From positions 496,001-560,000 of the forward strand of contig JALMLS010000322.1 of assembly GCA_038496445.1 (NCBI GenBank): DNA of 64,000 nucleotides, given 5' to 3'. Both the position numbers and the translations under genes were made by a program. The DNA is from Trichosphaerium sp. ATCC 40318 (taxonomy: Eukaryota; Protista; Tubulinea). Numbering within the stretch: the stretch's first letter is position 1; each line of letters opens with the position of its first letter. Below the pieces are notes generated by a model. The model saw only the letters and a program-made list of their open reading frames with translations. It was not told the DNA's origin and searched no databases. Of the stretch, positions 1 to 64,000 are shown in pieces.

Positions 1-1056
1 ATAGGAGAGTGTGACTCTTTCATGCCACTAAGAAAAGCAACCCGAAAATAACTAAAATAACAAGTTAACGACAAATATATTAACATAAAAATATATGTCA
101 ACGCCATAAATACTTTTCGACTTCTAAGTCGTGCAAGAAGTGAGAAAATCCAAAAAAAATTCCAAAATAACCAGAAACTTTGAAGGCGACTGCTGGCCTC
201 AAAAACAATTTGTCGTAAATAAATAAGGTTCTCTTCACTAAGCGATTACTCAATACTAATGAATGAGGTAATCTTGTTGCTCAGATGCAATATCCACGAC
301 AAGAAAATAAGAAACAACAAAAAAAGCCGAAAAAATCCGTTAATGTTTAAAAAAATGCCCGAAGCGCCGTTTTAGTTATTTTCTACCGTTAAATCTTTTT
401 TCTTCGTACCCACAACTTTGTCCTAGTAATATCCTTGAAGAACGCGTCTTACCAACAGGTTCAGCATCAACATCCGATTGAAACAGGAAAATCGTCAAGT
501 CGCATAGTTTTTCCAGGTTTAAATCTATTATACAAGGTAATGGCCTCAGGGGTATATCATATTTCAATAATTCAGCATCAGTAATATCGCTCACGCGACG
601 TTCGAGGTGTGTCCTTGTTTTAGTCAGTTTAGAGATACTAAGGTGATGATTTGACGATGCGCGTGTTTAAAACGGGTATTGGCTGAATCAAAACTCATAA
701 GAGTGCTGTACCTTTTATTTGGCCGGTCTAAAACCACTGTAGCCTTACGTTTGAGTGTATGTAGACGAACAGGAGTGGCTACATAAATGTTAACTTCGAA
801 ATGTTGATTATAAGAGCCAATAATCCGGCTGCAGTATATAATTTGGCGTGTGCATTCACGGCATTAAAAATCGAATCAATTACTCGAGTGTATTCAAGTA
901 CATACCCAAGGGAGACTCTATCTCTACTTCTGACGATTCACCTAGGTATGTACATGCTATTTCTTTATCGTTTTGAGTTGTAGGTTGTGGAGCAGCAGAT
1001 TCGGTTGTTTCAATTTGCCCGAGGTTACCTAGCCACTCAAACACCCTCGCGAACAT
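1..1056 (-). CDS. Multi-exon hypothetical protein; 3' end probably outside the window
   Basis: ATG at 1056 and phase-consistent GT-AG splicing give MFARVFEWL|GESSEVEIESPL|ATPVRLHTLKRK...NK|RTHLERRVSDITDAELLKYDIPLRPLPC.... No family recognised. Confidence 0.45.
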
Positions 1057-1345
1057 GCGTGGTATGTCAGGGTTGGTTTAAATAGTTTTAAGCGAGTCAA
1101 CGGTAATAAAATACACCATTCTCCATTTACAACGCGCAAGTGTAAAGCATTGTAATCATTAGCCGAAATCGGAGTGGTTATACGCGGTGAACAATTCATA
1201 AAAATACTTTAATGTGCAGTTTGTATCATTTAGCCCATAAATACTACACATAACAACAGCGTCAAACGGACAGCAAGTACTAAAATTCAAGATGCTATTT
1301 TATTTGTTTCGCGTAGTCTTCAAATACTGTTTAACAAATACGCTT

Positions 1346-1795
1346 CTAGCACTCATAGTCCATTACTATTTTATCCTTTACCATACCAGTCTGAAGCTCT
1401 ACAAAAATACTTGAGCTCCTTCGATGTAGCGAGTTTGCGTACCTTTGACTTTAACATGCTCTGGGTGTATCAAATACTACGAAACAAGCGTCACGTGACG
1501 AAGGAGAAAATTATGATGAAAAAGGACTTCAAAAAAAAGCGAAACAATTTTTAGTCTAGGAGAAAGAGTGTACAGCTTTGAGATCCTCTTGTGTCTTGAA
1601 TGTCACCACAACAATGTAGTTCAAGTTCTTGGCTCTGTTATCTGGTAAATGCTGGTTCTTAGCCCACTCCCATGATACTACAAGGTCAGGCATTCTTTTT
1701 TTGAGGCAAACTTCTGTCTCGAAGTGTTTTTTTAGTTTCTCATCGTTGAGGTGATCTGCACCAAATTCAAGCATTACAACGTGTTTCCATACCAT
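1346..1795 (-). CDS. Dabb family stress-responsive alpha/beta-barrel protein (3 exons)
   Basis: MVWKHVVMLEF...YIVVVTFKTQEDLKA|YLIHPEHVKVK|ELQTGMVKDKIVMDYEC*. Shows the Dabb-type N-terminal H-V-V-x-x-x-F strand, the F...L..Y..HP.H motif and the terminal DYE. Confidence 0.85.
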
Positions 1796-1899
1796 TGTTG
1801 AATAAAAAAATATGTGACACGTTAGCGCTTAGGTAGGCAATTAAGCAATTGTCATTGTAAAGCCAACTGTAAACGTAATAAGAGGGATAGATCGCATTA

Positions 1900-3248
1900 A
1901 TGCGGGCTTATGGCGTTTCGTCGCGTAAAACAGCAATTGCGCGTAGTAAGAGGTATCTTTTCATAAAAATGGCTCTGATGGCTTATTTGTGCGTAGAATA
2001 ACCGAACAGCATCGTTCTCAGCAAAAGTCAGCTCGTGAATACTTTGATGCTCTTAAATTGAGGTTGGGTTATAATAAAATGGATGATTGGTACAAGATTA
2101 CGTACAATGACGTTAAATCATTTGGAGGCAGGGAATATCTTAGCAAGTACGTCCTTAAAACCTCAACCATACCAACTTGGTTCCCAGGTCCGACCATTCA
2201 CCGTCGCAGGCTGTTACTAGCGCCTACCCAGAGCACGATTGGCAACCATGGAGATTTAATCAAGTTCCAAAAAGGCATTGGGATAATGTTTCAAACCAGA
2301 TAGATTTTCTCAACGCCTTAGCCGCCAAACTGGGTTTCAAGGTTATAACAGACTGGTACAAGATAAAGAAGAGACACATAAGTGACTTTGGAGGCGGTGG
2401 TCTTCTAGCAAGGCAAGTAAGGTGACTGAAGTTGTTATGAAATAATTATCATTAGATACAACAATTCTCCAGAGTCATTGATCTCAACACTTTATTCATT
2501 TTACCAATGGAAGCCTTGGTTATTTAGGTATATATTTTATCCAATTTTAAGGTGTTTGACACAATAATTTAGACAAGTACGGCGAGGTTATTGGGATGAT
2601 ATGTCAAATAAAAAATTATTCCTTGACACTTTAAGAAAAAGACTTCATCTCAAGTCAATGAGATCTTTATCAAATATCACTTGCCAGAATATTATTAAAC
2701 ATGGAGGGGCTGGTCTTTTGGCAAAGTAAGCAAACAAAAGAAACTGTGGTGGCTTGTGTGTTAATTTTTTTTTTTGACAGACATAAAAACTCTACACAAT
2801 CTCTGTTGACAACAGTATATCCTCATATGTTCCCGTACGTGATGTCAACCATTCTCTTAATATGATTAACATTGGGTTAGTGCGACTGTACCAATTGGGA
2901 ACATTCAAGAAGCTGCAGGATTCATTCGTGGCGTAGAGAAGTCATTACATATTAAAAATAAGAACGAATGGTATCGTGTTGGTTCACGAGATATTGGAGC
3001 CAAAGGTGGAAGCTGTGAGTTCCATGAACATTATTCATAACCTAGCTGACGTTCTGTAGCGTTACTATCATACTGGCCACATGTACTAGCAGAGGTGTAT
3101 CCTGGATATTACTGGGATTGGGACGCTTTTTATTCTAGAGATAAACGCTCAAGACAAAGGTAATGAGTTCAGCTTTTTGAGCCGATTGTTGTCTCATTAA
3201 AATAGGTTACTGCAAGGTGGTACTTTTAAGTTATTTGGCGAAGCTTGA
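1900..3248 (+). CDS. Tandem ~70-aa DWY...GG..LL...YP...W..W.F...P...W repeat protein (about 4 units)
   Basis: Spliced units: DDWYKITYNDVKSFGGREYL..YPEHDWQPWRFNQVPKRHW; DWYKIKKRHISDFGGGGLL; NEWYRVGSRDIGAKGG..YPGYYWDWDAF. Stop at 3246-3248. Confidence 0.7.
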
Positions 3249-3831
3249 AGTATACAAGATTACAGACTTTGTCTATAGACACGTGTAACATTGGATTACT
3301 GCCTGCGCAAGTTTAGATACAGGGATGGGCGGTGAACTGTCTGAGTATATACACGTACTAACGTAGCAACTGAGAAAACTAGACAATACAACCAAAAGGA
3401 GATGACCAAGTAACTGGGAGGTTGTTAGATTTTATTGTAAACTCTTCCGTATCAAACCATGGTCAGCTAAGTTTTACACCAGTAAAATGTTGGTGATTTA
3501 ATGGCATTGAAAATATATCTTGCGCATCGAAACATTTCCACCATCCCAAGCCTTACATACCCAGTCAGAAATAAACAAGACATTTGAATAAAAACTTTGC
3601 GATTGCGCTTATGAGTATTTAACAAATTCCATCTTTGGATATCAAAAGAAACAACACGAAAATTTGTGTTAACCTTTTGGCTTCAAAACTCGTGACAGCT
3701 CTTTAAGTGTTTATTTTGTTACCATCCTATTTGTATTACCGGACCATGACAAAACTAAAACATTGTTGTGATTTTTATTCATATACAGTGATTGGTTACA
3801 TGTGTTACATGCGCGAATGGTGTTAGAAGAA

Positions 3832-6627
3832 TCACTTCTTGATCCACTGCATCGTAACTGTCAGTTCTCCGCTCTTTATCTAAATAGGTGTTAGTTATTT
3901 TGATCACAGCTGAGTAGTTTTAAGGTTTAGCAGACTTACTGGTTTTCTCTTTTTAGCACGTTTGTTTGGATCTGATAATTTGAATGTACACTCAACAGGT
4001 CCACCGGATTGTTTCAGTACAACATCACTAGACAATACTATTGATGCTTCTCCCATAAATATTCCTTTTCCAAATCTGTTCCAATCCCAGCAAACAATAG
4101 TTATTGTAGCATCAGATTTGCAAGGTCTGATAAAGTTAATACATAGTGTAATACAGAGAACCTTAATTACTAGTCTTCAACGTACATTTCAAGGTTTAAT
4201 TTATTCCATTTTGGGTTTAAGGTGCTCTTCTTATACTTGGTTTTGGTTTTGTCTCCTGGAATCACAACTTTGTTTTGTTCAAAAGTAATGTATGGATCAC
4301 TTGATCTCCCTATTCAACACGATTAATAAACTTGTACATCATACAGTAAATATAGATTTGGAGAAGAATCAATAGTGTTATCCTGTGATGTTGTTTTATT
4401 TGAAACCGAGAAGAAAAAAAGAAGAAAATCGTTTTGTTTTATGTTACTTACTATCACACACTATCAGATTTTTGCCGGTGATTTTTGTTATCTTTAATGT
4501 TCCTTCAGGTGCTTCTACTGTTGGTTTTGGTTTTGGAATTGATCCATATTTTACAACATCAGAAAGCTTGTCTGTTGCCTTTGTTTGTGTTAGTCACATA
4601 CTAATATTGTCGATGTTAGCGTACTGTAATACCATCGATTTTAATCAAGTCTTTAACATGCTTTGACAACAATGCCTTGTCATCGCAGTAGAACATGACT
4701 TTGTTCTTCCAAGACCATGTTCCTCGAATTTTTTTAATGAGATCCAATTTCTCCTCTATCTCATCTTCATCTTCATCGCTTTCTAATATCAAGTTAGATT
4801 ATATTAGGTAGGCATGTATAAGTTATTCTGACGAGAAAGTACAAAGTGACAAGGATGTGACAAAAATAAAAAAGATTTTAGGAAGAGTTGACATCTTCAA
4901 TTTTAAACAATACATTAAGAAAACAAACGTACCAATATTAACAAGAATGCGTATACTACTAAACAAATCACGTGTGAGAATAAAACGAGAAAATGCGAAA
5001 AGAAAAACAAACTGAAGTGATTACCTTTCTTGGTTTTTGATTGTTTTGTGCGTTTTTACTAGAACATCCTCGGCCCATTCTAGTGCTAATACCACAAAAT
5101 TAAATCAAACCAATTACATAAAAACCGAACTAACCATCAACGTCTTCTTCATCGTCTTCAAATACCACGTGATGTGCTACAACAACGCCATTATGCTGTA
5201 TTTCACGAATTGTGTTCTTAAGGGAAGTTAATCAAGAGACACGACACGTGACTTTAAAACGTACTCGAATCTTATCACCATATGAATCTCCAATCCACAA
5301 CAGAGTTGCAAAGCGGCAATACCTAATGCACGTGCTATTAATACCAACAAAACAAACATGTTAAAAGATCTTACTTGTTCATGTGCTTCTCCACTGATGT
5401 TGCACATGTATTTGGGTGACAGGAGATGTTCTCATTGCTTGCCAAACATTTTCTTACTGTGTCAGCTTTGGTTTTTGAAGTGTAAACCATCACCGGCACC
5501 TAAACGTTGTCAATATCCCATTTGAGTGGTATTTAAGGTACCTGTATATCTTGTGCTAGCAACTGTTGTATAAGGGTCTCGTAAGTATCTTTACCATCTT
5601 CTCCATGGCTTGCGTTGCAGATAAGTCGCTAACAATCTATGTTAACAAGATCACAGTCAGAACATCGTTCCTCATTACGTACCCAACGCCACGAAGCGCA
5701 TTTGTCAGTAGAAAGATCGCGGTTAGCGAGCATATCGGTGAACACCTTCAAAAAAATTAGGTAAAAACAAAAACTACAATCGCACTTCTTGGCAACTTTT
5801 ACGTTGAATAAAAAGCAGGTTTTTATTCTCGTTTGACGCGGCTTTGATAAAAACATCTGAAACGGCACGTGTTAGTGAACAGTTGGCAAAAATCAAATAT
5901 CTGCTAAAACATCATACTATTATTTTCTGGGTGAGAATCTAACCACGTGATCATTCTAAAAACGATTTGGTTAACTACAACAAAAAAATAAAAGTCTAGT
6001 TTGTGTACTGCAGGTTCTCGTCTTCTTTCATCATTACCATTGCGCCAGTTTCTTTGTCCACTATATTAAACGTGTGAGGACGTAATTACCAATGATTCAA
6101 AGTGTACAAAGCAGATTTTGAACTTCATCATTGGACAATAAAGTTGTCACTAACTGAGATAAGCACAACGCATTTAGGTCGACAACTGCATCAGACAGTC
6201 TTCTTTCAATGTCCTAAGCTGTTATTAGTAGTAACTAGCCTTAAACACAAGTACCATAAAGTCATCTTTAGCAGACTGAAAAGAGCAAACCTCTCCAAAT
6301 GTTGTCTTGTTCTCGAATTTTTCGACATACTTTTGAGCCTCCTCACTAACTTCAAGGAGTCTTTTCAAACAAGCTGATGCGTTTTCTTCCTTCAACGCTT
6401 TTCTGTGATTGGGTTCTAGCCATAGTTAACACAAAAGGGCCAATAACAAAAGTGAAGGTCATTCTTCAAAACGTACGCTTTAAAACCTCATACAAAGCTT
6501 GTAATCTTTCAATGAGGCGACCACATAGCTTCCTGTTCCTCTTTATGCCTTGGTGTATATCTACTACTAGCTGAACAATACTAGCGATCCTCTCAACAAT
6601 TTCAATAGCGCCTAGAGCTGCCTCCAT
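3832..6627 (-). CDS. MLKL-like N-terminal four-helix bundle + two degenerate receiver-fold domains + C-terminal C2 domain
   Basis: About 14 phase-consistent exons. N-terminus: MEAALGAIEIVERIASIVQLVVDIHQGIKRNRKLCGRLIERLQAL...LLEVSEEAQKYVEKFENK...DFMDIERRLSDAVVDL. REC-like parts: ITWLDSHPENN..RLICN..PVMVYTS and LLWIGDS..IRILVNI..KVMFYCD. C2: GTLKITKITGKNLIVCD..SDPY..KSTLNPKWN..VCWDWNRFGKGIFMGE. Confidence 0.8.
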
Positions 6628-6959
6628 CAGTGTTGTGTGTTGTGAATGAAGTGAACGCAACGTAACCAATCATTGAATTAACGTAAAAACAACAAATCCG
6701 GCCCGTGTCCTCAAACCGGTTGTAATTCAATGAAATGAAAGAAAAAACAGACTCAACTTCAGATCTTGACATCTCCATTGACAGCAACAACTTCACTACC
6801 TGAACTGTTACGTTGAACAGCGACACCAAGTTCATGTCGGACACTGATAGCAATTCTCGTGCCGACAGCAAGCTCGGCTTCAATAAATCTTCTTCTACAA
6901 TTTTAAGTACGCTCTTGAGGTTAAGCCAATTGCATCGCATTCTGCCATCAACAAAAACC

Positions 6960-8452
6960 ATGGTTAACGGTATTTTGTGTTTAACTGCGTTTGTTTGCTT
7001 TGTTCAAATACTGACAGGTACTACATAAACTGCTATCTACAAAAGACTGTAATACTGTACAAGCTTTAAAATGCCCTTGCAATAATGAAGAGCTTTGTAA
7101 ACCACTGCTTATTGGTCCTCGACCTGAAAAATTCGTTTTTCAGACGACAAATACGACGTGGCGTCACTATGACTGGTCTATGGTAAGAAAACGAGTGGTT
7201 TTTGGCGTTTGCATACTTATTTATGAAGATTACGACGATTGTCGCTACAGAAAAGTATATTGATCCAAATCTCATCTGTTATGCCCATGAACGCAATGTA
7301 CGTATTATTGGTATTGCGGTGTACCCCACAGAACAATTATTGAACAAAACGCACGTGGACGAATGGGTTACTACAAAGTTTCAGTTTTTGAAAGATAATT
7401 TCTTGGACGGATTCAATTTGGATTTTGAGGATCCTATTGATGATAAGTCGCCTGAACAGGGAGCTCTTCTCTCTCTTGTTAAACACATAAGAAGTCTATT
7501 AGATACAGAAGTATCCACATACGCACAACTGACAATGGATGCGCCGTACGTCCGAAGAAATCAAAACGAAGCAAAAATATTAAACTGCCACTTTATGACC
7601 ATTTCTTAGGTTTGCCCCAGGTTGTACTTGGGGAAGATGCTATGGATGGAAAGCACTTTCTGATTACCTTGATTTCATATTTATAATGTACTACGACATG
7701 GGTGGAGAATCGGGACCTCAGTGGAATTGCAAAGCAGCACCAAATTCTCCGTATCCAACAGTTGTAAAGGGAATTAATGAATTTTTAGCAAAAGGCATAC
7801 CTGCGAACCAATTAGGTATTACTACTCAATTACAATACAAGTAGCGTAGCGATGAAAAAAAATTTTGGTTGCATTGTCTAAAAGGATAGAGCACCATACA
7901 GCGGTGATCAAACCTACTAGATAATAACTTCATTGACGAAATAACACATTTGTAGTTTTGGGTGCACCTTGGTATGGATATGATTATGGTTGTGATCCAT
8001 TAACTAACATAACTTCTTGTTCGATGTGTGATAGGTACCACGTGCCAAAATAGAAACATAATTGTTTTATTTAATTTTTTTTTTCAAGCAACGGAAAACA
8101 TAGACAAGTTGCAGTGACATACGCTCGAATAATGTCTCTTATTCCAACGTCAACAACTGGAGTAATTTACAATGACTATTTTAAGTCTGTATACTTTAAT
8201 TATAAGGCATCTGATGGAACAATGCATCAGGTACAAGGAAATGAAACAAAAAAAAAACCTATGCGCACTTGGTTCTAACCCTGGATTTTTTTGAAGGTTT
8301 GGTTTGATAATCCAAAAACTCTTTCTATAAAATATGAACTTGCAAAGAATATGGGAATGCGTGGTATAGGTATGTGGCAAGCCGATGATTTGGATTATAA
8401 CAACCAAGAACAAGTCTCTAGCGTGTGGAATAGTATGAAAGTTTTTTCCTAA
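6960..8452 (+). CDS. CTBS: Di-N-acetylchitobiase (GH18)
   Basis: Signal peptide, CPCNNEELCKP, WRHYDWS, LICYAHERNVR, catalytic DGFNLDFE, FIMYYD, VLGAPWYGYDY, GMRGIGMW. Confidence 0.88.
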
Positions 8453-8699
8453 AATAAAAATCTACAAACTATCATTACCCATACAGTCCCAAGGAACAGA
8501 TACCTATCATTTTGAGCACTAGAAATAACATCTCCTTGTTTATCTTCATCATCATACCTTCAAAATTAATATGTATAAAGGCACACAAGAGTAGGTAACT
8601 TTGAATTGCTGCCAGCAGAAAAATGATGACTTCGGTTTTTTTTACTATGCGCCAAAACTAAAACGCTTGTTGGATCAGTTACGGTTTTCCTACCTCTAA

Positions 8700-9839
8700 A
8701 TGCTCAATTCGTGGGCTTTGCGAAGTAAAGTTACAAAAGCCTGTACAAATCCGAATCAAAACGTCAGGAGCTGTTTCCAAGGCAACCCAGAGCCTAAAGT
8801 GGTTGTAGAAAACTTGGAAGCAGTGAAACAGAAAGTTACAGCTGCTTCAAAACGCCAAAGCCCTCAATACTTGGTAAATGCACTTAAAAGTCTTTTTTAA
8901 CGATACATAGCCTCGTCTTGTGGCTGTTAGTAAACGTAAACCTATTTCATTAATACAAGCGTGCTACGACGCCGGTCATCGCGATTTTGGAGAAAACTAT
9001 GTATAAAACAAGCGTCTAACGAAGCGTAATAATATTTAGGTCGAAGAGCTTGTAGAAAAAGCCGACAAGGTACTAAACACGCTTTACAGTCCTCAGTACA
9101 CGCGAAAAAGCTAATATAATTCGAAGTTACCAAAAGACATTCGATGGCACTTTATCGGCCATTTACACACTAAAAAGGCTAAATTGCTTGCGCGTACGTT
9201 ATATGAAATACTTTCTAACGTGTTAAATGTTGCTAAAGGTGTTGAATCGCTTTCTGTGATGGAAACAATTGACAGCGAAAAAATTGCGTCTGTCATCGAT
9301 GGCAAGTGGTCTAGCTTGGGTAAAAAACCATTAGATGTATTCGTACAGGTCAAGACATCTAATGAAGACAGTATGTGAAAGTATAAGAGATGTTTAAAGT
9401 AACTTATTTTATTACGAAGCTAAATATGGAATATCTCCAGAAAAGGTTAATGATCTTGTTTATAAAATCAAAGATAGCTATGAATACCTTAATTTTAAAG
9501 GGTTAATGACAATTGGTACTCTTGGAGGAGATCCTAGGGTTGATTTTGGTGTACGTATAGAATTATTTTATGGTTGTCTGTGATTGATATAGTTTGTTGA
9601 ATTGTTCTATGTTTAGAAACTTGTAAAGTGTAAAGAAGATTTAGTTGAAAGCTTGAAACTTGAGGATGCAGATGTGGAACTCAGCATGGGTATGAGTAAT
9701 GATTATATTACAGCTGTACGACATTATATTTGTTGCTTTCAAAGAGGTGTTAAATGAGAATTCTTAGATTGAGATGGGTAGCACAAACATTCGTGTTGGT
9801 AGCACTATTTTTGGAGAAAGGCCAAAAAAGCAACACTAA
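8700..9839 (+). CDS. PLPBP: Pyridoxal phosphate homeostasis protein (YggS/PROSC)
   Basis: [52 protein letters not shown] across 7 exons. Confidence 0.93.
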
Positions 9840-10387
9840 TCACTTTATAATAAGATAGGAGTTGTACAAAGTGCCCAAAGATGAGATGTTATATTAATGT
9901 AGTTGCCCTTATAATGCTCTCACCTAACCCTAAATGTTAAAACACAAAATAAAATGGAAGAGATGAAATACCACCTCAACTAAAACAATGGTGCTCAATC
10001 TCAATTTAGACTATTAACATTGTACAATCTATTAACTCCAAATCTAGCGCCTAGGGTGTATCCTATGTTAGTATTCGTTTTGATTTGCCAGTAGTTACAA
10101 TGCTGGCGTATAGATTGTTTATAGAAGCTTTATACCAGTGCTACTTGTAAAAATATAAACAATAAAAGGACCTTTTTACCAATTTCTACCCATGTGAAGT
10201 ACTGTTCAAGATTTGTTTGCCTTTGAGGATTGGCTAAGGCGTACGCACACTTGTTGGCATTGGTTGCTGAGCGTTAACATAGTTAGAAAATCAACATGTG
10301 GACCGAACGTGAAAATATTTCACGACTGAATTTGACAATATGCGTCCCATATTCCCCACAATACATGAACCCAAAGCGCAGCTTGAT

Positions 10388-11868
10388 ATGATGTCAGTAA
10401 ACAAACGAAACGCCATAGATCATAGGTACGTGCTGTATCGCTCTATATAGTATTCTAACAACCTTAAAGCGCACAAGTAAGCATATTAGACTTCCCAACA
10501 GAGATTTTAGCACTTATCTTGGTTAAAACAACTAAAGCACGGTTTGCAGCCTCTCAAACATGTCATCAATTTGCTTCCATCATTCATGATGTTATCGGAT
10601 ACTCGAGAGTCTGTATTTCGAGTGCCTCACAAGCAAAAGCAGTTTTACAGCATTCTAGTACACTACAACATACGGAAATCAAACTTTTAGGCAAATCGAC
10701 ATCTGATAATGTTGTCAAGGCATTTGCTGGCGTTCACTCCATTGATCTTTATCAATGCAATATAACTGATGAAGGGATTAAGTCACTCGCTGGTGTACAT
10801 ACAATTAATCTTGGGGAAACTGATGTTGCAGATGAAGGAATCAAGGCACTTTCGGGAGTGTACAATATTGATATCAGTTATACACGTGTAACAGATGAAG
10901 GGTTAAAAGCACTTTCTGGCGTTCACACTGTCAACCTTCGTTCAACTGACATAACAGATGAAAGCATCAAGGCACTTTCTGGAGTGTACAAGATTGATCT
11001 CAGTTATACACATGTAACAGACGAAGGGTTAAAGGCACTTTCTGGGGTTCATACAATTAGTCTTGTTATGTGTAATCATATAACAGACGAAGGGGTAAAA
11101 GCATTTTTTGGAGTGTATAGTATTAATCTTAGTTTTACATCAATAACCGATGAGGGGTTAAAAGCTCTTTCCAGTGCACATCAAATTAGCCTGCAAGAGT
11201 GCCACAACATTACAGATGAAGGTTTAAAAGCTCTTTCTGGAGTACATCAAATTTCTCTTAGAGCTTGTGGAAGAATAACTGATGAAGGGATCAAGTTGCT
11301 TGGTGGCGTACACACAATAAATCTTGAGGAAACTGACATAACAGATGAAAGCATCAAGGCACTTTCTGGAGTTCATACAATTAGTCTTGTTATGTGCATT
11401 AATATTACAGATGAAGGCATTGAGGCACTTTCTAGAGTGTATAATATTGATCTCAGTTATACATGTGTAACAGATGAAGGGTTAAAGGCACTTTCTGGAG
11501 TTCATACTATTAGTCTTGCGCATTGTGAATGTATAAGAGGTGAAGGGATCAAGGCACTTTCTGGAGTGTACAGTATTGATCTCAGTTATACACATGTAAC
11601 AGATGAAGCCATCAAGGCACTTTCTGGAGTTCATACAATTAGTCTTGTTACGTGCATTAATATTACAGATGAAGGAATCAAGGCACTTTCTGGAGTGTAC
11701 AATATTGATCTCAGTTATACATGTGTAACAGATGAAGGGATAAAAGCTCTTTCTGGTGTACATCAAATTAGCCTTTACAGATGTATGAGTTTAACAGAAG
11801 AAGGCATTAAATTACTTAAAGGATATGGCTTTAAAAAGATAACAGATGGAATGGAGTTTAGTAAATAA
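10388..11868 (+). CDS. F-box protein with many short (21-22 aa) LRRs
   Basis: A short first exon splices to SILDFPTEILALIL...RFAASQTCHQF (F-box). One long exon then carries the ITDEGLKALSGVHTISLxxC repeats. Confidence 0.88.
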
Positions 11869-11886
11869 ACTTGTTTTTCAAGTTAT

Positions 11887-13496
11887 TTATTCTTCATCTC
11901 CAAAAATTACACTACGTGGAACTCTGTTGTTTCCAAACTGTAGACTCTTCATTCCACAAGCATATGAATTATTTTGAACCTGTGTGAGCACACGTTTTGC
12001 TTCTTCTTCAATAGCTAGTTTAACAGTAGCCTAGAACAAACAACATTTAACAAACAACAATCGAAAAAAATAAAAATAAATTTACAAGCTATTGCAAGCC
12101 ACAGACTTCTGTGCGCATCACATAAAATATATACATTTTTTCTACAAAATAATACCATTGCATTTGCACGCAAGAAAAAAAAAATACAATTGGAACAAAG
12201 CCCAGAAGGCTAAGGTTTTTAACGTATTGAAGAAAAAAAAATCAAAAATCTACAATAGTTTTCTCTTTTTTCTTGATGCACGTGCACTCAGCAAACAAAA
12301 AGATAATAAACAAACGTACAGGGTCCTCTTCTCCTTTCATTTTAGAAATAACAAACTCAGTAAGTTCTGAAGCCAAGTCATTAACATCTACATACTGACG
12401 CTTTGGTTTTACAAACACTTTCTTAGGTTTTGGAGCAGTAACCTTTAAACCAAGTTTTGATGGCTCTCCAAGTTCAAAACAGAATTGTAGAGACTTCTTC
12501 TGAGGCTTAACTATAAGTGCGTAAATAAGAATACTCAAAACAGCAATAACGGTTCAAATGTTTTCATGAAAAACCGGAAAACTTCAACGTCATCATTCCG
12601 TTAAAAATATCAAAATTAACAGCGTGATTTACGCTCTAATATTTTCTAGCATACGCCATCGCATATAAACTGGAATTTACCAACAGTTCATGGCAAAGTA
12701 TGTGCAGCAAACGAAGAAATTTCATCGCAAAAAAAAAACTCAAAAAAAAAAACCAAAACAGAGATGATTTTAACGTACAGTTCAAGCGAAGGATTTTTAA
12801 GCCTTTGATGGCCTTTGTTGATTTTGGATATTCTCCGGTTATACAGTTAACATTCCAGTCTTTAATCTCAAGTACTGATAATACTTTGACACTCTCTGGT
12901 ACCGGGAACTTGTCGTAAATAAATGTCTCATTTACCAAATTATCACGGTATTTTTTCTCGGCCTCTTCACGTTGCATCTCTGTTATAACTATATACCTGT
13001 ATTAGTACGTTTATTTTTGGCCGTTTTAAAGGAAACGTGGCGCTCAAAAATAAAATAAAGCGTTGTTACAGTTAAAATAGCGCATATAGGTAAATATTGT
13101 TGTTAAAGCGTTGTTGGTACCTATTGGGACGTCTTCTAGAATTTTTTGGTTTGCAAGAGCTTGAATTTCGTCTACTTGAGCTTGGGTAGGTTTTTCTACG
13201 CTGTATTAGTATGAAAAGCGTCGTAGAACTGAAACTAACCGCTCTCGGTGTATTCAATAGTAAGTCTCCCTTTCACCTTATTGTCAAACTGTGTTGATAC
13301 TGTCAAAGGAGTGTGTAGCACCTAGAACACAATTGAGAACGAGAAACCAAAAACCACCACTAAACAATCGCTAAAAACGCACCTTCACAATAGCACCTTT
13401 GATGACGTGTAGCGCAGCTGATACTTCAGGTGTTCTCTTTTTATTACGCTTTATTCTAGCTCTATCAGCATTACTAAGTTGTTGTGTCTCTGCCAT
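11887..13496 (-). CDS. AlaX-S-like (free-standing alanyl-tRNA editing domain) homologue with C-terminal extension
   Basis: SAALHVIKGAIVKVL..KGRLTIEY..KPTQAQVDEIQALANQKILEDVPI..MQREEAEKKY..IYDKFPVPESVKVLSVLEIKDWNVNC..KSLQFCFEL closely follows archaeal AlaX-S as I recall it. Confidence 0.8.
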
Positions 13497-13640
13497 TGTT
13501 AATTTAAACGAGGTACAAAAGCGAAACAATAATCTGGCGGAAACAACCAATATTGACCAGATCTTCTGTGACCTTTTTTTTTTCGCACTTTCAGAAGTTC
13601 CCCGTGTCACAAGCGGGTGTCCACTTAGCATACACAACTC

Positions 13641-15580
<1,940 letters not shown>

Positions 15581-15854
15581 CAAAAAAATATTTGAAACAT
15601 AAAGAAAAACAAGTACTAAATTATTTGGTAAATAAACATCTAAGAGATTTTAAAACGGGGTTCATAACTAAGAAAACATCCTACTTTATCGTTTTCGTCA
15701 AATATTTACAAACCTACGCAGTTTGCGTTCATGAATGATCTGTAACTATAATTATCTTGTTTAAGCGCACTTTTATCTATATTCTATCTCAAACTTACTT
15801 GTTGTTGGGTAACTAGGGTCGGATTTTAAGTGAAAATGTATTTTAGTAAGGTTT

Positions 15855-17207
15855 TTATTTAACTAGTCTATAACGCTTTAGGAAATTCATTATGGCAGAC
15901 GCAACACGTTCTGGATCCTAAAAAATGTTAGTTTAAATTAACGAACACGTGTTACACAAATAATTGGACGTACATCTTCTTGTATGACATGACCAGCATT
16001 GGGCAAAACAACAAGCTGAAATTTTCCTTGCATATGTCCAATAGTTAAAGGCTTGTCAAGTCGATCTGTACCAGCAAGTATCAATATCTTTGATCCTGGA
16101 GCAGATAAAAATGCTGATGATAGTCCCGTGAACCATCCTCTCCAATGAGGACTTGTACTAGCCAATTCTATCTTCCAAACAAACTTATCACTGTTCACAT
16201 CTTTGGTTATTAGGGAAGGCATTGAGATTTTTGCTGATTTCTCATTGTTTATTGTTTTTGATGATATAGACCATCTTATTGCATCTTCTATAGAGTTAAA
16301 TGATTTAGGTCTGCCTCTCAAAATTTGAGTCATTCGAGGTAGGGCCTAAGAATAACACAACAAAAAATTAGCAAAGAAAATTTTCAATGTAGCTCGAAAA
16401 TGCCTGTCAACCTCAAGTGCTGTGCCTTCAACAACATCTATAACTACTAATCCACGACATCTAGAACCTAGGGCATTCGCAGCAAACCCAGCTATAGCTC
16501 CACCCATGCTAAGCAAAGGTCATTTTATAGCCAGAACATGATCGTTTTAGCTTTTTTTTACCTATGCCCTACAACTACTACTTTTTCTCCTTCTGGTGCG
16601 CAAGCATCAACTACAGTGAGGACATCCTTTACCAGATTGTCCTTTGATAAATCATCTAACGATCTCAATTCTGACATGCCTTAAAGAGTGTCAGGATTAT
16701 GTAATGGAGAAGTGAAGTTGTAGACGTACCGTGACCTCTACAATCTGGAGCGATAATGCGGCATTCGTCTTTGAGCATTGCCTAAAATAGTACTAAGACT
16801 TTGTGTATGATTGTACACTTGTATAGTACCGCTACTAACGCCCATGACATTCCTGAATGGCCAGCACCTACACTGAGTTAGTACACGCGTTAACTCTTTG
16901 GACGTCAATTCAGGAGGAGTTCCAGGACGTTAAGGTTAATTCCGTTATTTACCATGTAAAAATATAATACATGGTCCTTTTGATCCACACGTGAGTACGT
17001 TGATGCCATCTACTTGCTTTGAATCAAAATACTCTCTCCATTCTGTTGGTGTAAGATCACCAGTACCTATTTTACGTCAAATAGATGCATATTTGCGTGT
17101 TTCTAACGTTTTGTAGCTTTATTAACGGAGACGGGCAAGGGTACTCTGAATTTATTATTGCCTTTGTTTTTTCCGTTCATCAGCGCTTGCTTACGAAGCA
17201 AAGACAT
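15855..17207 (-). CDS. PPME1: Protein phosphatase methylesterase 1
   Basis: FLHGAGHSG, DCRGHG, VGHSMGG, IDVVEGTALEAL, RPKSF, WRGWFTGLS, LAGTDRLDKPLTIGHMQGKFQL, GHVIQED. Confidence 0.93.
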
Positions 17208-17328
17208 GCTGGGATTGTATTTAGCATTAATAAAGAAGTCTAAGTCAAAAGCGGTCTAAGCTGCGTAAATCGAGCTGAGAATTTAGTTCTGAACAAACTG
17301 GTAATGGTGTGCATGCTCTGAGGGTTAA

Positions 17329-18414
17329 ATGTCGGATAACAAAAAAGGCGCCATAAGTGACGATCAAAAGGATAGTACATCCACCGCAAAAGGTAACCAA
17401 GCTAAAGGGAAGCTGTTGTAAACAAAAATTAGGTAAAAAGCGAAAAAGAGAACCTGATTCGGTATCATCTGTCAGCTTCGTACGTAAACACGCTCGTCAC
17501 GCAAATGAATCCACTCCTTGGTAGTTTACGCTGTAAAATGTTAACAGTTTGCGCAGGATGAACCAGAAGAGAGCTCAGAGTCTGTAATATCAGATGCAGA
17601 AGCCTCGGAAGATACAGACTCCACTACTACAAAGGTAATGTTGAAAGCCTTAATCGCACTAACCATTCGTTAAGAAACGCCTCACAAGCAGACAAAAGGC
17701 GATAAGAGGACAGAAAACGAGTCTAGTTGAAATGCCAATGTATCGCTCTAAAGCGCCTTTAACGGTAGCTCAGATTACAAAAAAGCGTGCGAGACAACGT
17801 AAACGAAATATGAAAGCAAGAGAAACGATAGACGCCGAAAAGGAAGCAATTATAAAATCTCTTTTAAAAATGGACGAACAGCATCAAGGACCAAAGAAAA
17901 TCATTGAAAAGGCTCCAGTAGTTGTTATAGATATAGAGGACCCAATATCGCTTAACTCAACAGAAAAAGGTACGACACATTGCAATGTGTCAAGTGTCAA
18001 AAAAAGTTCGAAATGATGCAAATTTTTTTTTACAAAAGTTCGAAATATCTTGCTTGGAAGCGCTTCTTTTTTAGCCTCTACCTTCTCAAAGTTTCTTCAA
18101 AAGTATGTGTAAACTACCCATTAATATTTTTAAAATCTTTTGCGTAGTACTAGTGCTACTGATGCCACAAAAAAAATTGTTATCAATTTCGTGTTAAAAT
18201 TTTTTGTTTAGGAACTTTTATTTCAGTACAGAAGGAAGACTATCTCTACTCTCTGTTCTCTCCACCTGTAGAGTATCCAGTAGTAGAAAAATGTAGTATT
18301 AAAGGATGTGATGAAGATCGGTGTTTTACAAAATTCCGCATGCCGTTGTGTATGCGGTTGGCGTGCTATAAAGAGTTAGTAAAGGACCATGGTGATGACA
18401 TGGATGTACAGTAA
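17329..18414 (+). CDS. INO80B: INO80 complex subunit B / Ies2-like (PAPA-1 region + C-terminal HIT-type zinc finger)
   Basis: LTSRQKA motif; KKRARQRKRN...EKEAIIKSLLK helix; C-terminal CSIKGC...PLCMRLACYK. Confidence 0.65.
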
Positions 18415-18916
18415 TAAATGCTCAATATTGAGCTATTGTGAATATAAAACTAAATAATCTCCTTCACATGTCTTTATGGTAGTGTTTGTTTTCAAACTCT
18501 GTGAACTATTTTTGTAACCTAACGTTAATTCTGACAACTGGCACTGCAAGCCTTTGTCACCCTCTTTTATAGTAAGTTTAGTATTCCGCAAAGGGAATGT
18601 CTGGCTGCTATATTAGCGTTAAGATTAAGGTTTTTGATTGTTACTCGCGCTCCTTACAATCATGGTGGAGTTCGTAAAATACCTTGGCAAAGCACAGTGT
18701 AGATATAATCAATACATAAAACTGGCGAGTATTCTGGTGTACCTCGTGTAGACGTGATACTGGGATTCATCCGACTACAAGGTAAACAGTTTTTGACTTC
18801 GTGGCATAGTGTGGATTAGCTGAACCACTTTGGTGTTCAGAAACCACTATGTTTAGGAAGCTGTACTATTATGTTAAATCGAGTATTGGTTTAATCATTG
18901 AACAGTGAGCACAACT

Positions 18917-21509
18917 TTAATAAACATTTTGTTCTTGTACATCACGCATTTTAGCCTTTCGCAAGGACCATGGCAATACCGTATGGCGAAGAGGTGGGAA
19001 AAAGAAAGCTGCCAAGAGAAAGATTACAACAGCCTAAGTATACAGTCAAAACAAGCAATAGAACAGTCATGTAACATACCAAAACAACTACACCAACACT
19101 AACACTCACACCGATAATGAGCCACTTGTTCAAACACCCATCAGGACTCACAAATACAAAGAGGCTAAGTCTAGTTAATTGAAGTAGATAGAAGTAAAAG
19201 TATTCAGGAAGAAGTACCTATTTGTTTTCAACTCATGTGAAGTAGAAAGGCAAGTATCGTTTGTAATGACCGATATATTTCCTTTGATTTCAAAGCACGT
19301 GCTCTCTATTGCGAGGAATCCTTTATCTTTGGAAGGCTCTACTCCTGTTGCATTTACAATTATATAGCCTTGGCTATTATCAAAGCAACCTACACGTGAC
19401 AAAAGTTAATTAAACTACAATGACGTAGTTGTTTTAGTTTGTATGTGCCTAATACTGCGATAGTCGTTTGCTCGTTCAGACTAACAATGATAGTTCCGTT
19501 GTTTGTTATATCACCAGCAATAGTAGTTGGACTTAGTATTATAACTGTAGTGTTAGATGGAACTAATACATCACTTTGCACATCACAATCACCTGTTGTA
19601 TTACATTGAAGACAATCAAAGGTACTACAAACAACTAAAACCTTGTAAGTGTAATTGATCAAGAAAAATAAAGCGCACGTATTGATGAAACTGGTGCTAA
19701 AGTAGGCGCCAATGGCGCTATTGTTGGTATTGGAATAGCTACAAATCTATTAAAACAATGGTAGGGTTCCAAGGAACTTACTGCAATCGTTGTTCGTGAT
19801 AAAGGCAATATAGTCATCAGTTGTTGATGCAACAAGCACCTATACAAATTAATCTTGTAAGTGCTTTGCGATTCAGCATCAAGCCGCACAACAAACAAAC
19901 AGTTACTAGAATCAATCAAAACCTCCAATGCATAGGGTCTCAGATTTATAGAAGTATTTGATATAAGTACACGTGTACTGTTATCCTTAAACAAATAATA
20001 AGAAGTAGAAACTAAAGGGTACTTACTCTAGTACTTGGGTAAAGTGCTACCATGTTTGAACCTTCATAATACAGTTCCATGAAGTCAGATGATGCCATGC
20101 TTAGGCTGATTGCTGTTCCTATTTCAGCTGGAGTAAATGTATAGTTATTCGTTATCACCACCGGTCCACAAGGCATAGCAAGGTCAAATTCAGCAGAAAC
20201 ATATGTAGTCAGATTTCGAACTTGAAAAAAAATAGAATTTGAGTTCGCATTGTAAGCAAGCTCAATAAACCCTCTTAATGAAATTCCGTCCTCATATATG
20301 TTTTGTGTGAATACCTTATTTGTATTACTTGCTTAGAAACATTTGTTGTAAAACCACTTACCTCGTGTGTAGAGTTATAAAACACTAAGCGAACACGAGT
20401 TCTGCCAACACCTACAGCGAGCGCAAAACAATTTGCGTTTATAGTTACAAAACCACGGAATGTACTACCACCTGGAATATCACCACCTTTGCCAACGTTA
20501 AATATATAGGTACATAGGGCTCTACTTACTTGGGCCCAAGATCTGGGGCACTGATTGGTACTGAATGTGATATGTTTCGGTCTTATATGAGGTGCTATCA
20601 TACATGTTAAGAATATAGTCATCTCCATCTTACCACAGTTAGTTTAAATACATGGACTGTACAGTACATTCAACAACGTCAAATCCCATGTCACCTTCTC
20701 CAATTGTTGAGTTAGTCGTTTGCACCGCATCATCAACTACAATGACCTACAGAAGAAAACAATGGAAAATTAGGATGTTGTTGAGAGTCAAAGATCCGAA
20801 AATCCGGGCGCCTGCAGAAGGTACCTCGACTTACCTTGTTTTTGAAATCAACATTTAAGTATTTTATAGTAATCTGATCGTCTGGGTCTTCGTAGAAAAC
20901 AGCTAACCTGCTTTCACCAGCGGTGAATTGACTTTTATGCGGAACTTTCACATCTGATGCGTTGACAAGAAAGAAAGGCTCAAAACTTCTTACACCTTGA
21001 AGCCAATCTAGCTTAACAATGAGAAAACAAACAGAACCTCAGCGCAGATATCGCACCGTCTAAAGACATCAAGACAAAACTAGTTCCTGTTTCTCCACTT
21101 GCGTTGTTTTCTTTCAAAATCCATTAAACACGAAAGACATGTGAACAATACAACATACTCGCATTAACGTAGTAAACATAAAGTAATTCAGCTTCTCCAC
21201 TAGCGTCTACGACAAATGAAGATATTGCTGGCCTTCTAACCTTTGTTATTTCATCAGTATCTGCAAAGTCTGAAGAGACAAAGAATTCATCACGTGGGCG
21301 TTGGATAGAATAAACTAGGTGATGTAAGTAAACACGTGATACAAATTCAATTTTAAGTTTAAATTATCACGTGAAAACAGCTTTTAATGCGCAGTACACC
21401 TTATATCAGTAAAAATATCTCCTAAGCGTTAGTTTGGTTTACGATGTTATTTCGACGTACCACCCAGTAGTGTTACTACCAAAAAAGCACTTAGCAAGGC
21501 CACGGACAT
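18917..21509 (-). CDS. Type I cell-surface membrane protein, unknown ectodomain
   Basis: Signal peptide MSVALLSAFLVVTLLG; many exons; Pro-rich linker PIPTIAPLAPTLAP; Cys-containing juxtamembrane region; TM WLIIGVSVSVGVVVLAVVIFLLAAFFF followed by PPLRHTVLP tail. Confidence 0.7.
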
Positions 21510-21760
21510 GCAGTAATTCACTTCATATAATTTGTTAGACCGCAAGTTTTTAATGTTAGTTGGAATGCCTTAACCGGGTAACACATTTGAGCTTAGAATA
21601 GCACCCAAATTGATTAAGCCATACAGGCTTAGTAAAAAATAATGGACAATTACCAAACCTGTTTTATGAGCATGAATTAAGAGAATCACGAAGATAATTT
21701 GGATAGATGAATTAGTTAGTTCTATTTTATTTTACAAATACTGTTTTTGATTTTTGTGCC

Positions 21761-24700
21761 TTATACAGCAGTCGAATTATCTTCTGTATCGAATGCAGGT
21801 ACATCGACATGACTCTTTACGTTTCCAACGCAATTAGATTCAGATTCTAGTTTACGGTTACGCTTCTCCAATTCAGAAATTCTTTGTTTTAACTTTTTAA
21901 TTGTCGAATCTTTAATAGTTTCTGATTCAACACGACTTTGTCTTGTTCCAGTCGAATAATTGCTTTCGCTGTGATTGTTGCTATGTATTCCTCTAGCCAT
22001 ATAATACATTTTAGGTACCAGTATAGCTAAGACAGAGATGAATGGACCTAAGATAAGGCACAACGATCTCAATACAAACTCAACTTCCCTGTTTTGAATG
22101 CTAGAGAACTGCACATAGAAATTAGCACGTGATTAGAGTGTTATTTGTCTTAAATACCTGTATTATCAACGTTATAACAACAAAGAAAGCTAGAGTATAC
22201 ACTGCAAATCCGATAAACCTAAAAGGAAAGTGTAAGGTTTTCAGTTTATCAGCGAGATTCTTAAAATATGTACTTTGACTCATTATACAATACAGACTTT
22301 AAATTCCATATCCTGAACACCCAATACATCCCGTAGCATAGAACAGATACCTTTAATAGATGGTTATTATGAATCGCATAAAAGAAAGCGGACGTACATT
22401 GAATACTAGAAGGATAACAGCAAATACAACATCGACTTTGGTAAACTCGCACACGATGTAGTCATCAGAGAGCCTTGCAATATCACCGGTTATTACTTTT
22501 GTTGTGCCGATACTAACAATAGTCCATATTAATAGAATTATAACTTCTATGCCTATTATAACACCGACAATAGGAATGATCATCCAATTCGTTACTTTGA
22601 AAATCTCCATAGTTTTTTTCAAAAATATAACAGCAATTCTGTACGTCCTAGCAAAAAGTGCTCCATACGTTGTCTAGTGGCAACTTTGTTAGAGATACTT
22701 GTAGTAAATAAGTTCTGTACCCCGAATCCTATCGCTAGTGTCCATCTCCGTAATGTACAATGCAAACCATCAGTGTGAAGTGTCCAAAAGAAAACAGTGC
22801 AGTATACAAGAATTGATCCAAACTAAAAACTTGTTAGAAGCATGCCAACCACAACTTTAACGTGAATTAAAAATCTACGTACCAACGTTATTGCAACAAA
22901 TAAAGGTTGCGATGCTCTTATAATACGATGCTCGCGGTATATGATAACCCAAATGATGAGACACATTGACGCGAAAATTACAGCAGAAGTAAAAGCCACA
23001 ATTATTTTTTCAGAAGTGAAGTCTAAAAAAAATTGTTTAGCTCTATGAAAAAAACAATCAGACTATTGTTTAACGTACTATACCACCCGTATGTAATTTG
23101 GCGTTCGTCCCATCTTGGACTGGGATATACAAACTGTGCAGTTGCAGCAAAAAGAGGTGCAACAAGTTGAAAATTTTGATCTCCATTAACTTGATAAGTT
23201 AGCCCTTTTGGTGCGATGTTCCTCCCATAAATATCAAAACGAACACCCCCACCAAATCCAAATATATCCATAGTATTGATAACATCTTGGACAACGGCCG
23301 GATCAGTAGTACTAAAGCAAGAAGCGTAAGCAAAAAAAAATGGGCTAAGTAAGGTATTTTTCTCTTAAGTACTTACTTGGCAATTTCAAATGCGTTTTGG
23401 ATAACATATCCCGCAGTGTATCCTAAAGCACCAAAATACTCTGGATCAACACCAAACTTTTCGATATATTGCCTGTGAAACAATGCAGGAGATGACTCGT
23501 TTGAGGTTTGTAAAAAATGGTGGTAAGCTATAAATTCATCTGTTTCGGAGTATAAGTCTCCAACAACACGCTCATCCCACTAAAATATAAAACTTAGACT
23601 GGTTTATAGCAGAACGAAAATGTACCTCGACACCTGCGCCAACCATGTACCGAGAATCTTCTCCGAGTTCACTCTTTAGTTTTTGATTATCGCCCATGCA
23701 CGGAACACTGAATAAAAACGCCTAGAAAACAAAATCAAAGTTAATACTTTATCTAACATGCAGCAACAATCAGTACCTTGGCGTTAAAATTAAGTTCTTT
23801 GGCTATCCTCATAAACATAACACAAACATCATTAAGAACACCTCCCACAACAATATCTGCTGTGATGTTAAAAATAAAAACGCTTGCGAACACGTGCCTG
23901 GCTCCAAAGCTTGAATTGTTTTAATCAATTGTCTTACATCATTCTCAGCTTGCCCAAGCGTATCCGAAGGTCCCGCAATTTGTGTTTGAAATACGACCTT
24001 GATGCCAATAAAGGTTGAACTATCTATAGCACCAGTAGCTACTTCTTTCGTAAAAGCATTATCTAATAACTATTAGAATCAAACTAGAACCTTACACTAA
24101 ACTCATCTATTACCTTCCCAGAAAACTACAGCAGTTTCAACGCCTTGCAGCTTGAGGAGGTTGAGGGAGTTCTCCATGAACAATGAAGCCGGTTGCGTTA
24201 GTCCAACAACATTAGAAAACCTTCTACCAGTAATAGAAGTACACGGAGCTTCTTTGTTAGAATCGCAAACGTAAGCGGATCGCGATGATGTAGCAGCTAA
24301 TAAAAGTAAAAACATAAAATCAGTAGAGTAAAAAAAATAACCCTGGGGAGGTCTCATGTTTGCCTACTTACGGTACAACGCGTTTATATTATGTGATGAT
24401 GCTTCTACAGCTGCCGGAACGCTCAATAAAGTTGACCAAGGCTAACACGTATTAATACAATACAATTTTGGAATATCATAAAAAATCTCATTAGCGTAAA
24501 AACAAATAGTCCTATTTTTAATTAAATTGGTTTGAAAATAAACAATATACCAGTAGAAGGAAATGCAGGTCAGGATTCTGATTGAGTAGATTTGAGGTTT
24601 TAATTGATACGTCAGTGACGTTTTTCTCTACAATACGCACAGTTAGCAACATGGCAAGTTGGGTTTGTAAAAATGAGCGCTAGTTTAGCTGGAGGTTTTT

Positions 24701-25139
24701 TGTTACCAAACGTCACCCACGTGCATGTAGAACTGCACTTTTGGATGATGTAGACAGCTTTTAGGTAAATAAAACCCGAAGTGTTTAGGTTAAAACTTGA
24801 TCATACCAACATAGGAAAACGTTATTTGTACTTCCCATTCTTTGCCATCAATTTTAAGACCTCCTCTTGCGTTAACCTTTTTTGCAGTTAATCAAATATT
24901 TGCTTTCAGGTAGCCTCCGACTCAAAACGTACCGTATCACGCCACAGCTCGTATGAGTTGCGAACTTTAACGCCTATGACACCCAATGCCTCTAAAACAC
25001 GTGAATATTCGGATACACACAGCTAGAACTCGTTCGTACGTTCTGTCGGTATTAGAGCGCCTATTTTAAACGTTTCCTTGTCCGCCAGGAGGTATTGGTA
25101 GAACGTTATTAAAAGTACACATATTAGAACAATCTTCAT
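21761..25139 (-). CDS. Class C (GABA-B/Grl-like) GPCR with periplasmic-binding-protein-type ectodomain
   Basis: Signal peptide; FKIGALIP..VNARGGLKIDG (type I PBP-like); 7TM motifs IIRASQPLF, YGALFARTYRI, LLIWT, YNESKFIGFAVY, LVPKMY; C-terminal coiled coil. Confidence 0.88.
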
Positions 25140-26000
25140 TTCTAGTAGGCGTTGACTAGTTGCTGTTGTTGTATTTGGAAAAGTACGAAATTGAATTCAA
25201 TTCTTGATTGATTGTTTCATTTTGACTTTTTTTTGAATGGAGTTTTTTTTTGACCAGCCAACAGTTGTGATTGAAAAAACCTTAGGACTTTGTATTGGTA
25301 CATTTCTGGTACCATTGATTAAAAATACATTGGGTTTTTTAGGACAGAAAACAATAAGTTACCACTTCAAGTCCGGGCGAAAGTAACGTTCGTCCAAACA
25401 ATAGAATTTCGAATGAAAACAAATATTGCTTTATTTGCCTTTTCCAACTATTTGTGTAGGAGTTTTGTAATGCATTTAACAAACTTTCTCGCACAATGTA
25501 TGCCAAAAAAGGGGAAGTGATATTGCTGCTATCTAAAATTACTTTATGGTTCCTTTGGACCAAATAGCGGATAGCCAATTAAACCTTGGTCCCTCTCAAG
25601 AACGGCAGAAAAGCTGTGTTGAAAAGCCAAGCTAGAACAATGAATAAATTTGTTTTTTGTCTTCAAACAACTTTTGGTTTTTATTAGTTTGGAAGTACAT
25701 TACACGAAACCTCAGCGTAGTATCATTTCTGGTACAATAAAGGTGTTTCATACTAAGATGATAATTTGGTTGGAAAGAAGTTCAAGTCCGGACGAGAACC
25801 TCGTTCCGAAAAGAAATGCTTTGACCCTTCCTGTATTGTAGCCGATGCACTGCTTTTTTCAATTCGACAGCGTGAAGGAATAAGTATTTCGGGTGTTCTT
25901 TCATTAACGGTTCTCAAAACTAGGTTGCGTTTTACCCGTTTTGCTGAATTAACAAAAAAAGAAGTTCCACTTGCTTGCATCATTATATTAGTCTCTCATC

Positions 26001-28159
26001 ATGGCAACACGTAACGTTGTTGCACTGTGTCTCATATTTACGCTATTAAATATCGTAAAGAGCACTCTTGGATCTTGTGACATTTATGTTTCACCAAGCG
26101 GCCTTATTAATAACGTACTGTTATAACAGTGATGTATACTAGCTAACAGAAGCAAAAGAACGGAACAATGACGTCTCCTGTTGGAAGCATAGACCAAGCG
26201 CTTAGAAAACTGAACCAGTGCTCGTCTACGCGTTGTACCATATGCGTGACAGGTACACAATACTCCAATGTAGGAAAAACGGCTAACTGATACTAAATAG
26301 GCGGTAATTACAATGTACCAATGCCAACAGACTTCACGCTGTTGGATTCGTCTTTATCAGGACCTTTAGTCATTAAATACTTCGACTGGAGCTCATCTAA
26401 TCAACCAGCTTTGAATGTAGCTTACTTCAAGGTCAGTACTTTTTCTCAAAATATCAAAAAAAAAAAGTTTGTGGAAATGTATCTTTATTTTTCTTTGTTC
26501 AATCGGTACAAGCAATAACGTTTTGTAGTTTATTTACAATGGCGCTTCTGTAGAGATCCAAGGATTTGAAAATGTTGCGTTTGATGCCAAGAGTTTGAAC
26601 AATGAAACAAGTTGCACATTTGATGTGACGTTTTCAAACTGTACATTCATTAGTTCAGGCAGTTGTAAGTTTTCCTTCTCAGTTGTATTTTCCCTCTTCA
26701 AGTACAAGTATTTAGTACCTAATAACCACGTATTAGTTTTGACCATAAAGAGACAAGCTCAGTATGTTGTAACGCTCAAAATCATTGATTGCAAAATCGG
26801 GAAAACGCTACTTGAATATGGATATCCTCCTATTAAATTTGATACAATTACCGTACAAAATTCAATATTCTTGTCAGGGAAACCTTATTTTTCAGGTACT
26901 TGATCAAAGCGAATATATTTTTTGGCACGTGATAAACAATTCCGGAACAAAACGAAAAAAAAAAAAAAGACGTATATTCCTTTGCGTAAAAACTGTTGGA
27001 TTATGAATGTGTATGATGAACACTACAATAACATCCTTAGCACATAGCCATTTTCATATATGACCACTTTATTCAGTTCGGAAATTTGGTTGTCGAGAAA
27101 TATACCATATTTTTTTTACTTTAGCTTTTTTTTTGATGCTTATACCTTTTTTAGCGAACAATACAATTGCTGATGGTAACACCTTTCACACTTCGTTTGG
27201 GAACGAACCAGCATTTGATGCTTCATCTTTGCTTCATTTTACTAAAAACAACGTGAGTGGTTGTAATTTTAAGAGAAGACTACTTGAAGGTTGTGTACAA
27301 TTTAGTGCAGGAGAGAAGGACTCAAATGTAGTTTTTAAAATGGACCATAATAGTTTCCATGGTAATCACACTTTTGCTTACATTGTTTTCTTGATAACTA
27401 CTAAAAGTCGCAGTATGACAATAACAAACAATGACTTTGAATGTACTTCTGCGTCAAAGGTATGCTTTTTAAAAAATTCATTCTTTTTTTTACTCGTTGT
27501 CTTGGTTGTAACCTGTTTGCCTAGACTAACAAAAAAGATGTTGTCAATTACTATGTACCTTACACAAACAAGACAATCGAAAATAACACATTTGCATGTC
27601 CATGTATGTACACCAGCGTGCTGGTTTTGCACCAAACTGTAAGACATTAGGTTTTTTGCTTACACCTTTTTTAGTGACGTGTCCTGATAATAGATATTAT
27701 GATAATGAGCTATTCTGTACAGAGTGCCTTCCAGATGAGCGCCAAAATCCTTTAAATGCCTCAATGTGTGGTGACTGTGAATTGGGACAAGTATGGTAAA
27801 CAAGAACGAAACACGAGAACAAAACAGGAATCAGACCACTAACTTCTTTAGGACAACTTCTGGTTGTATGACATGTAGTGGTCGTAATTACATAGGCGTA
27901 TATGATGCGACTGAATGTAAAATTTGTCCATCTCTAAGCTCAATATCAAACCCAACAAACGCCAAAGGCAACACTGTTTGTACTTCTAATCTTATCTCAT
28001 TATTAATGGTTATTGGCGCAGTCATCATTATTTGTACATAACTTATCCTCTTGTTGTTTAATTACTAATTTTTTTATAGTGACTCTAGCAATAGGATTCA
28101 CTATATCTTATTACAAGAAAAGAAGTAAAAACAAAGAAAGCACCTATGAAACAGCATAA
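26001..28159 (+). CDS. Single-pass surface protein: beta-helix-like ectodomain + Cys-rich repeats + TM
   Basis: Signal peptide; IYVSPSG..GTMTSPVGSIDQAL start typical of pectin-lyase-fold proteins; Asn-rich strands; CPDNRYY..CTECLP..CGDCELG..CKICP; TM and basic tail. Confidence 0.7.
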
Positions 28160-28267
28160 AAAAGAAAGACAAGTTCATTGGTTTTTTATCAAGTACATTT
28201 GATGTAAATTGTCCTTAAATAAATTCAACTTTCATCCCACTACAGTCATGGCATGAGAACACGCCTT

Positions 28268-28455
28268 AAAAAAAAGACAATTTAACTTTGCAGTACCAAG
28301 GTTATAGGCTGAGCAATAAATCACACCTCACTCTGCTCGAGCTATCTGTCAGGGACAGATGTGTTCCTTTCCCTCCCAATAGATAGTCTCGCTGTCTTAG
28401 GTTGATTGAGGGTGGCATAGCCATGTTAAACCTCAAATGAAGCTTCTTGGCCGCA
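28268..28455 (-). ncRNA. Candidate structured ncRNA, family unknown
   Basis: Closing stem plus three hairpins, a complementary loop pair, G-U pairs favouring the - strand, and a terminal T8. Confidence 0.35.
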
Positions 28456-28695
28456 TTTTGACGTAGCAACACAATAATAAAAGTGTATTAAGCTATCACG
28501 TGTAACCGATCGCCACCTACTCTTTGTGGACAATATGATATCAAACGACACGCACGTTTGACTGATAAAAATCCCACACCCAAAAATTCTTTCCAGGTCA
28601 GAGTTGACTTACAGCAAATACATTTCTTTGAAGACAAGCAGTGCTCTAAACGTTAGTGAACACGTTTTAAACAGGATTAGGAAGCTTTAATCAAT

Positions 28696-29681
28696 ATGGT
28701 ACGTAAAATAGCTGTACATAAGCTACAGCTACTACAGCCGGAATATGTAACGAGAATAACAATTTTATATCCACACCAACCCTCAGTTTTGTTTGAGCAA
28801 CGACATCCCAGGTTTTTTAAAGTTTGATTTTTAGTGTAAAACAATCATTTGAACAAAGATAATTTTACCTTTCACCTTTCTCAAGTTAGTCAATCGCCAG
28901 TTATATCTCAGTTTACAACTACAAATTTGTTGCTCAATATATTGACAATAGTTTGAAGCTAAGAAAGTAACAATTGACTAATTTCTTAGAAACACAATAC
29001 AAACACATGTTTCTTACATTCTAACTTATGTTTGTTTAGACTCATCCCAAGCGTAAACAAAATTTGTGCCTTGAATTGGGTTCTTTGAGTTTATTGGATA
29101 TTCCATGTGAACTTCAAACGTATATTTGTACCTTCAATATTGAAGCATTCACAAAATTCCACAGTCTATCTAAGAGAGCTGCAACAAATACTCATTTTGA
29201 TGAAACGTTACAGAGAAAAGGGGTATGGATAAGATGGTATAAAAGTGGAATAGTACAGTCTCATCTATATACAGTGAATGGGCTGTATAAAGAATGGTAT
29301 GATAATGGAGCACTTAAAGAGCAGCACACATTAGTTAATGGTAAAAAAGAAGGTGAAAGTAAGTCATGGTACGATAATGGACAACTTGAGTGTCAGTCAA
29401 TGTGGGCTGATGATGAGCAACATGGTGAACGTAGATATTGGTATAAAAATGGGCATCTTGAAGGCCTGTCCATGTGGGTTGATGGTAAACAACATGGCGA
29501 AAGTAAAGGATGGTATGAGAATGGACAACTTGCATACCAAGGCACGTGGGTTGATGGTAAACAACATGGTGAACATAAAGATTGGTATAAGAATGGACAA
29601 CTTGAGTACCAATGCATGTGGGTTAATCATGAACAACACGGCGAAAGTAAAGGATGGTATGAAGATGGAACACTAAAGTAA
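28696..29681 (+). CDS. F-box-like + MORN-variant (MORN_2-type) repeat protein
   Basis: Probable ATG|GTACGT micro first exon (start uncertain); SLLDIPCELQTYI F-box-like motif; 24-aa repeats GKQHGESKGWYENGQL in one exon. Confidence 0.8.
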
Positions 29682-29759
29682 TACAGCGATGAAGATGGAA
29701 AACTAAAGTATTACAACACCTATGTACCAAACTGAAACAGCGTTTAATGCTGTACCATC

Positions 29760-30050
29760 AAGCGCTTGTTTATACAGTTTATTAATTAGACTGAGGTACA
29801 CCTTATCTGTGATTATCATGTTCAAGGCGTATTTAATGAACTTTGTGTGCTTCTAGAAATACATTTGTAACACCAATACATTTTTGATAAGTTGATAGTG
29901 TGAACTCCAGCGAGTACAAATAGCTTCATCTGTTACTTCACAGGTGTCACTCAAGTCAATTGAATGAATACCAGCAAGGCACTTGGTGAATTTGCTTGTT
30001 GTTGGAATATAACCTGATAGGTTTAGAGTATGAACGTTTGTAAAATGTTT
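29760..30050 (-). pseudogene. Frameshifted fragment of the F-box/LRR gene family seen at 49696-50997
   Basis: The reverse complement matches ~50120-50400 (aacgttcatactctaaacct...gtgaagtaacagatgaagctatttgtact). It has a 2-nt deletion and further indels, and no start codon. Confidence 0.85.
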
Positions 30051-30134
30051 TTTTATTTCAGAAACTGAAACATGATTGAATAGTAAGTCAAAATAAATTC
30101 CTTTATTTTACAGTTTGACTGATGCACTAACCCT

Positions 30135-31867
30135 TCAACCGTTGTTCGTTTCAAGTAATTCCTCACTACTCCTAGCCAAGAAATCTGTCGTATTTCTAAG
30201 GGAATGCGCTTGATTTATGACACTAGCCATTCCAGTCTTCTTTTGAGGTGTTTTTTTACAAAGAAGAAAGTCCTTGATGTGAACTGTTTTATCATAATGA
30301 AACGACTTTAATATAATGTATAAAAGAGGAATAACTATGAATAAATTCTGAGAGATCTCATCTGCTAGCCAAGCTGCTTCTGTTTCACGAATAGACATAC
30401 GAGACAATGGATTAAGTACAATCAAAAGAAAAAATCCAGTCTAGAAAAGAAGAAGTGTTATGATTTAGTGTATGATTACTACTCAAGTTTTAAAGGTAGT
30501 ACCTCTAAAAGAAAGACAAGACCACTTGTAATGCAGAAAACCTCAATCTTAACAATAGTTAGCAAATTGGCTTGAAGTGAAATGAATTTATAATAAAAAA
30601 TAAATCTTATGTTTCTTCTCTTACCTTGTAGTAAAATACTTGTCCCTTCTTTACTGATGATCTCTTGTATCGTAGTATAACACCAAAAGAAAGTAACGAT
30701 ACACCAAATATCATTATCAGGAACTGTGTAGAGAACACTACAACCTGCAAACTTTAGAAGCAGAAACTAAAAAAGAACTTTGATAAGACTTACCCATACA
30801 CTCAGGGCAAATTGATTACCATGTGAAAGCGCTGCTGTCAGAAAAGGTACAAATAAGAATAGCGTCAATATTATTATGACAGCAATGACGCCATATCTTG
30901 AAGGAGTAAGCAAAATACAGAAAAGGGTGGCACGTACCTCAATTTACTCATGAATAAAAATTTGGACTTCTCATTTGAATATAAAAGCATCAAGCTCAAC
31001 ATCCACGTCACAGCATACAATAGCATCAAAAAACTCAAACTCTTGTTTGAATTAACAACTAGTAATACCACATTAACGCGAGAAAATCATACCGACACAT
31101 CCACAATAAGAGAAAGCCATACTGGTAGAATGCCCTAAAAATATAACTTAGTTCAATATTACTCTCTTCTTAGCAATCGTACTCTAATACCCGATGGGTC
31201 AATATAAACATGAAGTGTACTCACTAGTAATAAGAGTTATTTCAATACAACACCAAGCGCTTACTTAGAGCATAAAATGCTAATGTTATGAGTTGAAAAA
31301 GAGACAAGTGTCCAGGTCTAGAATAAAATAACTGGTTGCGCTCTGTCTTGATATAAACCACCAATAGAAGGGTAGGCCATAAGAATAATACTAAATAAAT
31401 TGATCCCACAACTACCTGTTTTTGAAATAAGTTAAAATTCACGTGTAGATGACTACTAGTCACGTGGAGTTTTTTATCGAAAATCACGTGTTACGTAACT
31501 TGATAAACAGTCAAAGCTTTATCAAACCATGCTGACGCGTCAGTCCATCTTGTGTCACACCTACGGCCTTGTTTTGATATTAACTTATTAGCACTTCCAA
31601 TGTGTCTTACCTCCCCACCCGCTTTCACAATAACACATCTCGTTTACCCAAGCACCATTACATGAGCATAGTTTACTGCATTCTAAATACTATTAATTGA
31701 AAAATTACGATTTAGTACGTACCTCGTCGCTCTGTAGGGTCTAGTAGGAACGTACTACCCAGCATCTTATGTACACAATCATCACACTCGTTATTGGCTT
31801 TAGTAGACCCGTATACTATAGCGCTTATGGCGCATAACACAAGGAACATTACGAGCAAGCAGCGCAT
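30135..31867 (-). CDS. Multi-pass (about 7 TM) membrane protein with signal peptide and short Cys-containing ectodomain
   Basis: MRCLLVMFLVLCAISAIVYG..ECDDC; hydrophobic exons VVVGSIYLVLFLWPTLLLVVYI, GILPVWLSLIVDV, FLMLLYAVTWML, NLFIVIPLLYIIL. Internal splicing not fully resolved. Confidence 0.55.
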
Positions 31868-32178
31868 TGTAGACGTGCTGTATAGTGTATAAAAAGTCGC
31901 TTAACCGTTTAAGGACAACCCCTTACGAAATCAGAATAGGAAAATCGCTATTTGTGCGAGTTGTTTATCACGTGATTTTAACGCAGTCGCAAAGAAAAAG
32001 CGATTTTAATTCTGCTGTCAGTGTTCTTTAATTATTGTTTATTTACATAGTTATTAAGTAACTACATAAGAGTGTTTGTGTGCCATTAAATAATATGTAC
32101 ATTGTTTTGGTTTTACAAGGCTGTAGCTATTTACAATATTAGAAGGACAACTAGGTTTTTTTTCTCGAATCAGAAAAA

Positions 32179-33264
32179 TCAAAATTTGTCTTCTGTTTTC
32201 CTTATTTCACGGAGAGTTGTTACTGTACTGGATTTTGAATCCTTCACGATCTACGATAAATATTAGATATAGAATACAGCGAAAAAAGAACACAATGGCC
32301 ATCAGTACAAAAAAAATAAAAACATAATTCAAGTGATCAAAAAATAAGCGTACACTAAAAAAGGGAGATCGCTAGACGTTAATAACATTAGCACTAGAGC
32401 CCGTTATTTTTATATCTTTTATTTCTTGCTGCATGCATAAATACTCCCCTAGAAGAGTTGATACTGCGAGCGTGACTATATTTACAATCCACCAAGACCA
32501 TCTACAACAGAAATAAACGAAAACGAACTACTTGCGAGTACAAAAAAAACGAACTGATGGAAAAGTCAGTGTAGTGTTTTGTTTGTTGATTGTTTAATAA
32601 ATGAGCGTAATAGAAAACAGGATTATGATGTTTTGGATTATTTTTCATGTGAATTGAACGAATATTCTATTAAAGATGGTATGGTACTCCAGTGCTCGTT
32701 ATATTGCGTAGGAAGCAGTTTAGGAGCGTTCCGTAATAGAAATAAACATCAACACTCGAGTCCAAAAGCAGACGCGTACAATTACGCATATTATAAGTGC
32801 GGAGAGCGGTGGTACGAAAATAAAAAGTCCAAACAGAATTTCGCTCAATTTTTTGCGAATAAGCTTCCGTACGTTGATGGAGAGCCACCGTAGTACCAAC
32901 AAGCGAGCCAATGTACGAAATGCCATGTAAACACGAAATCTAAGCACTTTTTGGACCGTTCTACTATTCCAACCAATACGAACGCACTACGATGTGTTAG
33001 GAAGTGATCTACGTGTTATACACGTAATAAATAAACATACCAAACTAGCGACGTCATCAAAAACGCAGTTATGGTAAGACGTCCTTCCGCGGTATTGAAA
33101 TCGACCATAGAGAAGAGAAAGAGCTGATCAAGCGCAATTGTTTGCTGAAAGAGCACCGACCAGAAAATAACAACTGCGCCAAACACAAGGTAGAATGCAG
33201 ATTGTAGGGCTATCATTTGAGCAATTATCAGTTTAGGGCACCAAACGCCTAGATAAAAACCCAT
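32179..33264 (-). CDS. SYS1: Golgi integral membrane protein SYS1
   Basis: WCPKLIIAQMIALQSAFY, IVERSKKCLDF, WSWWIVN, LGEYLCMQQEIKDI. Confidence 0.9.
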
Positions 33265-33481
33265 TGTGTTGTAGTAAGTTTACCGTGGTACAGTCTTTCG
33301 AGTTGTTGCTGATTTCGGACTTTAAAGTTTTTCTGTAAACGAAGAAAAAGCAAAAATCATGTTTTTTGTCAACGTTAGTCTCTGAAAAGCGTTCTCGTTT
33401 TACATATTAACGTTACACGCTACATAACGCGTTGGTTAATTACTCTTTTATACGTTACTTGTTATTTGCTGTCAGTTGACC

Positions 33482-36400
33482 ATGAATCCTTGGCCACAAC
33501 GTCAACAACAACAGCAGTATGGGGTAAACCGTAACCAAGTACGCTACAGAAAGATCCTTGACAATTCGTTATTATTCTATAGTTTATACTTATGAGTACT
33601 TGTAGCAGGCAACTGGTAATTATGGGCAAAATTATAACGCTCCTCAGGGACAACAAAGAAACTTACAAGGACAGCCTCAAATTCAAAACATTTTGTCCTC
33701 TCTCACTCAAAAACCGCCTATTGGACAACAAACCCAACCGTCTCTTTTTCCAAATGCTCAAGCAAACTACAATCAAGGCGCTGGCGCTAACCAACAGGGC
33801 AACAGCATTACACCACAAGCTTTAGGTGGTTTATTAGAAGCTCTTCAGTCTGGTTTAAAACAAAACGCGCCAAGTAACCCACACGCGTCAATGAACCAAC
33901 AGCAAGTACGATTGCGTTTGTGTGATCTTTTTTTGACATTTGGCACCTAAGAAACTGTTTTCGCTTTTTTTCTAAAGGAGACTATCACTCGAGTCTATTG
34001 TTGTCTTACTTCATGTCAACGTATGTCAGACTAACTATTATTTTAAGTTTAATAACCAGCCTGTCCACGCACCATATCAACCTTCCAATGTACCTCCAGC
34101 ATCTGGGTATCAGGATAATAATCAACGACAAGGGTATGTTTGTATTTTTGGAACAAGAATATCCTTTTGCCACAAAAAAAAATAGAGAAAAAATAACAGG
34201 TTGTTAATTTTACTATAACAGAGGCCGCTTTAACAACAACCAACAACAGAATAATATGCAGCAACCTCAGCGTAATATGAGAGGTAATAATAATAACAAT
34301 CAAACAGGAGGATACGGACACAATAATCAACAACAGCAGGTATGAATAGTTTTTAGGTTCACGGTGTAATGAAATATTTATCCGGTTTAGTACAACGATC
34401 GCGGTATGAATCAACATGGAAACCGTGGTAGAAATATGGGCAACCGTGGTGGAAGTATGGGCGGTCAACATGGTGGACGCGGTGGACACGGAGGACGTGG
34501 TGGACATGGTGGACGCGGTGGGCATGGTGGTAACCAAAGTGGAAGAGGTGGTTTTGCCCCTCAGCGCCAAGGTTATTCTCACTCCAACAACAACTATAAC
34601 CGTCATGATAATAACGATCGTGGTGGTAGAGGAGGCCATCGTGGACGCGGACGAGGTGGACACAGCAATCGAGGAGGTAGACAAGGTAAAAAGCTTAAAA
34701 CTGTTGGGTAGTATTCTAATCTGTTGTTTAAGGTAATGACATGCCGTACAATAACCAGCAAGGTGCCAGAAGAGGGTACAGTGCGGATAATGCTGGACCA
34801 GGGCATAATACAGGAGGTAGAGGACCAAGACAAGGTTACTCTTCTGGAGGAAATAGACAGAACATGGCAAGGAACCAAGGTGGTAAAGATTGGCGTCAAG
34901 GTGGACCTAATCAAGGGAATCAAAGAGGAGGCTCTAACCAAGGCGGACAGCGTTCTGGAGGACGATTCAATCAAGGCAACAGGGACAATTTTGGTAAGTT
35001 GGTGAAGTGTTTATAAAGCTTACTTTTTGTAAGGCCAAGGACGTGACAATTATGGTGGCAGAGGTAGAAGCAACCGAGGCGGAAGAGATTCTGGCTTTGG
35101 TGGCGGTGGTGGATACAACTCAAACTACAACCGAGACTCTGGGTACCAAGGAAAACCAAAACGAGGTGGCATGGTACGGGAAAACAAGAGCTTTGTGTTT
35201 GTTATTTTATTACCTTTTATTTACTCTTATATTTTTTATACAGGGTAGAGATAGAAGACAAGATAGAGGCGGCGCTCGCTGGGATGATAGGAAAGATGAT
35301 TTTGGTAGAAACCGTGATCATACTAGGAGAGACAAGGACTTTGATAGAAATAACAACCGAGACCGTGATTTTAAGGATATTAAGTATGATCCTGGCCGAC
35401 CTAGTACTTCTGTTACCAGCGGTGATAGCGGTCCTAGAGAAAAACTTAAAAAATACAAATGGTACGTTACATACCTCTTTGATGCTTCTGACTATTTTTT
35501 TTCTCATTTTTTTCTTGTAGTGATGTGTTGAGTTACTCTATCACTGAACCAACCGTATGTTATTACACGTGTAAATCACGTTATCCAGACCTATACCTCA
35601 GCCCTGATTTTGTATCATACACACTCGACTGGATGAATACGTTACCAGTGTCTAGTCCATTGAAAGTAACTGAGCCAGTTAACTTTATTTGTGATAATGA
35701 GACTCGTGAGAAAGATGATCCGGAAGAAGAAAAGAGTAGTGGTTCACCTATACTATGGGTTGCAAAAGCGTTACTATTTTCTGGTTCACCATATGAAGAT
35801 GATGAGAGCGGAAAACAGATTGAAAAGAGACTCAAATTTCTTCTTCTAAAGAAGGATCGAAGTAATTTATTAGCTGTTGGTGGTCCTTACGATTCTGCCT
35901 TGGATGGTGTTGGTGACCCTGCAACTAATGATAGCTTGCTTATTAACACTGTCATGTACGTCACTAATATAGTTGTAGCTGTTGTTTACCTACATTTGAA
36001 TTTAGTCGTGCAACCAAAGATAAACTTCATTTGGATTTAAGCACTTGCACAAGCTGGTATCGGTTTTTGACTGTAAAGTACCACAGAGATGATGGAACGA
36101 TTCAAAACACTGTAATATTTTTACCTTCGGTTAAAGATATTATGCCTAGCCGTGAAGAGGTAATAACAACGAGTTGCTAGCAACAATAGAAATTTGCCTT
36201 TGCGGCTTTTTTTTTTTGGATTTTCTTTTGGACAGCTTTTGTATTGGCGTTACGTAGTTCTAATACTTATAGTTTCTTGAATCTTGGAAAGATAGGGAGC
36301 GTATTAAAAAGAGGAAGCAATTAGAAATGGAGGAACTAGCACGTATTGAAAGAGAAACAGCTGCTAAGAAGCGTGCAGAGGCTTTACAGAAGCAAGAACA

Positions 36401-37761
36401 AGAGAAAAAACAAAGTGAAGCTCCTGAGGAGGGTATCACTACACCTCCTGCTCCACCAACTGAAGAAGAACTTGCAGCCAAGGCAGCTGAAGAAGCAAAA
36501 AAAGCTGAAGAAGCAAAGAAAGCCGAGGAAGAAGCAAAAGCTGCAGAAGCAAAACCTGAAGCGACACCTAAGCTTGAGATTACTGTACCTGAGCCAGATG
36601 TTTCTTTAGCGCCAAAGGAACAAGCTATTTTTGCTACTACTAAGAGAGTTAAGTATCAGAATATCAAGTCAACGGTGATTTCATTAGATGGTTTACTTGG
36701 TATGTTTTTTGAAAAAGCCAAAAAAAATATCTTTGTGCTTTTTTTTGGGATTCTTTTCGCTAATTTTATTATAGATTATGACGAAACTGATACTTGGGAA
36801 CCTACACTAGAGGCACATAACTTTTCTTTTTTTTCACAGATTTTTTTGTTGAGTGAGGCTGACGTCTGATTTTTTTTCTAGATTTCTTTGTTCGCTGAGA
36901 ATTTCAGAGAAATGATTTACCGTGATTTCGGTGCAGTCATTCTACAATTCTTAAGGGATCGTATGGCTATTAATAAAGCGACTTCAAAGAAGAGAAAGAG
37001 AGAAGCAGAAGAAGGAGATGAACCAGCAGCAAAGAAGCAAAAACCGGAACCAACAGCGGACGTTGTAAAAAAAGAAGAAGAAGTAAAAAAAGAGGTACGC
37101 TTTAAAAATCGTTATTATTCAGGTGTTGTACGCCACTCAAGTATAAACAAAAACCAACAAACATCAGTACATAAAAACCTTGATATTATATTTCTAAGTT
37201 GCAAATAATTTAATCAACCATTATACATGCTCTATGAAGTAGTTCTTTGGCGTTTTGTTCAAAACCAAACCAAAAATTCAAAAAAACTTTTTTCATTCAA
37301 AAAACAAATTACCCATTACCGCTCCACAATCCGACGTAAAATTTCAGGAAGAAGTCCAAAAAGGTTCTTTAGAACCTATGAATATCGTTCAAGAGGAAGT
37401 AAATCAAAAAGAAGGGTCTGAGGGTACAGCGGAAATGTCGCTTGAGAAAGCCCAAAATACTGATTTAAAGGATACTCAATCTACTTTGTCAGATGAAGAG
37501 AAATTTAGTATTCTACGCGCTTTCCGTTACTTTGATTGGAACCAAATAGGATACATAAAAGACGTGGATCTAGAGGCTATTTTGCATAGTTTAGGGTTGG
37601 GTCTAACGAAGAAACAGGCAACAGATTTGGTCGAATCTTCCACATCTAATAATAGGCGTGTGAATTATGTTGAATTGGTTTCAGCTTCTTCTCCTACTAC
37701 TCCTACTGCTTCCACTGCTGCTTCTGCTTCTACAGCTGAAAAACCAACCACATCCACTTGA
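33482..37761 (+). CDS. CCAR1: CCAR1/DBC1-family protein with long RGG/NQG-rich N-terminus
   Basis: RYPDLYLSPDF, LKFLLLKK..AVGGPYDSALDG, LDLSTCTSWYRF, ISLDGLLDYDE..EISLFAENFREMIYRDFG, EF-hand-like AFRYFD..GYIKDVDLEAILHSLGL. Confidence 0.82.
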
Positions 37762-38221
37762 AAACCCATACTAGATAGCTTGCACGTGTTCAGAAAGCAT
37801 CCAAACACGTGCTCAAAAATTCTCCACTTTAATTTTTTAGGGATGCAAACACACTACTAGCACAATTTTGTCTTCTCGACAACATCTCCCCTATGCAATC
37901 CTTGTTGGTTGTCAATTTGGGGCTATTGTTATGATTATATGAAAGAGCTTATTACTTGAAATGTAAAACAAAAAAACTTGTGTTAGGAATCTCATTGTAG
38001 CAAACTTTTTACCCCCACCCCATGCTTAGCATTTACAATCGAATTATTACTTCATGTATGAGTACTGTCCCTTACCATCTTTGTTGTTAACTCTTTGATC
38101 AGTCTGTTGTTAGTATTAGAGGCGCATTTTGAAATCCTTTCAAAAACTCTCGTATGTTGTGAGGTAACTCTTTTGGAGTTTTAAGATTGTTTTATTTCTC
38201 AGTATTTATTATTAACTTGGT

Positions 38222-39507
38222 TCATCCCAATGCAACATCCATTGTCATCATTATAATAAAACCAATTATAGTACCTATTGTAGCTATTCTTTGATTTCCA
38301 CCACTGGATGCTTCTGGCACAATATCATCTACAACTACAAACACCATTGCACCAGCTGCAAATGCTAGAGCATAAGGCAACATTGGTTGAGCTATAAGCA
38401 CTGCACCAGCACCCAAGATCTTGATGTTAGATAAAAACATTAGCCAACAATAACCTATGTTTTTCAAACCACAATAAGATCAACGTACTCCTCCTATTGG
38501 TTCTACAAGTCCACTTAGTTGTCCCCACATGAACGCATTATAGGCAGACATGCCTTGACGACGTAAAGGCATTGATACAGCTAAGCCCTCAGGAAAGTTT
38601 TGTAAACCTGACAAAAAGAAACAAGTCAAGATTACAAGCTCAAAAAACACTTCAACATAAATACTCACCAATACCAACAGCCAAGTTAAATGCGTTGCTG
38701 AAAGTTGCTGTTTCTGATTTACCAATACTTCCAAAACCTACACCAACAGCCATACCTTCTGGAAAGTTATGTACAGTGATAGCAATCACCAACAACAAAA
38801 TCCGACGAAAACTGTTTTAATACTATTAATAACCAATTGTTTGTCACGTGTATACCAAGATAACAGCGTACCTTGTTCCTCCATGTTTCACTCCGTATGC
38901 AGCCATTGGATTTGCATTATTCGATCCATCAACTAGCGAAAAGATAAGCAATAATTGCCGTGACATCGGAAATTTCATGGTTTTCTTTTCTGTCAATTCG
39001 GAAACGTGCCTGTTCTTGGAGCGTCATCATCTTTTTTGTTTGAAAGTTGGTTCTTTGGCCTTGTAAGCGATGCTACGTATGGTACGACCATATCAGCATA
39101 ATGCATGGCAACTGCTCCTATAAAAAACCCAATTGCCGCAGGAACGAATGCGTATCTACCATCAGGACCGTAAAGAGGTGATTGCTCAGCTATTTCTATC
39201 GCTGGCGCAAGTAAAGACCAATACGAAGCGGCGAGCATTACACCAGCTGCAAAGCCCTAAATATCATTAAAACCGCTATCAAACACCGAATAAGGCACAA
39301 ACCAGCATTGCGTCTAATATTTTCCGACTGAGAGCCTCATTTTTAACATCCAGCACAAAAACTAGCGCAGATCCCTTTTTAATGAGTCAAAAAGGGCTTC
39401 TAATACATTTGTGGTAAACATAACATTGTACTCACAAGTGCTGTAAGTCCCCACGTGAACAAAGTGCCAAGTAATGCTTGTAGTACTGGATGTATGCCTT
39501 CAATCAT
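38222..39507 (-). CDS. SLC39A11: ZIP11/GufA-type metal transporter
   Basis: [87 protein letters not shown]. Confidence 0.93.
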
Positions 39508-39616
39508 ATTTCAAGCTATTGTAGAGTTCTTGCAATTCAATATCGGTCGTTTAAGTTGTTTTGACGTTTTGTGAAGTGTATTTACTTCTAGCGTTCGTGG
39601 TTCGCGTTGTATAACT

Positions 39617-41773
39617 ATGGGTAATCGTATTAGAAAGTCGTCGCTGTCGGGAAATTCTCATAGGCGGAAATTGGCTCAATTCGTTAAAATATCACTGCCT
39701 GACGGTACGGTAACGTATATTAACGGTGTATAATGGGTTAGAGGACGAGTCTATTGACTTTGACGTTTGTCCGTTTGCACAGTTACCAACAGAGGTTGTT
39801 TTAATGATTTGGGATGAAGTGGGCATGAAAGAGCTCGTTTTAACCTGTATTGTAGTTTGTAAATGGTACACTAGTGCGTTTTAGGCTAAAAACTCGAAAA
39901 CAATCGTGACGCGTTTCACAGGGCGTGACTAAAGCGCCATGAATAATTTTAACAAGCTAAACTTTGTAGGTGGCGTATTCTTATTGTAGAGATTGAAAAA
40001 GCTTGGAAGTACTATATTGATCAAATGCGCATCACCGATAACTCTGTACGTTAGGCTAACAACTGATTTTTCAGCGATACTTTCGATTAATTGAAAATCT
40101 TTTTTTTAAACAGGCGTTGGAGTATCTGGCGTACAACTTCTGCCATAAGAGAAATTGGAGCCTGCAACATTGCTTCAGTATAACATCTACGGGATACGCA
40201 ACACTTGCAGAACATGTGATACAGATAAACACTCTAGGTACAGAATAAAAAAAAGAATGATGTTCATGCAGTTTAAAAGAAATTGTCAGCTTGTGAAGCA
40301 ATGCTGTCAATTGTGTGAACTTTTGGTCAACGTTTGTGACGTGAAAATTATATTTTGTCCCTGGAAGTAGTCTATTATAATACGATACGACCACAACAGA
40401 GATTTTTATTTCTTTTTTTTTTTTTTTTGATTTCTTTTATTAGATATTACTGGATGCACTCGATTCAATGATGCTTGCTTACTACAAATAATAAACTCAA
40501 ATCACGCAGACACTATTAAAAAGTTAGTATTATGTGGATCTCAAGTAACATCAAACTCACTGCAACACCTCACAACATGCGTGAACTTAAATACTTTGGG
40601 TGCGTCTATTTTTACCGCCCGTTTTTTTTATTCTCAATTTTTTCTTGTAATAAAAAGTGTCAACATGTGTTGCTCATACAAACTTGACACTTTATATTGG
40701 TGTACAACATACGTGTAAATCGTATGAAGTAATTATTAACTTTGTGTTAGACCTGAGACGTTGTTTTTCTCTATTCTCAAAAAATGCAAATACCTCATTC
40801 TTTAATACCCTTCAATCTCTAACAGACCTGGATATTGCGTCATTCAATGATTATATACCATTACAAATAATATCAGAACTTACAAACTTAAAACGTCTAT
40901 CATACTCTAACAGCTCGTCTCCAATTAACACACTGTCTACTTTGACAAACCTAGTACGCCACTTTTTTCCTGCCTTCATAAAAACGTCAGAAAACTCCTT
41001 GGTCCTTAGCTGGTAGAATAGCTACTGGTACCATAGAATGAAAAATAAGTGACATGCACAAAATAACTATTTGAAGTCACATACAATATGCAACAATCTT
41101 ACTTTAAGTCATGTAAAGTACTTTGTAACTATGTTCTGACACAGTATCACATAGGAATCGCTTCATCGCATTCATTACAGTCAAATTAAGAAAGGTAATT
41201 GTAAAAGAGTTCTATCACGACTAACATCTCTTGGTATATTTAATACAAAAGACGAACCAACGCACGTGATATTTTAAACGTATTGGGAAAAAAAGACGTT
41301 TTTCTTAATATTTTCTTACACTACCTTTTGATTGTAAAACTGCGTTTCTTCCTAATTTCCTTATATTAGATTCTTAGAAGGTCTTACAGACTTAAGAGAG
41401 CTTGTATTAACAAGACCAAGAGACCTTTCTACACTCGGTTATCCAATGATATCAGTGTTAAGTGATTTACTCCCAAAGCTTAAGTCAATACACACTTTTG
41501 GACTTGTAGGCTTTAGATACTGTTTACACCAGACTGAAATGGATAAACTTTGTGAACATGTTCACAAGCTAGTACGAAATTGTTTTACAGTCAAAACAAG
41601 CTAAGACAAAACAAGAACAAATGAACAAGTTTTTTTCATTCAGGTTTTATTTTTGCTTACTTCTTTTTTAGCGCAAAATTGAGGTTGTTGGAGCAATTGA
41701 TAGTTTTAGAAATTCTCGAGAGTGTATTGAAAGAATAAGGGCTGCGTCTCCTGGAATCATCTTCGAGTACTAA
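39617..41773 (+). CDS. Intron-rich F-box/LRR protein
   Basis: MGN start; FAQLPTEVVLMIW..VCKWW F-box; LRR-like exons (LDITGCTRFND, LTDLDIASF, LTNLKRLSY). Internal exons approximate. Confidence 0.72.
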
Positions 41774-42303
41774 CACAATGTAACTAATTATTAAAGTTTC
41801 AAATCAACTGCTGTAAATATGTAATGCGATGTAACTTGTTTGTCCATTGGCTAGTAAACAACAACATCAAGGGCCCTACGTTAGATGCTTTATACTTTAT
41901 AGTCTTCCCAATCGTGCAAGGTTTCTTACGATGAATGAGCTTTCTGACGCATAGCTTTTCAATTGTGAGAGCAGCTCGCTTCAAGAACGATTTTATTGAA
42001 TACACCAACCTTTGTAAGCTGTGCATTCCCAAAATATTTGTCTGGCATTTCTTCTTCTACCTGCACCCATTCTGACGCTTGAAAAAAGTTCATTTTGCCT
42101 TCAACATATGTTTCTTAGCGTAGTACGGTAATTATATCAATGATGCTCTTAGTTTCGCTCCATAAGAACGACTCGGTTTAGTGTGTCGGAGCGGGTACAA
42201 GATACTTCCAGAATCCACTTGCTCCGTGTTTAAGCGGGATAAAGTGCTAGCTTAAGGAAGGCTATTCCAAGAATTAATTCTTTTCGTAAAGCTAACTCTT
42301 AAA

Positions 42304-45300
42304 ATGCCTCCAAAGCGTAAAAAACAAGGCAGCAAGAAAAAAAATGAGTCTTCGGGTGTTTCATCTTTGTCTGTAAACCCTATGAAGCTTCAAGAGCTAT
42401 CAGAGCTTGTTTATGGGTTTAGCGATTCTCCTACGCAATTATCACTGGCTAGAGTTGACGTACGTAAAGAAAAGAAACCGCGCTCTGATATCCTTGAAAA
42501 CAACTCAAAAAATGTTGTGAGGTTGTTAGAGAGCGAGCCGGCAAACTTCTTTATTAAAAAGTTTTTGTTTTTGACCTTTCTCAAAGAGGCAATGGAACTA
42601 CATCACAACTCTTCCTAATTTCAAATGGATACCTTTCCCGCCACAACTATACTTGGAAGACCTTTCACAATACACTACAAAGGCAAAAAAAGATCTTAAG
42701 AATGGTACATTCATGCCAAACACTCAAGGTGTGGGGATGACATACTCAAATGGAACTACAACATTTTCTTTCAACGTGAGCCTCCTTCGTTAATGTGTAC
42801 ATGCGCTAAACGTTAAATTTTTAAGGAGTCCCACAAGAAGAGTGTGAACAGGTGGAGGAAACAGTTGAGCATCTATTAGAACACGTGATACTTACTTAGC
42901 CTAGATTTTCTGACAAAGTTGAGAAAATGACACTACGAGGGAACCACATATTACTGTCGTCGTCTGATGGCGCAGTGCAATGTATATTGATGCCAGCATC
43001 GTCTTCTTATCCTAGATTCCCAATGAGCTATTTTTGGAACCTTTGGGCGTCAGAACCTGGAAAATACTTTTTGCGTATAAAATTCAAAGAAGAACCACAA
43101 CCAACACACTACGCTGATAAATATGGGAAGAGCTGTCCTAGATTTTTTACCATTGAGCCACACTATAACTGGCACATGTACGTACATGCCCCAAGCGGCT
43201 TTCATTTCTGCACAGTCGCTCAATAGCACGTGATACTAATCACTACTACAGGTTTTCAAAAATTGCTTCTGGTTTAAGTGTTGTGCAGGCATTTGGGGGA
43301 CTTTCTATGGACAACCCAATACCTAACGCATTCTTTCAATATATTCTTAGTTGTTACCAGAAAGGACTGGTATCTGAAGAGTCGTTACAAGAAGATACGG
43401 TAATTTTTTCCCGTGTAACTAGTTCTACAAAAAACTAACTTTGTCTGAAGCCGTTCTACAAAAAAATAGTAAATGCTCCTAAAGATGACTTTGTGTTTGA
43501 CCTATGTCGCAAAACCATATCACCACGTGGTGATATAGATGTTTTTAGAGAGCTTATAGATGCGTTAAAAAAAATATCAGGGGTTAAGGGTATTAAGGGA
43601 CCAAGCACAAAAATGTGTAATGGCAGCTTATCACTTTCAACATCGAAACTATCACTTAAAGTCGGAAAAAAAGTATTGAGTTTCCAGTGACCGAGAGTGG
43701 ACTAAAGACATTAAACAAGGCTTCAAAAACAGCCTCATTTGGTAAAGGTAAGGGTTTATTTAAGCAAATAACTTTTTCTTAAACCAAATAGGTGTTGACG
43801 AGGTAGTAGATGCTACTTACAGAAATGCAAGGCACATAACAAAGGATAACTTTGAGCTGAACTTTGATACCTCAAGTATACTCAAAAAGGTACGTAGACA
43901 ACAGAAAATTTATCAAACATACAACGTTCAAACGCTTGAGAACTACAGTGTTTTCACCACAACTAAATCATCTTCTTTTTTCTGAAACTGTTTTTCGCAC
44001 ACGGCATTCATGTATCTGACCATTCACTCAAATTGACTCTAAATCACTCACTTTATATCGGTACAGTTCATTTGATGATAACTTTTTAATAGGTGGCCAA
44101 GATGGCTCCAGAGTTTTCGAATATAAAAGCACGTTTACACAAGATAAATCTTTATTCAAGAGGTGGTTTCTTTAAAGCACACCAAGATTCTCCAAGAGGT
44201 ATTTTTTAAATGAATCTCTACTTGTGTTTTCTAATGTTACATGTTGTAGATGAGACCATGTTTGGATCACTTGTTGTATGTCTTCCTTGCACTTTCACGG
44301 TAAGCAAAAAAACAAAAACCAGCTCAAAATTCTTGGTCTTTTTTCTGCAGTGAACAGAAAAGATATCACGTGTTTTATTCTTGACTTTGTACCAAATCCT
44401 TTTTTCCGTACATTACAAGACCTTACTCTACCTTGCCGATAAAAACGGTATGGTTGTGGTTAAAGAAAAATGATTTGACCTGAGTAGTTTATTGTTATTA
44501 CAACTCTAATACCATTATATCTTACGTTGCTCTAGGGTGGTGTATTTGAACTTTTCAATGACAAACTATCAAACCCTAAAAAGCTCGATTGGGGTAAAAA
44601 GAGTCATTCAAAACTAGTTCAATGGGTTGCATTCTTCAGCGATATTCACCACAGAATATCAAGTGTACAAAGTGGTTCCAGAATCACTGTAACATACGAA
44701 CTTATTGGTACCCCAACACCAATCTCATTGCCAAAAAGCACCTCAAATCCATTTTATACTGCACTTCGCTCAATATTAACATCTAAGTACAAGCTCACTC
44801 AGGTATGTACATGACTAATTAGAAACCGCTTCGTTTTTGTTCACTTTAGCTTCTACTTGCACTGTTAACACTTGTTTTCCTAGGGAGCTACGTTTGGTAT
44901 TGTATTAACACATCAGTACTCTGCGAAGTTATTAAACGGACACGGGATAAAATGCCTTAAAGGTAAAGGAATTGCTTTTTGTTTTTATTTGGAAACTAAT
45001 TTGTTGTTCTAGGTGTTGACGCTTTAGTGTACTCAATACTAAAAACGCTGAAGCTAAATCCTGAGCTTGCTAGAGTATCAAAGGTTGAGGATTACTCTGA
45101 TCCAACAGAGATAGTGAGTTTCTTTGAAGATGATGGTGATTTTCCTACAAATGTAGCCCAACCAAGTGAAGAGGCTCTTGAAGGTCTTGACTGTCATGAC
45201 TGTAAGGATTCATACCTAGAAGGAGAACTTGGAATGAGCCGAAGCAAGACATGTTGGTTAAATGATGTCAATTCAGTCAACGAGATTAAGGCTGGTCTTG

Positions 45301-45407
45301 GTGCTTTGATGTATGGTAACTTTCCTGTATCTATGGAAATGTTCTATGTACATGCCGCAATCACTTTTAAAATACCATCGTACAAAGTTAGAATAACAAA
45401 GGGTTAA
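42304..45407 (+). CDS. Protein with C-terminal 2OG-Fe(II) oxygenase domain; apparent 1-nt frameshift at 43666-43672
   Basis: ASFGKG..VVDATYR, LHKINLYSRGGFFKAHQD (HxD), FGSLVVCLP, AFFSDIHHRI..GSRITVTY (distal His and Arg). N-terminal half unrecognised. Confidence 0.78.
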
Positions 45408-45862
45408 TACAATAAAGAATTAAAATCCATTGTTTTAGTTCGTTGTCACACTTGTGGATTAGGTAGCAATGATATCGAATGGTACAGCAGATACTCTTCC
45501 ACATGGAAGCCACTTTACGAGCGATCAAGTATTATGCACAAAATAAGCAGAAACTGATATCCCTGATGTCGTTCAAATGAACAGTTTTCAAGGCATGGGA
45601 GATTATCCTTTAAAGACGATTATGACAGCGTGATGAACATTCTGATTGGAGCAATATTTAGTCAGATTATCCAGGAAATTACATTAGTTGAGCTCAGTCA
45701 TGAATGCCAGGAGATATCTTCAACGTACAGTTCTATTTGTACACGCACGTTGCTGCCTGGTGGTAGACTTCTGGTGACAGGGATACTGTACTAAAAATAG
45801 GAACTTAGACGTAGGAACTGGCTTTATTGGCAGTCAACGAATCTCAACATAACGTGGCAAGT

Positions 45863-47308
45863 ATGGAAGAAAGCTACACAATTTCGCCTGTCGCAATAGT
45901 TACACTTAAAGTACTCGCCAGTGGAGACGTTACAATTATCGTAAATGAACCTGAGTACGTTGAATCTTACTCTTTTGTATTAAAAGCAAATATTTAGGGA
46001 CTTTAAAACGTACCAAGGAACCTACAATATCTCAAAACTGATTGAAGTATCAAATGGGCTGATTAAAACGGTTGATGCACTAAAAGACCTTGTCAAGAAA
46101 GCTGTGGATTCCAACGATCAAATTAAGCTATTATACAGTGTATTGTAACGGAACAGTTGTAACGTTGATGTAAGTTCTAATTTATTAATATTTACAAGTT
46201 AAGTAGAGTAGATAACTGATAGAAAACAGATAGAAATTTATGGGAAATTTCATATATTTTCTACTTCTCATTGAGAGTTCCTCAAGTAATTCCATACGAG
46301 TTCTATCGGAGTTCTATAGGAATTCTTAGCGTTACATGTATGTATGTTACTACCGCGGAAAAAATGTCTTCTCACTGTCGTGCTCAAAGATTCCTGAAAT
46401 CCATTTTTCACATCAATCAATTTTATGAATTTTTGAAAGCGTCTCAAAAACGATACTGCCCACCCAGCCAAACTTAACATTCTACTTAATTTTATTGGTT
46501 CGTATGAAATCCTTGGCATTTAAAACCTTAACATCTTTTCTGTAGTCAACGAACCAATCCGCAAAGCTTGTATTTTCAATATCACTGGGATTCCTAAATG
46601 AGGAAGTATCTATTATTCTTCTGTCAAAGAGCGAACCACCTGAAGAACGTTTTGTTAAAATACTAAAGAACTTAAGGCAAGAAAACAAATTACTTAAGGA
46701 ACGCTTAGATAACCACACTGGACCCTTGAACAAATATAGTATGTGGCATAGTCAACTTTTGGCTAATGAACACTTTGCAATCACCGGAAGTAATGTTACC
46801 AAGATGATTGGTACTTCAAACACTCATGCTCAATTGACACACAAAGTCGCCTACTCCTCTGGTGTTCATTGTTGGGCGTTAAGAGTTGGTTCTACTGCTT
46901 CCTGTTCTTTATCAGTTGGTATCACACCAGATCCAAACATAACCGGTATGGCTGGCCATAATGACGTGGGTATTTCATTCTATTGCAGTAACTTTGGCAT
47001 GTACGTTGTACAACCTGTAAAAAAAAACCCTCTGCTTACACTTACATAGATACTATGGTGGCAATGATCCAGGAAAATATAACAGCAAAGCAGTTAAAGC
47101 TGGTGATATTTTGACTACCGTTTTGAATATGAATACAAAAACAGGACGTTGAATGCAATCATAGTTATGCTAACATTTTTATTAGGTTGAATTTTTTGTA
47201 GGAAATTCAAGAAAAGGAAAAAAAGAAAGAATACCTAACACACCATACCATTATACTATTTCAACATATCATGCAGGAGACAATTTTGAATTATTGTACC
47301 ACTATTAG
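45863..47308 (+). CDS. Head domain + coiled coil + SPRY protein, copy A
   Basis: MEESYTISP..; ILKNLRQENKLLKERL coiled coil; SPRY YSSGVHCWALRV..LSVGIT..VKAGDILTTVLNMNTKT|VEFFVG..PYHYTIS. Confidence 0.8.
46144..46336. mobile_element. Solo LTR-like insertion (193 bp)
   Basis: Ends TGTAACG...CGTTACA (TG..CA, 7-bp inverted termini), flanked by TGTAT at 46139-46143 and 46337-46341. Absent at the paralogous site near 48895-48903. Confidence 0.85.
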
Positions 47309-47913
47309 TATCACACTATTACACTAAAATGCACATGCTGGATATGAAACGACACAGCTCTGAGACTTTGAGCAAATAATAAACATCTAAAGAAATTGGC
47401 TACAATTAGCATTTTTCACTTACATTTAATACATCAATAACAACATGTTATAAAGAACAGATTATCTAAAGTGTATGTACATGGTTGAGTGATCAAATAT
47501 GTGATAGTAGTGATTTTTATGATGTGTTCATAAATATCTTAAAGAGCCAGAAAATCACATCACTTCGCTATGGTTCCTTCTTCTAGTTTATCATAAAAAA
47601 CTATTTTTAACATCAAAATAATTTCTGTTTTAAAAGTGGAGTGCTTACATAGGGCTCTACAAGCCAGGAGTTTAACAGACCGCCACATATTCGATCACTC
47701 AACCATGTACCTACACGTTAGATAATCTGCTCTTTATTGCTTGCTTTGCGCATTCGTTGTTGTTTAGTTAAAAGCATTGTTATCGACATTGAAAGGACTA
47801 GTTGTTAATACAAAAATGAAAGAGGCAAACGATAGCCCAAGTCCTTTATGTTTATTATGCTCAATGTCTCTCAGAGGCCATGCGTTTCAATCCAGCATGT
47901 GCAACTTAGTGTA

Positions 47914-49181
47914 CTAATGATGGTACAGTAATTCTATATTGTCTGCTGAGGTGTACAATGAAAGAGTGTAATGGTATGGTGTGTTAGGTATGCTTTCTTT
48001 AATTCCTTTTCTTGAATTTCCAACAAAAAATTCAACCTAATAAAAATGTTAGCATAACTATGATTGCATTCAACGTCCTGTTTTTGTATTCATATTCAAA
48101 ACGGTAGTCAAAATATCACCAGCTTTAACTGCATGGCTGTTATAATTACGTGGATCTTTGCCGCCAATGTATCTATGTAAAGTATCAGCAGTGTTTTTTT
48201 TATGTTGTATTACGTACACACCGAAATTATTGCAATAGAATGAAATACCCACGTTTGAACCTAAGCCAGCCATACCATGTAAGTTTGGGTCTGGTGTGAT
48301 ACCAACTGACAAATAACTGGAAGCAATGGAACCAACTCTTAGCGCCCAACAATGAACACCAGAGGAGTAGGCGACTTTGTGTGTCAATTGAGCATGATTG
48401 CATGGATTACCATGTATCTTGGTAACATTACTTCCGGTGATTGCAAGGTGTTCATGAGCCAAAAGTTGACTATGCCACATACTATATTTGTTCAAGGGTC
48501 CAGTGTGGTTATCTAAGCGTTCCTTAAGTAATTTGTTTTCTTGCCTTAAGTTCTTTAGTATTTTAACAAAACGTTCTTCAGGCGGTTCGCTCTTTGACAG
48601 AAGAATAATAGATACTTCCTCATTTAGGAATCCCAGTGATATTGAAAATACAAGCTTTGCGGATTGGTTCGTTGACTACAGAAAAGATAAGATGAGGTGA
48701 AATAAGAGATTGCTTTGTGGACAATTTTCTGACATGCGTTTTTCTCCAGTGTAAAGTGTATGAACTGTTAAGGTTTTAAATGCCAAGGATTTCATACGAA
48801 CCAATAAAATTAAGTAGAATGTTAAGTTTGGCTGGGTGGGCAGTATCGTTTTTGAGACGCTTTCAAAAATTCATAAAATTGAAAAATGGTAACATACATA
48901 CACTGTATAATAGCTTAATTTGGTTGTTGGAATCATCCACAGCTTTCTTGACAAGGTCTTTTAGTGCATCGACCGTTTTAATCAGCCCATTTGATACTTC
49001 AATCAGTTTTGAGATATTGTAGGTTCCTTGGTACGTTTTAAAGTCCCTAAATATTTGCTTTTAATACAAAAGAGTAAGATTCAACGTACTCGGGTTCATT
49101 AACGATAATTGTAACGTCTCCACTGGCGAGTACTTTAAGTGTAACTATTGCGACAGGCGAAATTGTGTAGCTTTCTTCCAT
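47914..49181 (-). CDS. Head domain + coiled coil + SPRY protein, copy B
   Basis: Same exon structure as copy A on the opposite strand, with frames open in all exons. Confidence 0.8.
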
Positions 49182-49695
49182 ACTTGCCACGTTATGTTGA
49201 GATTTGTTGACTGCCAACAAAGCCAGTTCCTATGTCTAAGTTCCTATTTTTACTTCCAGTATTCTTGTCACCACCAGGCAGTAACGCGCGTGTACAAATA
49301 GAACTGTATGATCAGCAGGCTGTCATAATCTTCTTTAAGGAGAAATAGATTCTAAAGTATTTCTCTTCTCATTGTTTGTGCTACCCGTCATCTATAAAAG
49401 GCTATTGAATTGTTTTTTATGCTAAGAAAACTCACGAATACTTTTAGCTACCCAGCCAACATGGTTAAATGACGGAACATACTCGCCTTAACATTCAAAG
49501 GTTTATGAAATACGACTTGCCACAAACAGTGTTAAAGGCGAGGGGAGATAGCAAAGGTAAACAAAATTGTCCATTGTACGTCACTAAGAGTGATAACTGA
49601 GCGAATTTGATTTCTAGTTTTCAATCAAATTGCTTTTCAATCAAGTCAAAATTATTCATTATTTTATCATTACACAGCCATCAACACACCTCATC

Positions 49696-50997
49696 ATGAG
49701 CCTTACCAGAAATAACAAACGTACTTTAACCGACTTATCAAACATCAAAGCCGCACATTACGATATTCCTCCTGAAATATGGAGTCTCATATTATCACTC
49801 TTAAATGACGACAAAGATCGATGTACCATTGCTTCAACTTGTTTAAAGTTCTATTTCCTTATCCATGACAATATCGGCTACAACAAAATCTATGTCAACC
49901 AAGAAAACATAGAAATGATATCTGAAAGCGAAGGTATACTAAACAATACCCTTGTTGTCGTTGCTTGCCCTTGCTATAAAAGAAACTCCAGTGCCGAATG
50001 TACATGTGACGATAGGAGTTTTTACTTTGACTATGCTTCCATTATAGAGGATATTTCAGAAGCAAGACATGTTGACATTTCACCTTGTAGCTATTTGCTT
50101 TCTGAGGAAGACATTGAACATTTTAGCAACGTTCATACTCTAAACCTCTCAGGTTATATTCCAATAACAAGCAAATTCACCAAGTGCCTAGCTGGTATTC
50201 ATTCAATTGACTTGAGTGACACTTGTGAAGTAACAGATGAAGCTATTTGTACTCTCGCTGGAGTTCACACTATCAACTTATCAAACTGTATTGGTGTTAC
50301 AGATGTAAGTCTAAAAGCACTCAAAGGTGTTCATGAAATACACCTTGATAACAATCTTGATATCACGGATGAAGGTATCAAAGCGCTTGCAGGAGTACAT
50401 ACAATATATCTAGCTCACTGTCCAAACATCACAAATGAAGGCGTCAAAGCTCTTGCTGGAGTTCACACCATTTCCTTGCGATATGGATGTAGAAGAATAA
50501 CTGATGATGGATTGAAACATTTAGCAGGTGTTCACTCTATTGACATAAGCCACATGGAAGCAAGTTATCATTGTGGATCGAGGGGAATAACGGCAGAAAG
50601 TCTAAGTGCACTACAAGGCGTACATACACTCAACATTGCAAGAAATGAAGGTATCAGACCTTCGGATATAAAAAATCTTACAGGTGTCTATGCAATCAAT
50701 TTAGAGTGTAATCTCTACATGCCATCCTACGCAATTAGCATGGATGTTTTGAAAAGTGTCAGAGTTCTAAGTCACGGTACACCAGGATATGATGATGTAC
50801 TCAGTGAGAACTACTTGTTGCCTATTGAAGGACTTTATGACAATACAGTTGAAGTTGCAAGAAACTGGATACAAGTTGTAGATGGAAAGTGGTTTGATAC
50901 TGGATCAATGTCTCACCCGAATCTCAAACAAGTCAATTGGAAGATCATGCAACCTTTTGATAATTCTACAGACCAAAACGGTATATTTCATATGTAA
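49696..50997 (+). CDS. Intronless F-box + short LRR protein
   Basis: YDIPPEIWSLILSLL..RCTIASTCLKF F-box; ITDEGIKALAGVHTIYLAHC repeats as in the gene at 10388. Confidence 0.88.
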   Translation: MSLTRNNKRTLTDLSNIKAAHYDIPPEIWSLILSLLNDDKDRCTIASTCLKFYFLIHDNIGYNKIYVNQENIEMISESEGILNNTLVVVACPCYKRNSSAECTCDDRSFYFDYASIIEDISEARHVDISPCSYLLSEEDIEHFSNVHTLNLSGYIPITSKFTKCLAGIHSIDLSDTCEVTDEAICTLAGVHTINLSNCIGVTDVSLKALKGVHEIHLDNNLDITDEGIKALAGVHTIYLAHCPNITNEGVKALAGVHTISLRYGCRRITDDGLKHLAGVHSIDISHMEASYHCGSRGITAESLSALQGVHTLNIARNEGIRPSDIKNLTGVYAINLECNLYMPSYAISMDVLKSVRVLSHGTPGYDDVLSENYLLPIEGLYDNTVEVARNWIQVVDGKWFDTGSMSHPNLKQVNWKIMQPFDNSTDQNGIFHM

Positions 50998-51979
50998 AGT
51001 AGCTTGAACAACCTGGCCAAACGTAAACAATAAATTCTGTTACTTCAAATCGTACACTTCCTTATTGTGAGCAAAGGTTTCAGTAAGAGAAATTGTGTGC
51101 ACCCAACTTTGACCTATCAGTTGTTACATCAATGCATTATTATCACTACCTGCGTATTTGCGACTACGATAATACCAAGGGTTACTAGTACCAATAGAAT
51201 CAACACTTTTTTTTTGTTGAGGTAGCAAAATATCACGAGATAATGACGTGTGGAACCTAAAGATCAGTTATCACGTGTTGTGAATCACAACTTGCTCGTG
51301 AAATGTTAGGTTAACTCCTATGTCAAGTGCTTACTATGCTGGCAGCAAAACGTTACAGCAACGTAACGGAGTTTTGGGATATTTCGAAGTATGGACGAAA
51401 AAAAATGAATACATTGCATCATATATGTACGTCTGTTTATGTAACTACCAACCGTGGGCACCTTTCCTACGCATTCATTTAGAATTCCGACAAGCAATTA
51501 TTCGGCACTTTATTCAACCAACTTGACACGTTTAATGTAAAGTCTTGTTTTCTCTAACTATGTTGAAGTTGGTAAAAACACGTGCAACTAAGCATGAGTA
51601 TTGTGACTGCGAAGTAACCTTGAGGGTCGAAGTGATATGACAGCAATGGATACAAGTTTTTGAAAAGTTGCATTTATAGTAGAAAATGTCTATCACAAAA
51701 ACGTTTTTAAATGAATGTGGTACGCCTCTAGAGATAACAAAATCGCTCAGCAACGAAACCGCCAAAAAGTAGAGTATGCGGTTCAGAGAATATCTCAGAC
51801 ATGTTTATCATGCTTACTGTGTTTTTTCTTCATAAACTTTAGCACTGGCGACGATGAACACGCTTTGTAGCGAAAGTACAAGCTAGAAAATAATGACGCT
51901 CTGTAGTACTTAGAAACGGATTATACTCAATAGATAGGTATAATTATAGCTTAGCACACGCCTAAACATAATCTAGAGT

Positions 51980-52523
51980 AGGTGGACAATGGAGTGGGGA
52001 TCCCGCTCTTTGGTACTAAACTAACAACTACCATTTGTCTAAATACTCTCGGTAGCTGCGCGATAGTATGAATACCTGTCTTGGGTTCTACGCTCCATAT
52101 CAACGCCAGTTGGTTTATTAGGTCCTTTTTAATAGTTTTAAGCAGCCCTCTGCAACGTTGTTGGGAACTTTTTCAAACTGATGCTGGTGCGAAAACAACA
52201 AATACTAACCCTCCATATGACAGCCGATTGATTCTGGCCGTCGTACTTTTTGTTTAGTAGATAACTTTTTTGGTTATCTGGAACCTTTCTAAGCGCTTGC
52301 AGGTGTACAATAGCACTATGTGCAATAGCACTATGTGCAAGCTCTGCTAGATGTTCAATCATATCAATTCGCAATACTTGCGAGGTCATATCACGTAAGG
52401 TATGACATGTCGCTCTAATACAAGCTCTGTAGGTATAGCAAACTCAAAACTGTAAACTATGCCGTCTGTGGGCAACATCTAACCAACAAGCGTTCTTCTT
52501 TTTTGTTTGACAAATGATAACAT
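51980..52523 (-). pseudogene. Disrupted paralogue of the F-box gene at 54272-55417
   Basis: Shares RATCHTLRDMTSQVLRI..LQALRKVPDNQK.YLLNKK..DGQNQSAV. Early in-frame TAG and deletion in the F-box; 15-bp tandem duplication near 52309-52338. Confidence 0.8.
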
Positions 52524-54271
52524 ATATACCGGTTTAGCTGCTTGTGTCTTTTTCAGTTGTGCAATGCGAAATATAGGTATTAGTCTAGACTAAGGTCATT
52601 CTTAAGCCAAAATCTAAGATCACTTTTTCGACTGAAAATGCACTTTAAACTGTACAAAGCGCTACTTTCACGCAGTAGATACAGTTGAGAACGGCACTTA
52701 CAGTTCTCTTGCAGACAGTATAGTATACCACTACTAGTAATAAGGGCCTCAATAACTCAGATACACCCTACACATTGCCTAACACGCTGGAAATAATTCT
52801 CTTTCAATATTCTAAACCACGAATGAATGAACTAGAAATACCTACTCTTTACCAAAATCTACCAGAAAGTCACAATACTCACACCCTTATATCATGCACA
52901 AAAAAGTTGAAAACAACTATTAAACACTTTTTCTGAGACTGTTAGGGGTAACAATAGTGTACAACTTAATGTATAAATATGGACAACAGAAAGAATAGTA
53001 TTGTTTTAAAGATTTTTTTGTAGCCAACTTTCTCATTACTCATGTAAAACCTCACTGGGTTTCAGATACCAGGAAAGCACATAATTATCTTGACGGAGAA
53101 CTTACTGTTCAAAACCATTTGTGCCCTGGGTGTTAATACTTTTGTTGTAAATGAATAAATAATCAAACGACATATAAAACCTTCACACAAACCATTACAA
53201 GTATTGTGCGGTACAACCAAAGTACCCAAATAACTTTGATAACATGATAATTTTCACTAATTTCACTAGTTTCTGCGATAGCCGCTTGTGTCAGGTTGTT
53301 TCTTCAGCCAAAACTCTTGAGAGCGCTGTAGCAAAAGGAAACTTATCATATTTTGCTGAATGTATCTATTTTGATAAATTATTTATAAAGGCTACTTTGG
53401 TTGAACCGCACAATAATGATTGTCAGGATTCACTTTTCAATAACGTGCCTATAAAACAAGCAACTACAACAGCATAATATTTCAATGTTGACATAGTACA
53501 AAATAATAGAAATGCGGCAAGCGGATATGTATACAGGACACCAGAAATGGCAACGGTTTTATTGTGTTCCATGGATGATGAGATACATTGATTTTTTAAT
53601 TAAATAAAAGGTGTCAAATTTATGAGTTTGGTAATCACGTGGTTTGAAACGCTTGGATGTATGAAAAAAAGTTCTCAATTTGTAAGAAGAACTCTGCATT
53701 TTAAAGATGAAAATACTCAAAATTGTAAACTAGTACGATACAACATACCGCTGAACTCATTGGAACAACTCATAACACAGTCAAGACAAACCAGACCCTT
53801 TGTGCTTGGTTGCTTCAAGAAAAGACACAACAGGAGCCTGAAATAAACAGAATTTTATTATGTTGTTTTGCTTTCCTACAACGTATTTAATCATTCCACG
53901 CCATCTCTACGCGTAGTTAATTGTGTTTAGAGTATTTCAAAACGGTTTTGAAAGCAATCCGCTTTTTGAACCAATAAACGCTGTTTAATGTGTATAAACT
54001 TCAGGTTCCCACATACATGGAACCGCTCACATGTTCTATAGTACATAGACATCACAAAACAGAGCTCAAAAAGAATTATTTGGTACCTTATTGTATGTTG
54101 TGTTTGCCTAAAAAGGAAAGTACCAATTTTTGAACCACGAATACACTAGTAGGCTGTAGAGTTACATTAAATAATTTATTTTCAAGCTTACAGTACGTTT
54201 GCTTACACTTTTTCGGAAAAAATGATGAATGTAAACTTGTGGAAGGCTTGATAGTATCGCAAAAGCCAAAG

Positions 54272-55417
54272 TTATTTGTTGCCTCTAAGTTTCTTTCTAC
54301 GGCTCCTTTTGTGGCGGTTCATCCATAATTCTGCTTGATTCTCAGACGCGCCAATAAGATAAAGCATGTAATCGTTGTCTACGACAACACCAATATAAAA
54401 ATTTTTGCCTTTTCGGAAAAAGAACGGCTGCGCGTATTGGCCAACCATATTCAGAGTAATAAATGCCTCTAACTGGATGAGGCTTTCCAGTAAAGCATTG
54501 AAAGCTATGTTTTTTCTGAATAGGCCTACACTGCCTATCTTAAGCATTTTATCAAAGTCTTCCGACACTAGAAGACCATTTCTTTCTACTAAGGTCTTTG
54601 CTGTCGTCAACTGACGGCTAGCAGTAAGGAAACACGATATATCGCATTGTGTTATGCATTCTTGTTGGTGATTATCAACTACAGTCGATTAGAAGTGGTT
54701 TTTTTGAAAAAAAGAGAAAAATAAAAAAAAACCCTTGTAAACTCAAACAGTTTCCACTAAAACCAACAAAGCTGAAGTTTACGCACAATTTGAAAGTATG
54801 TCTGCAGTTTAAAAGAAAACAAAAATAGATAAATTCAAACATACCAAAACGTTTATAGTGCTTTGGCGGCACAAAGCATCTCAAAAGAAACGATTCAGGT
54901 TCCAATCCTCCAGTCGCGTGGTCCACGTGAACCAACAGTCATCTCCATTTGGTATCAAATAGAGAAATTTAACTACCATTTGTCTAAATACTATCGGCGG
55001 TAGCTGCGCGATAGTACGAATACCAGTGCTGGGTTCTAAAATTCTAAACTTAGAAAAAACAAAAAAACTTTCTTCAAACAAAAAAAAATTACTAACCGAC
55101 GCCCCATACGACAGCCGATTGGTTCTGGCCGTCGTAAATTATCTTTTTGTTTAGAAGATAACCTTTTTGGTTATCTGGAACCTTTCTTAGCGCTTGCAGC
55201 TGCGCAATAGCACTACGTGCAAGCTCTGCGAGCTTTCCCCCCGTTCAATTCGCAAAACTTGCGAGGTCATATCACGTAAGGTGTGACATGTAGCTCTAAC
55301 ACAAGCCCTGCTCTGTAATGACCGTAGAACCGTAACCAAAGCCACCTCTGGCAACGTCTCAAGCGAGAAGTAACCAATAAACGTTCTCCTTTTTTGTCGT
55401 TTGACAGGTGAGAACAT
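54272..55417 (-). CDS. F-box protein, possibly with SMI1/KNR4 (SUKH)-like C-terminus; frameshifted, possibly a pseudogene
   Basis: SLETLPEVALVTVL..RACVRATCHTLR F-box. A 1-nt frameshift at 55234-55242 relative to the paralogue; exon 2 frame also unresolved. Last exon LVERNGLLVSEDFDKML..FYIG. Confidence 0.55.
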
Positions 55418-56334
55418 TATACGGTGTAGGTGCTTATCGTTTGAGTTGTGTAATGTGTGAAATATAGCAGTCAGTCTTGGTCATTCTTAAGCCGAATTCG
55501 AAGTTTCTCCTTATCTAAGATCACGTTTTTCGGCCGAAGTAACACAAAAAAGGTGTAAAGCGTTATTGACGCTATATTAAGCTCTGGTATGAATATAAAA
55601 CGAGATTGTAACAAAATAACGCTACGATCACGTTTTTTGAATCGAAAAATGCTGATGGGGTTTAAAGTGCCAGTAACTAATACCACGTACTGTTTTTAAA
55701 TTAATCAAGTGATTGTAGAGTGGTTTTAAGCAACTGAAATAGATCAAGTTTTAAAACGCAAATAAAGCTAAAACAACCTCTACAGATTTAAAGTCGACGT
55801 CGTACGCTGCACAATGCCCTAACATGAGTTACAACACCAATTCCCTGCGGTATAACAAAAAAAAACGTTTTTTTACTCAAAACCGGTACGATCACGTTTT
55901 TTTGAATCGAACACCTTCCTAAACTACTATTTCAAGCGAAAATGAGTGAAAAATTGTAATATGAATGGATTTAGAGCCTTTTTGGCGGTTTTGACATACA
56001 TACAGGAGGAGAATAGTATAATACTTGTTTTCTGGTTATCGTCGTATGTTTCCTTGGTAGAATTTTCACATAACAACACTAGTGCACTGGTGCACATTGT
56101 ACGTAAGTGGACTATGCGTTATGCAACTGCGTAAGCGAAGGCTAAAGACTGTCTGTAAGTGATATGGATACTTATACGCTTTGCATCGACCAAATAAAAA
56201 CTAAAGTTTGATCAAAGCTGTTTCTATTGGTGCGTTGTAGCGCTAGACGCGGTTTCACGCAGTTTCTTCAAAACCACTTTTTTTTTAAGGATAATTTGTA
56301 CAGGTTTATAAATCGAACGACTTTCTTCAATAGT

Positions 56335-56569
56335 AAGCCGGTCTTAATTAACCCTTCTGACTGATGTGCCGCTACTCCGCTGAGCGGAGAGGGCGCCTTA
56401 AGAGCTTGATGCTGGTACCTTCGTTACGGTATTTATCTGGTTGGAAACCTAATTTCCAGGGCAGCAACATCTACTTTCAATGGTAGATGCATATCACCAA
56501 GGCGCTAACAGGCAAGGCTCTCCGTAACACAGAGTATCCTAGCACCTTGCCTCCAATAAACTTTTTTTT
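56335..56569 (+). ncRNA. Candidate structured ncRNA, family unknown
   Basis: GC-rich island with nested 6-8 bp helices, G-U pairs favouring the + strand, an upstream TATA-like TTATAAAT (56306-56313) and a terminal T8. Confidence 0.4.
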
Positions 56570-56725
56570 GATATTTGCTCATATTACAAGGTCCAGCTTT
56601 GTCTCCATCTCTCCGCTTCAACATAAATCTAAAATCATTGGAAGTCTGCCATGATTTATATTTCGCAAAATAAATTGTTTGCAACTAAACATGAACGGTG
56701 AGTGTACAAAGGGCGTTGGTTTTTA

Positions 56726-58747
56726 TTAATACATCTCACTTGTCATTTTCTTCTTTTTCTTCAAGTTAGCGCTAGATACCTTGCTTCTATGAGACTTTGA
56801 ACGTCTCACTTTTGCTTTCGTCTTAGTCTTTCCATTATTTCCTGATATTGTGACACTAGAAGGCTGTGGGACGGGATCTGGCGTATTGCTTGGATCTAGA
56901 TACTGCAAAAAGCCTACAACAAACATTAAACGCGGTACTAAGCTCCTCGGCAAAGATTCAGCGTGTACAATAGCACATACCATGAGTTTCTTTTCGCGAG
57001 TAGTCTGGTTGTTTTCCTGTGATCTTTTCTATTCTAGGTGCGTCTCCAGGGCTTCCATCTTCGTCAATGAAGCTCAAGAAACCCTGAGCGTTTCTAAAAA
57101 AATTAGAACCCAAGCGCTGTTGCAAGTAAACTAAGTCGCACCCAACGGAAACGCTATCACTGTTTTTATTAAATGTTGTCTGCACAGTAGGACCACGACT
57201 AAGTCCAGTTCTTGGACCAGTCTGTGCTCTTCTTGGGCTACTTTTAGATCCTTTTTTTGTTTTTTTTTTCTTCGGTGGAGGCTAAATCTATTAGATCGCT
57301 CAACGTAAGTATTTGATACCACGCACATCAGATTCAGATCGTTTAATAACAGTTACAGTAGGTGCTCTACTTTTGTTTTTCTTATCTTCATCTATATACT
57401 GAAGGAAACCTTGCGCTGTGTTTCGTGTTGGTACATTATTACTTCTAACGAAACCTTGAGTAAACGGAAGTATCACCTACAAAACTTACTGCTCTCGATC
57501 TGCTGATATTACTGTAACTTGCATGCGTCCTGGGTCAGAACTAAGGTAATCAAGGAAACCTTTTACATTTGGTGCTGTCACAACTTCTCTACTAGGAGAA
57601 CTCTTTTTACCCTTCTTTTTGCGTACTTTGCGCCTACAAGAATCATAAGCGCGAAAACAACAAGTAAAAATGACATACTTCATTTTATTAAAATCGCTCT
57701 TGTTTCGCCTGTGAGACTTCTACGTGAGGATTAGTGCCTGTTTAACCAAAATGGCGAAGGTCTCATGACGCACTTCGGGAACTGAAGCCAAGGATTTGCT
57801 GGCTCTTAAGTCCGAACCATCTACGCTGGAACTATACGATCGAGCGCTTAAAGGTCTAGCTTGCTGCAAGAAGATTAAGAATTAAAAAAAACATTAAAGA
57901 GTATACGTACATCTTCTGTTGAGTGAGCCATTGAGCCCAGTGATGATCCTTCGCTCTCGTTTGTACTTGGTATTCTTCGCTCTCGCTTTTTAGCATGTGA
58001 TGTCGAATGCCTGTGTCTTGGACTCCTACAGTGTATTCAATACCGATCATAATCCAAAACAGTAAATTGCTTACTTCTTTTTTTGTTTCCCTGCTTTTTT
58101 GGGTTCACGCAAGCGAGGTGATTCTAGTTGCAAATCTGGAATTCCTGTTGTGTCACTAACAACTTTTTTGTACGGGTTGTATATTTTAACGGGTGATAGA
58201 GGCGCTTCGAATTGCTGTTTTACATCTGGTTCGAGCGCACTTGCTTCTATTTGCTTGAGTAAAAAATTGTTGTGCTGTGAAATGAATAAATGGCCATCAT
58301 CTTCGTCTGAGCAGATACCTATTGATTGTTACGCTCGAGAATATAATAGTACACTACCTCCGACAGGTGAGGAGCCAAATAACTCAAATGCAGATTGTGC
58401 GGCGTTAAACCCCTAAAATAAGAATTAGGAATCTATGTACCTCTTAACGTAGTATGTCACCAACGATAGCAAGTTAAAAGAATTGTGTCACTTTTGAGTG
58501 AGGAAAGTAGTTCATTTTGTGTGCGTTAAATCACCGCACACACAACGGTGGTATGTATGCTCTCAGGGCACAGGATGGAAAAATCTTTAACGCCATCACC
58601 TCGCAGGAAGAGTCGCAAGAGAAGTGCCTCAACCTCTGTAGGCTCAGGGAGACGAAATAGTCTCCAAAGAAGAAACACTACAGTAACTCGCAACAAATCG
58701 CAGCGTAGAGTCGGTACGGCTTTATTTTGGCATAAAAATAATGTCAT
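56726..58747 (-). CDS. Low-complexity basic/Ser-rich hypothetical protein with repeated GFLx[YF][IL] motif
   Basis: Multiple GT-AG exons; motifs GFLDYLS, GFLQYID, GFLSFID, GFLQYLD. Start uncertain. Confidence 0.55.
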
Positions 58748-58867
58748 ACCTTATTCATACCATTTACAGCGCGGCTGCGGTGCCCCAATCGTTTTTTCAC
58801 CTTCTTTCAAATTCCAAATAGCTTTTTTGTAAAATTTTGAACGCAGACGTCAAAGGCAAATGCCGCA

Positions 58868-61800
58868 ATGAGTAACAAGAAAGACTCACAGCGCACGCTG
58901 GCTCGTAAAAGCCGTGCTAACTCGCCTTTGCCTAAGGCGTCCAGATCTTCGCGAACAACAGAAACAAAAGGTTTTCTTTTCTTATAGCAAACAGTAGTGT
59001 ACGTTTATGCTAATTCTGACGCAGATAAAGAAGAAGCCTCCCTAAAACTAAAGATCTTGAGCCAGTACTTGAATGAGGTGCGCAGAGCGTTTCGTTAGCG
59101 TAACAGTTAACTTTAGCCCTCACACTTAAATTAACAACTTTGGTTGGCTCACTGGCAATAGATACAAAAAGGATCCGTTGGGGCTACCACAAAGCAAAAC
59201 TTGAAGAAGGCGCTAACGGAGCTTCGATCGAGCATAATCCGTGATAATGGTAAAGTATACACACGCAAGCAGGGCTACCTGTCCACAAATGACGTACGCG
59301 CATTGGCTCTAAATTAATCATAAAACATACAACCAGTTGCAAAAACCTCTCGTAACGTTTTGTTGCAACCCATTGCTTCGATATCCTTCTTTGGTCGCCC
59401 GCTAATATTGTTTTCTTTTTTTTGCAGGCAATAAAGCTAGTTGCAGATGTAGCACAGTTAGGGACACAACAAGAGCTTGAAATAACGCGCAAGGCATACA
59501 TGTTATTGTCAGCTATACTCAATAAGAACCCAACAGCAGCCAGTAGGGCTAGAGATAAAGTAACGTTGAGTAGCCTTGCAAAGATTAAAACTAGGGAACA
59601 GGTACAATTTGGAATTTCGTAAAATGTGTTTATTAATAACGCAAATTACCGCCGTCTAAAAAATAGACTCGACGAAATTATAACTTTAGTGTTTTCAGGC
59701 CAAGTTTGGCAATTATGAGTGTTTTTTCTTTTATTCGCTAGTTTATTGTCTTATATACCTTTAGCGTCGTTACTGGGAGGGTGTACCTATTGCTGAACCA
59801 TTTATATTGATGTACAAGAACAATCAGGAGTTTTTGTTCAAGCTAGAGGACGAAGTGCTTCTAAATGTTTTTGAAATCATAGATGCCACTCAGAATTATC
59901 GCTTTGTAGACTTTCTGTCTACATTGTGTACCTGCGATAGCTTACCACTGCCCGAGACGCAAAAAATCATTGCTGAAGAATTGATAAATAACGAGTCGCT
60001 TGAATTCGGTATTGAGCTAGAAGCTGGCCGTGTGTTGCTTTCAACGCAAGACGAGAGAGATATACCACTGTTAGAGTTTTTGAAGCGAGGTGGATCGCAA
60101 GTAGACTTATTTTATTCTGTAATCAACCTATTCAGTTCTATTTGTAAGGTACGTTGGTGCATGGTCATCACCGTCACAATTTAACGCTTTCATGAATCGC
60201 CGAAGTTCTATATCTCATTTTTGAAGTCACAGTTTATTATTTTTTTCTTTTACGCGTTGGTATCCGCCATACTAATGCTATTCTACACCATGACGTCATA
60301 ATTCTTTTTTATTGTTTTTAGTTTTTGTTTTTTCTTTTTTTCCCTTTACCTTATCGCTGTGCGCGTACTATGATTTTTTGTTCATGCTTTGTTTTTAGGG
60401 GAGAAATTACATGGCTATTGAAATTGTTACAGATCAATTAAAGGTTTCTCGTGATGTTGTATTTCATATTCTAGAGGAAGATAAATACCCTGCACGGTTA
60501 CGTTCAGTAGCTTGCAAGCTCTTGATAAATGGGTTTATTGATAGAGATCCATATTACCCTAGCACAACGACGCTAAAGCGCGCATGGGTAAGTTTATCTA
60601 TTTTCCAATGACCAGATTCGCCTTCAAATACCTTGCACCTTTTTGAAGCTTTTTTTGGTGTAAATTAACGTCGGTTTGGTGTTTGTTGTACACGTTTGAT
60701 TTTGATGAAGTATTTTTGTTGGATTTTGGGCTTATCGTATTGTAGGTGTATCCTTATAGAAAAGTAGAGCGTAAAAAGCAGCGCAATGACATTGAGAAAT
60801 TTTCTTTGTCGTATATTTTTGATGATAAAAACTATACTATGGACGCACGGTATCGTCGAAAGGGATATTTGAATTTATTTCACAACGTACGAGCGTTTAG
60901 AAAACACGGAATGAAGTGATCTTTTTTTTTTTCTTGCTCGTAGTGTCGTAATTAATTTGGTTTGTAGATTATAAAGCTTATACGTGTTTGCTTCTTTTGT
61001 GGCATCATAGAGACTTCGAAGGAAGCTCATGTACTTCGTTTTTGCTACGCACTTAATATTGAACCAACAGATGGTACGTCTTGCCTCTAAATTACCTGTT
61101 TTTATCGTATTTATTTTTCTTTACTCGTTGTTAAACTTATTTATTAGATTGGAGTGATGAAGATAAAAGGAAGCTCATTGTAAGTTGGCTTTTTTTTTTT
61201 TCAACAGAAAAAAACAGCTACGCGTGTAGCTGCCTTTTTGGAAACCAAGTATTATTTGTTTCTTAATTTCGCTACGTTAGGATGTCAAATTGGAGATTTT
61301 GAATATTGTTGAAAGATTTCTGGATCATTTGAATCGCAAGGGCATGTCAGAGTATTTATCAAGGGCCAGTGGTGATAAAACTACTATTGCTGTTATTGAT
61401 AAGCAAGTACAAGAGCGCGAACAAAAGATAAAGATGATACAATCGCTATTAGGCGGTAGACCAATTGTACGTTACATTACGTTATTTTATAGGTTATTTT
61501 TTTTGGTTTTGACCATCTTTGTAGTCCAAAATCACGAAGTACGATAAGTATTCCTTGAGTGCAGCATTATTGCGACAGTTCAAGCTGAGGAACGCAAAGT
61601 TGACGCGCAAGGCATTGAATTTGCTTCTCCACCTACTCACTACACAAAGGTATGACTCGCATATTTGTTGTTGTTTTGGTATTAAAGCTATTTTTTTTTT
61701 ATAGTGAAGAAGCACTTTTGATTAAAATGATTCCAACAATACAATTGATCTTGACACGTGAAGACCAAGAAGAAGCTACGAAGTTAACAAAGCGTGTTAG

Positions 61801-64000
61801 TAGTCTTATGAGATTAACTACACAACGTGTTAATGAACGGCAACTCGACAAGTTTGTTGATATGTTTAAAATGCTCATTTCAATGTGTACTGGTACGTTT
61901 ACAGTTTCCCCTCAAGCATCTTTTTGAGCTATGAGTATTCGGTAACAGTGATTAATTGACGTGTCATTTAGATGAACAGAACAAGGAGGAAAATAAGCGA
62001 TTGTTGTATAACTTGCGAGTGCATGATAAAGTAATGCAAATTCTTTCTGTACGTTCTCTTTTTTCTTTCTTCTATTTTTTCAATAATTCTTGTGTTACTT
62101 ACATATATACGTATAGGTGCCTATTGAACCTGCTGATGATTGCGACTTGAACCCTAATCAAGTGTATGTACAAGGGTATAACTTTATCCGCGAGGTATGT
62201 TGCAAAGGCTTTGGTTTTTTGGGTTGAAAATTGAATGTTTTTCTTTGTTTGCGCTCTTTACTGACAATAATAATTTTTTAGTTCTGTATGGACAGCAAGC
62301 GAAATCAACGTGCTGTTTTTGAATACTTGGATTGGATGATTCATCAGTTATTGATCTTTATTGGCTTACAATCTAAAAAGACTGAGCTAGCTATCTTGAA
62401 AGCAATCAATAGTGTTTTGTTAGAAAACCACGATTTGTGTGAACGTATGACTTTGAATAATATTGATAAGCTTGTAAACCTTGCTTGGAATAACAAAGTA
62501 GCTCATAATTACGTCGTTTTGTTTCAGGTACGATATAAAACTCTGAACGAAGACAAGAAACGTTGTATTACCCCCATTGCTGATTAGTTTTGTTTTAGAC
62601 AATCATTGCTCCACATGATACTAAAAGAGCTTCTATATACATGCAAACACAAGTGTTCAAGGCACTATTACGCCACCGGAAGATAAAGGAAATGTGAGTC
62701 GATACTGCTTTGATGTGTTGTTTTTTTTTGTTGCTGATGTTTTACTTTCTTAGAATGAGACCTGGTCGGCGAAGAGATCAACTCAAATTTTCTGAGTTGG
62801 GAACTCTGGACGATGGCAAAGCTACTAATTTCTTGTCACTGTTGACACTCTGTGTTGAGGGTAGCAACCCTGAAGTAGAAACACAGTTACAAAAGATTTT
62901 CCCTCTTAGCCACTGCGTCAAGGCGTGCAAGTTGTGCTTTGAAGATTATCCAGATATCATCCCTACATATACACAGTTTATGACTGAAATCCATTTGAAC
63001 ACAGTAGCAATTACAGACAAGCGTATGTGTTTTTTTTCTTGGTTTTGGATTTTCTCTTTTTTTTTGCAATTGCCTGACTGAATTTGTATAGCTGGTCTTG
63101 ATGAGAGGTTATGGCTATTGATGAAGTCATTTGCAGATGATTTAGATACTTTAGTTAAAGAAGGCATAGCCCTATCAGAGTACGCTTCTATTATATTTTT
63201 CTTTCTCTGCCAATACAAAAAAAACCATCGGATTACTGAGTTTTCTGTTTAGATCTGGATTGGAATATGTCTTTGAAGGTATTGTACCACTTTTCAGGTA
63301 TTACTTTAGCAAGAGCTTTATTCAAGCGTTCGATGAGATGAAGTACGTCCACTTGTTCTTTTCTCTCTTTATTTACTTTCTGTGTAGTACTGAAGAACGT
63401 GAAAAGCGTCGGGCAATCGCTGATACAATAGTAATGAATCTGTTGCTATTGAAGAGACGTTTTACTATGGTATGTTGTTTTCTTGTTTCTTTATGATTAT
63501 GATGTATTAACCTGTTTATTAGGTTCGTGGTGCTGATAACCATGTTGCAGCGTTGAATTTGTGTCTTAAAGCCATGGGCGACGTTGGACTTACAGGAGAA
63601 GGCGAACAAGTCACTCAAGAGGTAGCTCTTTTATTTTATTTATTGATTGTAAGTTCGTTATTCTTATGATTGGTAGATGGACTATATAGTGCGTACAGTC
63701 ACTGTAAAAGTTATGCAAGATGATGAGGAACCAGAATACGCAGAGTTCCCTATTCAAGCGTCTTTCATGATTAAGCTGTAAGTTTTCTTTAAATTATAGA
63801 TGACTTGTGACTTATGCTTTTTTTTCGATTAGAAATGACTTGATTGCATTCCGTGTCGCTGAATTAATGACTGAAGAAGGAGAGTTTGAATACTACATGA
63901 AAGTACTTGTTAATGAACTAGGGTACGAACAAAACCCTAGAGGGATTTATCTTTTAGTTTATGTCAAAGTTATCTCAATGCTAATGGTTTCTTAGCACTG
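58868..64000 (+). CDS. Inositol 1,4,5-trisphosphate receptor-like channel, 5' part (continues beyond the window)
   Basis: RIH-type segments YKNNQEFL..RFVDFLSTLC..LPETQKII, INLFSSICKGRNYMAI..LRSVACKLL..IDRDP, NKRLLYNLRVHD, LLTLCVEGSNPEVETQLQKIFPL. Confidence 0.82.

Follow-up and report, generated by a model that had tools for sequence, protein, structure and literature searches.

A spliced Trichosphaerium gene predicted to fuse an MLKL_N-type bundle to a degenerate receiver-like domain and a basic C2 domain: a possible latent membrane-damaging effector

Animals, plants and fungi all carry out regulated necrosis with MLKL/HeLo-type bundles, and the switch that controls the bundle differs by lineage. 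One locus in the window (the whole 64-kb stretch of Trichosphaerium DNA that was analysed) was predicted to fuse such a bundle to two receiver-like units and a C2 domain. The locus raises two questions: does it encode a single protein, and could that protein be a membrane-damaging effector? If a protist did combine the bundle with a C2 anchor and a switch derived from a receiver, this would be one more wiring of the executioner.

The original prediction described one continuous spliced frame from 3832 to 6627. A cDNA contig (X2; 1783 nt, 100% identity) aligns to 6647..3778 on the minus strand as 18 pieces. The genomic stretches that are absent from X2 read CT..AC on the plus strand, equivalent to GT..AG on the minus strand, in 17/17 introns. 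Fifteen of the splice joints are listed; two (6290/6214 and 6107/6061) were deduced from positions in the record and from lengths that add up exactly. X2 contains a single, uninterrupted ORF of 562 amino acids (ATG at 6627-6625, TGA at 3834-3832) that has exactly the predicted limits, and in the cDNA the locus stays one transcript with no split into separate genes. Nearly all of the peptides quoted in the original prediction are present in the X2 protein (CGRLIERLQAL, EEAQKYVEKFENK, DIERRLSDAVVDL, ITWLDSHPENN, RLICN, PVMVYTS, LLWIGDS, RILVNI and VMFYCD); the junction FM|DIERR, discussed below, is not. No membrane span is predicted in the 562-residue product. The locus is a single expressed gene, and its product is a soluble protein of the cytosol in which three modules can be recognised. 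In order, the protein is predicted to consist of an MLKL_N-type bundle, a degenerate receiver-like domain, an acidic domain (unit B) and a basic C2 domain. The transcript features are as follows.

3778 to 6647, minus strand: transcript (X2 cDNA), 1763 nt spliced, 18 exons
6647-6477, 6415-6291, 6213-6108, 6060-6009, 5955-5918 and 5856-5786, minus strand: exons 1-6 (X2)
5745-5683, 5628-5542, 5499-5375, 5322-5265, 5216-5135 and 5085-5025, minus strand: exons 7-12 (X2)
4958-4933, 4782-4625, 4578-4452, 4309-4186, 4126-3940 and 3879-3778, minus strand: exons 13-18 (X2)
3832 to 6627, minus strand: coding sequence (X2 ORF), 562 amino acids, ~64 kDa

The best-supported module of the protein is at its C-terminus.

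3835 to 4509, minus strand: C2 domain, amino acids about 425-562 (Pfam PF00168 and PDB relatives; pI 9.8)

Against PF00168 (cut-off 22 bits), exon 16 scores 22.8 bits over profile 21-52 and exon 17 scores 20.4 bits over profile 62-92, and the two matches are colinear. Every PDB match of these exons is a C2 domain, and PKC-alpha is one of the top matches for both. The best solved relatives are the C2 domains of PKC-alpha, synaptotagmin-1 and DOC2. Aligned with PKC-alpha, the domain retains the Asp of SDPY in loop 1 and, in loop 3, the first Asp (WDW); the second and third Asp of loop 3 are replaced by Asn (WDWN) and Ile, respectively. The first Asp of loop 1, the D of VCD in exon 15, was identified by eye. 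The alignment also shows that K-T-K of the lysine-rich cluster is retained. The Ca-ligand and lysine-cluster roles of these positions are presumably those of the known PKC-alpha residues from which we assigned them. As originally predicted, three of the five Ca-ligand Asp residues are kept, short of the full Ca2+-dependent set of the PKC-alpha/synaptotagmin type. The domain is strongly basic and has a KRAKKRKP insert before its last strand. As judged from these profile and pairwise alignments, the C-terminus is a basic C2 domain whose Ca-binding site is partial.

A model for the action of this protein can be drawn by analogy with MLKL. At rest, the linker and middle domains, which would occupy the places of the MLKL brace and pseudokinase, would hold the bundle inactive. 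A signal on the pseudo-receiver region (a binding partner, ligand or modification, rather than His-Asp phosphotransfer to Asn207) would free the bundle. The C2 domain would dock the protein on acidic phospholipids, perhaps aided by a rise in Ca2+, and the docked bundle would insert and permeabilise the membrane. The target membrane could be the cell's own, in response to a threat or in order to die, or it could belong to a phagosome or to a compartment that holds a pathogen. The parts of lytic death effector, pseudo-receiver auto-inhibitor and C2 targeting device are all assigned by this analogy and would hold as far as it does. The overall design is also like that of perforin (MACPF plus a C-terminal C2), in which a membrane-damaging, pore-forming module can depend on C2 for docking; perforin differs in having an unrelated MACPF beta-barrel, in being secreted and in having a fully Ca-dependent C2. 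Permeabilisation of membranes by the bundles of MLKL, its plant counterparts and fungal HeLo/HELL proteins is described in 10.1101/681015, PMC7705454 and PMC12881547. The protein may be an MLKL/HeLo-type effector that stays latent until bundle release and C2 docking let it damage a membrane; we place this tentative reading at a probability of roughly 0.45.

A somewhat unlikely alternative is that the protein is a non-lethal membrane adaptor, with the C2 domain bringing it to Ca2+- or PIP-marked membranes and the rest acting in trafficking, repair or signalling. Models for such a role are the copines, synaptotagmins and ferlins, which are C2 proteins that act in these processes. Although MLKL_N/HeLo-type bundles are known chiefly as executioner modules, an adaptor role would suit a protein whose C2 is its best-supported module, whose expressed isoform is missing a stretch of the bundle profile and whose transcript turns up in a standard cDNA library, without any hint of induction. 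MLKL also has non-lethal endosomal trafficking roles, according to PMC8816944.

The executioner module of the proposed latent effector would be encoded by exons 1-3.

6108 to 6627, minus strand: MLKL_N-type helical bundle, amino acids 1-127, exons 1-3 (Pfam PF22215, phmmer, and profile against 4BTF)
6255 to 6290, minus strand: 36-nt segment (12 amino acids), in-frame and stop-free, spliced out in X2 and kept in the earlier model
6009 to 6060, minus strand: acidic linker, amino acids 128-145, at the MLKL brace position (assigned from position alone; pI 4.2)

Pfam PF22215 (MLKL_N; cut-off 27 bits) matches exon 1 with 15.4 bits (profile 1-39) and exon 2 with 19.7 bits (profile 49-80). Each score alone is below the cut-off, but the two matches are colinear and their rough sum is 35-37 bits. 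Exon 3 alone has no Pfam match. A phmmer search with exon 1 against 1.84e9 representatives returned two proteins and nothing else, P0001 of Diversispora (E-value: 1.5e-6) and P0002 of a Rhizophagus-type fungus (E-value: 7.2e-5). Both are MLKL_N proteins by Pfam (44.6 and 27.2 bits, respectively, both above the cut-off). The exon 1 match includes the family motif N-K-x-C-G-x-L-x-x-R. A profile built from the fungal units and the exons aligns with residues 11-122 of mouse MLKL (4BTF), which is the whole four-helix bundle (E-value: 0.07, rank 2). The language-model atlas neighbours of exon 1 include HeLo and also PigL_N clusters. The predicted likeness to the MLKL four-helix bundle holds at the level of profile similarity, which is above chance, but not in pairwise comparison with solved MLKL exon by exon: searched by phmmer against the PDB, exon 1 and exon 2 matched coiled coils and no MLKL.

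If the MLKL_N likeness were a false positive caused by generic amphipathic helices, the protein would simply be a C2 protein of signalling whose helical and alpha/beta domains are novel. Such an error could account for per-exon scores under the cut-off, coiled coils as the PDB matches, a mouse MLKL match that ranks second at an E-value of 0.07, and the score of Atx10homo_assoc, another helical family, which is about equal to that of MLKL_N on exon 2. It is nevertheless highly unlikely, as two independent exons match one family in the right order and at the right profile positions, exon 1 recovers MLKL_N proteins only, the motif lies inside the match and the mouse MLKL alignment covers the entire bundle. 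On these profile matches, the N-terminus is provisionally classified as an MLKL_N-type helical bundle.

The expressed form of this bundle is shorter than originally predicted. The original prediction placed the end of exon 2 at donor 6254, giving the junction FM|DIERR; X2 instead reads ...TTFGE|DIERR, using a donor 36 nt upstream (6290) and losing 12 residues. With the 36 nt kept, the MLKL_N score of exon 2 is 22.1 bits (profile 49-94), compared with 19.7 bits without them, and only the long form aligns with P0001 over the whole unit (8-117 versus 255-369). The donor used is GTTTGC; the downstream donor, GTACTT, is closer to the remaining donors of the gene. The sole isoform seen, without 12 residues of the MLKL_N profile, might be a weakened or regulatory form.

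Two receiver-like units were predicted between the bundle and the C2 domain, with Asn in place of the phospho-acceptor Asp.

5389 to 5955, minus strand: unit A, REC-like, amino acids 146-268 (local REC HMM, hhalign)
5614 to 5616, minus strand: Asn207, at the phospho-acceptor column (hhalign register)
4537 to 5322, minus strand: unit B, acidic domain with two acidic runs, amino acids 273-415, between unit A and C2

Unit A scores 9.2 bits against a local REC HMM (built on 21 E. coli receivers, the one pre-chosen family among alpha/beta folds that was compared), a score reached by 0/2000 shuffles. With hhalign, it matches 40 columns of REC (columns 59-98; P = 6.5e-5, probability 64%), and at a lower threshold the alignment extends to 101 columns (REC 6-116; P = 1.4e-4). 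In this register, the DD pair of REC corresponds to D151/S152, its acceptor Asp to N207, its conserved Thr to T238 and its KP to H259-P260, with loss of the Lys. Thr is kept from the REC active-site set, while the acceptor Asp, the second acidic-pair Asp and the Lys are replaced. Exon-by-exon searches of Pfam (E-values up to 10) and of the PDB by phmmer gave no match for unit A. A phmmer ranking of E. coli ORFs, meant as a REC specificity control, was dropped as many of the ORFs are spurious frames. The first of the two predicted units is borne out to this extent: the REC profile aligns over its full length in the same register (P about 1e-4), with Asn at the acceptor position as claimed. This modest support suggests that unit A is a degenerate receiver-like domain and at best a pseudo-receiver. 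Because Asn is found at the acceptor column, unit A would be unable to accept a phosphoryl group. It is similar in this respect to the plant PRR/APRR pseudo-receivers, CheY-like interaction or regulatory modules in which the acceptor Asp is replaced. The replacement is Glu in plant PRRs and Asn in unit A, which, unlike the plant proteins, has also lost the second acidic Asp and the Lys and is fused to a death-type bundle.

The second predicted unit did not hold up. Unit B scores 5.2 bits against the same REC HMM, a score reached by 9/2000 shuffles and in a register that differs from the predicted one, and its hhalign comparison with REC is not significant (P = 0.04-0.09). The exon-by-exon Pfam (E-values up to 10) and PDB phmmer searches found no match to unit B. 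The best hhalign alignment between units B and A follows the predicted register colinearly but is not significant (P = 0.39), and the Smith-Waterman score of the pair is equalled by 182/1000 shuffles; an internal duplication of A and B was rejected on these two values. The REC match of unit A weakens when unit B is added (P = 0.0055 versus 1.4e-4). A language-model atlas search with exon 14 returned HAD-like phage fragments only and was judged uninformative.

The closest functional model, vertebrate MLKL, has the layout predicted here: an MLKL_N (PF22215) bundle at the N-terminus, then a linker, then a catalytically dead domain from a signalling enzyme family. Both proteins are cytosolic, have no membrane span and carry a basic patch on the bundle. 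Unlike MLKL, the 562-amino acid protein has no kinase-like region, and because it has no pseudokinase, RIPK3-type activation would not apply. Its regulatory part is instead the receiver-like domain with domain B, a C-terminal C2 domain is added, and the isoform seen lacks the 12 residues between helices 3 and 4. Plant MLKLs and the fungal HeLo/HELL proteins (HET-S, HELLP) similarly combine an N-terminal helical executioner bundle with a modular, auto-inhibited design and act in immunity or allorecognition. Their regulatory parts differ, being a pseudokinase in plants and a prion-forming or amyloid motif in fungi, and neither group is reported to carry a C2 or REC domain in the literature searched. 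The nearest relatives of exon 1 are MLKL_N-repeat proteins of Glomeromycota (Diversispora RHZ84305.1, which is P0001, and Rhizophagus CAB4437018.1, P0003), with 24-29% identity over all matched stretches and the N-K-x-C-G motif in common. These are fungal proteins with three tandem MLKL_N units and no C2 or receiver-like domain; P0003 has an apparent kinase-like C-terminus, as read by eye.

The original prediction had not recognised the architecture, and the literature searched likewise holds no description of an MLKL bundle combined with receiver-like and C2 domains. No relative with the same layout was found by exon-level searches outside the source genome and cDNA run X1. Searches of metagenome contigs with exons 14 and 1, and of viral contigs with exons 17 and 1, gave no relatives, and tblastn found no paralogue in the window. 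The genome's own proteins are missing from the protein collections that were searched: a 455-aa F-box/LRR ORF had no match to itself there, and its matches, to a mixture of protist and oomycete proteins, reached 43% identity at most. Scans for Rfam families and for tRNA genes gave no hits. The protein appears, from its domain matches, to be a new domain combination around a known executioner-type bundle. A bolder version of the latent-effector reading is that it belongs to a lineage-specific family of necroptosis-like executioners, in which a pseudo-receiver derived from His-Asp signalling would replace the pseudokinase as trigger and the C2 domain would make killing conditional on Ca2+ or lipid cues. 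We consider this rather unlikely; if true, it would mean that regulated lytic death or phagosome attack was invented independently in an amoeboid protist. The more general model would bear on the existence of regulated lytic death, or of killing aimed at phagosomes, in amoeboid cells. It could show how such bundles are kept inactive and aimed at a membrane and, if true, would provide a simple RIPK3-free model with domains that can be expressed separately.

The genomic DNA contains no single long ORF and the exons are short, but there is next to no chance that the locus holds more than one gene, or a dead pseudogene, and that the long frame was created in building the model, given one cDNA contig through 18 exons with a 562-codon open frame and a capped-end adapter, and spliced contigs of run X1 (a different organism according to its record) that share five identical splice joints with X2. 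There are 9 synonymous and 14 non-synonymous differences between X2 and X1; the X1 contigs may be paralogues, so these counts carry no selection reading. At its 5' end, X2 has 20 extra letters past position 6647, which is 20 nt upstream of the ATG. We take these letters to be the reverse complement of the end of the SMART template-switch oligo; as this adjoins 6647 in X2, position 6647 is probably at or near the cap site.

Between 3000 and 7500 the genomic DNA contains no long ORF. Parts of the window are found in two public sequence runs, X1 and X2. A single X2 contig of 1783 nt, aligned to 3600-7100, matches the minus strand with 100% identity in 18 separate blocks spanning 6647 to 3778, and all of the stretches that it skips are CT...AC on the plus strand (GT..AG on the coding strand). 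Fifteen of the joints were read directly; those at 6290/6214 and 6107/6061 were derived from the record coordinates and the length sum (1763 + 20 = 1783). The 20 unaligned letters at the contig end, beyond 6647, correspond to the SMART template-switch oligonucleotide (its 3' end, reverse-complemented), which indicates that X2 is cDNA and places 6647 at the cap site or close to it. The 562-codon frame starts at the first ATG (6627) and stops at a TGA (3834-3832), in agreement with the original prediction of one continuous spliced frame with exactly these limits. The cDNA does not split the locus into separate genes, as the X2 contig covers the whole gene, and the locus is one expressed gene.

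Within 3778-6647, minus strand: 17 introns of the gene, 40-150 nt each.

Donors beginning with GTAC are found in 10 of these 17 introns (GTACGT in six of the 10), an unusual 5' splice-site preference that is possibly of use in placing the organism. X1, from another organism according to its coded record, contains shorter contigs with 90-99% identity to the gene and has five joints in common with X2. These contigs (within 3940-6632) show one difference from the gene in 260 nt of exons 1-2. Exons 9 and 17 are 90-95% identical, with 9 synonymous and 14 non-synonymous changes; these do not allow selection to be inferred, as paralogues may be the source of the X1 pieces. Intron 10 (5217-5264) is retained unspliced in one X1 contig.

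The gene product is a soluble expressed protein with an MLKL_N-type bundle, a pseudo-receiver-like unit (unit A), an acidic unit B and a basic C2 domain. Exon 1 matches Pfam MLKL_N (PF22215) over profile positions 1-39 (E-value: 0.013) and exon 2 over positions 49-80 (E-value: 6e-4) to 49-94 (E-value: 1e-4). These matches are colinear; singly they are below the 27-bit cut-off, and added together they come to roughly 35-37 bits. Exon 3 by itself has no Pfam match. When the 50 aa of exon 1 are searched exhaustively with phmmer in 1.84 billion representatives, two matches only are obtained (E-values: 1.5e-6 and 7.2e-5). These are Diversispora epigaea RHZ84305.1 and a sequence clustering with a Rhizophagus irregularis protein; both are from Glomeromycota and carry three units in tandem. 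Both pass the Pfam MLKL_N cut-off. The joint profile A1 (the six fungal units and the gene's exons) matches residues 11-122 of mouse MLKL (4BTF), the entire bundle, at rank second (E-value: 0.07). HeLo and PigL_N clusters are among the language-model neighbours of exon 1, a lead only. The MLKL-like N-terminus originally predicted is supported by profile similarity of exons 1 and 2 to MLKL_N; pairwise phmmer of the exons against the PDB misses the solved MLKL. Judged from sequence, the N-terminal module is very probably homologous to MLKL_N.

The predicted junction of ...DDFM to DIERR... (donor 6254) is replaced in the cDNA by one joining ...TTFGE to DIERR, which uses the donor GAG/GTTTGC at 6290, 36 nt upstream.

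6255-6290, minus strand: 36-nt segment, in frame and with no stop, spliced out in the sole cDNA contig.

With this segment, exon 2 scores 22.1 bits against MLKL_N (profile 49-94) versus 19.7 bits without it (profile 49-80), and only the long form, which keeps the 36 nt, gives a whole-unit alignment to the fungal relative RHZ84305.1. The downstream donor GTACTT (6254) is closer to the gene's other donors than the GTTTGC that is used. The isoform seen is the short one, in a single contig; a minor isoform would not show in contigs. The two forms may therefore coexist, and 6290 and 6254 may be alternative 5' splice sites yielding short and long bundle isoforms.

At the other end of the protein, Pfam C2 is matched over profile positions 21-52 by exon 16 (22.8 bits; cut-off 22) and over 62-92 by exon 17 (20.4 bits). 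PDB matches of these exons are exclusively C2 domains, with PKC-alpha near the top for both. The PKC-alpha alignment shows SDPY and the first WDW Asp retained, with Asn replacing the following Asp (WDWN) and Ile replacing that of RNDFMG. Together with a loop-1 Asp identified by eye in exon 15, this makes three of the five Ca ligands retained, as had been predicted; the roles of these residues are those in PKC-alpha. The K-T-K of the lysine-rich cluster is retained as well. With a pI of 9.8 (K+R 27 versus D+E 13), the domain is strongly basic, whereas every other module is acidic, and it has a KRAKKRKP insert just before its final strand.

Exons of the middle region give nothing useful in Pfam (E-values up to 10), PDB or Atlas searches. 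The original prediction placed two receiver (REC)-like units here, and a local HMM and alignment of 21 E. coli K-12 receiver domains were built to test this claim. Unit A (aa 141-275) scores 9.2 bits, a value reached by none of 2000 shuffles (maximum 5.7); the negative controls score 0.8 bits (bundle) and -2.1 bits (C2). With hhalign, HGEDG...VPVMVYTS...CLASN of unit A aligns with REC columns 59-98 (P = 6.5e-5, probability 64%), and a lower alignment threshold gives 101 columns (REC 6-116; P = 1.4e-4). In this longer register, the acidic pair is matched by D151-S152, the phospho-acceptor Asp by N207, the conserved Thr by T238 and Lys-Pro by H259-P260. It recovers the predicted register, with Asn in place of the phospho-acceptor Asp, and argues modestly for a receiver-like unit A, one chosen family having been tested and other alpha/beta folds being possible. 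At N207, His-Asp phosphotransfer can be ruled out. Unit B (aa about 273-415) scores 5.2 bits against the REC HMM, reached by 9 of 2000 shuffles, with its strands paired in an order other than the predicted one; hhalign against REC is not significant (P = 0.04-0.09). Compared with unit A, it gives P = 0.39 and a Smith-Waterman score reached by 182 of 1000 shuffles. The best A-B alignment is colinear and in the predicted register, and appending unit B to unit A weakens the REC match. With neither likeness significant, the second REC-like unit is not borne out.

A mechanism may be proposed by analogy with MLKL and perforin; its three steps taken together have a probability of about 0.45. The bundle would be the active part, damaging membranes. 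The middle region would keep the bundle inactive, and a partner or ligand acting on this region would release it. The C2 domain would pick acidic membrane, with Ca2+ dependence weakened or absent. A non-lethal role of the protein in membranes or trafficking is a less likely reading. That the MLKL_N match is spurious is quite improbable. The remaining probability falls to readings other than these three.

No paralogue of the gene is found within the 64-kb window, and the metagenome and viral contig scans yield no close relatives. In the literature search, no protein combining MLKL_N with a receiver or with C2 was found described, and no MLKL-type protein in amoebae. The lack of sequence matches is put in context by another ORF in the window.

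49630-50997, plus strand: F-box/LRR ORF, 455 aa, with an F-box-like domain and LRRs.

The best relatives of this ORF (MMETSP, ENA and oomycete proteins) show 34-43% identity and there is no self match, so the source genome's proteins are absent from the protein collection and the lack of matches says little on the range of the family.

Other features of the window are as follows.

10519-11868, plus strand: single-exon ORF of 449 aa, nearly all LRR_6 repeats (161 bits).
29064-29681, plus strand: MORN_2-repeat ORF, 205 aa (89 bits).
35525-36869 and 37255-37761, plus strand: adjoining ORFs, DBC1 (33 bits).
6988-7609, plus strand: divergently oriented neighbour; its start lies some 350-550 nt from the cap site of the gene, on the upstream side.

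Weaker matches of the adjoining ORFs are to LAIKA (22.8 bits; cut-off 27) and to an EF-hand pair (23.8 bits; cut-off 30). The ORFs are possibly exons of the same gene, which would then encode an NAD/ADP-ribose-type sensor domain. In the divergent neighbour, an X1 contig spans 6988-7100. ORF 7202-7609 has no Pfam match at an E-value of 0.001; its DGFNLDFED motif recalls glycoside hydrolase family 18.
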